DNA of 49,431 nt, taken from assembly GCA_964516645.1 (NCBI GenBank), contig CAZEXE010000001.1:23983-73413 (forward strand). The letters run 5' to 3'. Below, piece after piece: positions 1 through 49,431 of this stretch. This DNA comes from an uncultured Candidatus Poseidoniales archaeon (GTDB lineage: Archaea > Thermoplasmatota > Poseidoniia > Poseidoniales > Poseidoniaceae). The stretch's first letter is position 1; each line of letters starts with the position of its first letter. The notes beneath the pieces were generated by a model that saw only the letters and a list, made by a program, of their open reading frames with translations, was not told where the DNA came from and searched no databases. The position numbers were made by a program, and so were the translations under genes.

Positions 1-228
1 AACAGAATATGGGGTAATTGTGGGGCAAGATATCTCCACTATATTTCCTAGACTTTGCCAGTGGTCAATCCAAGTTTGATTGACACGATTGCGCAATCTT
101 CCACCCACTGGTCCAAAATCGTATAGCCCAGCAGCACCGCCATGGATCTCAAATGCTGGCAGAATTACTCCCCTTCTTTTTAGCATGCCCGATAAGCGGG
201 CCAAACGCTCGACAGAGAAGTTCTCCAT
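1..228 (-). CDS. glyS: Glycine--tRNA ligase (archaeal/eukaryotic class II type), N-terminal fragment; the gene runs off the left edge
   Basis: Not in the ORF track because there is no stop in the window. My reverse-strand translation from the ATG at 228-226 is MENFSVERLARLSGMLKRRGVILPAFEIHGGAAGLYDFGPVGGRLRNRVNQTWIDHWQSLGNIVEISCPTITPYSV. The KRRG..P..EI.GG.AG.YD.GP.G block matches the remembered N-terminus of archaeal GlyRS. Confidence 0.6.
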   Translation of the reverse strand, partial: MENFSVERLARLSGMLKRRGVILPAFEIHGGAAGLYDFGPVGGRLRNRVNQTWIDHWQSLGNIVEISCPTITPYSV

Positions 229-495
229 GTACGTGCGTATGACAAGTGGTACATGAGGAAATCGTAAGTTTTCTCTCGGGGGAGAGGTTTATTGACTGTT
301 TGAATTAACCACAGTGAACAAAAATTGGAAGAAAAATTAATCAGAACGGGGGCGTAAATTAATCACCAAAGGTGTAACCGGCTCTTAGTAGATGTATTTT
401 GATGGTTTTTATAGGTGTAAAAATAGTATAAATTTTTGCATATACAATGAAAATGTTCATCAACTCCTCTTGCGCGCTATGCAACTACGCGAGTA
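229..495. promoter_or_regulatory. Divergent intergenic region between glyS and lhr, with AT-rich TATA-like stretches
   Basis: A 267-nt non-coding gap between divergently oriented genes. AT-rich candidates are tttttatagg (about 405-414) and aaatagtataaattttt (about 421-437). A 10-nt direct repeat aaattaatca occurs at 334-343 and 356-365. No transcription start can be determined from sequence alone. Confidence 0.3.
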
Positions 496-3400
496 GTGAA
501 AAAATTGGCAGATATATTATACTTAGATAATCCACTCGACTCTGAGAGTCTTCTGGAATCTTTATGTCAGCCTGTTCGCAATTGGTTCAAAGAAAAATTT
601 CCTGACTTTACAGAACCACAAAAATTGGCAATTCCTGCGATAATAGAAGGTGACCATCTACTACTATGTTCTCCTACAGGTTCTGGAAAAACACTTACTG
701 CATTCTTGACAATTATTGACAAATTAATCCGTCATGCCTTGGAAGGAACATTAGAAGAGAGAGTGTATTGCCTATACATCTCTCCAATCAAAGCATTGGC
801 AAATGATATTCAGAAGAATCTAATCGGACCATTAGAAGAAATCGAGAAAAAATTCCTTCCAGATAGAGCTCAAGGTAAAATTAGAGTTGGTCTAAGAACT
901 GGAGATACCCCTCAATCTGAGAGACAAAAGATGCTCAGGAAACCACCGCATATACTAATCACTACTCCAGAAAGCATGGCAATAGCGATTTCTTCGCCGA
1001 GATTCCAACCCATCGTATCTAATGTAGAGTGGATTATAATTGATGAAATGCATTCTTTAGTTCCCTCAAAGCGTGGAGTGCATTTAGCATTGACTATTTC
1101 TCTGCTAGATACCATTCTAGAGAGACCAGTGCAAAGGATTGGAATATCAGCAACAATGGAGCCATTGGAAACCGTTGCAGAGTTTTTGGTTGCAAGCGAT
1201 GACAGAGAAAGTCGCAACGCTAACCAAACCATAAAAATCGCCAAAATTAGTGGCGCTAGAGAATTGGATTTGGATATACTGTTGTGTTCACCGAAATTTA
1301 GCGACCTTTCTGTAATGAAAGTCCTCGAAATGAATGTAGATATGATTGCCGATTTGATTGGAGCACATACTACAACACTTGTATTTGCAAATACAAGAAA
1401 GATGACTGAAACGTTAGTCCAAAAACTACGTCCATTCTTGGGAGAATTAGTAGCAGGACACCATGGATCTATGGACAAAAGAATACGGTTAGAAGTCGAG
1501 AGAAAACTCAAACTTGGACATCTACGAGCAGTAGTGACCTCATCTTCTCTTGAGATGGGAATAGACATTGGTTCAGTAGATATGGTGATTCAAATTGGTT
1601 CACCAGGGGATATCGCAACCGCACTACAGAGAATAGGTCGAGCAGGGCACCATGTTGGCGGCATTCCTCGTGCAAGGTTTTTGCCTACAAGTGTAGATGA
1701 TCTAATCGAATTAGCAGCCTTACAATCTGCAATCCAAACCGGAGAAATGGATCTGTTAGATTTCCCGCAAAATTGTCTAGATGTCTTGTCTCAATTCCTA
1801 ATAGGTTTGGTGATTATTAATGAGAGAGATATCGATGAAGCTTTTGAAATAGTTACAAACACTTGGTCATACAGAAATTTAGGCTATGATGATTTCATTG
1901 AAGTCCTTGATATGCTCGAAGAAGAAAGGCGTGTATGGATTGATTGGGAAGAAAATATCTATGGAAAACGAGGATATTCTAGAATGATTTACTATACAAA
2001 CGTCGGAACAATTGCTCCTGATAATTCATATCTAGTTTTCAATGCCGAGGGAAGTATATTGGGACAATTGTCTTCTTCTTTCGTTGCAAATTTACGTGGT
2101 GGAGATGTGATATTGCTCGGTGGATCGACCTATCGAGTTACCAATATTCAAGGGACCCGCGTTAATGTTAATTCGGTTACAGGATATCGGCCAACAGTTC
2201 CTTCTTGGAGTGGTGAAGCAAGGAGCAGATCTAGAGAATTATCGAGAGCGCTCTTAGACTTGATAGGACATAGTGCTAATGCACTCAGAAGGCAAAATGA
2301 TCCTAGAGTGATTTTACGTGATGCATATGGCTTGAGTGAAGGTGTATCAAACACGATTGCGAGACATTTGGAAGAACACACCTTGGACTCATTCCAAGTT
2401 CCTGACTCTAATCGGTTGATTGTAGAGCAAATTGTATCTGGCGGGATGCCTACTTATCTGATTACATCATGTAGAGGAAGAGGATTCAATACTGCACTGG
2501 GATACTTCATGGCAGGATTGGCTGAACAAGATGGAATTGCGGTTTTAGAATTATCATTTGATGAAAATGGGCTGCTGATAAAAACAAGTCAAGAGGTTGA
2601 CCCTGGAAAGATGTACGAATCTTTCCAATCAAATGACCACATAGAAGTTATTGAAAGGTATATTGTGAATACTCAAATTTTCGCTAAAAGATTTAGGGAA
2701 ATCGCGGGACGTTCCCTAATTATTCCTAAGCGAATAGGGGCTGAAGAGGTGAGCCCCCAACAATTCCAGCAAAGAGCCGATGCTTTACTGCAAAGACATC
2801 GTTCAATCGAGGACTCATTGCTAATTAGAGAAGCAAAATCTGAAATAATGTTTGGAGATATTGACATCAAATCTCTGAATGATTTCTTGGTAGCTAGTAA
2901 GGAATCAGAAGCACGTATTGTCCACACTAAAGTCCCTGTACCATCTAGATTAGGAATGAGCCTATACATGAGCACATTCGAAGATTTACTATCTATGAAA
3001 ACAAGGGCTTTCCTTGTCAAAGATATTGACCCTGAGATTCTCAAAAGATTACTCGGCAATAGAAGCCTAGCCACTGAGTTGAGTAAAGAGCAATTAGGTG
3101 AATACTATTCAGGTAAAGTCCCCAAACCAGCCAATGCATATGAATTACTTAATTTGATGAGTAAGGGTGGTGGATTGGATAGAAAATGGGAAAATCCACT
3201 TTATGCTGCTAAATTAAAGGGCATTGAGCACAAAACCATTGAAACTTGGGTACAAGAGTTGGCAGGTCAAGGTTTGATCACAAAATTACGTTCCACTGGA
3301 ATGGCTGAATTAGATGATAAATGGTTCACTACATACATGGCAGAAATTCACGGCACCTTAGGTTGTATTTCGGAAGCCGGTGGAAAAGAGATGGAGGACA

Positions 3401-5790
3401 TTAGAGAGCTGTACACAAAAGGGATTTCCTATGAAGTTGCAAGTGAATTTGATGGCTTGAAACCAACGAAGTGGGAAACACGGAAAATCAGCGACCCACA
3501 TGAAGCATTGCGTGTAAAAATCATCGAAATGCTTGGCAGCGAAGGTCCAGCTATGGGCGATGAAATTTCCAAAAGATTACCATTCCCGCAGGGTCAAATT
3601 GATTCCATTTTGCACGAATTGGAAATGAGGAATGTAATTTCAGTAGGATTCTATAAACAAACAGATGAGGCTGAATATATTCTGAAAGTCGATGAGCATA
3701 AAATTACTGGTGGTGAAGAAGATGTTGTTGAATACCGCTGGGTACAAAATCTCGTTATGCAGAAATCCTTTGAGCAATATCCCGATGGATTTACTGCATT
3801 TGACCAACATATTCTATTCCAAAAACAACAAGAAATGTTGTACCGCGTAAGTGGCTTCAGATATGCAGATTGGAAAGATTTGCAACTCGATTCGGATGTA
3901 GTAATGGGTCGACTTCTACACAATCGAATTGGATATACAACGCGGAAAAATATACCTATGCTTCTGGGCCTAAAACCTGAACCTTGGCTTGGAGAGATGG
4001 AAAAATTGATTCTTGAAAAAATTCCAATAGGTGAAAATCTAACCCGCCAAGAAATTCTAGCGGACTTCCCTAAAGGTGAAGACCACAAGTCATTACAAAG
4101 AGACCTGAAGAATGCTATTAGCAATCTAGAGAGACAACTTTGCCTTGTGAAACAATTTGAAGATGTTAGTGGTAGACGTAGGCGATTGTCATTATTCCAC
4201 AGAGTAATCGGTGTCTATCAAGCAATGGATTTTGAAGATGCACTTGTTGAAGTAATCAAGAGGATGGGGCCTGTAAAGGCATTCACACTTCGATACTATG
4301 TCTCAAGAAATGTTGAAGAATTGGCAATTGCACTTCGTAACTTGGAGAACCAAGGGAGAATATCGAAGATTATGGCTCTAGTACCCGAACCTGAAGCATT
4401 TTATGTCATACCTGATGAAGTATCCAAACTAAGCACACAAAATAGAGAAGATAGAAAATTGCGGATATTGACACAATCTGACCCATATGTTTCTAGATTT
4501 ATTTGGGAAGTACGCTCTGTTCTTGACAGGGGTTGGTATCTACCTGTTTTCAAGGGAGTAGATCCAATTGGTAAAGTGTTGATGTTCAAAATCAACGACT
4601 ATCTAGAAATCAAGGATATGCACATTCCATATGCATATTTGGATGAATTTTGTGAGGCCTTTGAAAAATTACTTGATAATCACTCAGACCAACTGGTAGA
4701 TGTGGCGATGCTTTCTCAATTTAATGGAATTCCAGTGACAGAATTGGAAGAGGATTCAAGAAAAGCATTGGAAAATATTGGATTCAAATTAGCTGGAGAG
4801 AGAATGATTCGTGGTGGAGTAGTAGACCCCCAACCTCGAGAAATTGCGGAACGCGCATTATTCAATCGCCATCATTTACACCAAAACTCACGCTTAGAAA
4901 ACGAAATTCAAGCACTCGAAAGTGTACAAGAAGTGCGTGATGACTTTGGTTTACGTGGACGTGCTGAGGTATATCGTGTTAGCCTGAAGAATATGGCAAG
5001 TGCCCATAAATTGCACCAGGGCATTAATCTGCGCGGCCACCAAGTTTGGGCCTCATATGACCACTTTTCTACACTTCTAGCAATACGTGGAGACGAGCCA
5101 AACGATGAATTACTTGACATTCTAGAATTCTTTGAGAATCACAGCGATCCAAACTTATTCATGGAGAGACATGCGATGAAAAGAGCTGAATTTAGAAAAT
5201 TGATTCAGCCATTACTAAGAAGCGGACACATGGTACAGGATTATCGTGGAGGTTTCCGGTCTGTTGCGCCAAGACAAGGGTTGGACCCTGTTATTCTACG
5301 GAGAGAATATTTACGGCGTCTTGTATCTGATTTTCCTGTAATCACACTAAAACAGTTCATTAGATTAGCAGGGACGCCATTCAAGCCAGAAGAATTGAAA
5401 GCGATTTTAACAGAATTCGAAGAAGATTCCACATTGATTAAAGGATTCTTGATTCAGGATTTGCACGAAGTCTGCTGGGGCCGAAAGGATTTACTCAATG
5501 AGGCAAAGAGTGTACCACCTATTCGTGATTTCGTTATTCCGCCATCGGACCCTATTGCACCTTATTTCGCAGATGTCCTCAAGCAAAAGTTTGGATTTGG
5601 TAGCGCATACTTGGTTTTCAGAAATGCCGAGCCTGTTGCTGCATTCAAGGCAAACACCCGAGATAAAACAATCGATGTAACAGATTATGAGGGTTCAGAA
5701 AAGGGTTGGAGAATAGTCAAAGAATTCGCATGGGAACATCAAATGCCACTCAAGACCGAACTGAGAATTGGTGGCAAGAGAATGAAGTGA
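496..5790 (+). CDS. lhr: Lhr-family (large helicase-related) superfamily-2 DEAD/DEAH-box ATP-dependent helicase, unusually long form (1764 aa)
   Basis: GTG start immediately after an in-frame TAG. Helicase motifs: I CSPTGSGKT, II IIDEMHS (DExH), III ISATM, V VVTSSSLEMGIDIG, VI QRIGRAGH. The Lhr-typical N-terminus is VRNWFKEKFPDFTEPQKLAIP. About 900 further residues contain winged-helix-like segments and a YcaQ/AlkZ-like C-terminal end (VIPPSDPIAPYF...KFGFG). Confidence 0.85.
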   Translation: MKKLADILYLDNPLDSESLLESLCQPVRNWFKEKFPDFTEPQKLAIPAIIEGDHLLLCSPTGSGKTLTAFLTIIDKLIRHALEGTLEERVYCLYISPIKALANDIQKNLIGPLEEIEKKFLPDRAQGKIRVGLRTGDTPQSERQKMLRKPPHILITTPESMAIAISSPRFQPIVSNVEWIIIDEMHSLVPSKRGVHLALTISLLDTILERPVQRIGISATMEPLETVAEFLVASDDRESRNANQTIKIAKISGARELDLDILLCSPKFSDLSVMKVLEMNVDMIADLIGAHTTTLVFANTRKMTETLVQKLRPFLGELVAGHHGSMDKRIRLEVERKLKLGHLRAVVTSSSLEMGIDIGSVDMVIQIGSPGDIATALQRIGRAGHHVGGIPRARFLPTSVDDLIELAALQSAIQTGEMDLLDFPQNCLDVLSQFLIGLVIINERDIDEAFEIVTNTWSYRNLGYDDFIEVLDMLEEERRVWIDWEENIYGKRGYSRMIYYTNVGTIAPDNSYLVFNAEGSILGQLSSSFVANLRGGDVILLGGSTYRVTNIQGTRVNVNSVTGYRPTVPSWSGEARSRSRELSRALLDLIGHSANALRRQNDPRVILRDAYGLSEGVSNTIARHLEEHTLDSFQVPDSNRLIVEQIVSGGMPTYLITSCRGRGFNTALGYFMAGLAEQDGIAVLELSFDENGLLIKTSQEVDPGKMYESFQSNDHIEVIERYIVNTQIFAKRFREIAGRSLIIPKRIGAEEVSPQQFQQRADALLQRHRSIEDSLLIREAKSEIMFGDIDIKSLNDFLVASKESEARIVHTKVPVPSRLGMSLYMSTFEDLLSMKTRAFLVKDIDPEILKRLLGNRSLATELSKEQLGEYYSGKVPKPANAYELLNLMSKGGGLDRKWENPLYAAKLKGIEHKTIETWVQELAGQGLITKLRSTGMAELDDKWFTTYMAEIHGTLGCISEAGGKEMEDIRELYTKGISYEVASEFDGLKPTKWETRKISDPHEALRVKIIEMLGSEGPAMGDEISKRLPFPQGQIDSILHELEMRNVISVGFYKQTDEAEYILKVDEHKITGGEEDVVEYRWVQNLVMQKSFEQYPDGFTAFDQHILFQKQQEMLYRVSGFRYADWKDLQLDSDVVMGRLLHNRIGYTTRKNIPMLLGLKPEPWLGEMEKLILEKIPIGENLTRQEILADFPKGEDHKSLQRDLKNAISNLERQLCLVKQFEDVSGRRRRLSLFHRVIGVYQAMDFEDALVEVIKRMGPVKAFTLRYYVSRNVEELAIALRNLENQGRISKIMALVPEPEAFYVIPDEVSKLSTQNREDRKLRILTQSDPYVSRFIWEVRSVLDRGWYLPVFKGVDPIGKVLMFKINDYLEIKDMHIPYAYLDEFCEAFEKLLDNHSDQLVDVAMLSQFNGIPVTELEEDSRKALENIGFKLAGERMIRGGVVDPQPREIAERALFNRHHLHQNSRLENEIQALESVQEVRDDFGLRGRAEVYRVSLKNMASAHKLHQGINLRGHQVWASYDHFSTLLAIRGDEPNDELLDILEFFENHSDPNLFMERHAMKRAEFRKLIQPLLRSGHMVQDYRGGFRSVAPRQGLDPVILRREYLRRLVSDFPVITLKQFIRLAGTPFKPEELKAILTEFEEDSTLIKGFLIQDLHEVCWGRKDLLNEAKSVPPIRDFVIPPSDPIAPYFADVLKQKFGFGSAYLVFRNAEPVAAFKANTRDKTIDVTDYEGSEKGWRIVKEFAWEHQMPLKTELRIGGKRMK

Positions 5791-5825
5791 AATCTTCATA
5801 CCCATTAAGTGAAATATATCTGTAG

Positions 5826-8800
5826 ATGAGTGGACTAAATATGGGATATTCCGGTGTTAGATTAAATAACAAGTTTCGTAGACGGTTAATTGTGAACCGA
5901 AAGGCGATTTTGCTAACTGCCCTAATGTTGATGGTTTCGGCTAGTCCATTTATCACACCTTCTTCAGCTAATGAAGTTCAGGACATTGAAGTACTAAACA
6001 CAGTAGTCAACCCTGCAAACAACCACACCTACCATCTTCTTTCTGCTTCGTCATGGAGCGATGCAGCAACTGTGGCAAGAAGCCTAGGGGGATTCCTAGT
6101 TACTGTGGATGATACGGATGAAGACCAATGGATATTCGAGACTTTTGCAGTTGGCAATAATACAACAAGACACCTATGGATTGGCTTGTCTGACCACCAA
6201 AACGAGGGAGATTACCGTTGGCACGACGGCACCCCGTTTACATACAGAAATTGGGGTGAAGGGCAACCTGGTAACGGTGATGATGAAGATTACGTTCACA
6301 TCACTGGAACCAATATGGGATCCATCGATCCGGCTTCTTGGAATGATTTAGAAGATGATCCACAATATTTCCCAGTTTACGGTGTCGTGGAAATCGGAGA
6401 GGGGGCAGATTATGCTCTGCGATTTGACGGTGAGAACGACCACATCAAGATAGACGAAGAAATACCAAATTGGAATGGTGAAATCGAAATCGAAGCATGG
6501 GTAAACGTTCCTGATACCGACGGAATCCAATTCATTACAATGTTTGGCGACTACGGCTGGGGGTTGTACCTAAACGATGGATACCTCGCATATTCCAATG
6601 AATATTCTTTATCTCAAAACCCTACTTCAAATGATTCTATTCAGGAAGGTGTTTGGACGCATGTCAAGGTAGTTGTAAATTCTCAGAACGGAGGTGAATT
6701 CTTCATCGACAACCAATCTGCAGGACTAATTGATGTTAATGATTCGCAGATTCCTGCAGGTGATTTTGGCTCAAATGATTGCTTTCAATCAGGTGATGAT
6801 TGTGATGAATTGTTTATTGGAAGAATGGGGGCAGGCTGCGATTGTAACTACTTCCAAGGAATGTTAGATGACATACGAATAGGAAATTCGATGAACGAAT
6901 CTGTATGGGTGTTTGGCGAAGGTGAAGGAGACTACACCGAAGATTCACAGGGTTGGGGTGGAGAAATTCATGGTGCCGCTTGGGTTATGCCTGATGGTAC
7001 GATTATAGCACAGGCTGTAGAATTGGAAAATGGTGAATATTACGATAATATTGATGCAAGCGCAGGAGATACCTTGCTATTCTTTATGGATATTCCAGAA
7101 AATACTCAATATGTTTCTTTGAGCATATATGCATGGGACTTTGATTTTGATGAAGAATTCAATGAAGATACTGAATATGAAATCTATATTTCAAGGGATG
7201 AGATTCCTTCAGCATGGGATCACGATTATCATGTTGAGACCTTTGAATGGCTATATGTCTACGAATATTTCGAATGGCCAGAGGAAGGAACATACTGGAT
7301 TACTGTTTCCTCAAATTACGATATTTCGAACATGGAAATAAACGCATATTGGGAAGAAGCCCCTGAACCACCAGAATTAGATGAAATGACTGAATTGAAT
7401 GATGGTATCTCTGTCACTGGTCAAAGAATTGCAAGAGAAAGTGGTAAATCATTGTATTATTATGTTGACCTGCAAGATGAACTTGCTGAATTAAGAGTTA
7501 GCACATGGGGAGGGCCTGGTGACTGTGAACTTCACATCGCACTAGGTGCACTACCAATGACTGATGATTGGGGCTGGATCGAAGACGATTTCGTAATCGG
7601 TGAGGCGAGTAGTAGCAATGGTCGTCAATTTGGAGGCCAGCAAACTTCAGACCACTCATACAATTCAGGTAACGATGAAGTCGTGCAAATTTTCGACGCA
7701 CAGCCAGGAATTTACTATGTTATGATGACTACATATTCAGGATGTAGAGATGTTACAATCCAAGCAGATTTCACTTACAGCCCTAACAATATCGACCCAG
7801 AATCAGCAGTGGAATTGACTGATGGTATTCCGTATGGTCCGCTGAGTGGATTTGATGGCCTTGACCAATTCTTCTACATTGACGTACCAGTAGGCACGGA
7901 AAGGTTGGAAGTAGATTTGAACAATGGAGATGGTGAAGCTAAATTGATGATGAGGCTTGACCAAAACCCTACATGGACTACATATGACAAACACTCAAAC
8001 GCACCAGGGGCAGGAGATAAAATTGGATTCAATGATCCTACCCCTGGCCGATGGTACATTCTCTTAGGCAGTGAAGAGCACTATAGCCGAATTGACATCA
8101 CAGCATCATTTGAGGATAGATATGTTTGGACTTATGATGGAGACCCAATTCAGTTATTCAATGAGGAAGAAATTGGTGGAATGAGTGCACCTGAAGGCGA
8201 AGAATTGTACTTCTTTATTGATTTAGGAGATACTTCTGCTATGGATTTGACAATCAGAACATGGGGTGGCGAAGGCGACCTCGGATTATTTGCTGAGATG
8301 GAAGAATTCGAATGGGGTGATTTCGATGAACGCCCAATGGGAAGACAATTTGGTAATACAGAATTTGAATCCGATTGGGGTGGTGCGGAAGAAGAAATCA
8401 ACATTTTCTTTGCAACAGGAAGAATTGATATCACAATTTTCGCCAACACCGATATCGAAGATATTTCGATTATTGCTACATGGGAAGACTTTGATATGCC
8501 TGGGCCAGGACCTGATCCTCCTGGACCTGACCCCCCAATTGATGATGAAATATTAGTTTGTGACGAATATGTTGGAATAATTTTTGAAGAACTCGACAGA
8601 AATGGAGATGGAGATATTTCAACCGATGAACTCATTGACGGACCAGACGAGGAATTTGAAGATATAGACATCAACAGGGATGGTGTAATCGATAAGACTG
8701 AAGCTACAATATTTACCTGTACATGTGATAACGAGTTACATATCACTCTAGACCAAATCAGTTCAGATGATAGAGGTTTCAGCATCGAACAACTTTCGAG

Positions 8801-9302
8801 CATCGCGTGGAAGAATGAATACGATTTCTTTGAGATGGATACGAACAACGATATGAGAATAGATTACGATGAGGTTGAAGAATACGTAGAGAATTGCGTC
8901 ACTACATATGACCCTCTAGACCGAGATGGTGACGGCACTCCTAACGATAAGGATGCTTTTCCAGATGATCCTGATGAAGACAAGGACACAGACGGTGATG
9001 GAATTGGAGATAATGCAGATTTCATCGCATCGGTAAACAATGATGTGATATGGGTTTCAGCAAGTATTCTGGGACTGATTTTGGTAACAGTTCTTGGAAT
9101 CATGTATGTGCGTACTAGGAGAGGTTCTGAGTATGCATGGGAAGAATATCAGAAGGACAATCTGTCTGAGGCTATGTTATCGCATATGACAAATCCTGCT
9201 CTAAGCCCACCTTCACAAGAAGTGGTTCCACCTGCATTAGATTTGGGTCCACCTGTCGACAATGTACCAGAAGATATGACTGTTTCAGATCTTTACGACT
9301 GA
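5826..9302 (+). CDS. Giant secreted type-I membrane protein: signal peptide, C-type lectin-like domain, LamG/ConA-like domain, four PPC-like modules, Pro-rich linker, EF-hand pairs, TSP3 Ca-binding repeats, TM anchor and 60+ aa Pro-rich cytoplasmic tail
   Basis: Leader is RKAILLTALMLMVSASP. CTLD motifs are LWIGLSDHQNEGDYRWHDGTPFTYRNWGEGQPG and SWND. EF-hand loops are DRNGDGDISTDEL and DINRDGVIDKTE. TSP3 repeat region is DRDGDGTPNDKDAFPDDPDEDKDTDGDGIGDNAD. TM segment is VIWVSASILGLILVTVLGIMYV followed by RTRRG. The start could instead be the ATG at 5841. Confidence 0.8.
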   Translation: MSGLNMGYSGVRLNNKFRRRLIVNRKAILLTALMLMVSASPFITPSSANEVQDIEVLNTVVNPANNHTYHLLSASSWSDAATVARSLGGFLVTVDDTDEDQWIFETFAVGNNTTRHLWIGLSDHQNEGDYRWHDGTPFTYRNWGEGQPGNGDDEDYVHITGTNMGSIDPASWNDLEDDPQYFPVYGVVEIGEGADYALRFDGENDHIKIDEEIPNWNGEIEIEAWVNVPDTDGIQFITMFGDYGWGLYLNDGYLAYSNEYSLSQNPTSNDSIQEGVWTHVKVVVNSQNGGEFFIDNQSAGLIDVNDSQIPAGDFGSNDCFQSGDDCDELFIGRMGAGCDCNYFQGMLDDIRIGNSMNESVWVFGEGEGDYTEDSQGWGGEIHGAAWVMPDGTIIAQAVELENGEYYDNIDASAGDTLLFFMDIPENTQYVSLSIYAWDFDFDEEFNEDTEYEIYISRDEIPSAWDHDYHVETFEWLYVYEYFEWPEEGTYWITVSSNYDISNMEINAYWEEAPEPPELDEMTELNDGISVTGQRIARESGKSLYYYVDLQDELAELRVSTWGGPGDCELHIALGALPMTDDWGWIEDDFVIGEASSSNGRQFGGQQTSDHSYNSGNDEVVQIFDAQPGIYYVMMTTYSGCRDVTIQADFTYSPNNIDPESAVELTDGIPYGPLSGFDGLDQFFYIDVPVGTERLEVDLNNGDGEAKLMMRLDQNPTWTTYDKHSNAPGAGDKIGFNDPTPGRWYILLGSEEHYSRIDITASFEDRYVWTYDGDPIQLFNEEEIGGMSAPEGEELYFFIDLGDTSAMDLTIRTWGGEGDLGLFAEMEEFEWGDFDERPMGRQFGNTEFESDWGGAEEEINIFFATGRIDITIFANTDIEDISIIATWEDFDMPGPGPDPPGPDPPIDDEILVCDEYVGIIFEELDRNGDGDISTDELIDGPDEEFEDIDINRDGVIDKTEATIFTCTCDNELHITLDQISSDDRGFSIEQLSSIAWKNEYDFFEMDTNNDMRIDYDEVEEYVENCVTTYDPLDRDGDGTPNDKDAFPDDPDEDKDTDGDGIGDNADFIASVNNDVIWVSASILGLILVTVLGIMYVRTRRGSEYAWEEYQKDNLSEAMLSHMTNPALSPPSQEVVPPALDLGPPVDNVPEDMTVSDLYD
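6015..6395 (+). other. C-type lectin-like domain (cysteine-poor variant) within the 1158-aa protein
   Basis: WIGLSD...W.W.DGTP..Y.NW..GQPG...WND follows the canonical CTLD long-loop pattern. QPG occupies the EPN/QPD position. The usual disulfide cysteines are absent. Confidence 0.65.
7015..8495 (+). repeat. Four divergent tandem pre-peptidase-C-terminal (PPC)-like beta-sandwich modules at the protein level
   Basis: Recurrent pattern: ELENGEYYDNIDASAGDTLLFFMDIP; ELNDGISVTG...LYYYVDLQDELAELRVSTWGGPGDCELHI; ELTDGIPYGPL...QFFYIDVPVGTERLEVDLNNGDGEAKLMM; GGMSAPEGEELYFFIDLGDTSAMDLTIRTWGGEGDLGLF. Confidence 0.55.
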
Positions 9303-10228
9303 CTCTTCTTCTTTCCAGGAGCAAGACCCAAGGGTCGCATCAAGGACAATACATGGCGATGCATTTGTGGCAACATTTCGAATAACACCAGTGCTAGCAG
9401 GAACATTGCACCTAGGGAAGCAAATCTCGAAACATAGGCATGACCAAATTCGAAAATTGTAAGGTTCATCCATCGCCAATCAGGATAACCCATTTGCAGC
9501 CAGATTAAACCAGCATTCCTAAACAAATTAAGAATATGAATCAATGAAAGGGCAATGAACAGAGCCCTTACTCTTTTTCTCCAATCGATTTCAAGAACTG
9601 AAATTGCTCCTACGAAAATTATCATTGATTGAATTGCAGTGCAAGCCAAAACGAAATTTATGAAAATCGGTTCACCATTGACCATTAATTCTGTATGGAA
9701 AGCATATTCTGACATATCCTCCGTCAAAAACCATTGATTACCTTCCCAATTATCCCAATTTACTTTGTCACCATTTGCGGGATTAGCATAAGTTTCCCCC
9801 AAAGTAACATCTGCGCCCCCTGCAAATGAAAGCAGGGCTGCAGATTGCCAAGCAACAAACCAAATTGCCAAGACATTGAGCATTGGCACATGTGCAATCA
9901 AGAGGTAGGGTAGGCCTGCAACTGCTATGGTACCTCTGAACCAACGCAAAGCATTGGCATATTTCTGCTCAGAAACTTGTCGCTCCCACATAGCAATTGC
10001 TACTGCGCCAGGTAGAGTTAGAGCACTCATTACTGTCAATACTACATCGTCATGTGAAAGATAGAATCCGACGTCATTGAAAAAATAGAATCCTGTCAAC
10101 ACCCATCCAACGGGTGCAAAAGATTCGAATTTTCCATTACGGCTTTTCCAGGTGATAAATAGTATCAACATTCCAACCGCACCAAGAATTGTTGCGAGTG
10201 ACCTGTCGACTAGATAGTCGCCTGCCAT
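9293..10228 (-). CDS. Polytopic membrane protein, probable archaeosortase/exosortase-family transpeptidase
   Basis: Has 7-8 predicted TM helices. Candidate catalytic triad: Cys in VLACTAIQSM, Arg about 40 residues later in NLFRNAGLI, and His in EFGHAY. The Cys-to-Arg spacing is as remembered for ArtA. The gene converges on and overlaps the lectin gene stop by 10 nt. Confidence 0.45.
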   Translation of the reverse strand: MAGDYLVDRSLATILGAVGMLILFITWKSRNGKFESFAPVGWVLTGFYFFNDVGFYLSHDDVVLTVMSALTLPGAVAIAMWERQVSEQKYANALRWFRGTIAVAGLPYLLIAHVPMLNVLAIWFVAWQSAALLSFAGGADVTLGETYANPANGDKVNWDNWEGNQWFLTEDMSEYAFHTELMVNGEPIFINFVLACTAIQSMIIFVGAISVLEIDWRKRVRALFIALSLIHILNLFRNAGLIWLQMGYPDWRWMNLTIFEFGHAYVSRFASLGAMFLLALVLFEMLPQMHRHVLSLMRPLGLAPGKKKSQS

Positions 10229-10286
10229 GTATTAGCGCTGAATGGCGCTTCATCTAATGGCTTCGCCTTAATGCACATAGGTATGA

Positions 10287-10904
10287 TTGATTTCCACTGC
10301 TATGATGCAGGGGCCAATAGCCGAAGTCAACATTTCCAACATCGACTTGGATTGGAATGGTGCAATCGCTTTTCTTGACAGAGATGGTGTTCTAAATTAT
10401 GGAAGCCCTCAGTACATCAACAGCCCTGAAGAATTGGAAATCATTCCGGGGTCGAGACAAGCGATTCAGAATTTACGTAAACTTGGTTTCCGAATAGCTA
10501 TCACCACAAATCAATCTGCCATAATGAGAGGATATTGGGGGGAGGACACAATCCATTCAATCCATAAAAAATTGCAAGAAGAAATTGGTAACATCGATGT
10601 CGTAATGACGTGCCCCCATAGAACTCGTGACAGATGTAGGTGCCGTAAACCACACCCAGGAATGCTGAATCGGGCATCGGAGATAATTCGTAACCAGTCG
10701 CACAAGAATTTGGACTGGTGGGGAGGTAAACCACAGCCAATTCATCATCTAGATCTAATGGTAGGAGACAGAAATTCCGACATGGGTGCTGGCTGGGCGG
10801 TAGGTGCAAGACTTTTCAAAGTGGATGAGGATGTTGGAATCAGTCAAGTTATCGAGAGGATTATCCGCAATGACGAAGGTGATGAATTCAACCCGGTGGA
10901 ATGA
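10287..10904 (+). CDS. gmhB: HAD-IIIA phosphatase, D-glycero-D-manno-heptose-1,7-bisphosphate phosphatase (GmhB)-like
   Basis: HAD motif I is FLDRDGVLN. The Zn-loop plus motif is CPHRTRDRCRCRKPHPGM. Motif IV is VGDRNSDMGAG. Confidence 0.7.
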   Translation: MISTAMMQGPIAEVNISNIDLDWNGAIAFLDRDGVLNYGSPQYINSPEELEIIPGSRQAIQNLRKLGFRIAITTNQSAIMRGYWGEDTIHSIHKKLQEEIGNIDVVMTCPHRTRDRCRCRKPHPGMLNRASEIIRNQSHKNLDWWGGKPQPIHHLDLMVGDRNSDMGAGWAVGARLFKVDEDVGISQVIERIIRNDEGDEFNPVE

Positions 10905-12019
10905 TTATGTGGTTAGGTCTTGACGATACCGATTCATTGGAAGGAGGTTGTACAACCCTTGTTTTCCATGATTTACTCAATGCTTTACCTTGTGAGCATG
11001 GGGAGCCTCGATTGACGCGTTTGTGGCCATTTGCAGCTCAGAGAACACGAGGTAATGCCTCTCTATCTGTCGAATTGCATAGCGATGATTCGATTGTTGA
11101 GTGGTTAGATGAATATTGGAAAAACAATATTCTACCTCTAAAAGGCCAAATGTCAAAATCCGTCCATTCTCAAAGGGAGCAATATCCCTCAGACCCAGGA
11201 ATGACATTATTCCAAGAGCAGCCTATTGAACAATATTACTGGAATGCTGTCAGGGGTGAAGTCAGTTTCTATGAAGGTGGACATCAATGGGGTGGACAAG
11301 GTAGAATCGGTGCGGCTGCTTCATGTGCATGGAGAGGAGGTGAGACCACTTGGGAAGGAATCGCATGGAGGTCTGGCAAGAGAGATGTTAGCGAAGATGC
11401 TCTCACAATTGTGGACAATATGGAAGGGACATTTTTGTGTCGTGACCCTCGAACAAAACGTGGGCTTATCGCTCCAAGGGGCCCGTGTCCTGTAATGTTT
11501 GGAGTTAGAGCCACCAGTAGAGAAGTTGCGTCCCAAGCGACTAATATTTTGGTTAATTCTAGTGCCAATACAATCGGTAATCGCATTTTCATTACCAATC
11601 AATCTTCAGGTGATCACATCGAATCTATTCGAAACATTACTGTAAAGGAAAAAGAAATCTTGCAAGGAGGACATGTAATAGTCAATGGGAATTACCTTGC
11701 GTTCAGTGAATCTGGTAATGTGAATAGAATCGCACAATGGTTAGACATTGGAGATAGTTTCGAATTCATGGGATTAGAATATGAAGGGAAATTCCATTTG
11801 GAAGCGATTCGAGTAACCGAATCAAAATCCGCTAGTCGACCTCTTTGTGATTGTGGTTCAAGAATGAAATCAATGGGTACAGGACAAGGGGTTCGATGCC
11901 CTATATGCAAATCACGAAGTATGGAATTGTGGAGCCATGAAGAAAGAGTACCACCATTTACTGGATGGGTACAACCGCCTGTAGACAAACGCCGACATTT
12001 GGCAAAGAGTCTGACATAA
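10901..12019 (+). CDS. tiaS: tRNA(Ile2) 2-agmatinylcytidine synthetase TiaS
   Basis: N-terminus WLGLDDTDSLEGGCTT matches the TiaS kinase-domain signature (GIDDTDS..GMCTT). A C-terminal zinc ribbon is CDCGSRMKSMGTGQGVRCPICKS. The ATGA start/stop overlaps gmhB. Confidence 0.85.
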   Translation: MIMWLGLDDTDSLEGGCTTLVFHDLLNALPCEHGEPRLTRLWPFAAQRTRGNASLSVELHSDDSIVEWLDEYWKNNILPLKGQMSKSVHSQREQYPSDPGMTLFQEQPIEQYYWNAVRGEVSFYEGGHQWGGQGRIGAAASCAWRGGETTWEGIAWRSGKRDVSEDALTIVDNMEGTFLCRDPRTKRGLIAPRGPCPVMFGVRATSREVASQATNILVNSSANTIGNRIFITNQSSGDHIESIRNITVKEKEILQGGHVIVNGNYLAFSESGNVNRIAQWLDIGDSFEFMGLEYEGKFHLEAIRVTESKSASRPLCDCGSRMKSMGTGQGVRCPICKSRSMELWSHEERVPPFTGWVQPPVDKRRHLAKSLT

Positions 12020-12059
12020 TACCCTAAATCTTGATAGCCGAGCCCTGCTGGCGACTAAC

Positions 12060-12293
12060 ATGGTAGATTCTACAGAACTAACTTACATCATTCTCGGACT
12101 GACTTTGTTAGGTATGATTTGGTACATGACAAACCGTGGTAGGGCAAATCTTGCAAAAGCAAAGCAAGATGCCGCTCCAGCGATCGCAGGTGATGATGTG
12201 CTTGATGGCGCAGCAAAAAATCCTGAGCAATTCGATGAGCCCGATGATGAAGCGTTAGAAGAAATGGCTAAACTTCTTGGTGAAGAGGAATAA
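12060..12293 (+). CDS. Small single-pass membrane protein with an acidic C-terminal tail
   Basis: N-terminal TM segment is LTYIILGLTLLGMIWYM followed by NRGR. The tail is rich in D/E (DEPDDEALEEMAKLLGEEE). No recognisable family. Confidence 0.4.
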   Translation: MVDSTELTYIILGLTLLGMIWYMTNRGRANLAKAKQDAAPAIAGDDVLDGAAKNPEQFDEPDDEALEEMAKLLGEEE

Positions 12294-12863
12294 TCAACAA
12301 ACAAATCCTTCTTCTTTCAAACGAAGTTCGATTTGTTCACCGTCCAGCCACAGTACCCTTCTTGAGTCTGAATCTGGACGAGTTAGTAACCACACTTTGT
12401 CTGCATTCAATTTGTTTTTTCCACGAGCAACCAATGGCTGTGAATCCATAGAAGTGCCTCCCTTGGAAATCAATAATGTGGTCCAATCTGTATCTGAAAT
12501 CAATTTGTTCACAGATTCGATTACATCACCTGGAATTGCCCCGCTGTCTGGGCAATAATCATCAAGGACAACTAGAGAAACATTCGGTAACATCTTTGCT
12601 GAATTCAATAAAGATTCAATCGCTTGTTCGATATTACCTACTAAATTCATGGCATGAAATCTAGAAGATGCTGTAAGTGAAATCTCGGAAAAGATATGTG
12701 AAAATCTAATTCCATCAGGTAGTTCTGGTGCAGCCCACAGTACTCGACCACCGTTATCAATAACTTGCCGAGCCAATTGCAGACCCAATGTTGTTCCACC
12801 ACACGAACCTTCTACTGCCAAATGGATTGAAGCACCATCAATGGGTGGTTTCCATAATTCCAT
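12294..12863 (-). CDS. RecA/KaiC-superfamily-like protein with a degenerate (lysine-less) Walker A; probable pseudo-ATPase
   Basis: IHLAVEGSCGGTTLGLQLARQVIDNGGRVLW aligns by eye to the KaiC/RadA P-loop region (G.pGtGKT.l.lqf......g..vly), but GK is replaced. A Walker-B-like VSLVVLDD is retained. Confidence 0.45.
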   Translation of the reverse strand: MELWKPPIDGASIHLAVEGSCGGTTLGLQLARQVIDNGGRVLWAAPELPDGIRFSHIFSEISLTASSRFHAMNLVGNIEQAIESLLNSAKMLPNVSLVVLDDYCPDSGAIPGDVIESVNKLISDTDWTTLLISKGGTSMDSQPLVARGKNKLNADKVWLLTRPDSDSRRVLWLDGEQIELRLKEEGFVC

Positions 12864-12872
12864 TTCAAGACC

Positions 12873-13424
12873 TCAGTCTAGGTTAATCATTGCGGGAACT
12901 TCTATTTCCTCTTCTTCATAGTCACCGCTACCAAGAAGCAGGTCGAGCAAGTCCCCCCCGGAATCTTCTTCCTCGAACTTTTTCTCACTTATTGCCTTAC
13001 GTGAGCGAGATAATCTAGCCGCCATTAACAAGTGCGCTTCCAATTTTCTTGTTGCTTCTCGATAATCTCTAACTGAGAAATAACCCATGAAATCATTATT
13101 CTCATCGACCACTATGACCACATCTGGCGATGTATTGCTCATCAGATCCAAGCCCTTTGAAAGGGGCATGTTTCCTTGAACTGCTAGGATATTCGTTCGC
13201 ATAATTTTGTCAACTTTGACTTTAGTCGCATTGATTCCTTCTGCCATTCTAGCGAAGATGTCTCTTGCGGTAACGACACCAAGAATTTCTCTTTCTCTTT
13301 TTACTAAAATCGCATGTTCAGGATTTATGGAAAGTTCTTGGCAAATCTCGCTTACTTTTGTCTTAGAAGCTACTACAATATGCTCGTCGGTAATCGACAT
13401 ATCTGCGACAGTGGGTTCTTCCAT
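12873..13424 (-). CDS. CBS-domain pair protein with an acidic C-terminal tail
   Basis: Two CBS repeats: ILGVVTARDIFARM and DFMGYFSVRDYREA. The track ORF extends to 13502, but that hydrophobic N-terminal extension would leave no promoter space. The ATG at 13424 (MEEPTVADMSITDEHIV) is the more likely start. Confidence 0.65.
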   Translation of the reverse strand: MEEPTVADMSITDEHIVVASKTKVSEICQELSINPEHAILVKREREILGVVTARDIFARMAEGINATKVKVDKIMRTNILAVQGNMPLSKGLDLMSNTSPDVVIVVDENNDFMGYFSVRDYREATRKLEAHLLMAARLSRSRKAISEKKFEEEDSGGDLLDLLLGSGDYEEEEIEVPAMINLD

Positions 13425-13508
13425 GTGCTGGCGTAATTGTTCATAGAAGATATTGGTTTCCCAATATACAATGACAAGCCATATGACCCAATTGCCCTTC
13501 ACACATTC

Positions 13509-13724
13509 ATGGCCGGTGAATTGCGTAAGGGAGAAAGGATTCCAAGAAGACCTCTACCTAAGTTCAAGGAAGCCGGTAAATTATCTTCGGCATTATCGCG
13601 AGATGGATTAATGAAAACCGCATTAGAGGACACCAATGAGTATGGACCTCATTCAATGATTTTGCTCTTAATGATTGTAGCGACTGTCACCGGTGGAATT
13701 TTACTAGCATTCCGCTACATTTAA
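13509..13724 (+). CDS. Small tail-anchored membrane protein, possibly Sec61-beta/archaeal SecG-like
   Basis: Internal ATG of the 95-aa track ORF. Basic N-terminus, then GLMKTALEDTNEYGPHSMILLLMIVATVTGGILLAF. This resembles the Sec61beta pattern aGL.ry.ed....i.P..V plus a C-terminal TM. The similarity is weak. Confidence 0.35.
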   Translation: MAGELRKGERIPRRPLPKFKEAGKLSSALSRDGLMKTALEDTNEYGPHSMILLLMIVATVTGGILLAFRYI

Positions 13725-13798
13725 TCGGTAGCAAATTCGTATTTCTTGCATATTCATTTGGGGCAATATACAAACCCTTGACAAGTTAGCCGCCACTC

Positions 13799-14239
13799 AT
13801 GGGTGATGATTCGGTCAATGTCGAAAGTCGAACTTCATCCCAGGATAAACGTTGGACAATTATGGCGGCATTGCTTGGAACAAATACCGCAGTGATGCTT
13901 TTTCAAGGAATAGAGCAAGAGGCAAATCCAAAATTCATTAGAGAACTTGCTTTAACATTGATTGCAGCCACAATTCCTTTCCAGGGTATTTATTTCTTGA
14001 TCTATACATTCCTGCTTGAGAATGATGGAAAACTAAGCGAAGAAATGATGGATAGATTGAATCTCGCATCTGCACTGTGTCAAGTTCTCGCTTACTTGTC
14101 CCTATTTGGGCTGATTGGATTGTGGTATAGCATGTCGAAAATGGTTGGTATCGCATTCACATTATCGTCACTAGTTGCAATGATTCTAGTGCGAGTATCG
14201 ATGAAACAAACCGATGTAAGTAAGGAAGTTACTGAATAG
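13799..14239 (+). CDS. Hypothetical integral membrane protein (about 4 TM)
   Basis: Hydrophobic segments are WTIMAALLGTNTAVMLF, LALTLIAATIPFQGIYFLIYTFLL, ALCQVLAYLSLFGLIGLWY and VGIAFTLSSLVAMILV. No family recognised. Confidence 0.5.
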   Translation: MGDDSVNVESRTSSQDKRWTIMAALLGTNTAVMLFQGIEQEANPKFIRELALTLIAATIPFQGIYFLIYTFLLENDGKLSEEMMDRLNLASALCQVLAYLSLFGLIGLWYSMSKMVGIAFTLSSLVAMILVRVSMKQTDVSKEVTE

Positions 14240-15578
14240 CACTACGTGCCAATTCAACCGCTTCATCAACAATTTCTCCAGATACACCAATATGGTTTGC
14301 AGGGTCGAACATTGCCTCTAAGTCTTCAGCACTAAATGCTGCAGCAACAGCCGGAGTTCGAGCACAGACATCGATTAATTCCTCACCATTTTCAATAGCC
14401 TCAAAGGATGCAGACCTAAGAATTTCATGTGCTTCGTCACGACCGATTCCATGATTGACAAGTTCAATCATCACCTTTTCAGCCATTACCAATCCTTTTT
14501 GGCTAGCAATATTTGCTAACATTCTATCACTATCAACCCAAAGATTAGTTAGAACATTAGCAGTCTTAGCAACAACATCTTCACAAAGTGCAGAAGCATG
14601 AGACAATGTGAATCTCTCACTACTGGAATTAGCAAGATCCCGTTCGTGCCAAAGTAATGCGTTTTCATAAGTAGGAATGATGAATGAACGAACAATTCTA
14701 GCAAGTCCTGAAGCATTTTCTGATTTAATTGGATTTTTCTTATGTGCCATAGTGGAAGAGCCCACTTGTTTCTTTACATCAAATCCCTCACCAGCTTCTG
14801 CGATTTCAGAACGCTGGAGATTTCTTATTTCCTGCAGAATCTTTTCACATGTGCAGGCAACATTAGAGAGCCAAGAAACATACTCGATGTAACGATCACG
14901 ACCTACTACCTGTGTGGTTGCAAGAGGAACCTCAAGACCAAGATGTGTCAAGATTAATCTCTGTAATTCACGTGCACCTTCGCCTTGTGCTGCACCCGTA
15001 CCAACAGCACCCAAAAATTTGCCAACAGCAATACGAGGAGTCGCCTCGTCTAGACGAACCAATTGGCGACGCATTTCATCTAGCCATACCGCTGCTTTCA
15101 GGCCAAAAGTAATCGGTACAGCGGCTTGGCCATGAGTTCTACCAAGCATTACAGTATCTCTTTCCCTTTCTGCAAGATTTGCTGTAACTTCAATTAGGTT
15201 GCATAGTTGTTCGCGTAATAGAATGATTGAGTCCCTAAGTTGTAATCCGACAGCAGTATCTACAATATCATTTGATGTTGCTCCTAAATGAATACACCAA
15301 CCTGCTTCGCCTGCTGCTTCTGCCATAGCCTTAGTCAAAGCCATAATGTCGTGACGTGTTTCTGCTTCAATTTCTGAAACTCTTTCCTTAGTTACAATTG
15401 ATGGTACTGCGATTTCTGCTACCTTAGCATAATCTTCAGCCGAAACCTTTCCCATCTCTTTGTGAGCCCAAATTAGTGCTCTTTCGACTTCCAACTGACG
15501 TTGATGCCGTCCTAGTTCAGACCATATCTCTTTGAAGTCTTGGCAACCATATCGATAGTCGAGAGGACAGAACGCCAT
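14229..15578 (-). CDS. purB: Adenylosuccinate lyase
   Basis: N-terminal CPLDYRYG and the fumarate-lyase signature GSSTMAHKKNP. The track ORF runs to 15632. The ATG at 15578 (MAFCPLDYRYG) fits the family N-terminus better. Confidence 0.85.
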   Translation of the reverse strand: MAFCPLDYRYGCQDFKEIWSELGRHQRQLEVERALIWAHKEMGKVSAEDYAKVAEIAVPSIVTKERVSEIEAETRHDIMALTKAMAEAAGEAGWCIHLGATSNDIVDTAVGLQLRDSIILLREQLCNLIEVTANLAERERDTVMLGRTHGQAAVPITFGLKAAVWLDEMRRQLVRLDEATPRIAVGKFLGAVGTGAAQGEGARELQRLILTHLGLEVPLATTQVVGRDRYIEYVSWLSNVACTCEKILQEIRNLQRSEIAEAGEGFDVKKQVGSSTMAHKKNPIKSENASGLARIVRSFIIPTYENALLWHERDLANSSSERFTLSHASALCEDVVAKTANVLTNLWVDSDRMLANIASQKGLVMAEKVMIELVNHGIGRDEAHEILRSASFEAIENGEELIDVCARTPAVAAAFSAEDLEAMFDPANHIGVSGEIVDEAVELARSAIQ

Positions 15579-15644
15579 GTTTGACTCCCTTTGGGCATAG
15601 GACATGAATATTCCGAGTAAAGGCCCTTCCAAAGAAATCAGGAA

Positions 15645-16292
15645 TTACTCAAAAGTTAGGTGTCCTCTTACCCCATCCCAATGTGCCTCAAATTTCAATT
15701 CTAATTCACCATTCATGTGAGGACCAGCGATTACTAGAGTTTCATATTCGCCTCCTTCTCCATCAAAATGAAATCTATATTTCGAAGCAATACTCTGTAA
15801 TTTCATCAACGAATCTACGTCTAGAACACATCCCAGCCATTCGCTGCCCAAACCATCTGAAGATACGCCTGTAATCATTACTTTGAACCCGTTTGCCACT
15901 AAATTTTCCATATGAGAATGGCTGGATTGATGCCATAAAGGTGTGAATGATTTAATTCCTAATTCCTCGCTCATTCGCTCCAACCGAGTTTTTTGATAAT
16001 CCGAGCGTAAGGCACCTGAAACAATCCCATCAATATCCAAATTCAAAAGTGCGTTTTTTAAATCATCAACTTCTTTTTCAGCTTCGCCCTTTGTTTCAAC
16101 TGGCAACCATTTACACCCACATAATTCTGCTTGATCCTCGACCAATGAAGTCCCAGGAATCTGAAACATCAATGAATCATTGCCGACAACTATCATCGTA
16201 ACTAAGTGAGTAACATCCCAACCTTTGCACTGGGCCCACCAAATTGCAGCACTACTGTCCTTGCCGCCACTAGAGAGAACTGCTACCTTCAC
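15645..16292 (-). CDS. dph6: Diphthine--ammonia ligase (Dph6-type PP-loop ATPase, MJ0570 family)
   Basis: PP-loop is VAVLSSGGKDSS. The family block is FHFDGEGGEYETLV. Length is 215 aa. Confidence 0.8.
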   Translation of the reverse strand: MKVAVLSSGGKDSSAAIWWAQCKGWDVTHLVTMIVVGNDSLMFQIPGTSLVEDQAELCGCKWLPVETKGEAEKEVDDLKNALLNLDIDGIVSGALRSDYQKTRLERMSEELGIKSFTPLWHQSSHSHMENLVANGFKVMITGVSSDGLGSEWLGCVLDVDSLMKLQSIASKYRFHFDGEGGEYETLVIAGPHMNGELELKFEAHWDGVRGHLTFE

Positions 16293-16346
16293 AGACCTCG
16301 CATCCCGCCAAGGTTGATAAGACCCCGACCCGGACCGCTACTAGAG

Positions 16347-17078
16347 GTGGGCACTTTGCAGCCAAGCGGAAGAGGATATGACCACGGAATTACCACATTC
16401 AGCCCAGATGGAAGATTGTTTCAGGTAGAATATGCTAGAGAGAGTGTAAAGAGAGGAACTACGACTGCTGGACTAAAGTTCAGAGATGGTGTGGTTTTAG
16501 TCTGCGACAAGAGAATTGCAAGTCGTTTAATTATTCCAGAGTCCATCGAAAAGATGTTCAAGATTGATGACCATGTAGGCATAGCGACCAGTGGACTTGT
16601 TGCAGATGCTAGGCAACTTGTTGCACGTGCACGTGTTGAGGCACAAATTAACCGAATAACATACGCGGCAACAGTTCCAGTAGATATCTTAACAAAGAAA
16701 ATTTGTGATTTTAAGCAATCATTCACCCAATACGGTGGTTCACGACCGTTTGGCACTGCTCTACTAGTAGGCGGTGTTGATGACAATGGCATTCACCTAT
16801 TCGAAACCGATCCCTCTGGAGCATACCAGTCATACCATGCTGGAGCAATCGGTAGCGGTAGAAATACTGTTATCGATTACTTCGAAAAGAATTGGAAGAA
16901 TAATTTGACCTTAAACGCTGCAATGAAACTTGGATTAGAAGCTTTACGAAACGCGAATGATCAAGAACTAAACAGGGACGCAGTAGAAGTTTCAGTCATT
17001 GATTCTGAAGGTTACAGAGTACTGGACAGAGGCGAAGTAAACAAGCAGATTGATCGATTGAAGCCACTTGAGGAGTGA
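16347..17078 (+). CDS. psmA: Proteasome subunit alpha
   Basis: GYDHGITTFSPDGRLFQVEYA is the alpha-subunit signature. The track ORF start at 16206 overlaps dph6 by 87 nt. An in-frame GTG at 16347 (or TTG at 16356) gives a normal N-terminus. Confidence 0.9.
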   Translation: MGTLQPSGRGYDHGITTFSPDGRLFQVEYARESVKRGTTTAGLKFRDGVVLVCDKRIASRLIIPESIEKMFKIDDHVGIATSGLVADARQLVARARVEAQINRITYAATVPVDILTKKICDFKQSFTQYGGSRPFGTALLVGGVDDNGIHLFETDPSGAYQSYHAGAIGSGRNTVIDYFEKNWKNNLTLNAAMKLGLEALRNANDQELNRDAVEVSVIDSEGYRVLDRGEVNKQIDRLKPLEE

Positions 17079-17086
17079 ACTTAATC

Positions 17087-17773
17087 ATGGTCAGCCTTGA
17101 CTCTGCTGTCTTGGCTCGCTGGGAATACGGCGGAAAGCGATATGAGATTTTAGTCGATCCAGACTTAGTCGAATCGTTTAGACAAAACCCAGCCAATGTT
17201 AACATGGATGATTTCCTTGCTACAGATGAAGTATGGCATGATGCAAAAGGTGGAGATAGACCTACCGAAGAAGCAATTGAAGGTGCATTTGGTACTCAGG
17301 AAATCAACGAAATCGCAGCGATTATTCTCGACAAAGGGAATATCCAATTAACAACAAACCAAAGAAAGGAGATGGTTGAACAGAAACGTCAGTTGATTAT
17401 CGAGGAAATACATTCAACTGCAATCGATCCCAAGGCCAAATCACCACATCCAAAAACTAGAATCGAATTAGCATTGGAGGAGAGTAGATTTTCAGTTGAC
17501 CCTTTCAAACGCCTCGATGTTCAAGTTAAGGATGCAATCAATTCTCTAAAACCACTAATTCCTCTGTCCTTTGAACCGGTAAGAATCGCTTTTAGAATAT
17601 CTGGTTCTGGATACGGAAAATCTAGCAAATTTTTGCGCCAATATTTGGACAAAGAAGAATGGTTGTCAAATGGAGATTGGGCCTGTATTATCGAGTGCCC
17701 ACCGGGGATGGTAGGAAATATCATTGGTAAGGTAAAAAGCGTTGACGGGAACTCAGAAGTCAAAGAATTGTGA
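17087..17773 (+). CDS. SBDS/Sdo1-family ribosome maturation protein
   Basis: MVSLDSAVLARWEYGGKRYEILVDPD matches the SBDS N-terminal FYSH domain. The gene holds the canonical position after psmA in the archaeal exosome superoperon. The track start GTG 17075 overlaps the psmA stop. ATG 17087 is preceded by GGAG. Confidence 0.85.
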   Translation: MVSLDSAVLARWEYGGKRYEILVDPDLVESFRQNPANVNMDDFLATDEVWHDAKGGDRPTEEAIEGAFGTQEINEIAAIILDKGNIQLTTNQRKEMVEQKRQLIIEEIHSTAIDPKAKSPHPKTRIELALEESRFSVDPFKRLDVQVKDAINSLKPLIPLSFEPVRIAFRISGSGYGKSSKFLRQYLDKEEWLSNGDWACIIECPPGMVGNIIGKVKSVDGNSEVKEL

Positions 17774-17799
17774 AGAATTCGTAAAGCGTCTGCTTTATC

Positions 17800-18522
17800 A
17801 TGGGATGGCTGGTCGGCCGTCTCGGAGACAAAGAGATGTCAGGAGCGAAAGAAGGCGCCGAGCTGCGCCTCGTGACTCCTGGAGAAGCCATCGGGGCTTC
17901 GTCAGGGGCGCGAGCAGGAACAGGTACCCTAATCATGGGGGACAACATTATCGCAACCAAAGTCGGTTGGATAAAGGTAAACAATGGAGTTACATCAGTA
18001 GATCCTATTCATTCAGCATACATGCCAAGGTCTGGTGACCTTGTAATCGGAGTTGTCGAAAGTGTTCGTAACAATCTCTGGTTTGCTGATGTAAACGGAC
18101 CATTCAATGGATTATTGCCTATGTCATTAGCACCTTGGAAAGTAGAATTTGGTGCTGCAAGACAACAAATGGATATTGGTGACATTATGTTAGCAAGAGT
18201 CCAAGAAGTCGATGAAGCACATAACATTGTCTTGACAATGAAGGGAGTTGGTCTGCGCCGCCTAAAGGAAGGCATCATGTCCGAAATTTCGATGAATCAT
18301 ATTTCACGCCTAAGGGGAGAGCAAGATTCTACCCTAAGGCAACTAAAGGAAGTCAGCGATTGTAGAATTATTGTTGCTGAAAATGGAAGAGTTTGGGTCG
18401 ATGGTGACTCAGACGGAATTGCATTCATGCGCACTGTACTCGATTTGGTGCGTAACGAAGGCCATATGGCCACATTCAATGCTTCATTGGAAGCATTAAT
18501 CGAAGAAAGGAGGAATGCCTGA
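17800..18522 (+). CDS. rrp4: Exosome complex RNA-binding subunit Rrp4 (N-terminal, S1 and KH domains)
   Basis: LVTPGE is in the N-terminal domain, YMPRSGDLVIGVVESV in the S1 domain, and there is a KH-like C-terminus. Position is upstream of rrp41/rrp42. An alternative start is the ATG at 17836. Confidence 0.85.
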   Translation: MGWLVGRLGDKEMSGAKEGAELRLVTPGEAIGASSGARAGTGTLIMGDNIIATKVGWIKVNNGVTSVDPIHSAYMPRSGDLVIGVVESVRNNLWFADVNGPFNGLLPMSLAPWKVEFGAARQQMDIGDIMLARVQEVDEAHNIVLTMKGVGLRRLKEGIMSEISMNHISRLRGEQDSTLRQLKEVSDCRIIVAENGRVWVDGDSDGIAFMRTVLDLVRNEGHMATFNASLEALIEERRNA

Positions 18523-19259
18523 TGGGCGGATACGGAGATGTACAACTATTACGTGATGATGGACTGCGATTAGATGGTCGCAAAGTCGATGAAATGAGAG
18601 AAGTCGAAATTGAGGCAGGTATTCTGCCTGCTGCAGAAGGTTCTGCTTGGGTTAAGCATGGTCTTAACATCGCAGTTTGCGCTGTTTACGGACCAATGGA
18701 AGCACATCCAAGAAAAATACAGAGACAAGACAGAGCAGTAATCGATGTTCGTTACAACATGGCGCCATTCTCAACAAGTGATAGAATTCGTCCAGGATTT
18801 AATCGACGCTCTAGAGAGATTAGCAAAGTGACCGCTGAGGCTCTAGAAAGTGTTGTACTGATTGAAAGATTCCCACGCTCAAAAATTCGTGTGGAAATTG
18901 AAATTTTGGCTGCTGAGGCCGGAACTCGCTGTGTAGGAATTACTGCTGCAGCTGTTGCACTTGCCGATGCAGGAATTCCAATGAGGGATTTGATTGTGGG
19001 TGTTGCAAGTGGAAAAATCGAGGATACTGTAGTTCTTGACCTAGACAAGGCCGAAGACAACTATGGCCAAGCCGACCTTCCTATGGGAATTCTACCTACT
19101 ACTGGAGAAATCGCATTCTTGCAGATGGATGGTGATCTTTCAGTTGAAGAATACAACACATGTATGGAATACAACATGAAGGCTGCAAAGGAAATTCATG
19201 AGTTGCAAGTTGATGCACTAAAGCGCAGGTATGCACAAAAGAATGGAGGTGGAGTCTGA
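18522..19259 (+). CDS. rrp41: Exosome complex exonuclease Rrp41 (RNase PH-like)
   Basis: RLDGRKVDEMREVEIEAGILPAAEGSAWVKHG is the RNase PH domain start. TGATG overlaps the rrp4 stop. Confidence 0.9.
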   Translation: MGGYGDVQLLRDDGLRLDGRKVDEMREVEIEAGILPAAEGSAWVKHGLNIAVCAVYGPMEAHPRKIQRQDRAVIDVRYNMAPFSTSDRIRPGFNRRSREISKVTAEALESVVLIERFPRSKIRVEIEILAAEAGTRCVGITAAAVALADAGIPMRDLIVGVASGKIEDTVVLDLDKAEDNYGQADLPMGILPTTGEIAFLQMDGDLSVEEYNTCMEYNMKAAKEIHELQVDALKRRYAQKNGGGV

Positions 19260-20041
19260 TGGTTGAACTTGTACCAAAATTATTGCGACAGGAATTGGCT
19301 GCTCTTGCTGAGAAGGATGAGAGAATCGATGGTAGAGGACGCTGGGAATCCAGAGAAATTACGCTAGAGACAAATTGCCTATACAATGCAGAAGGAAGTG
19401 CAAAAGTAACTTGGGGAGATACTGTAATCTATGCTGGTGTTAAATTCGAGGTTAGAACTCCATGGCCAGACCGCCCTACTCAAGGGTCACTAATGTGCGG
19501 AGCAGAACTACGACCTGTTGCTGGACGTAAGTATGAACCGGGACCGCCTTCCCCTCAATCAATTGAGTTGGGAAGAGTCGTTGATAGAGGAATTCGCGAA
19601 TCAGGATGTATTGACATGGATTCTCTTTGCATTATTCCTGGCGAGAAGGTTCTAGGAATTATGATTGATATTCACGTGCTTTCTGACAAAGGAAATATCT
19701 TCGACGCATGTGCACTAGGTGCTATTGCAGCACTGCGAACAGCTATAGTTCCTGCAGAGCGATTTGATATCGGTGAAGACTACCCGCTTTCGCTATCGAT
19801 GACACCTACAATGTGTTCATTCACAAGAGTTGGTGGAAGGTATGTTCTTGATGCAAATGAAGAGGAAGAATTGGGTGGCGATGAGAGAATTCACATCACT
19901 TTAGGAGATGAAGGGCATCTTCATTCACTTCAGAAGGGGTTAAAGGGAACTTTCACTCCGGCCGAATTCGACGAGATACTCGAAATCGCTCAGCAGCGCT
20001 GTTCTGAACTCGCAGAACTTGTCAACTCCAAGGAGGAATAA
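19259..20041 (+). CDS. rrp42: Exosome complex subunit Rrp42 (RNase PH-like, inactive)
   Basis: RIDGRGRWESREITLETNCLYNAEGSAKVTWGDT. TGATG overlaps the rrp41 stop. Confidence 0.9.
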   Translation: MVELVPKLLRQELAALAEKDERIDGRGRWESREITLETNCLYNAEGSAKVTWGDTVIYAGVKFEVRTPWPDRPTQGSLMCGAELRPVAGRKYEPGPPSPQSIELGRVVDRGIRESGCIDMDSLCIIPGEKVLGIMIDIHVLSDKGNIFDACALGAIAALRTAIVPAERFDIGEDYPLSLSMTPTMCSFTRVGGRYVLDANEEEELGGDERIHITLGDEGHLHSLQKGLKGTFTPAEFDEILEIAQQRCSELAELVNSKEE

Positions 20042-20043
20042 AC

Positions 20044-20403
20044 ATGGCAAAGCGAACACAGAAGGCTGGTGCAACCGGTCGTTTTGGTGCAAGATATGGT
20101 GTTAGCGTTCGACGTAACGCAGGCATGGCCATGAAAAAGAAGTCTGCAAAATACACTTGTCCAGTTTGCCAATACCGCAAGGTTAGCCGCAAAGCTGTAG
20201 GAATTTGGGCATGTGGCAAGTGCGGACACACTTTTGCTGGTGGCGCATGGGAGCCTTACACTCGTGCATCAGATGCAAACAACAGAATCATTCGCCGCAA
20301 TGCAGATGGTGCTACTACTGCAGACATGGCATACATCGCTCAGCAGGCCGCTATCGAATACGAGCGTGCCATGAATGCTGGTGAACTAGACGAAGAGGAG
20401 TGA
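20044..20403 (+). CDS. rpl37ae: Ribosomal protein L37Ae (eL43) with a roughly 30-aa C-terminal extension ending in an acidic tail
   Basis: MAKRTQKAGATGRFGARYG, then zinc ribbon CPVC...CGKC. The product is 119 aa, against roughly 90 aa as I remember for most archaeal homologues. Confidence 0.9.
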   Translation: MAKRTQKAGATGRFGARYGVSVRRNAGMAMKKKSAKYTCPVCQYRKVSRKAVGIWACGKCGHTFAGGAWEPYTRASDANNRIIRRNADGATTADMAYIAQQAAIEYERAMNAGELDEEE

Positions 20404-20615
20404 TCCCCTTGTGGTCAGTCCGCCTTTCGGTGGATTCTACCCATGCTAAATCGTTAGCATCTAGTCTTTCTAGTGAAGAAGAAGTTATCGTTAATGGAGA
20501 TAATTTTACTTTTACTCTTGAAGAAAGTAGGGCTAAGGATGCGAGAGCAATGTGGAATACCAGAATGAGATCTTTAGTAATTGCAAGCAAAGTTATCGAA
20601 GTGATGGATTCTTGA
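20400..20615 (+). CDS. pcc1: KEOPS complex subunit Pcc1-like protein
   Basis: A 71-aa product. The C-terminal ARAMWNTRMRSLVIASKVIEVM resembles the Pcc1 helix (lRA..NsylRwl.....vi). It sits between L37Ae and prefoldin beta, as in other archaeal superoperons. The GTG start overlaps the L37Ae stop by 4 nt. Confidence 0.5.
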   Translation: MIPLWSVRLSVDSTHAKSLASSLSSEEEVIVNGDNFTFTLEESRAKDARAMWNTRMRSLVIASKVIEVMDS

Positions 20616-20639
20616 ACCCCAAGCCTGTGAGGTGGAAAT

Positions 20640-20948
20640 ATGGAGTCGGCCCAACAATTGCAAATGGTAGTGGCAGAAGTTCAATCTGCCAGACAACAAG
20701 TTGCTTCATTAAATGCTCAGGTCAGAGAATTGGAAGGAACGATTGCTGCAGTGAAGAATCAACCTGAAGACATGGCGCTCCATCGCCAAATGGGGACAAT
20801 TCTAGTTGAAGTTGAAGACCGTGACCAATTGCTATCTGATTTAGAAGCAACCCTTAAACAGATGAAATCTGCTGTTGAAACTATGGGTAAACGAGAGGCT
20901 GAACTTGTAGCAACCTATGAAAAGTTGAAGCAATCTCTAGAGGGATGA
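20640..20948 (+). CDS. pfdB: Prefoldin subunit beta
   Basis: A 102-aa coiled-coil/beta-hairpin/coiled-coil layout: QQLQMVVAEVQSARQQV...MGTILVEVEDRDQLLSDLE...ELVATYEKLKQSL. Position in the superoperon fits. Confidence 0.8.
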   Translation: MESAQQLQMVVAEVQSARQQVASLNAQVRELEGTIAAVKNQPEDMALHRQMGTILVEVEDRDQLLSDLEATLKQMKSAVETMGKREAELVATYEKLKQSLEG

Positions 20949-21922
20949 ACTTGGACAAATTAGCGAACTGGATCAGTAATGCCACATCAAATGGAGCAGT
21001 TCCAGTTCTTGCCGGAAGAAATGGAGATATGGACACAATTGGTTCAGCCATTGCTTTGGCATCTTCGAATCCAAACCTAATGGCTTGTGGTTTGCATCTA
21101 GGAAAACTAGCAAACAGGCTCTGTTCTGAAATTAATGCTCCATTTAGAAAGTTAGCCAAATCGCCATCTTGGCCGTCAAAATTAGGCGGCATTATAATCG
21201 TAGATGCAGCATCAGAATCTCAAACAGGAGTTGAAATTCCAAAAGGTGTACCAATTTGCGTAATTGATCATCACGACACATGTGAATGGACATTTGGTAA
21301 AGGTGACTTGGAGGTAAGAGATAATGCTCGAGCCACTACGCAAATAATTTTCAACTACCTAAAGCAACATTCTCCTAAATCATTGAGTGATGAAGTACGT
21401 AAGCTCTTACTTGCAGGATTGATAACGGATACTGGTAGATTCAAACATGCTGATAAATCATCACTGAAATGTGCAGCAGAACTACTAGAAGATGCTAAAT
21501 TCGAGTATCAAGAATTCGTAGAATATATTCAAACAGAGGACATCAATTCCAGTGAAAGAGGAGCAATACTCAAGGCATTGTCTAGATGCCAATCTACAGA
21601 TTGTGGAAAGTGGAATCTTGTCCACACCCATGCAGGAATCCACGAGGGAAAGGTTGCCGGAATACTAACTCAAGCAGGTGCTGAAATAGCATTAGTATCG
21701 CGTTTTCGAGATGGTGAGACACGACTTACGGCAAGAGCACCAAGATCAACGACGCTATGTGGAATTCATTTAGGTGAGATGATGCAAAAATTATCTGCCA
21801 AACTGGGTGGCGATGGAGGAGGACATGATGGTGCTGCAGGCTGGACTGGAAAAAGCGACAGAATCGCTGCAGAAACTGCTTTCATCAATCTGTTAGCAAA
21901 TACTGGGAGGATGGATAAATGA
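20945..21922 (+). CDS. DHH/DHHA1-family phosphoesterase (NrnA/RecJ-like nanoRNase or pAp phosphatase)
   Basis: Motifs: I GDMDTIGS, II IIVDAAS, III VIDHH, IV GLITDTGRF, and DHHA1 GGDGGGHDGAAG. ATGA overlaps the pfdB stop. Confidence 0.8.
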   Translation: MNLDKLANWISNATSNGAVPVLAGRNGDMDTIGSAIALASSNPNLMACGLHLGKLANRLCSEINAPFRKLAKSPSWPSKLGGIIIVDAASESQTGVEIPKGVPICVIDHHDTCEWTFGKGDLEVRDNARATTQIIFNYLKQHSPKSLSDEVRKLLLAGLITDTGRFKHADKSSLKCAAELLEDAKFEYQEFVEYIQTEDINSSERGAILKALSRCQSTDCGKWNLVHTHAGIHEGKVAGILTQAGAEIALVSRFRDGETRLTARAPRSTTLCGIHLGEMMQKLSAKLGGDGGGHDGAAGWTGKSDRIAAETAFINLLANTGRMDK

Positions 21923-22950
21923 ACCCAGAAGAAATCATTCAGGCCTATGAGGATGGAGAGAGGCAACTAGAACCAATGCTCGAAAAGATGGGCTGGAAAA
22001 GTTGGCTCGGTGTTGCTGAATTAGGATTGGTAATGGATAGTGATATTGTTGAATACCTTGAGGAAAAACTCACTCCCTCCGAGACTAAAGTACTCAATTT
22101 AGTCAAGCAAAGACTGTCGGGTGAAATCAATTTGGATTCTATAGAAGAAGCGCTTGAAGTCGCAAGAAATCCAGATACTAGAGATCTAGCGCTTGAAGGT
22201 CGGTTAAGGATGGAGAGAGGTCTTGTCCATTTTGAAAATGGGGAAATCGAATCTGCAAGAGATGATTTAACTTGGGCAGAAACTCGATTGAAATCAGTCG
22301 CAAAGGCAAGTCGTGATCACGACATCTCATTGCTTAACAAAGCAGCATTCCATCTATCCATAGAGGAACCGATGATGGCACTGCATGTTCATGGAGAAAT
22401 TTCGCGAAGAGCAGGCCATGCAAATGAAACAATTGCCATATCGAGAATTCAGGCTGCTCGAATACACCTTGCATTTGGACATATGTTTGATGCTGCTAGG
22501 TGTGCATTCAATGCACATGCACATTCAATTATTGCTAATCAGATTGAATTAGCAGTCGAATCTGGTGCTATCTTTGTAGAGATATCTTCTGGGTTCATCA
22601 GCGATAAGGCAGAAAAATTTGCTGACCAAATCTTAGAAGCAAAGCCACTATCTGCAGGAGAAGAACAACCTGTTTTACAAGTCCACTCAGACGATGTATT
22701 GGGGGTTTTGGAGTGGTGTATAAAGCATACGGAAGAAGGTTATTCGGGGCAAGAAAGGCCCGACCTTAGAGCCTTAGTTATGCTAGCAAAAAGGTTGGAT
22801 AAGACTGAATTTTTTGCTGATTTACTATCTTCTCCAAGCGAGGTAGAAGATGCATTGTTAGCAGCATTATGTGCTTCAATTAGTGAAGAAGATACTGCAA
22901 AAATTTGGACTGATAGGGTAACAGAAATAATGACTCTAAAGGAATCTTAG
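21919..22950 (+). CDS. Hypothetical all-helical (TPR-like) protein translationally coupled to the DHH phosphoesterase
   Basis: A 343-aa ORF with ATGA overlap onto the upstream gene. Helix-rich composition, with no recognised catalytic motif. Confidence 0.5.
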   Translation: MNPEEIIQAYEDGERQLEPMLEKMGWKSWLGVAELGLVMDSDIVEYLEEKLTPSETKVLNLVKQRLSGEINLDSIEEALEVARNPDTRDLALEGRLRMERGLVHFENGEIESARDDLTWAETRLKSVAKASRDHDISLLNKAAFHLSIEEPMMALHVHGEISRRAGHANETIAISRIQAARIHLAFGHMFDAARCAFNAHAHSIIANQIELAVESGAIFVEISSGFISDKAEKFADQILEAKPLSAGEEQPVLQVHSDDVLGVLEWCIKHTEEGYSGQERPDLRALVMLAKRLDKTEFFADLLSSPSEVEDALLAALCASISEEDTAKIWTDRVTEIMTLKES

Positions 22951-23921
22951 AGCATTGATTGGGCCTTGATCATCCATTCCTCAGCCCAAGACTCTCCAGA
23001 TGTAAATAATGAACGAGCCATGAAGAAGGCCTCAGCAGCTTCACCTGCTTCGATGAGATCTTGCAATCGCTTCAAATCTAAGTCAATTACTTCCACTTCA
23101 ATTGTTTCTTCCACTTCAACAGGTACTTCTGACACAGTTTGAGAAAGGCTCTGCATTCGTTCTAAGAAATCTGCACGAGTCTCTAAGGATGGACCACTCC
23201 AGGGAACTGAATCCTTTCCATCCATTGCCCCCTTTAATCTCTCAAGGAATAAGTCTCTTACAGGTTCAGTTGGCCTAAATTGCTGAACATGATCATAACA
23301 TAACCAAGCCTGGTCAATTTCGTTTCTACGTTCATGTAATCTTCCTAATTCCATCCATAACTCGTGATTTGCAGGTCTGTGTGCAAGCAGATGGTGTACA
23401 AGTTCAATGAACATGTCTTCATGCCCAGCACTTCGAATTCGCTCTAGCCTACGCCCATAAATTATGTTGGCGCGCTGGTCTGTAAAATCAAGGCCCTTAC
23501 ACCGAATCGCAAAATTCTCTAATGACGGAGTATCTAATTTTCCAAACCAAACCTCAGGTTCTAAGGAATCTGTAAGAAAGGCTGCTTCGAGTAATTCCAA
23601 CCCTACTTCCATGTGATTTACACCTTTGAGTTGACCCAATTGATTTGGATCTCTGCCCAACACCACAAACAAATCTTCCAATACAAGTGCTAGTCCATCT
23701 CCATCATCACGCATATGTTTGATTTCTGCAAGGCAACGCCAATTTCTCTCATCGGTAAAATCGTACAGAACTGCTTGTTGTGCATTTTGTTCAGCCCACG
23801 CTAAATTCTCATCCTCGCGTGATGGATCCTTTTTCGCTAACCTGACGAATCTATCTGCTTGCGAACGGTGCCTGCTTCCTAAGTTTCTGCGTGGATGCTG
23901 GAGAACCGAAGCACTATCCAT
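22947..23921 (-). CDS. Hypothetical helical-repeat (TPR-like) protein
   Basis: A 324-aa ORF convergent with the previous gene, with a 4-nt overlap. TPR-like segments include WMELGRLHERRNEIDQAWLCYDHVQQFRP. There is an acidic linker EVPVEVEETIEVEVIDLD. Confidence 0.5.
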   Translation of the reverse strand: MDSASVLQHPRRNLGSRHRSQADRFVRLAKKDPSREDENLAWAEQNAQQAVLYDFTDERNWRCLAEIKHMRDDGDGLALVLEDLFVVLGRDPNQLGQLKGVNHMEVGLELLEAAFLTDSLEPEVWFGKLDTPSLENFAIRCKGLDFTDQRANIIYGRRLERIRSAGHEDMFIELVHHLLAHRPANHELWMELGRLHERRNEIDQAWLCYDHVQQFRPTEPVRDLFLERLKGAMDGKDSVPWSGPSLETRADFLERMQSLSQTVSEVPVEVEETIEVEVIDLDLKRLQDLIEAGEAAEAFFMARSLFTSGESWAEEWMIKAQSML

Positions 23922-23930
23922 GGAACCAAC

Positions 23931-25196
23931 TCACTGAACAGACATGAAATTTGACCGGTCATAACCCCATGGTATTGTCGCATCTATTCCTATCTTCGCT
24001 GTTTTACCATCACTAAGACGCGAGGGATCTAGACTGGAACCCTTTTGATTGGAAAGAATTACTGTATCAGTATCCGGTTGCCATCTTGTCATCATCGCCC
24101 ATTCTACTCTTACCGAATCTGTGATATCAATATCTTCGTCAACTATCGTTACCATCTTCATCGAGCGATGCCCATCAAGGGCTGCTTGAATTGCTCTTTT
24201 GCCATCGCCTTCATTCTTGACTTTGATTTTAACTACAGCTGCTAACCAGCCTCCTCCTCCTTCAGTCATGTGAACATCTAAGCATTCACATACCTCATTC
24301 ACAGCCGACTTAATCGTTGGAGCTCTTGGTAATCCCATCAATGTCTTGTGCTCAGCCTCAGCAGGTATCAAAGCGTGGAAGATGGGGTTGGTGCGATGGG
24401 TTATTCCATCTATCTCGATAACTGGTTCTTGGCGAACTTCATCAATAGTTCCTGTAATGTCAACATATGGGCCTTCATCATCATCCTCAGTCGTTATTCG
24501 GCCCCACATTGCGTACTCAGCATTTGCCGGAACATGAATTCCATTTGGCAGTGCAACCAATTCAAGTGGTCTGCCATACACCTTTTCGTGCAATGCAGAT
24601 GCAATAGTTAACTCGTCGATATTTGTATCGAATGACATAGCTGCTGCGAGCAGAACAACTGGGTCTGGTGCATTGATAATAGCGATATTTATCTCATCTC
24701 CAACTGCTCTTGCTTCACCAGTCATAGTGTGAAGATGCCTAGGAACAATTCTAGCCACTACATGGTTTTCATCACGTAAATATTGCCTATGAAAAGACAT
24801 GTTTCGAACGCCATTATATTCAGCGATAATTACGCTTGCTGACATATATCTACCACGATCTTCTCTCCAATGATGCGGAATCGGTAATTTGGTCAATTTC
24901 GGACTAACTTGAGGCTCTTCCATTACTGGACCAGATTCGACAATTCTTGGCGTTCCAGGATTTTCCATAGCCCACCCTAGCAGGTCAACAAATTGCTCCG
25001 GCTCAATAGACAGAGCCTCACATAAACGAGGGCGGGTGAGAAGATTAAGTGCAATTTTATGACCAGGTGCTTCAATCAGATTTTCAAATACTAACAAATC
25101 GTGTCCAGTAGAATTCGATTTGTCAAAAATCCCATGCAGTACACTTGTTGGCTCATCAACAATAGAGGCCGCACCTAGTAAATCACGGAATGCCAT
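23931..25196 (-). CDS. UbiD-family (prenyl-FMN-dependent) decarboxylase
   Basis: UbiD-like blocks are VPANAEYAMWGRITTEDDDEGPYVDITGT and ITHRTNPIFHA. The track ORF extends to 25229. The ATG at 25196 (MAFRDLLG) fits the family N-terminus. Confidence 0.75.
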   Translation of the reverse strand: MAFRDLLGAASIVDEPTSVLHGIFDKSNSTGHDLLVFENLIEAPGHKIALNLLTRPRLCEALSIEPEQFVDLLGWAMENPGTPRIVESGPVMEEPQVSPKLTKLPIPHHWREDRGRYMSASVIIAEYNGVRNMSFHRQYLRDENHVVARIVPRHLHTMTGEARAVGDEINIAIINAPDPVVLLAAAMSFDTNIDELTIASALHEKVYGRPLELVALPNGIHVPANAEYAMWGRITTEDDDEGPYVDITGTIDEVRQEPVIEIDGITHRTNPIFHALIPAEAEHKTLMGLPRAPTIKSAVNEVCECLDVHMTEGGGGWLAAVVKIKVKNEGDGKRAIQAALDGHRSMKMVTIVDEDIDITDSVRVEWAMMTRWQPDTDTVILSNQKGSSLDPSRLSDGKTAKIGIDATIPWGYDRSNFMSVQ

Positions 25197-25334
25197 CGAC
25201 CCTTCGTGTAGGATTATAACCATGAACATTGGCCTATACTTTCGGCTACGAGTGCATCATTTGACCCATCTGTTTCAATCGGCACCATGAAATAGGGGAG
25301 GTAGGTCGGCAAGTTGCTTCTTGGAGTGTTATGC

Positions 25335-25763
25335 ATGGGTCGTGGATTGTTCGCAGGAACTAAGATGGCAAAAGACCGCCAAAAGTTTAGGTGGTCTGAC
25401 CGTAGGTACAAGAAGCGTATGCTCAAGTCAAGAGCTAAGCACGACCCTCTTGCTGGTTCCACCCAAGCAAAGGGTATCGTTATCGAAAAAGTTGGCATTG
25501 AGGCTAAGCAGCCGAACTCTGGAATTCGTAAAGCAGTAAAAATTTCCTTGATCAAAAATGGAAACAAGTTAACTGCTTTCGCACCTGGTGATGGTGCAAT
25601 CAACTTCATCGATGAACACGATGAAGTGATGGTAGAAGGTATCGGTGGACGCATGGGTCGTTCATACGGAGATATTCCTGGTGTCCGTTACAAGGTCATC
25701 CAAGTCAACGGCGTTTCTCTAGATGAGATGGTTCGTGGACGAAAGGAGAAGCCTGTTCGATGA
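25335..25763 (+). CDS. rps12: Ribosomal protein S12 (uS12)
   Basis: [41 protein letters not shown] and [17 protein letters not shown] at 25335 (MGRGLFAG). Confidence 0.95.
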
Positions 25764-25778
25764 TTCGGAGTGATTGTG

Positions 25779-26411
25779 ATGAGTGACGAAGTCGAAGCAC
25801 AAGAGGAAGAAGAAGTAATTGTCGAAGAAGTCAAGCCTATTGCAGGTATTGGAACCTTAGTTTTCGGCAAGTATGATGCTGCTGATGTCGTTTGCCGCGA
25901 CCCTGGTCTAGCCCCTTACATCAATCTCTCAACCGTTGGAGTCCCACACACTGGTGGCCGCCACGCTAACGCTTGGTTCGGAAAGGCTCGCCTGTCTGTT
26001 GTGGAAAGGTTCACAAACAAACTAATGAGAACTGGAAAGTACACTGGTAAGAAGATGGGCGCATTGAAAGCATTCGAAGCAGCATTGGATTCAATTGCTG
26101 CAAAGAGTGGTGAAAATCCTCTTCAAGCATTTGTTGATGCTATTTGCCACGCAGCACCAATGGAAGAAATCACCAGAATCAAATTTGGAGCAGTTTCTCA
26201 GCCAAAGGCGGTTGACAGTTCACCATCTCGAAGATTGGATGTAGCCCTAGCTAACCTAGCCAAAGGTGCTCAACAAGGAACTTCCAAGTCGAAGCGAACT
26301 CTAACACAATGTATCATCAACGAATTGTCCAAAGCAAGTGTTGGTGATGTCACCTCCTTTGCTGTGGCAAAGAAAGAGGAAGTTCAACGCATCGCTTCAA
26401 GTGCCCGTTGA
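25779..26411 (+). CDS. rps7: Ribosomal protein S7 (uS7) with an acidic N-terminal extension
   Basis: VERFTNKLMRTGKYTGKKMGALKAFEAAL and a C-terminal ...RIASSAR. An alternative GTG start is at 25770. Confidence 0.9.
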   Translation: MSDEVEAQEEEEVIVEEVKPIAGIGTLVFGKYDAADVVCRDPGLAPYINLSTVGVPHTGGRHANAWFGKARLSVVERFTNKLMRTGKYTGKKMGALKAFEAALDSIAAKSGENPLQAFVDAICHAAPMEEITRIKFGAVSQPKAVDSSPSRRLDVALANLAKGAQQGTSKSKRTLTQCIINELSKASVGDVTSFAVAKKEEVQRIASSAR

Positions 26412-26491
26412 TTTATTTAGCAACCCTAACCAAATTATTCTTGGTTATCGGACCCCAATAGTCAATAGCGTCATGCTTTGCGAGTCTAGTT

Positions 26492-27643
26492 ATGTCGGAG
26501 TATGCATCGCCTTCTAGAATAAATTGGTTAAATTCGATATTTCTAATCGCAACCCCTGTATTTGCATTATTGGGGGTTCTGGCTCATTGGTCCTACTTTG
26601 GTAGTCCAGGGTGGGTAGAATTCACAGTTTTTCTATCGCTCTACTTTGCATGTGGATTATCGATAACTGTTGGATATCACCGACTGTTTTCACATCGTTC
26701 ACACGAAGCATCGTGGCCACTTGTGTTGTTTTACTCTATTTTTGGGGCAGGTTCATTTCAAAATTCGATAATTGAATGGTGCTCAGATCACAGGAACCAT
26801 CACAAGATGACTGATTCCGATAAGGATCCCTATTCTGCAAGTAGAGGATTCTGGTATTCACACATTGGATGGGTATTAATTGAAGAAGAAAAATTTGCTA
26901 ATGACTTTTCTAATGTCAAGGATTTACAATCTAGTAAGATAATCATGTGGCAACATCGTAACATCTTCCTAATCGGGGCATTATCAGGGATAATTTTTCC
27001 TACATTGGTCGGGTTTTTATTCGGTGGAATTCCTACAGCAATCGGCTGTTTGGTTTGGGGAGGTCTTGTCAGAATTGTATTTGTTCATCATGGAACTTTC
27101 CTAATCAACAGTGCTGCACATATTTGGGGTAGACAGCCATATTCTGAAGATAACTCAAGCAAGGATTCCTTTTGGTTGGCATTTCTAACGTTTGGTGAAG
27201 GATATCACAACTTTCATCACACATTCCAAGCAGATTATCGGAATGGACACAAATGGTACCATGTAGATCCTAGCAAATGGTGGATTCGAAGTTTCAGAAT
27301 ATTGGGACTGAAATCTAATTTGAAATCGACACCAAAACATTCCATTGAAATTGCAAAATTGGATATGAAGTTCAAGAAATCAGCCGATAAATTGGAGGCA
27401 AGTAATCTAGACGTAGGGATTTATCAATCTAAGATATCGCAATATCGTGAATCACTGCGTTCTTGCCTTTATGAATTACACAAAGCGAAAAAGGAACTGA
27501 AAAATGCTGTCAGAGAATCCAAGATTATTGTGAAAAAGAAGATTTCCGAGATTAAGGAAAATTATGCAAATATTCGTGCCGATTTGAAAAAGATGTTCAA
27601 AGAAATGGACGGGAAATACAATTCGATTGTGAAAACCGTTTAA
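26492..27643 (+). CDS. Membrane fatty-acyl (CoA/lipid) Delta9-type desaturase
   Basis: Three His boxes with the order and spacing typical of stearoyl-CoA-type desaturases: HRLFSH, HRNHH (followed by KMTDSDKDPY) and HNFHH. Four TM segments. A coiled-coil C-terminal tail. Confidence 0.85.
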   Translation: MSEYASPSRINWLNSIFLIATPVFALLGVLAHWSYFGSPGWVEFTVFLSLYFACGLSITVGYHRLFSHRSHEASWPLVLFYSIFGAGSFQNSIIEWCSDHRNHHKMTDSDKDPYSASRGFWYSHIGWVLIEEEKFANDFSNVKDLQSSKIIMWQHRNIFLIGALSGIIFPTLVGFLFGGIPTAIGCLVWGGLVRIVFVHHGTFLINSAAHIWGRQPYSEDNSSKDSFWLAFLTFGEGYHNFHHTFQADYRNGHKWYHVDPSKWWIRSFRILGLKSNLKSTPKHSIEIAKLDMKFKKSADKLEASNLDVGIYQSKISQYRESLRSCLYELHKAKKELKNAVRESKIIVKKKISEIKENYANIRADLKKMFKEMDGKYNSIVKTV

Positions 27644-27738
27644 TTAGCCACAGCACAACGATTGCTGAGTAAATCTGTCAGACGATTTGATAAACCCCTT
27701 CAAGGTGGCGAGGAAAGACGAGAGTCAGGTGATTCACC

Positions 27739-29946
27739 ATGGGCCGTAAAGAAGACAACATCAAGAAGGCAACAGAAGTAATGCATATACTTCCACAGAT
27801 TCGTAATCTATGTATTGCCGCTCACATTGACCACGGAAAGACCACACTTTCTGACAACCTAATTGCAGGTGCAGGAATGATGAGCGAAGATTTAGCTGGA
27901 AAGAGTCGTGTTCTAGATTTCGATGAACAGGAAAGTGCTCGTGGAATTACTATTAACGCTGCATCTGCATCGATGGTTCACGGTGTAGATGGAACTGATT
28001 TCCTAATCAACTTAATCGACACTCCAGGACACGTTGACTTCGGAGGAGACGTTACTCGTGCCATGCGTGCTGTTGACGGATGTTTCATACTTGCATGTGC
28101 TGTTGAAGGGCCAATGCCACAGACTGAAACTGTAGTTCGTCAAGCATTGAAGGAGAAGGTAAAGCCGGTTCTATTCATCAATAAAGTAGACCGTCTAATC
28201 AACGAATTGAAGGTAACACCTGAAGATATGTTGAAGAGATTTGAAGAGACTATTATCAAAGTAAACAAATTGATTCGCCAATTCGCTCCAGAAGAGAAGA
28301 AGAAAGAGTGGCAAGTAAGTGTTCTTGATGGAACAGTTGCATTTGGTTCCGCATATCACAACTGGGGAATCACAATTCCATACATGAAAAAGTCTGGAGT
28401 TTCAATGACTGAGATTTTTGAGTATTGTAATAATGAAGACCAGAAGACACTTGCTCAGAAAGCTCCAGTTCACGAAGTACTTCTTGATATGGCTGTAACA
28501 AAATTACCAGGGCCGGTTGAGGCTCAGCCTTACCGTATACCTAACATTTGGAATGGAGATCTTGATACTCCAATCGGTAAAGCAATGATCAGTTGTGATC
28601 CAGAAGCAGAACTTGCAATGATGATTACAAAGATTTGGATGGACCCTCACGCTGGTGAGGTCGCAGTAGGACGCATCTACTCTGGTGCAATAAACCAAGG
28701 TGAATCAGTTTACGCAATCGGTGCTGCAAAGGCTGAGCGTGTACAACAAGTCAGCATGATGGTTGGCGGTGACAGAATCACTGTACCTAAGGTAGTAGCA
28801 GGCAACATTGCAGCAATTACAGGTATTCGTTCAGCAGCTGCTGGGGTAACCCTGTCCCGTGACAAGGATTTCACTCCTTTCGAAGCAATTAGGCACTATT
28901 CAGACCCTGTAGTTACAGTTGCTGTTGAACCAAAGAGTATGAAGGACCTACCAAAGTTCATCGATGCTCTACGCTCTCTTGCAAAGTCCGATGCTTCTCT
29001 ACAAGTTATGACTAATCAGGAAACTGGTGAAGCACTGTTAGCAGGTATGGGAGAATTGCATTTGGAAATCACAGTTTACAGACTTGAAGAAGAACAAAAT
29101 ATCAAGGTAAAGGTCAGCCCTCCAATTGTTGTGTATAGAGAATCAGTTGAAGGAGACAATAAGGGAAGATCATTCGAAGGAAAGTCGCCTAACCGACACA
29201 ACAGATTCATGATGGAATGTGAACCACTTTCCTCCGAAGTAGTTGCTGCTCTAAGAGATGGTCATTTCGGTTCTGGAACTATTAGAACTGGAGATGCAAA
29301 GGAAGTTGGAAGAAAATTCGGAGAATTCGGATTAAACAAAGACTTGATGCGCAAAACTTACGCAATCAATGGAACCAATGTTCTAGTAAACGACACCAAG
29401 GGTATTCAGGGACTTCACGAGACTCGTGAACTAATTATCGAGGCTTTCAACGAAGTTTGTAAGAAAGGTCCAGTAGCAGATGAACCAGTTATGGGAATGA
29501 TGGTCAGACTAGTCGATGCTAAGTTACATGAAGATGCAATCCACCGTGGACCTGCACAGACAATTCCTGCTGTTAGAAACGCAATCAAAGGTGCTATGCT
29601 TCGTGCACGTACAGTATTGATGGAGCCAATGCAAAGGTCGCACGTAAGCGTTCCTAACGACTGGCTAGGACAAGTTACACGTGAGATTACCAACCGAAGA
29701 GGTATCATCGAAGATATGCCATCTGAAGGGGAAGCAACCACAGTCATCGGAACTCTTCCAGTTGCAGAAACATTCGGTTTCTCCAATGATATCCGTGCAG
29801 CATCACAAGGGCGTGCGATTTGGAATTCTGAAAACATTGGATTCGAAATGCTACCACCACAATTGTTCGACAAGGTAGTTGGAGAAATTCGCACACGTAA
29901 GGGATTGAAGCCAGAGCCAAATCCAGAATCTTACTACTCAGATTGA
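27739..29946 (+). CDS. fusA: Translation elongation factor 2 (aEF-2)
   Basis: G1 [10 protein letters not shown]3 DTPGH, G4 NKVD. Diphthamide-region motif is [11 protein letters not shown]. Length is 735 aa. AGGTGA lies 7 nt upstream of the ATG. Confidence 0.95.
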
Positions 29947-29986
29947 TCAGCAATAACTCTAATCGAGGCGCCTGCGTGCGTAGTTT

Positions 29987-30418
29987 ATGGGAGCAGTATT
30001 GGGTATTTTCATCTCTAATGGTGGAGTCCCAAAAACATCAGTTGAGTCTGCGCAAATTGATTTTGATGGTTTGGTCGGTGATAATCAAAACGACAAAAAG
30101 CATCACGGAGGGATGATGCGAGCAGTATGTGTACTTGAGAATGAAATTCTCACTAAATTACAATCTGAAGGACATCCGATAATGCCTGGAACAACTGGGG
30201 AGAATCTTCTCGTAGAGGGCTACAACTTGGGTATAGGATCAATTTTCATCATAGGAGATACAGAATTGGAAGTTGTATCTGCAGCGGCCCCATGCAAGAC
30301 CATTGCAGCCTCATTTACGGATGGCTATTTCAATCGCTTATCTCACAAGAAATATCCTAAAGACACTAGATGGTACTGCAAAGTGCTGAAGCCTGGCTCA
30401 ATCAGTATATCCTCTTAA
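29987..30418 (+). CDS. MOSC-domain protein (YiiM-like)
   Basis: A 143-aa product with PGTTGENLLVEG and HHGG segments typical of the MOSC beta-barrel. Confidence 0.6.
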   Translation: MGAVLGIFISNGGVPKTSVESAQIDFDGLVGDNQNDKKHHGGMMRAVCVLENEILTKLQSEGHPIMPGTTGENLLVEGYNLGIGSIFIIGDTELEVVSAAAPCKTIAASFTDGYFNRLSHKKYPKDTRWYCKVLKPGSISISS

Positions 30419-32135
30419 GTTGATAATCGGTTAATTCTCGCAAAGCTCGCAATGCTGGATTATCAGGAATTCTGTCTAAGCAATCGTGTGCTCTCCTATG
30501 ATATGCTTCTGCTTTAGTCCGAGCATAGTCAATTGAACCTAATTCATGCAGGGCTTTGTGACTTCTAGCAACTTGCTCAGATGTCACATTCTCACCTCTA
30601 CCAAGAACTGCAAGCAAATCATCCTTTGATTGCGAAGGAGGCTGCCTTAACGCGTGGATAACCATCAGTGTCCTTTTACCTTGAGCAACATCGCTACCAC
30701 TGGGTTTACCAAGAGTATCAGAATCTGAAAGTACATCAATCAAATCATCCATTAATTGGAAACACAATCCCAAAGCAAGTCCCCAATCATGCATACACTG
30801 GATTACTTCTTGGTCGGCACCTGCAAGGTGGGAACCTACTTCTGCACAGGTAAGGAACATAGCAGCGGTCTTACCTTGTATCATCTCAATGTATTCCTCC
30901 TCAGTAACAACTTCTCTATCCTCAAACTCGATGTCGAGTTGCTGACCTTCGCTACACTTCCGAACCATTCTTCCAATTCGCTTTACCAAGAAAGGCAATA
31001 ATTCTGGCTCAATTCCTTCAGCAACTGCCATCGCTTCAAATGCAATGGCAAGCATTGCATCACCAGCGTTGATTGCAGTTGGCAAATCATAAGCGACATG
31101 CACAGCTGGTCTGCCTCTACGCACATCATCATCATCCATGATGTCATCGTGAACTAATGTGAAATTGTGAATGATTTCTATAGCGGCACCAACATCCAAC
31201 AAGCCCGAATGTGTATCTCCAACCGCTTTAGCTACCAACCAAGGTAAAGTCGCTCTGAGTCGCTTGCCCCCACCTTCGAGAAGATGCATCATGGCTCCTG
31301 ATAGTCGAGTCAATTGAGTATGCGTCAGTGCCCTTTCCATTCTGTTCTCAACTAATTCTTTTACTTCAGCAATGCTAGTAGACAAATCTGCACCTATCGC
31401 ATTGGGCAACATGTGGGAGACATCACCCATGTCGTGAATCATATCATCTGGCTTTACACAGCCAGGACGCCACCAATCATCTGTCATTATTCTAGCAGCA
31501 ATACACCTGAACCACGGAGCTATCACATTTTCAGGATCTTCAGCAACCAACATTTCTTCAAGATCTTCTTGAGAAACCCACATGACTTCATCGACTTCAT
31601 TCGGATTGATTTCAAGGTCTACATCAGCATGAATGACTAAGCAATGATCGATTTCTCTCTCAATCCAGTCTTCATCTTGCCGTGCTTGATAACGCATTTT
31701 TGTGACAAATTCAAATTTTTCAATAGGCACTTGTGATGGATTTATCCCCAATTCTTGCTCCAATTTTCGAATCGCTGCTCGCTTAACGCCAAGAGCATTT
31801 TTCAATTCCATTTCTTCATCGCTATGAAGAGGATGTGAGCAACAAGAATTCGCCCACACATTTGGGAACGTAATTTTGTGTGATGCTCGCCTTTGTAACA
31901 ATAATCGACCTGTAGAATCGAACAACATAACACTAAATGCACGATGAAATTTACCTTCTTTATGATGGCTATCCAACTTAGAAATTGGGCCGATGACATC
32001 ATCATTTTCTGTGACCTGAATAACTGCTTCAGACATTAATGACTCTTGAATAGCATCTGAACCTTGCAATGCAATTGAGGTGTCTGCCTCCATTTGCATT
32101 GTCGGAACATCCTCTATGCCATATCCGGGCATCAA
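30402..32135 (-). CDS. Fusion protein: type-1 isopentenyl-diphosphate isomerase (Nudix) N-terminal half plus (E)-polyprenyl/geranylgeranyl diphosphate synthase C-terminal half
   Basis: IDI1 half: HRAFSVMLFDSTGRLLLQRRASHKITFPNVWANSCCSHP and WIEREIDH. Prenyl synthase half: first Asp-rich motif LVHDDIMDDDDVRRGRP and second motif FQLMDDLIDV. Confidence 0.85.
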   Translation of the reverse strand: MMPGYGIEDVPTMQMEADTSIALQGSDAIQESLMSEAVIQVTENDDVIGPISKLDSHHKEGKFHRAFSVMLFDSTGRLLLQRRASHKITFPNVWANSCCSHPLHSDEEMELKNALGVKRAAIRKLEQELGINPSQVPIEKFEFVTKMRYQARQDEDWIEREIDHCLVIHADVDLEINPNEVDEVMWVSQEDLEEMLVAEDPENVIAPWFRCIAARIMTDDWWRPGCVKPDDMIHDMGDVSHMLPNAIGADLSTSIAEVKELVENRMERALTHTQLTRLSGAMMHLLEGGGKRLRATLPWLVAKAVGDTHSGLLDVGAAIEIIHNFTLVHDDIMDDDDVRRGRPAVHVAYDLPTAINAGDAMLAIAFEAMAVAEGIEPELLPFLVKRIGRMVRKCSEGQQLDIEFEDREVVTEEEYIEMIQGKTAAMFLTCAEVGSHLAGADQEVIQCMHDWGLALGLCFQLMDDLIDVLSDSDTLGKPSGSDVAQGKRTLMVIHALRQPPSQSKDDLLAVLGRGENVTSEQVARSHKALHELGSIDYARTKAEAYHRRAHDCLDRIPDNPALRALRELTDYQLKRIY

Positions 32136-32167
32136 CTCACCGAATAACCGGTTTCGCGTCCACTACA

Positions 32168-32956
32168 TCAACAGTTCCCTGATTCAATTCTAGTACCAAT
32201 CACAGGTTTTCCTTCAATAGCATCACTAACTCGCTGCGGAATCTCACCATTCACGAGTATTACATCCACTCCTTTGGCAGCGATCATAGCGCCTCGGGAT
32301 GCTTTCAAGCCAATACCACCGGTGATATCGATTTCAGAAGCATGTTCACCTTCAAACTCCATATTTGGGTGCCAAACTTCGATTAAATCTTCTGGCCCTG
32401 CTTTACTCGGAGGTACTCGTAAAATTCCATCAACTTTGGCTATTGCAAATATCGCTCTCTCAACTTGTGGTAATTCAGTAGCATACCGGTACATCAAATC
32501 ATCACCAGATAGAATCCCAAAACCCTTGGATTCATCAGCAACTACATCCCCGTAAACAATCGTTACACCTTCGTGAACTGGTAGTTCGCCAGTAAACATT
32601 GGACCTGTACCGCTTGCCCATTTATGAGGGGGGAATGATTTGACACTTAGGCCCCTTAATTCAAGAGCAGTGGCAACAATTCGATTTAATTCTAGCATGT
32701 CATTTCTAACATCATCTATAGCTTCATCTTGTTCGATATCGCTGATTCTGCCTTCTGCCAATCGGAATTTCTTGGCTTTCATGTGTCCAAAAGAACCAGC
32801 ACCATGAACGATGACTAGATTCTTGCTAGAATTTGCACAGACTTTGGCTAGAGAATCAATCACACTTTGATTTACGGTGCACAATTGATCTTTGTGCGTG
32901 ATTAATCCACCACCCCACTTGATGACAACAGTGCCGCCCATACATATGCCAAGCAT
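32168..32956 (-). CDS. ipk: Isopentenyl phosphate kinase (amino-acid-kinase fold)
   Basis: VVIKWGGGLITHK and VIVHGAGSFGH match the IPK glycine-rich and His motifs. An alternative start is the ATG at 32941. Confidence 0.8.
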   Translation of the reverse strand: MLGICMGGTVVIKWGGGLITHKDQLCTVNQSVIDSLAKVCANSSKNLVIVHGAGSFGHMKAKKFRLAEGRISDIEQDEAIDDVRNDMLELNRIVATALELRGLSVKSFPPHKWASGTGPMFTGELPVHEGVTIVYGDVVADESKGFGILSGDDLMYRYATELPQVERAIFAIAKVDGILRVPPSKAGPEDLIEVWHPNMEFEGEHASEIDITGGIGLKASRGAMIAAKGVDVILVNGEIPQRVSDAIEGKPVIGTRIESGNC

Positions 32957-33009
32957 TTCGTACTAATGTGTGCATTGGATTTACATGGGAGTCGAGACAG
33001 GGGTGTAAC

Positions 33010-33348
33010 ATGACAGAGTCTCCCAGTGTGGATGAGTTCATTCGTCACATGCAAGCAGAATTGGATGCCTGCGAAGACATTGTTGACAAGAATGAGAGAC
33101 AAAAGTGTCAATGGCAAATCGAATCTTCTCTATTGCTTGCCATTGAATTCTCAAATAGATTCAAGGAATTATCAAAATTAGGTCAAAACCCAATCGAAAT
33201 TGTTCAAGCTTTAGCCACAAATGATGCTTCAACTGCAAATATTGCAAAGCAAGTGATTGCAATAGCAGGAGGCCTATGTCCTTCATGTGGGACGACTATG
33301 GAAGCCGATCTAGATTTTTGTTCTAGTTGTGGTAACTACGTAGAGTAA
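33010..33348 (+). CDS. Hypothetical small protein with a C-terminal zinc ribbon
   Basis: CPSCGTTMEADLDFCSSCGNY at the C-terminus. The track ORF starts at 32968. The ATG at 33010 leaves a divergent intergenic space to ipk. Confidence 0.4.
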   Translation: MTESPSVDEFIRHMQAELDACEDIVDKNERQKCQWQIESSLLLAIEFSNRFKELSKLGQNPIEIVQALATNDASTANIAKQVIAIAGGLCPSCGTTMEADLDFCSSCGNYVE

Positions 33349-34056
33349 TTATTCTTCTTCCCACATCGTAATCATGTCTTGGATTGATGGATCATCTTCC
33401 TCAACATGGTAGAGATATTCTGATGGCATTTCTTCACAAAGGAATACTGTCTTACCTGCTCGCCAGATAGTGTATCCATCTGCGATTGCACGGGATGTGT
33501 CAACTTCCAATATTGCAGGACGTTGAATACGAACATGACCTGCTTCCATCGCATTTGAAATTGTTTTTGACAAGTGAACATGTTTTCTGTCACCTGCTGT
33601 AATACCGTATTCCATGTGTGTCGCAACAGTTTCAGGGTCGCATGGCCAATACAATGCTTCAGGAATATCATCGGTCGGCAAGTCTAATTCTAGTTCAATC
33701 GAGTGCCCATATGTTGCTCTAATCATTTCACCTTCGACTTGGTATCTTCCTTTCTCATCGGCATTAGCAATAGCTTCGAAGTGCCATCCACGCAACCAGT
33801 GAAAGTGTCTTCTTTGATTTTGAATTGACTCTGATAATTCTCTAGAATTGACCCATCCATTCAAGTCCATCTCGACACCAAATTTTTCAGGTGCATGGCG
33901 CAATACAAGAGCAAGAATTCTTCCCAAACTATTTGATTCTCTATCAGACATGATGAACTTACCTTCAGCATTGCAAGTAGGGCAATTTGTTCCACTAAAG
34001 TGTCCATGTGTTCTACATTGTCGTAGCATATTGCGGCCTGTTGGGAACTCCTTCAT
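33349..34056 (-). CDS. kptA: RNA 2'-phosphotransferase (Tpt1/KptA) with an N-terminal zinc-ribbon-like motif
   Basis: LGRILALVLRHAPEKFGVEMDLNGWV and KHVHLS are Tpt1 signatures. The N-terminus has CRTHGHFSGTNCPTC. Confidence 0.8.
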   Translation of the reverse strand: MKEFPTGRNMLRQCRTHGHFSGTNCPTCNAEGKFIMSDRESNSLGRILALVLRHAPEKFGVEMDLNGWVNSRELSESIQNQRRHFHWLRGWHFEAIANADEKGRYQVEGEMIRATYGHSIELELDLPTDDIPEALYWPCDPETVATHMEYGITAGDRKHVHLSKTISNAMEAGHVRIQRPAILEVDTSRAIADGYTIWRAGKTVFLCEEMPSEYLYHVEEDDPSIQDMITMWEEE

Positions 34057-34124
34057 AATCAGTTCTATTGGATGGGATATTTATTCAGGGCAATGATGAT
34101 GAGAGCAGACCTGCTGGAGTGACT

Positions 34125-35264
34125 ATGCGAGCAGTGATTTCTGACTACGTTCGTACCCCTTTTCATAGAGCCCATAAGGGTGATCTAGCATCAGTTCGGC
34201 CCGAAGATATGTTGGATGCAACGATTAGAAGTATAATCGAGAGATGCGAAATCGATGTTGATGATATTGAGGATTTGATGTTGGGCTGTGCATACCCTGA
34301 AGGAGTTCAAGGACTCAATCTAGGAAGAATTGCTACATACATGCCGGAATTACCTAACACAATACCGGGTATGACTACCAATCGTCTTTGCGGATCTTCA
34401 ATGCAAGTTGCCCACAGTGCGGCCGGTTCCATAAAGTTGGGTTCTGGAGAGTTGTTCTTGGCAGCCGGTGTTGAAACTATGTCACTGGTAAAGAGGGGTG
34501 GCTGGATGCGTGACCTTCACCCTGAACTCGAAAAGAAATATCCCGATGCATACATCTCTATGGGCTTGACAGCAGAAAATCTTGCGAGAGATTATTCAAT
34601 CACAAGGTTGGAGCAAGAGGAATTTGCACTACATAGTCACAATAAGGCTTTGAATGCACAAAACAAGGGCCTACTTACTAATGAAATTATTCCTATAAAT
34701 TCACCTGATAAATTGGTTGAAGAAGACGGTTGTATACGAGAAACATCTGTGGAAAAGATGTCACGATTAGCCCCCGCTTTCCTAGAGGATGGGACCGTTA
34801 CAGCAGCCACATCATCTCCTCTAACCGATGGTGCAGCTTGCAATTTAATTTGCTCTGACTCATATGCAAATGAACACAGTCTAGATGGGCTTGCTGAGAT
34901 AGTTTCAACTGCAGTTGTTGGTGTACCACCTGAAATAATGGGTATAGGGCCAGTCAATTCTTCTAAGAAAGCACTAGAAAGAGCCGGAATTAAGATGGAA
35001 GATTTAGATGTAATCGAACTCAACGAAGCGTTTAGCGCCCAATCACTTGCCGTATTGAAAGATTTAGATTTGGATTATGAAGATGAGAGAATCAACATAG
35101 ACGGTGGTGCATTAGCAATTGGTCATCCATTAGGAGCAAGCGGTGCTAGGATACTTGGAAAGGCAGCATCACTCCTAAACAGGATCGATGGAGAGTATGC
35201 ATTGGCATCAATGTGTATTGGTGGTGGAATGGGTATTGCAACAATTTTACGCAATTATGAATGA
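34125..35264 (+). CDS. Acetyl-CoA C-acetyltransferase (thiolase II)
   Basis: Active-site Cys block is NRLCGSSMQ. The C-terminus has NEAFSAQ, GGALAIGHPLGASGAR and CIGGGMGIA. The ATG at 34125 (MRAVISDYVRTPF) is preferred over the track start at 34068. Confidence 0.9.
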   Translation: MRAVISDYVRTPFHRAHKGDLASVRPEDMLDATIRSIIERCEIDVDDIEDLMLGCAYPEGVQGLNLGRIATYMPELPNTIPGMTTNRLCGSSMQVAHSAAGSIKLGSGELFLAAGVETMSLVKRGGWMRDLHPELEKKYPDAYISMGLTAENLARDYSITRLEQEEFALHSHNKALNAQNKGLLTNEIIPINSPDKLVEEDGCIRETSVEKMSRLAPAFLEDGTVTAATSSPLTDGAACNLICSDSYANEHSLDGLAEIVSTAVVGVPPEIMGIGPVNSSKKALERAGIKMEDLDVIELNEAFSAQSLAVLKDLDLDYEDERINIDGGALAIGHPLGASGARILGKAASLLNRIDGEYALASMCIGGGMGIATILRNYE

Positions 35265-35299
35265 TAACCTTCATCATATATCGCATTCGTACCTATAAT

Positions 35300-36301
35300 A
35301 TGGGTATCCGCAAAGGCCGTAAAGAGGCTTATGAAAATCTCAGTGTTAACGAGGAAGGAGATTGTCCACGTTGTGGTGGCGAAAAGCAACCATCTTCTCT
35401 CTCAGGGTACCTCAGTTGTGTTCGATGTAATTATGAGTGGAAAGATCCAGAACATGTAGCAGAAAAGAGCGGGCCTCCGCAAAATTTCCGTCGAGATGCA
35501 GAATTGATTGAAGAATTCAAGCAAGAGATGCAAAGCGGTGATTTGAGCAATGTTTTGGGTATCGACAAAGGGCTATCTGGAGAGCAAGAAGCATCACTAA
35601 AGCGCTTGGAAGATAAGTGGATGAGTGGTATGAGTGGCCACTTCAATGCTGCTGCTGAAGAGAGAAAACCGTTGATGATTTCATTTGATGATGATGATAA
35701 CTTAGTTGATACAACAGTAGGTAGCATCACAATTGTCGCAAATGGATTTGATGGTGGAGAAGAAATCCGTCTAGAGTATCCTAGCCTAGGAACTGAGTTC
35801 TATGCATTTGATGAAGCAAGTGAAACAGGTTGGCGTCGCGGAAGGACTGCAGAGGATACCGCACGTTCAATTACAAATGTGATTAACAGATTTTCCAAAC
35901 TAGTTTATGCGAACCAGGAAGGTAGTATCATTCTTCTTGAGTTGAGAAATGATCAATTGAATTCTGATTCATTAGTGATTTTCGTCGATGACCCTGGAGG
36001 AACGGATATAGTAGCTGAAAAGGGAGGTGTTTCAATGGATCCAAGAGATGTTAGAATGATCGATGATTACAGAATTGTAGTCGAAATCTGTTTGGCGGAT
36101 GGAATCATATCACCATCTGAAGACCAAATGTTGTGGGCCATGCGCCAACAATTAGGTATCGATGATTATCTTCATGTTCAGATTGTGCAGCAAATTTTCG
36201 GTGAGCATGCACTCAAGGAATGTACCAATTGTGGCGAGATGGCTGAACTTTATGCCGACTATGCTGCATGGTACTGTCATTCCTGTGAAAATTGGTGTTA
36301 G
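35300..36301 (+). CDS. Hypothetical protein with N- and C-terminal zinc ribbons and a TerB-like helical module
   Basis: N-terminal ribbon is CPRCGG...CVRCNYEW. C-terminal ribbon is CTNCGEMAELYADYAAWYCHSCENWC. IVVEICLADGIISPSEDQMLWAMRQQLGIDD resembles TerB/DjlA-N helical repeats. An AT-rich catcatatat lies about 22 nt upstream of the ATG at 35300. Confidence 0.5.
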   Translation: MGIRKGRKEAYENLSVNEEGDCPRCGGEKQPSSLSGYLSCVRCNYEWKDPEHVAEKSGPPQNFRRDAELIEEFKQEMQSGDLSNVLGIDKGLSGEQEASLKRLEDKWMSGMSGHFNAAAEERKPLMISFDDDDNLVDTTVGSITIVANGFDGGEEIRLEYPSLGTEFYAFDEASETGWRRGRTAEDTARSITNVINRFSKLVYANQEGSIILLELRNDQLNSDSLVIFVDDPGGTDIVAEKGGVSMDPRDVRMIDDYRIVVEICLADGIISPSEDQMLWAMRQQLGIDDYLHVQIVQQIFGEHALKECTNCGEMAELYADYAAWYCHSCENWC

Positions 36302-36398
36302 TATAACGAATTATAGATTTATTTGTCATAGTGCTAATCTCAGAAAGTTTAGGCATTATTCATAAGGTGAGAACCAATCGCCCGATTAGGCGAGTAGC

Positions 36399-37424
36399 AT
36401 GGCTGAAGAAGTACTATACATTGGAATTGACCTTGGAACCTTTCGGTCTGTAATGGTATCCAGTGATAGCCATGAAGAAGAAGAACTCACAGTAATTGGA
36501 ACACCTAAGGATCCAATTGCAAGAAATTTCTTGAAAAGAGATGTTCTATTTGGTAACGAGGCACTAAAAAACAGACTTGCACTGAATCTGTTTAGGCCTC
36601 TTGAACTTGGAGTAATCAAGGACACACCCGAGGACAGACAATTCATTGCGCACTTCATTACTCACCTAATAGCATTGTCCGACCCGGAAGAATACGACCG
36701 AGTTGTAGCAGTAATCGGTGCGCCTGCTGAAGCAAGCCACGTTGACAAGACTTCAATCTTCGATGCTGCTGCGGGTTCAGTAAACGCTGCAATGATTATT
36801 TCTGAGCCATTCGCAGTTGCATATGCTTTAGATATGATTGAACACACATTGGTTATTGATATCGGTGCGGGAACTACTGACCTTTGCCGAGTATACGGGA
36901 CCATCCCTGGACCAGGTGACCAAATGCACACTGGATATGCAGGTGATTATGTTGACAATCAGATTATTGTAGAAGTTCAGCGTAAATACAACGGTGCACA
37001 AATTACCAAAGATATGGCTCGACGCTGGAAAGAACAGTACTCTTTCGTGTCTACCTCTACTCCAGATGACCCAATTATGGTCGACTTCTCAATTGAAGGA
37101 AAGGCAATGACTCTCGATATCACAGATTGCGTCCAAGCTGCTTGTGAGTCAATCGTTGACCCTATTGTCGAGAATGCAAAGCAATTGATTGCTGGTTCAA
37201 ACCCTGAATTCCATGATGAATTCCGCAGGAACATGGTTCTTGCTGGCGGTGGTTCTGGAATTAGAGGACTTGGTGCACTTATCGAGCGCCGTCTATCTGA
37301 CATGGGTGAAGTCAATGTTCACGTTGTAGACGACCCGGTTAGACTAGGTGCAATGGGTGGCTTAAGACTCGCCATGGAAGTTCCTGAAGACATGTGGAAG
37401 AACTTGACTCTAGCAACACGCTGA
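36399..37424 (+). CDS. Actin-fold filament-type ATPase of the MreB/MamK clade (MamK-like)
   Basis: Phosphate-1 LYIGIDLGTFRS, phosphate-2 LVIDIGAGTTDLCRV, adenosine motif NMVLAGGGSGIRGL. Segments GTIPGPGDQ, YAGDYVDNQI, WKEQYSFV and GGLRLAMEVPEDMW match my recollection of MamK much better than canonical MreB. An in-frame TAG lies two codons upstream, so this start is the first possible one. Confidence 0.8.
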   Translation: MAEEVLYIGIDLGTFRSVMVSSDSHEEEELTVIGTPKDPIARNFLKRDVLFGNEALKNRLALNLFRPLELGVIKDTPEDRQFIAHFITHLIALSDPEEYDRVVAVIGAPAEASHVDKTSIFDAAAGSVNAAMIISEPFAVAYALDMIEHTLVIDIGAGTTDLCRVYGTIPGPGDQMHTGYAGDYVDNQIIVEVQRKYNGAQITKDMARRWKEQYSFVSTSTPDDPIMVDFSIEGKAMTLDITDCVQAACESIVDPIVENAKQLIAGSNPEFHDEFRRNMVLAGGGSGIRGLGALIERRLSDMGEVNVHVVDDPVRLGAMGGLRLAMEVPEDMWKNLTLATR

Positions 37425-37429
37425 GTCTC

Positions 37430-38002
37430 TCATTCCTCTTCCGAGCCACTCAATACTAGTGGCGAATCACAGTGTGGACAAGTGTCTTCAAGTGACAATA
37501 GTAGTGGGTTAACTGCTAGAACTGCTAAGCATGTTGGGCATGCTGCAAGCATTTCATTTGCCGGCAAGTTGAGATTTTCATCATAGATCGAATGACCACT
37601 GTATCCCATTTGATAAACAGGATGGAAATGAACCCGAATGAATCGAACCGATGAAAATATTGCATATCCCAAAATCAATGCAAATACAAGACCAGTTATT
37701 GAACCTGAGAAAATCGCTATGATGTTTAGGACCATAATCAAACAAAAAATCAAAGTCAATACTCCGATAATAATCGGCACAAACCAATATGCCCATGCGG
37801 CTCTGTTCCGGTAGCCGAACCAAACTGACAGGAAGAAGAGGCCTGGAATTAATGCAAGGCTACCAAATACTTGGAACACAAAGAATGTCACTATCAATGA
37901 ATCAACAACTAGAATGAAAGATGTACGACTATGCAGGGCATCTATCGGATTCGCATGCCTAGGCTGAGAGCCTGCCAGAATCATCTCATCAGCAGCGGAC
38001 AT
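37430..38002 (-). CDS. Hypothetical 4-TM membrane protein with a C-terminal cytoplasmic zinc ribbon
   Basis: Four long hydrophobic helices, then CPTCLAVLAVNPLLLSLEDTCPHCDSPL and an acidic end. Convergent with the actin-like gene across a 5-nt gap. Confidence 0.5.
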   Translation of the reverse strand: MSAADEMILAGSQPRHANPIDALHSRTSFILVVDSLIVTFFVFQVFGSLALIPGLFFLSVWFGYRNRAAWAYWFVPIIIGVLTLIFCLIMVLNIIAIFSGSITGLVFALILGYAIFSSVRFIRVHFHPVYQMGYSGHSIYDENLNLPANEMLAACPTCLAVLAVNPLLLSLEDTCPHCDSPLVLSGSEEE

Positions 38003-38108
38003 GAATACCTCGAAGTGATATTTGCAATTGAAACAACCGGTGAAAGCGCCACTAAAGCCACTGGTTTAGCAGCGAAGCCGTATTGAAGCAGTTGCTTGTG
38101 GCAGTAAC

Positions 38109-39290
38109 ATGCGTGACACCGATGTTGAGGTTCGCGGCAGCTCACTTAATGGGCGCCATATCCTCCTTGGAGTCAGCGGTGGAATCGCTGCAGTAGATAC
38201 GGTTCGACTTGCTAGAGAATTGCGTAGACATGGTGCAGAAGTAACGGTTATTATGACTCCTTCCGCTCAAGAAATAATCACTCCATTAGCCGTAAGATGG
38301 GCTTCACAAGGTGAAGTCATCACCGATTGGGATGGTGACTTATCCGCTCTATCAGAATTTGATGCAGTACTGGTCACTCCCGCAACACGGAATATCATTG
38401 CCTCTTTTATTCACGGATTGATGAATGGCCCTCTCTTGATGGCATTATCTGCAGCTAGAGGAAGAGATTGTCCAATTATGATGGTACCATCAATGCATAA
38501 TGACCTAGCACAAGACCCTGTAACAGAAGATTTGGTTATCCAATGTGTGAAATCTGGCGTCAAGGTTCTATGGGGTGCTGAAGAAGAAGGAAAAAGAAAG
38601 ACTCCAAGTCACGTAGAAATTGTTGCAAAACTTGGTAATTTAGTCAACAAAAATTCAACTTCTGTAGTGATTACATTGGGCGCTACTCGCAGTGCAATCG
38701 ATGATGTAAGATTTGTACAGAATACATCGAGTGGTCGAACTGGATACATGATTGCAGATGACCTATATCGACATGGAATGGATGTTACATGTGTTAGTGG
38801 AGTAACCTCCGTTGAAAGGCCCGAATGGATATCTTTAGACATCAGGTGTCCTGAACCTGAAAACATGCTAAATGAACTCAAGGCTCTTGCTCAAGATGAC
38901 ATAGATGTATGGATTCATGCTGCTGCGGTATTAGATTATGTGGTACCTGAACAGGTAGAGGGTAAAATTGCATCACTACAAGGTGGAATAGAAATTCAAC
39001 TAAGAGAAGGTGCAAAACATATTAGTGAATTGCGAGAGTTATGTAATGGCGCAACAAGAATTGGATTCAAATTAGAGAGTGGTATCAAACAGAAAGACCT
39101 AGTTCACAGGGCACATGCTCAAATCCAAAACGCAGGAATGTCTGCAACCATTGCAAATCGAATGGAAGACTATGGCAAGCAAGGAAAGCCAAGAGGATGG
39201 CTTGTTGATTCACATGGTGCTCATTTCATCCTAGAAACCGAGACTGATATGTGCGATGCGATTCGCTCAGTGATCGAGAATAATAGGTGA
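38109..39290 (+). CDS. coaBC: Bifunctional phosphopantothenoylcysteine decarboxylase / phosphopantothenate--cysteine ligase
   Basis: N-terminal flavoprotein fold is ILLGVSGGIAAVDTVRLARELRRHGAEVTVIMTPSA. The C-terminal ligase half has ITLGATRSAIDDVRFVQNTSSGRTG. Confidence 0.85.
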   Translation: MRDTDVEVRGSSLNGRHILLGVSGGIAAVDTVRLARELRRHGAEVTVIMTPSAQEIITPLAVRWASQGEVITDWDGDLSALSEFDAVLVTPATRNIIASFIHGLMNGPLLMALSAARGRDCPIMMVPSMHNDLAQDPVTEDLVIQCVKSGVKVLWGAEEEGKRKTPSHVEIVAKLGNLVNKNSTSVVITLGATRSAIDDVRFVQNTSSGRTGYMIADDLYRHGMDVTCVSGVTSVERPEWISLDIRCPEPENMLNELKALAQDDIDVWIHAAAVLDYVVPEQVEGKIASLQGGIEIQLREGAKHISELRELCNGATRIGFKLESGIKQKDLVHRAHAQIQNAGMSATIANRMEDYGKQGKPRGWLVDSHGAHFILETETDMCDAIRSVIENNR

Positions 39291-39294
39291 TTAT

Positions 39295-39885
39295 TTGCGT
39301 CGATTCGTCATTGTTGGCACAAGGGCGATGGCAAAAGGAAAGTTACCACTAAATGACTTAGCAGGTGGAGCAGGCCGAATGGATGTCCTCATCCGAGCAC
39401 TGATGTCTTCAATTCTAACCAGTCACGGAATGAGAGAAGATGTTGAATTTACAATGATTTTACTTGGAGGGCCTGGGCCCGCAAGAAGAATCAAATTTGT
39501 TGCAAACGAGTTGAAGGGAATTCACGCTGAAGAAAGAGCTGTAGCAGGAAAGATTGCAGCAGTCCTAAAGGAGCCAATTCCACCGAGAGGACACTGGATA
39601 GAACGGAGCCCGGGAATCTATGACGGGGGAGGAGATTTGAACATGACATTGGACGAATGGAACTGTCCTATAATCAGATTAGAAGCCGACTCTCTAAATC
39701 TATATACAGGCTCATTGCCTAGTGATTTTTTAATTGAGGACATTGGTTTCATCCTCGGAGATGATAAAACTCTCGAATGCGAGAGGGGTATTCCTCGAAG
39801 CCTAGGAAAATCTTGGCTTCAAGGCCATACTTGTATTGCCATAGTTCACTTCCTTCTCGACGAAGGTGTGCAACTTCAACTGTGA
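39295..39885 (+). CDS. trmY: tRNA (pseudouridine54-N1)-methyltransferase TrmY (SPOUT, DUF358)
   Basis: TTG start. RRFVIVGTRA...GRMDVLIRALMSS, and a 196-aa length typical of TrmY. Confidence 0.65.
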   Translation: MRRFVIVGTRAMAKGKLPLNDLAGGAGRMDVLIRALMSSILTSHGMREDVEFTMILLGGPGPARRIKFVANELKGIHAEERAVAGKIAAVLKEPIPPRGHWIERSPGIYDGGGDLNMTLDEWNCPIIRLEADSLNLYTGSLPSDFLIEDIGFILGDDKTLECERGIPRSLGKSWLQGHTCIAIVHFLLDEGVQLQL

Positions 39886-40805
39886 AGCCATATTGGTAGT
39901 TTATCGAGGCTATTTTCAAGTGACCATGCAAGCAATTGCATATCCACCTCTAGTGGGTGAGTTTGTGGCCATGAGGGCATGCATGTCACGCTTGCAACAC
40001 CTTGCACATCTGAGTCAACATCGCCACGCTCAACTGCATCCACATCAATTCTAGCAGCTCCTAGTTGAAATGTTGAGGTGTCATTTGAGAATGTAATCGC
40101 ATTACGATACCAACGCATTCCGAGACGAGTTGAGGAAAATTTGCCATTCCAACCTCTAGGTACATTCAGATTTAACATCATTTCACCTGCTGCAAACGAG
40201 TCTCGTAAGGCCTTAATTGGGTCTGCTTGCCAAGATTTCTCAGATTCTATTGGCCATGAGGTCAAGTGTGGTGCATTGACATCAATATGTGGACGGTTAA
40301 GGTTGGCAGGCTCGTCTGGTAAAACCGCCAATGCAACTTCGATCAATTGAATTGTAGCATCGATTGCAACCTCCATTCCCTCTGGGTCAAACGATGACCA
40401 GGAGGATGATATTGCAGGCATTCCATACATCCCTGCTTCCCTCGCTGCTGCAATGGTTCCACTATGGTAAGCATCTTGCGAAAGATTTGGGCCAAGGTTA
40501 ATTCCACTAACTACCAATTTTGGCATGACTCCTGGAACTAATTTTTGTAACCCTCCATCTAGTGCCGCAATAATACAATCACAAGGCGTCCCTCCAATCG
40601 AGAATTGGTGGACATTTTCTCTGTGATCTTCTACTTTGGTCACCGTCAAAGGTTTCCCTAAGGAGATTTTCATACTCACTGCAGAATTGTTTTCACTGGG
40701 AGCAAATACTACGCATTTGTGGCCTCTATCATGCAATGCAGTTACCAAATCCTGCAAACTATCTGCATCGATACCATCATCATTCGTCAGAAGTATCCAA
40801 CTCAT
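39876..40805 (-). CDS. surE: 5'/3'-nucleotidase SurE (with a C-terminal extension)
   Basis: ILLTNDDGIDA at the N-terminus. Also SGINLGPNL and HSGTIAAAREA. Confidence 0.85.
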   Translation of the reverse strand: MSWILLTNDDGIDADSLQDLVTALHDRGHKCVVFAPSENNSAVSMKISLGKPLTVTKVEDHRENVHQFSIGGTPCDCIIAALDGGLQKLVPGVMPKLVVSGINLGPNLSQDAYHSGTIAAAREAGMYGMPAISSSWSSFDPEGMEVAIDATIQLIEVALAVLPDEPANLNRPHIDVNAPHLTSWPIESEKSWQADPIKALRDSFAAGEMMLNLNVPRGWNGKFSSTRLGMRWYRNAITFSNDTSTFQLGAARIDVDAVERGDVDSDVQGVASVTCMPSWPQTHPLEVDMQLLAWSLENSLDKLPIWLHS

Positions 40806-41709
40806 TCTCTGAACCTCCCTTTATCACCAACAGTATTCCAATAATCAGGATAATTCCTCCTAGCCACGTCCACTTTTGTGGAATACTTTCGTCAAAGAAG
40901 AACCAACCGATGAATGCGCCAATAATCGGCTCAAGGGTTACTGCAAATGAAATTGTCAAAGGTGGCATCCAACGCAAACATGCATTTAGTCCAGTGTGCC
41001 CAACAATGCCTGCTAAGAAAGCCAGGAGAATGAACCAACCTAACAAATCTGATTCTACCCATCCTATTGCTGCTGTATTTTCACCCAAAATAATAGAGGT
41101 TGGAATTAACAGAACCCCTCCGATTAATGTCACAGGAACTGCGTAAACAAATACTGGCATCCACTCTCTAAGGATACGCCCAGCAACGATGTATCCGATT
41201 ACTGTGATTGCACCTGCAAATGCAAGCATATCTCCCCAAAGGGTAACTTCTCCACTATTTTTTGCATCTAGTAAGGTGATACTTGCTCCAACCAGTCCAA
41301 GTAATGCACCCGTTGTTTCAAGGCGATGTGGGCGTCTGACCAAAATAGCGGTTCCAATTACAATGATGATTGGATGACTGGTCACGAAAAGCAATGAATG
41401 AACCAATGAAGTGTGGTCAAGAGATGTCACCCAAGTACCAAAATGAGCAGCAAGAGCGATTCCAGATCCACCAATAATCAGTAAAGTGCGACGTTCAAAC
41501 AAACGCTTACGACTTGCCAATTCCATCTGCCTGTATTGCCAAACTGCGAACGGTAGAAGCATTAGAACTGTTATTTGAAGACGCCAAGAAGCACGCATCA
41601 AAGGTGGAATCGAATCAACATGTGATAAAATTGCACCAGCAGAAGATACACCAACCACTCCTGCTACCAGTAATCCCCACACAAGTGGAGGTGTGCGTGA
41701 CATAATCAC
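40780..41709 (-). CDS. EamA/DMT-superfamily transporter
   Basis: About 10 TM helices in two halves over 309 aa, typical of duplicated EamA domains. The 3' end overlaps the surE start by 26 nt. Confidence 0.6.
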   Translation of the reverse strand: MIMSRTPPLVWGLLVAGVVGVSSAGAILSHVDSIPPLMRASWRLQITVLMLLPFAVWQYRQMELASRKRLFERRTLLIIGGSGIALAAHFGTWVTSLDHTSLVHSLLFVTSHPIIIVIGTAILVRRPHRLETTGALLGLVGASITLLDAKNSGEVTLWGDMLAFAGAITVIGYIVAGRILREWMPVFVYAVPVTLIGGVLLIPTSIILGENTAAIGWVESDLLGWFILLAFLAGIVGHTGLNACLRWMPPLTISFAVTLEPIIGAFIGWFFFDESIPQKWTWLGGIILIIGILLVIKGGSENELDTSDE

Positions 41710-44099
41710 GCCTCAACTAATTCTGCGTCCTCTGACTGGCCACCGATTACTCCAGCACGCTTGAAGAGTACGTAAATCAGGAATCCAATCGCTACATTCA
41801 GGAATACAAATCCAGCAAGTCGAGCTATATGCCATTCCAAACTGCTTCCGAAATCAGGAGACCATACTGAATCGATGAACGAAAGAATACTGCTTTCTGT
41901 ACCGAAGAATGCCTCTCCAGTCAGAAGTCCTGCCGCTACCATGAAAGTTCCAAGTAGAATCAGTGCACGCTTCTTTTCTGCTACAACGGTTCCTTCTTCT
42001 TCCTTGATTGCATCAATTCTCGGCTTCAACTTCTTATCTTCCCAACGGTCACGCGCTACACCACCGATTAGCATCGGTAATGTGTGTGGTACGTCAAGGT
42101 ACATTCCAAGTCCGAATGACGTTCCCATTCCAGTAGCCCATTCAACAAATACTCCTAGTAGGAAGCCCATTAGAAGAAGGGTCAAATCACCTTGTCCTTC
42201 AGCGAAAATGACGGAGAATGTTGCAAACGCGTTTGCTTGTGGAGCTATTAGTTGAATTCGACCTTGAGCCAACTCATTGGCTAGGAAAATCGCTACACCA
42301 GCACCAATTACTGCTCCAGGGACAACTCCCATGATGTTACCCTTGGAGATATGATATGGGCGGTTTCCAATGTACAGGCTGTTCTTGTAATCACCAATTA
42401 CAGTTCCAGACATAGAGATTGCAGAACCGAATACGGTAGTTCCTACCAAACCAAGCAGAACTGCTTCTTGGGTTGTAAGGCCTAGTGGATCTGTGAAGTT
42501 CAGGAATACTGCGAATAGCATCAGCAATACGATGAACGAAGTACCAGAAACTGGCTCTATTCCAGTCTCACCCATCACTCTAACAGCAATAGCACCTAGA
42601 AGGAATGTTGTCATCAAAAGAATCAACGAAAACACAATACTGGCAATTAATGGGAACTCACCAAGCATGAAAATTACAATCATTGCACCAAATGTCAGGA
42701 GCATGAAAATTGGAATGTGGGATAAAGGCCACTCATACCATCCCTTGCCTTCCATGTACTCTTTTCCGCTGTCTCCTTTGAACGCCTTACCAATATCGAC
42801 AAAGATGTTTGCGAATGTCTTCCACATCTTCAGCAATCCGAAGATACCTCCTCCGACAATCGCTCCGATTGCTATGAATCGAATCGCTTTAGCGAATGCA
42901 TACATCTGAACTGCACCTGTCTCATAACCACATGCCCCAGCGGCAACATCAGCAGCAGCAGTAGAAGATACACAAGATGAGTATAAAGCAGCAGGCAAAT
43001 CCTGTAGAGGGACATTTGCAGCGAGTTGCCCTTCATACACTGGGAAGTTGAATGCCACTGCCAAAGGAACTAGGAAAAACCATCCAACAATGGTTCCAAG
43101 ATTAACCAAGAATGCAACTCTGGTCTTCATAAACCAGCCAATTGCGAACATCGAGGGAGTCAATGCTACACCGATATATGTGTACATGAATGGATTGAAT
43201 ACCGTATCTGGATTATAGTGAGCTGGACCTTTTGCTACACCATCAATAACCTCACCGGGCTGATGGATTTTAGCGTGAGAATAGAATGCTGCAAGACCAA
43301 ACGTGTCACTCGTAAGCATTTCGGCCAAATAATCTGTTATAGCCTGACGTTTACCATTCATCCAAATCAATGGATATTCAATAATGAATAAGGCGACCAT
43401 GGTAATCGCTGTCCAAAGCCCAATCGTTTTCAGAGAATCACGGGCATGTTCAACCGCACCTGTACTGACATCACTGGCAATATCAAGCATCTTTAGAGTG
43501 GCTTCGAAACCAGGTAGAGGAAGGGGATCTTCAACTAACCAAACACGCCTGAAGATAATGAAATACATCACTCCTAAGAATCCAGCGAACATTGATGCAA
43601 CGATGCCAACGAATGCCAAACGCATCGTCTCACCAGCGCCTAAAACAATCAATGGACCATCCGATAACCAATACTGTTTATCCGCAGCCAGCAAGAAGAT
43701 TGCAGGGAAAGTGAAAATAAATCCAGTAGATGCATGAGTGGCACCAGTGGTTGCCGAAGTAGCGATGTTAACTTCAGAAGGTGACCATTTGAGTGCCATG
43801 CCCAGAACATAAGCAATATACCAAGCCGCTGAAATCGCCAATCCCAGTTTTAGACCGATATACGCTGTCACTCCAGAAAACACAGCACCTATTGCAATTC
43901 CCAAGAGTACTTTCTTTGTATCCCAGTGAGATACCTCGAATGCTTCCTCAAGATTCTTTTCTTCGAGATACTGTTCAAGTACACCTGTGTTCAGGTTATT
44001 GTACATCTCGTCGTCTAGCCAAGTAAGAGTGCCCTTTTCAATCGCCTTCAGCCCTTCCGGAGTAACCGGTTGGCGGTAAGCCGATTTTTTTACACCCAT
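41706..44099 (-). CDS. OPT-superfamily oligopeptide transporter-like polytopic membrane protein
   Basis: About 800 aa with 16 or more TM segments. GDYKNSLYIGNRPYHISKGNIMGVVPGAVIG resembles the OPT motif (DlKtG.l.G.tPr.Q...q.iG). The ATG at 44099 is preceded by AGGTGAG. The track TTG start at 44123 would overlap the aIF5A stop. Confidence 0.5.
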   Translation of the reverse strand: MGVKKSAYRQPVTPEGLKAIEKGTLTWLDDEMYNNLNTGVLEQYLEEKNLEEAFEVSHWDTKKVLLGIAIGAVFSGVTAYIGLKLGLAISAAWYIAYVLGMALKWSPSEVNIATSATTGATHASTGFIFTFPAIFLLAADKQYWLSDGPLIVLGAGETMRLAFVGIVASMFAGFLGVMYFIIFRRVWLVEDPLPLPGFEATLKMLDIASDVSTGAVEHARDSLKTIGLWTAITMVALFIIEYPLIWMNGKRQAITDYLAEMLTSDTFGLAAFYSHAKIHQPGEVIDGVAKGPAHYNPDTVFNPFMYTYIGVALTPSMFAIGWFMKTRVAFLVNLGTIVGWFFLVPLAVAFNFPVYEGQLAANVPLQDLPAALYSSCVSSTAAADVAAGACGYETGAVQMYAFAKAIRFIAIGAIVGGGIFGLLKMWKTFANIFVDIGKAFKGDSGKEYMEGKGWYEWPLSHIPIFMLLTFGAMIVIFMLGEFPLIASIVFSLILLMTTFLLGAIAVRVMGETGIEPVSGTSFIVLLMLFAVFLNFTDPLGLTTQEAVLLGLVGTTVFGSAISMSGTVIGDYKNSLYIGNRPYHISKGNIMGVVPGAVIGAGVAIFLANELAQGRIQLIAPQANAFATFSVIFAEGQGDLTLLLMGFLLGVFVEWATGMGTSFGLGMYLDVPHTLPMLIGGVARDRWEDKKLKPRIDAIKEEEGTVVAEKKRALILLGTFMVAAGLLTGEAFFGTESSILSFIDSVWSPDFGSSLEWHIARLAGFVFLNVAIGFLIYVLFKRAGVIGGQSEDAELVEA

Positions 44100-44119
44100 A
44101 CTCTCACCTAAAGAGAAGT

Positions 44120-44506
44120 TCAATGGTCACGGATTATCTTGTACAATCCAAGCGCTTCCATCCACATAATTTCCTTACCTGCATCGATTTCTAGGTCTTC
44201 CTCAAGTGGAAGAATCATCATCGAATGATCTCGCATATTCATTGCGTGAACTTCAGCCCCTTCTATGTGGGTAACCATTGCAGTACCCTTCTCGATAAGA
44301 GGTACATGGATTGAATCGGTAACGCTCCCAACATGAGAAATTTTCTGACCTGTGAAAATGTCAACTAGTTCCATTCTTGCTTTTGCAGAACCGTGCTTAC
44401 CTGGTTTGGATTTTGAAATGGAATTAATCTTGTAGGCCTTATCGTCGACACAACAGTATCTTCCGACCTTCAGAGTTCTAATTTCTACACGAGTTGTTCC
44501 TGGCAT
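44120..44506 (-). CDS. eif5a: Translation initiation factor 5A (aIF5A)
   Basis: Hypusination loop is SKSKPGKHGSAKARM. Length is 128 aa. Confidence 0.9.
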   Translation of the reverse strand: MPGTTRVEIRTLKVGRYCCVDDKAYKINSISKSKPGKHGSAKARMELVDIFTGQKISHVGSVTDSIHVPLIEKGTAMVTHIEGAEVHAMNMRDHSMMILPLEEDLEIDAGKEIMWMEALGLYKIIRDH

Positions 44507-44571
44507 TTGGCTCCCTAATCCTTAGGCTGTGGTTCGGGCTTATGACCGTTACCGTTGAATCAATGGACTAC

Positions 44572-45312
44572 TCACAAGTTACGGATATCCAATCTATCTC
44601 CATTAATGCCAGATGTTCCAAGGCAATAGGGAAGTAATTTTTTTGCGACGTCAAGCGGATTTGTCAAATCTCCATTACGATGATATTCTATGAAATTTGC
44701 TAGCAAAGGGAACGAGGATTCATCAGCTCCACGTATATCTTCCTGCATCCCAGTATCCACAATACCTGGAGCGATGGCTAATGCTGAAATATTCTCATGC
44801 ACGCCTTCTACTGCCATGCATTGCGCCCACATATCAAGTCCAGCTTTAGAAACACAATATGCACTCCAACCATGTAGTGATCTTTGTGCAGCACCACTGG
44901 AAATCGTTGTGATTCTTGTATGATTTTCTCCCCCAAGTATTGAAACTAAAGAGCACGTTAAATCTTGAACTCCAACCAAATTTACCTGAATTGTTCTCTC
45001 CCAATCTGTTCGTTTGGCATTTAACATATTGGCAATCGGATGGATAATTCCAGCATTGTGAATAATTCCCGAAAGATGTTGAAACTTGGAAAGTATTTGT
45101 TCTGCAGCGCTTGAAATTTCCGATGCTATAGCAAGGTCGCAGGCAATTGAAATAGATTCATTGGAAATCGATTGCAGTTCGCTTTCAATTTGACTTAATT
45201 CTTCGCTATTACGTGCCAAAGCAATCACAGGATATCCTGATTCTGCAATTGAAAGTGCGATTGAACGACCGATTCCTTTGGATGCGCCAGTGACTAAATA
45301 TGCCCCAAACAT
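44572..45312 (-). CDS. Short-chain dehydrogenase/reductase (classical SDR)
   Basis: Cofactor motif VTGASKGIGRSIAL, NAG motif HNAGI, and catalytic YCVSKAG. Confidence 0.8.
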   Translation of the reverse strand: MFGAYLVTGASKGIGRSIALSIAESGYPVIALARNSEELSQIESELQSISNESISIACDLAIASEISSAAEQILSKFQHLSGIIHNAGIIHPIANMLNAKRTDWERTIQVNLVGVQDLTCSLVSILGGENHTRITTISSGAAQRSLHGWSAYCVSKAGLDMWAQCMAVEGVHENISALAIAPGIVDTGMQEDIRGADESSFPLLANFIEYHRNGDLTNPLDVAKKLLPYCLGTSGINGDRLDIRNL

Positions 45313-45345
45313 GCAACGGTTAGAGGGAATCAGCCTTTGAGGCTT

Positions 45346-48300
45346 TCATTCATTCCAAACTCTGAATCCATCATCAGTTGAGTACCAATATCGGCCTTCT
45401 TTGTCTTGGTACCAGTTCACTCCCTTCTCATCATTTGGCATCCATTCGCCCTCTGGCAATTCCTCCCATGATGAGACAAAATCTACTACTGTTTCAGATT
45501 CAACCTTCTCAAGAACTTCTTCTGCAGAATCTTGAATCGATTCTTCTAATGCCGGATGTACTGTCTCTTTGCTAGGCTTAGACCTATGTTTTGGCTTCTT
45601 GCGAATTAATACCGCAATTGCACCAAATAGAATCAGAACTATTCCAACACCTGCAATCCCCAAAATCAACACGAAACTAGAATCCTCTTCATCGTCATCC
45701 TGACTAGAGGTTGTTTCATCCTCTTCTACTGTCTCTAGTTCTGAAATACATCCTTGGGTATTAGAATATAGGAATGCCGAGTATTCATTCGGACACCTGT
45801 CAGGTTGTGTAGCTCCAATTAAGAATTCTCCCAAAACACGACCATCACTCCAATCTGGATTATCCCAATTATCTCCAAAACCATCATTATCAGTATCATT
45901 CCATTGCGTTGCATCTCCATCATTGAAATCATGGTCAAAGGACCAACCATCTCCGTCCAGATCAAAACATCCAATTTGGTCGTGAATAGATGTTCCTTTC
46001 TGAAGCGGGCAATCATCTCCGTTCTCACCATCAGAATTGTCACCATAGCCGTCATCGTCTGAATCTGCCCATTGTTCAGGATTATTGTCATCCCAATCCA
46101 AATCAGAATACACTAGGTCACCATCGGCATCTATTTCAGAAGGTGCACAACCAACATATGGATTTAGTACGGTATTGTGTTCATCGAGATACATTGTTGT
46201 ATTTACTTGAGTTGTTTGTAGAATAGGAGTAGAAGGGCATTGGTCAACATTATCAGTGAATGTGTCGTAATCGCCATCTCTTTCTGAAGGTCCACAACCA
46301 TCGGAGTTGACCATAGATAATTCATCTGCAGGTGTTTCTACACATAGGTCATAGTTACCAGCCGAAGCAGTGTCTCCCACACCATCTCCATCCTCATCTC
46401 TGTATTGTTCCGGATTCGATGGCAAATCGTCTATTGAATCTGCCCATCCATCACCATCTGAGTCTGGGCAACCAAATATTCCTTCCTTATGTGAGGTACC
46501 ACTTACATTTACGCAGTCGTCACCTTCTAGGCCGGTGTTGTTATCACCAAAACCATCGGAATCTGAATCTGCCCATTGTGAATCTTCGTACGGGAATACA
46601 TCAGAATTATCTCCATAACCATCTAAATCTGAATCTTTCCACTCAGATTTGTCATCAGGGAAATCATCATTCGGATCAGACCATCCATCACCATCCGCAT
46701 CTAGGCAACCCAGAAGGTCTTCAGTCGAATTACCATATTCAGTAATACAATCATCAGAGTTGTCACCATATCCATCCATATCTGTGTCGTTCCATTCTGT
46801 GTGGTCATCAGGATGACTATCATCAGAATCTGGCCATCCATCGCCATCCGAGTCCGGACAACCAATGCTACCAATAGTTGAAGTTCCTGCAACATCATTA
46901 CAATCATCAATGTCATTGGTGTAACCATCATTATCTGAATCAAGTTGGTTTTCAGCGCATCCATCCGAATCGATTGTGAGTCCTAAATCAGTGTCTGGAC
47001 ACAAGTCTTCGCCATCCCAAACGCCATCAGAATCAGAATCTGGAAGTAAATGAGACATGTCGACTCCAAGTTTAGACCAAGAATAATACAATCCCAATAT
47101 ATCTAGGCCAGTAAAGCCCATTTGCTCCCACTTTAATTGGCCCATATCGGTCAAGAGGTACTTCAGGAAATTGAGATTGGTAGAGATGTGGTCAAGTGAA
47201 ATGAATGCCCGCATATCTGTTTGAAGCGGCCATTCACCAGTACGTGAAGCGTTGATTGAAGCGTTTACAGCAATCCCTCCATTGGCAATTGCGTCAGCAG
47301 CTCCATGAGTGAAATTATCCACAAGAGGAACGAGGTAGACTCCATTTCCATTGTTTAATGAATAAACCAATTCTGTAAATCCAATTGATCCTTCTCCACC
47401 AGATGCTGAAAGTCCGTCTGTTACATCAGACCTAAATTCTCCTGCAACCGCTCTATACCGGGCTGAACTCGATGGATAAATTGAATCTGTTTGTGCACAA
47501 TTTGCACAGAGTACAGTTTCTTTCAAAATTGTGGTATCGGTTTTATTTTCCCAACGATGTGACAATACTATCTCAGTATCCGGACATGACGAATCCAAAT
47601 CTATCCATTCTGGAACCCCGTTTCCATCATCATTAGGAACAACTGAAGACCAATCAAGTGCAGGCATTTCTCCACTTGAGGTTAGGTCAGCTTTACCATA
47701 ACTAGAGGTCATCCATCTCACCTGTCCCATAGATAGTCCACCAAGTGTTTGCATACAAGCCTCGGTTTGACCTCCTGCTTTTACCATCAGTGCACCAGCT
47801 GCTCTACCATATGGTATCTCCAAAATTTGCCCATCTGTATTCTTGCAATCCCACAATCCTGTGGTTGAATAATTTGCATCCTTCGTAGCATACAATGGAC
47901 TTACTCCATTTGTGCTTGAACCAATATAATGTTTAGAATCACAAACATCTAATGTTGCAATTATTCGATCAGAGTCCCAAACTCGGACAGCCTCATCTGT
48001 TGTTGGATAAGTCGACCTCCAGGGGTCTTCCATCAATGAAGTATAGTACTCCCCATGTACCCGAATAAACGCATCAGGGACCATCTGTATCGAAGTATAT
48101 CCGCGCCTCCAACCAACTGCAAGCCGTTCGCCTGAATCATCAAAGGCAATTGAATAGACGCCACGATTATTTCGACTTGAGCCAAAGTTATCCATAGTTC
48201 CTAAACTAGACCAAGTGTCTGTTCGAAATGCATAAATCGCTTCCTCTTGCCTACCTCGAACCGCAATTAAGGTTCCACCATCTGGTGAAAAATCGATATC

Positions 48301-49188
48301 ATAAACATCTGAACCTAAATTTAGTGTTTTGACAACTGTTTGGTTACGAAGATCAGTAATTATGACATTATTGTCATCAGAACCAGTAGCCACATACCTA
48401 CCATCGGGACTTACCGTCAATGCTCTGATGTAATCAGTATGATTAGTCTTGTTCAATGCCAAAGTACCATTACTCATCCAGTATCCACGGAGGTTGTTAC
48501 CTGAAGTGAATAGTACCAAACGGTCATCGGGTGTAGTATCTATGCCACTAGTATAACTAGGCAGTGAAGTGAAATTTTCTACCAATGTCCAATTAGTAGT
48601 CTCGAACCATTTGACTCCTATTCCACCAGCATGTGTTATTACTCTACTACCATCATTTGACCAAGCAATTGCAAATATATCACTGGAGGTATTGATTAAA
48701 TCTACAATCAAACTTCCGGTCGTTGAATTGATAATTCTGCAACCACCATCATCACTCGCAACTGCCAACATAGTTCCATCTGGTGATACTGCTATTTCGT
48801 TAATATCACCCGGCATTTGGTAGATTGGTAATTGATGATTTGCCATTGGATCAAAAATATGAACTTCTTCATTTCCACCACCTGCATAGAACATGCTGAA
48901 ATTGTTGGCCCAAGCCATTCCTTTTACCCCGGAACCTGTACTTCCATAGTCAGTTTTCTCTCGAATTGAGTCACCCCAATTATGCATAATGGTTTGCTCA
49001 AAATTTGCTAAGCCATCTCCATTATCATCAGGGCATCCCAAGCCCAAAGTTGAGTTTGCAGTTCCTGCGGCAAAAGGACAAATGTCTACATCATCGTTAA
49101 CGCCATCACCATCGCCATCTAAGGCTGTACTAATGGGTGTAAAAACCACGCACAGCATCAGAGCAGACAACAAGATAGCCTTCCGCAT
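45346..49188 (-). CDS. Giant secreted type-I membrane protein: signal peptide, TSP3 repeat, WD40-like beta-propeller, PstS-like periplasmic-binding-protein domain, a dozen or more TSP3 Ca-binding repeats, TM anchor and aromatic-rich cytoplasmic tail
   Basis: Leader is MRKAILLSALMLCVVFTP (ATG 49188; the track ORF starts at 49257). WD-like blades: AVSPDGTMLAVASDDGGCRII, TVSPDGRYVATGSDDNNVIITDL, DFSPDGGTLIAV. PBP-like block: GSIGFTELVY...GEWPLQTDMRAFISL...FLKYLLTDMGQ. Many DxDxDG loops (DSDGDGWPDSDD, DTDMDGYGDNSDD, and others). TM segment is FVLILGIAGVGIVLILFGAIAVLI followed by RKKPKHR. Confidence 0.8.
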   Translation of the reverse strand: MRKAILLSALMLCVVFTPISTALDGDGDGVNDDVDICPFAAGTANSTLGLGCPDDNGDGLANFEQTIMHNWGDSIREKTDYGSTGSGVKGMAWANNFSMFYAGGGNEEVHIFDPMANHQLPIYQMPGDINEIAVSPDGTMLAVASDDGGCRIINSTTGSLIVDLINTSSDIFAIAWSNDGSRVITHAGGIGVKWFETTNWTLVENFTSLPSYTSGIDTTPDDRLVLFTSGNNLRGYWMSNGTLALNKTNHTDYIRALTVSPDGRYVATGSDDNNVIITDLRNQTVVKTLNLGSDVYDIDFSPDGGTLIAVRGRQEEAIYAFRTDTWSSLGTMDNFGSSRNNRGVYSIAFDDSGERLAVGWRRGYTSIQMVPDAFIRVHGEYYTSLMEDPWRSTYPTTDEAVRVWDSDRIIATLDVCDSKHYIGSSTNGVSPLYATKDANYSTTGLWDCKNTDGQILEIPYGRAAGALMVKAGGQTEACMQTLGGLSMGQVRWMTSSYGKADLTSSGEMPALDWSSVVPNDDGNGVPEWIDLDSSCPDTEIVLSHRWENKTDTTILKETVLCANCAQTDSIYPSSSARYRAVAGEFRSDVTDGLSASGGEGSIGFTELVYSLNNGNGVYLVPLVDNFTHGAADAIANGGIAVNASINASRTGEWPLQTDMRAFISLDHISTNLNFLKYLLTDMGQLKWEQMGFTGLDILGLYYSWSKLGVDMSHLLPDSDSDGVWDGEDLCPDTDLGLTIDSDGCAENQLDSDNDGYTNDIDDCNDVAGTSTIGSIGCPDSDGDGWPDSDDSHPDDHTEWNDTDMDGYGDNSDDCITEYGNSTEDLLGCLDADGDGWSDPNDDFPDDKSEWKDSDLDGYGDNSDVFPYEDSQWADSDSDGFGDNNTGLEGDDCVNVSGTSHKEGIFGCPDSDGDGWADSIDDLPSNPEQYRDEDGDGVGDTASAGNYDLCVETPADELSMVNSDGCGPSERDGDYDTFTDNVDQCPSTPILQTTQVNTTMYLDEHNTVLNPYVGCAPSEIDADGDLVYSDLDWDDNNPEQWADSDDDGYGDNSDGENGDDCPLQKGTSIHDQIGCFDLDGDGWSFDHDFNDGDATQWNDTDNDGFGDNWDNPDWSDGRVLGEFLIGATQPDRCPNEYSAFLYSNTQGCISELETVEEDETTSSQDDDEEDSSFVLILGIAGVGIVLILFGAIAVLIRKKPKHRSKPSKETVHPALEESIQDSAEEVLEKVESETVVDFVSSWEELPEGEWMPNDEKGVNWYQDKEGRYWYSTDDGFRVWNE
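45850..47045 (-). repeat. Array of thrombospondin-type-3-like DxDxDG calcium-binding repeats (protein level), with partial DNA-level repetition
   Basis: About 13-15 DxDxDG loops. Three near-identical 30-mers (plus-strand reading) are ccatccatcaccatctgagtctgggcaacc at 46444-46473, ccatccatcaccatccgcatctaggcaacc at 46681-46710 and ccatccatcgccatccgagtccggacaacc at 46834-46863. Confidence 0.75.
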
Positions 49189-49243
49189 GTTGATGCCAAT
49201 GCACTCATCACCTAAACTCTTGGCTATTAGTGAGCGTTGCATT

Positions 49244-49431
49244 TCAAGAGTAATCATAGAATCCTAGACCCGATTTACGACCTAATTTTCCTTGTTCAAC
49301 CATTTCTATAAGAAGTGGTGCTGGAGCGTATTTATCGTCAGCCAAACCTTCATGCAAAACGTTCATTATATGCAGTACTGTGTCGTTACCAATCAAATCA
49401 GACAATGCAAGTGGACCTATTGGATGGTTCA
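49244..49431 (-). CDS. 3-hydroxyacyl-CoA (3-hydroxybutyryl-CoA) dehydrogenase, C-terminal fragment; the gene enters from the right edge
   Basis: My own reverse-strand translation is [61 protein letters not shown]-stop (TGA = complement of 49244-49246). This matches the remembered C-terminal domain HPMGPL.L.DLIGLD....M.VL...... KY.P.PLL..MV..G.LGRK.G.GFY. Confidence 0.7.

Follow-up and report, generated by a model that had tools for sequence, protein, structure and literature searches.

A MamK-type actin and a linked zinc-ribbon protein as a candidate cytoskeletal module of Poseidoniales archaea

In the present work, we analyzed a 49-kb stretch of DNA (the window) from a Poseidoniales (Marine Group II, MGII) archaeon and found in it the gene for an actin-fold ATPase of the MamK/BeeR superfamily, which we call MGII actin A. 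We consider it reasonably likely that this MamK-superfamily actin and the product of the gene just upstream, a double zinc-ribbon protein (ZnR_up) that would serve as its lineage-specific accessory, make up a two-gene cytoskeletal module that spans the Poseidoniales and is not related to magnetosomes.

Results

An earlier note on this DNA had placed three ORFs side by side, and all three were found where it had put them: ZnR_up (333 aa; positions 35300 to 36301, plus strand), actin A (341 aa; 36399 to 37424, plus strand), and a membrane protein with a zinc ribbon, TM_ZnR (190 aa; 37430 to 38002, minus strand). For ZnR_up, the mechanical ORF begins at 35261, and the methionine at 35300 is favored by the ortholog alignment. 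A Pfam scan was run on 36 window ORFs taken as genes, a set that includes 34 of the 39 ORFs that reach 150 aa, together with the ORF at 32968 to 33348. As the note had claimed, the surroundings proved to be archaeal housekeeping genes only, and the scan recovered no magnetosome gene in the window (mamA, mamB, mamE, mamI, mamJ, mamL, mamM, mamO, mamP, mamQ, and the like); nor did it find any mreC-, mreD-, or rodA-type neighbor of actin A. The gene context of 84 related loci was likewise nonmagnetosomal. A full-text literature search returned no description of the actin A/ZnR_up system and, in keeping with what the note had said, none of any actin cytoskeleton from the lineage.

The motifs IGIDLGTFRS, VIDIGAGTTDL, and VLAGGGSGIRGL, on which the actin fold had originally been called, are all present in the actin A translation, and the MamK strings set beside it in the note agree with the MamK of PDB entries 5ljw and 5jyg in a HMMER alignment. 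The accompanying claim, that the protein follows MamK and not MreB, was borne out by profile and PDB searches alike. Among NCBIfam models, actin A scored 354.9 bits against MamK, 210.6 bits against BeeR, and 90.0 bits against MreB, while a search of PDB sequences returned MamK at E = 4.7e-73, BeeR at E = 1.1e-42, and MreB at E = 7.2e-14. The MreB subfamily cutoffs were missed (PRK13927, 90.0 versus 293 bits; TIGR00904, 79.9 versus 365.75 bits). The source annotations give “rod shape-determining protein MreB,” and the top Pfam match is MreB_Mbl (89.7 bits against a cutoff of 27), a pass that is uninformative because the Pfam model does not separate MamK-type proteins. The Pfam Salactin model is also passed (50.6 versus 27.1), and this does not discriminate, since the score lies well under those for MreB_Mbl and MamK. 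Scores for NCBIfam salactin (58.5 versus 400) and Pfam Volactin (22.5 versus 35) fell short of their cutoffs, matches to Hsp70, sugar kinases, and EutJ were negligible (E of 1e-7 or weaker), and no ParM or Alp family sequence match was found in actin A. The AF2 model of the protein (pLDDT 91.2) has as its best Foldseek match the MamK filament 5ljv_A (TM 0.89/0.93, rmsd 2.0 Å), with TM values of 0.83 for BeeR and 0.77 to 0.81 for MreB. Actin A is hereby confirmed as an actin-fold ATPase that resembles MamK far more than it does MreB.

It is not, however, a MamK in the strict sense. Its 354.9 bits fall below the curated cutoff of 400 for NF040964, the NCBIfam MamK model, under which the MGIIb ortholog scores 367.5 and a second Poseidoniales actin, paralog B, scores 329.8, compared with 472 to 508 for the bona fide MamK clade and 412 to 425 for homologs from Nitrospira and Gemmatimonadota. 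A neighbor-joining (NJ) tree of 88 sequences with 100 bootstraps grouped the actin A orthologs with paralog B (88%), joined the MGII proteins to a set of long coiled-coil-fused proteins (68%), and set them apart from the clade that holds the AMB-1 MamK, the deep nodes having less than 20% support. The label MamK-type is to be read with this qualification. Against the BeeR model NF053558, actin A reaches 210.6 bits, with a cutoff of 530; the protein starts 5 residues ahead of the first beta-strand and has no BeeR-like N-terminal extension.

Actin A is encoded in at least 223 species-level genomes. Across 107 MGII orthologs, which span down to 77% identity, 196 of the 341 positions are invariant, and conservation is 94 to 100% both in the motifs D11-L-G-T14, G156-A-G-T-T-D161, and G283-G-G-S286 and at the catalytic residues E136 and D154 (E143 and D161 of MamK). 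Between the two MGII families, MGIIa and MGIIb, it exceeds every other gene of the block compared in conservation, at 81% identity versus 64% for thiolase, 59% for ZnR_up, 49% for coaBC, and 26 to 33% for TM_ZnR. Conservation this extreme is in keeping with a polymer, in which many surfaces would be under constraint.

ZnR_up lies immediately upstream of actin A, on the same strand and with a gap of 51 to 158 nt, in 81 of 82 loci, and the adjacency extends to the sister family MGIIb. The pair is kept despite turnover in the flanks, where the upstream thiolase is replaced and the downstream genes vary; the linkage is tight and specific. Because tpt1 and a small zinc-ribbon gene, too, are frequently retained on the upstream side, adjacency within a single order may in part reflect general synteny. 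The homologs of ZnR_up form 304 clusters; among the 120 listed, those with a taxon label all belong to Poseidoniales or “Euryarchaeota,” and only a few have a precomputed Pfam domain. By the taxon labels of the homologs listed, the protein is restricted to Poseidoniales, and this restriction, together with the adjacency, makes it a likely partner or adaptor of actin A.

The CxxC zinc ribbons that had been read at both termini of ZnR_up (C22/C25/C40/C43 and C308/C311/C326/C329) are invariant in 40 orthologs. Also invariant is the motif R122-K123-P124-L125-x-I127-x-F129-D130, which lies within a segment predicted to be disordered. Pfam gave no match above threshold for the 40 orthologs, with sub-threshold hits to zinc ribbons and TerB only. 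The TerB-like helical module once proposed for this protein is a sub-threshold Pfam match only: PF05099 reaches 17.2 bits against a gathering threshold of 24.4, spans 31 residues, and recurs below threshold in 17 of the 40 orthologs (best E = 0.002). No RHH/ParR-like domain was found in ZnR_up, Foldseek returned no meaningful structural match for it in the PDB (best TM 0.23, to phage tail proteins), and a profile search of PDB sequences recovered only L37ae zinc ribbons, at E of about 5e-3. Its N-terminal ribbon resembles those of L37ae, the IS1595 transposase, and TFIIB, in matches that are sub-threshold.

The intergenic region between the two genes (36302 to 36398, plus strand) carries two conserved, gene-specific DNA motifs, TATAGA (36312 to 36317) and TTCATAAGG (36359 to 36367), as well as GGCGAG just before the ATG; over 83 distinct upstream sequences, the columns are more than 80% conserved. 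Within the window they occur only upstream of actin A, barring one TATAGA and one TTCATAA before two other genes. They may represent a promoter or a 5′-UTR. Rfam gave no match in the region, and a sigma-70/terminator scan, whose models are not relevant to archaea, did no better than shuffled expectation. Since actin A has conserved upstream motifs of its own, cotranscription with ZnR_up is not required.

Paralog B (P0129), the second MamK-type actin encoded by Poseidoniales, is 44 to 45% identical to actin A. It had been tried as an outgroup from beyond the Poseidoniales and was rejected, the labels of its neighboring genes being Poseidoniales. In 68 of 69 loci it is paired with a downstream 426-aa coiled-coil protein, in the order S8 peptidase, actin B, coiled-coil protein, PcrB. 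Like actin A, then, paralog B belongs to this order and has one locked accessory gene, and the two form sister clades (88% bootstrap); it differs in occupying another genomic site and in having its accessory downstream, not upstream. Elsewhere in the same clade, an ANME-2 member is tied to a 1940-aa coiled-coil protein, and bacterial relatives have the actin fused to a coiled coil and a disordered N terminus, the long fused forms measuring 523 to 1232 aa. Other members of the actin A clade are likewise each tied to an accessory protein of their own, which we counted in favor of the module. A Rosetta-stone fusion was considered and rejected, since the long relatives carry a coiled-coil and disordered region and nothing ZnR_up-like. 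Also rejected was homology among the accessories, namely, ZnR_up, the paralog B coiled-coil protein, and the N termini of the long proteins (hhalign probability, 0.1 to 0.3); between the paralog B coiled-coil protein and ZnR_up it was not detectable (hhalign probability, 0.1).

TM_ZnR has about four hydrophobic segments, a conserved C-terminal CPxC...CPxC zinc ribbon, and an acidic tail, and the C-terminal tail is its best-conserved part. This agrees with the four-TM protein ending in a CPTC...CPHC ribbon that the earlier note had described; the cytoplasmic location given there is a prediction from the positive-inside rule alone. Its homologs form 93 clusters, all without a Pfam domain, and those that bear a taxon label are all Poseidoniaceae or “Euryarchaeota.” At 78 loci, TM_ZnR was adjacent to and convergent with actin A in 34, was displaced by 2 to 3.5 kb in 10, and did not occur in the flank in 34. 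Its neighbor in 40 of 43 loci is coaBC, with which it forms a divergent pair separated by about 100 nt. The adjacency to actin A occurs in both MGII families and is therefore ancestral, while the convergent orientation rules out cotranscription of the two.

Discussion

Our preferred explanation for these results is the module of actin A and ZnR_up. Actin A most likely would bind and hydrolyze ATP by means of its catalytic E136 and D154 and, by analogy with its solved relatives MamK and BeeR, most likely would assemble into dynamic filaments. ZnR_up would be its lineage-specific accessory factor, most likely binding actin A by way of the invariant disordered RKPLMISFDDDDN segment or of its C-terminal domain, which is well folded; ZnR_up would then couple the filament to cargo through the terminal zinc ribbons or, alternatively, regulate assembly. 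Candidate cargoes are the chromosome and some other cellular structure. Counted against the module were the synteny, the separate upstream motifs of actin A, the presence of D273 at the position of MamK A278 (see below), and the fact that ZnR_up has no recognizable functional domain beyond its zinc ribbons.

MamK (5ljv/5ljw/5jyg; NF040964) is the best match of actin A in both sequence and structure (38% identity, E = 5e-73), and the two proteins are alike in length, in having no extensions, in their catalytic Glu/Asp, and in their nucleotide-binding motifs. Unlike MamK, actin A occurs in an archaeon without magnetosome genes, has Asp in place of A278, and is accompanied by a zinc-ribbon protein instead of MamJ, MamY, or McaA/B. 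BeeR, a MamK-related actin of Verrucomicrobiota, forms three-stranded tubules (PDB 8r2n; PMC11929497), and both it and MamK polymerize with ATP (PMC11929497). With a similar fold (TM 0.83) and 30 to 33% identity to actin A, BeeR offers a precedent for a MamK-related actin with another function in nonmagnetotactic organisms. However, its defining hallmark is a disordered N-terminal extension of 30 to 50 aa (PMC11929497), which actin A does not have, and actin A falls in a separate clade and scores 211 bits against the BeeR cutoff of 530. Salactin, which is reported to have MamK as its nearest subfamily, assembles into dynamic filaments in archaea (PMC10746226). Salactin and volactin, whose filaments are dynamic and of the actin family, share with actin A that they are archaeal and are not MreB. 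Their hosts are Methanotecta/Haloarchaea and that of actin A belongs to the Thermoplasmatota, and actin A has no charged N-terminal tail.

One version of the module goes further and names the cargo, with actin A segregating DNA in the manner of ParM or salactin and ZnR_up acting as a DNA-binding analogue of ParR. Type II partition systems typically consist of two genes, an actin and an adaptor, and the ParMRC/Alp systems do resemble the present locus in combining an actin-like ATPase with one small dedicated adaptor gene. The likeness of the N-terminal ribbon of ZnR_up to nucleic-acid-associated ribbons points the same way, as does the finding that salactin aids DNA partitioning (PMC10746226, PMC10869688). 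However, those ribbon matches are sub-threshold, and zinc ribbons mediate protein-protein contacts too. ZnR_up is unrelated to ParR, with no RHH/ParR-like domain, and its gene lies upstream of the actin, unlike the parMRC gene order; the locus is chromosomal and order-wide, not plasmid-borne, and no centromere-like repeat array was found in or near it, just short chance two-copy repeats. We regard this version as unlikely.

The earlier note had joined all three genes in a membrane-tethered module, in which TM_ZnR would anchor the filament and ZnR_up would be a second adaptor. In favor of this are the ancestral convergent adjacency of actin A and TM_ZnR in both MGII families, the lineage restriction of TM_ZnR, and the fact that its strongest conservation lies in the predicted cytoplasmic ribbon and the acidic tail. 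Although the linkage of ZnR_up agrees with such a module, TM_ZnR itself is adjacent in just 34 of 78 loci and goes with coaBC in 40 of 43, so that the model is only partly supported. Moreover, TM_ZnR evolves fast compared with actin A, is convergent with it, and is often missing from the flank altogether, which leaves the term membrane-tethered without a solid basis. Its membership in the actin module is doubtful, and the three-gene arrangement as a whole strikes us as quite unlikely.

It is also improbable that actin A is a nonpolymerizing actin-fold ATPase (chaperone-, kinase-, or regulator-like) that resembles MamK by ancestry only. The residue aligned with MamK A278 is an invariant aspartate, D273, and A278D is a nonpolymerizing mutant of MamK (title of PDB entry 5ljw); at least that MamK lattice contact, then, is not conserved in actin A. 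Yet the equivalent position varies across the family (E, D, A, S, or P) and is V in BeeR, which polymerizes. The closest characterized relatives, MamK and BeeR, both form filaments, the matches to Hsp70, sugar kinases, and EutJ are very weak, and conservation as surface-wide as that of actin A is more typical of polymers. Least probable of all is the reading given by most databases, in which actin A is a rod-shape determinant of the MreB type: the top Pfam match, the source annotation, and a similar predicted fold speak for it, but the MreB scores are far off (80 to 90 bits against cutoffs of 293 to 366, with 355 for MamK; PDB E = 7e-14 versus 5e-73), the protein starts MAEEVLYIGIDLGT with no N-terminal amphipathic extension, mreC/mreD/rodA-type neighbors are missing, and MreB function is tied to the synthesis of peptidoglycan, which Poseidoniales are not known to have.

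To return to the two-gene module, its host order consists of globally abundant, uncultured archaea of the surface ocean, among the most abundant of the marine plankton, whose cell biology is almost unstudied. A near-invariant MamK-type actin, its probable partner confined to the lineage, and a second module built on a paralog are testable candidate parts of a cytoskeleton in these organisms; databases currently mislabel actin A as “MreB.” We tentatively suggest that MGII may have an actin cytoskeleton of two anciently duplicated MamK-type actins, each with a nonhomologous accessory (a double zinc-ribbon protein for actin A, a coiled-coil protein for paralog B), and that, by analogy with MamK, the filaments would position or segregate a cellular structure or the chromosome. 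Given their small size and solubility, the proteins are suited to heterologous expression and cryo-EM, which puts the hypothesis within reach of experiment with no need for cultures. The present findings add to a picture in which the MamK/BeeR/salactin branch is widespread beyond magnetotactic bacteria and in which, across that branch, the actin has repeatedly been paired with or fused to a different accessory in each lineage. If our reading is true, no lineage of Thermoplasmatota before MGII has been known to possess a positioning system like that of MamK.

Results

An earlier note had proposed that a double zinc-ribbon protein (ZnR_up, 35261/35300-36301, plus strand), the 341-aa actin-like protein (actin A, 36399-37424, plus strand) and a 190-aa zinc-ribbon protein with about four TM segments (TM_ZnR, 37430-38002, minus strand) form a membrane-tethered filament module. 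All three ORFs are present in the ORF list, and alignment with 39 orthologs places the start of ZnR_up at the Met at 35300. The three quoted actin motifs were found in the actin A translation, and the MamK peptides cited in the note match the MamK chains of PDB 5ljw/5jyg in a HMMER alignment. The assignment of actin A to the MamK rather than the MreB type was right, since three comparisons all favor MamK: NCBIfam scores (MamK, 354.9 bits versus a cutoff of 400; BeeR, 210.6 versus 530; MreB, 90.0 versus 293; salactin, 58.5 versus 400), E values against solved-structure sequences (MamK, 4.7e-73; BeeR, 1.1e-42; MreB, 7.2e-14), and Foldseek comparison of a confident AlphaFold2 model (43-sequence alignment; pLDDT 91.2, pTM 0.88) with MamK 5ljv_A (TM 0.89/0.93, rmsd 2.0 Å), BeeR (0.83), MreB (0.77-0.81) and eukaryotic actin (ca. 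0.75). Because its score lies below the curated cutoff, actin A is not a MamK in the strict sense; homologs from Nitrospira and Gemmatimonadota score above that cutoff (412-425 bits), and proteins of the bona fide MamK clade reach 472-508 bits. Pfam cannot discriminate among the actin families here (MreB_Mbl 89.7, Salactin 50.6, Volactin 22.5). The nearest homologs belong to Marine Group II (MGII), their MAGs being labelled Candidatus Poseidoniales, Poseidoniaceae or Thalassarchaeaceae, and most are annotated at source as "rod shape-determining protein MreB." The catalytic residues E136 and D154 (MamK E143 and D161) and the nucleotide-binding motifs DLGT, GAGTTD and GGGS are kept, and 196 of the 341 positions are invariant among 107 MGII orthologs with identities down to 77%.

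Of 1.84 billion cluster representatives searched exhaustively, 144 matched at E≤1e-30. In a neighbor-joining tree built from 88 actin domains, with Thermotoga maritima MreB as the root, the MGII proteins form one clade (100% bootstrap) whose sister (88%) is P0129, a 335-aa protein 44-45% identical to actin A (loci L085-L088 and L093-L172). P0129 was dropped as an outgroup; the labels on its neighbors FtsY and PcrB (Poseidoniales, Thalassarchaeaceae or Poseidoniaceae) show it to be a second MGII paralog (paralog B). AMB-1 MamK and BeeR are placed in clades apart from MGII, although support at the deep nodes is <20%, and further relatives occur in ANME-2/Methanosarcinales archaea, Nitrospira, Gemmatimonadota and Acidobacteriota. 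The next-nearest group (68%) consists of fused proteins of 523-1232 aa (P0124-P0139), in which a conserved N-terminal coiled coil and hundreds of disordered low-complexity residues precede a C-terminal MamK-like actin domain. Genes of this family are carried by L090 and L091; in the latter, the fused actin gene is followed by a short second actin-like gene (with a KSB1 bacterium label on its cluster), by several Roadblock/LC7 genes and by a gene for an Arf/Ras-like small GTPase. At L092:1-4507, P0136 (43% identity) lies inside a chemotaxis cluster (CheA/W-CheC-CheD-actin-unknown-CheC), a hint that this organism may link a MamK-type actin to its chemosensory arrays.

At least 223 species-representative genomes encode a relative, and linkage was scored in 80 loci retained from this genome scan plus four MGIIb loci. 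ZnR_up adjoins the actin gene on the same strand, with a gap of 51-158 nt, in 81 of the 82 loci with room, the sole exception being a locus (L035) where the alignment is split. TM_ZnR adjoins the actin gene in 34 of 78 loci, is displaced by 2-3.5 kb in 10, and in the other 34 does not occur within flanks of up to 5 kb; it adjoins coaBC in 40 of 43. The ZnR_up-actin pair is kept despite change on both flanks: the upstream thiolase is swapped out in many loci, and peroxiredoxin-like, transaldolase/transketolase or unrelated membrane proteins lie downstream. Between the two MGII families, MGIIa and MGIIb, identity is 81% for the actin, 64% for thiolase, 59% for ZnR_up, 46-49% for coaBC and 26-33% for TM_ZnR. 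The order ZnR_up-actin-TM_ZnR occurs in both families and is thus ancestral. The linkage supports the proposed module for ZnR_up but not for TM_ZnR; only ZnR_up and the actin gene behave as a unit. A 126-aa protein whose C terminus bears a zinc ribbon (32968-33348, plus strand; sub-threshold DUF7575/DZR matches) is encoded upstream, beside Tpt1, and is syntenic in 64 of 80 related loci, so that the neighborhood has three separate zinc-ribbon proteins.

ZnR_up homologs fall into 304 clusters; among the 120 listed, labelled clusters are Poseidoniales or "Euryarchaeota" only, and Pfam domains are nearly absent from the 120. In 40 orthologs the two CxxC...CxxC ribbons noted earlier are invariant, and the central domain is conserved. 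The TerB-like module of the note is another matter, as structural and profile searches gave nothing past zinc ribbons of the L37ae kind and a TerB match below threshold. Also invariant in these orthologs are the helix DGIISPSEDQ.LW and the segment R122-K123-P124-L125-x-I127-x-F129-D130. In the AlphaFold2 model residues 135-333 are confident (pLDDT about 88), and the R122-D130 segment lies in a region of pLDDT <50; invariant and predicted to be disordered, as expected of a docking motif, it is a candidate for one.

Across 83 distinct orthologous intergenic regions (window 36302-36398), a TATAGA motif (36312-36317) and a TTCATAAGG motif (36359-36367) upstream of the actin A gene are >80% conserved, and in the window both are nearly confined to this gene. 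They may constitute a gene-specific promoter or 5′-UTR regulatory element; the region has no match in Rfam. Given these motifs of its own, the actin gene does not require cotranscription with ZnR_up.

The Pfam scan of the window (36 ORFs taken as genes) upheld the claim of an archaeal housekeeping setting with no other magnetosome gene: it turned up nothing but archaeal housekeeping genes (Lhr helicase, TiaS, diphthamide synthase, proteasome alpha, SBDS, exosome Rrp4/41/42, ribosomal S7, aEF-2, GGPP synthase, Tpt1, thiolase, CoaBC and SurE) and none of magnetosome type. GC content is uniform (0.40-0.45). Two related loci, L051 and L055, have Poseidoniales-typical gene content under bacterial MAG names (Salinimicrobium sp. 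and Rhodobiaceae bacterium), probably through binning contamination in public records. The window also encodes a 1303-aa protein (45346-49257, minus strand), a giant unusual in a streamlined marine archaeon, with a WD40 beta-propeller region near the N terminus (residues ~100-380) and some 900 further residues without recognized domains. A 1158-aa protein (5826-9302, plus strand) carries C-type lectin, LamG/concanavalin-like and PPC (pre-peptidase C-terminal) domains; it probably binds glycans at the cell surface or after secretion. Genes for a fatty-acid desaturase (26492-27643, plus strand), a thiolase (34068-35264, plus strand) and a short-chain dehydrogenase/reductase (44572-45312, minus strand) represent bacterial-type lipid/fatty-acid metabolism within an archaeal genome.

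Discussion

In the best-supported reading, actin A would be an ATP-driven, filament-forming actin bound by ZnR_up, which would couple the filament to cargo or control its assembly. Both MamK and BeeR polymerize with ATP (PMC11929497), and salactin, whose nearest subfamily is MamK, forms dynamic filaments and helps to partition DNA in Haloarchaea (PMC10746226, PMC10869688). D273 of actin A, invariant in MGII, aligns to MamK A278, and MamK A278D is an engineered nonpolymerizing mutant (title of PDB 5ljw). This column is highly variable family-wide (E/D/A/S/P, and V in BeeR), so the MGII filament lattice may differ from that of MamK, as that of BeeR does.

A ParMRC-like role in segregation is possible; the zinc ribbons resemble nucleic-acid-binding types, although there are no centromere-like repeats. 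A membrane-tethered module of all three genes is, given the loose linkage of TM_ZnR, weakly supported at best. An MreB-like role in cell shape is unlikely, as actin A scores low against the MreB model, is without a membrane-binding extension and has no mre/rod neighbors. That actin A is a nonpolymerizing ATPase is a minor possibility, running against both family precedent and the conservation pattern.

Support for reading ZnR_up as the accessory factor of actin A comes, by analogy, from relatives of the actin. Paralog B, encoded by 422 stretches in a metagenome scan, lies outside the window on Poseidoniales contigs, with an S8 peptidase gene on one side and PcrB on the other; in 68 of 69 loci with room, its gene is followed after ca. 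95 nt, on the same strand, by that for a coiled-coil protein of 426 aa whose tail is acidic. The ANME-2/Methanosarcinales MamK-type actin (P0141, 42% identity) is directly followed by the gene for a 1940-aa protein (L089:7103-12925), coiled coil nearly throughout and without a Pfam match. No homology was detectable among ZnR_up, the 426-aa protein and the N termini of the fused proteins. The pattern across the clade is thus one MamK-type actin with one lineage-specific accessory protein.

MamK relatives in nonmagnetotactic organisms (BeeR) and archaeal actins (salactin and volactin) are already known; a full-text literature search yielded no account of an actin or MamK-like system from Poseidoniales/MGII. 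What appears to be new here is a MamK-type actin found throughout an archaeal order, its probable and novel zinc-ribbon partner, and a second, paralogous module. These MGII actin modules would bear on both archaeal cell biology and marine microbiology.
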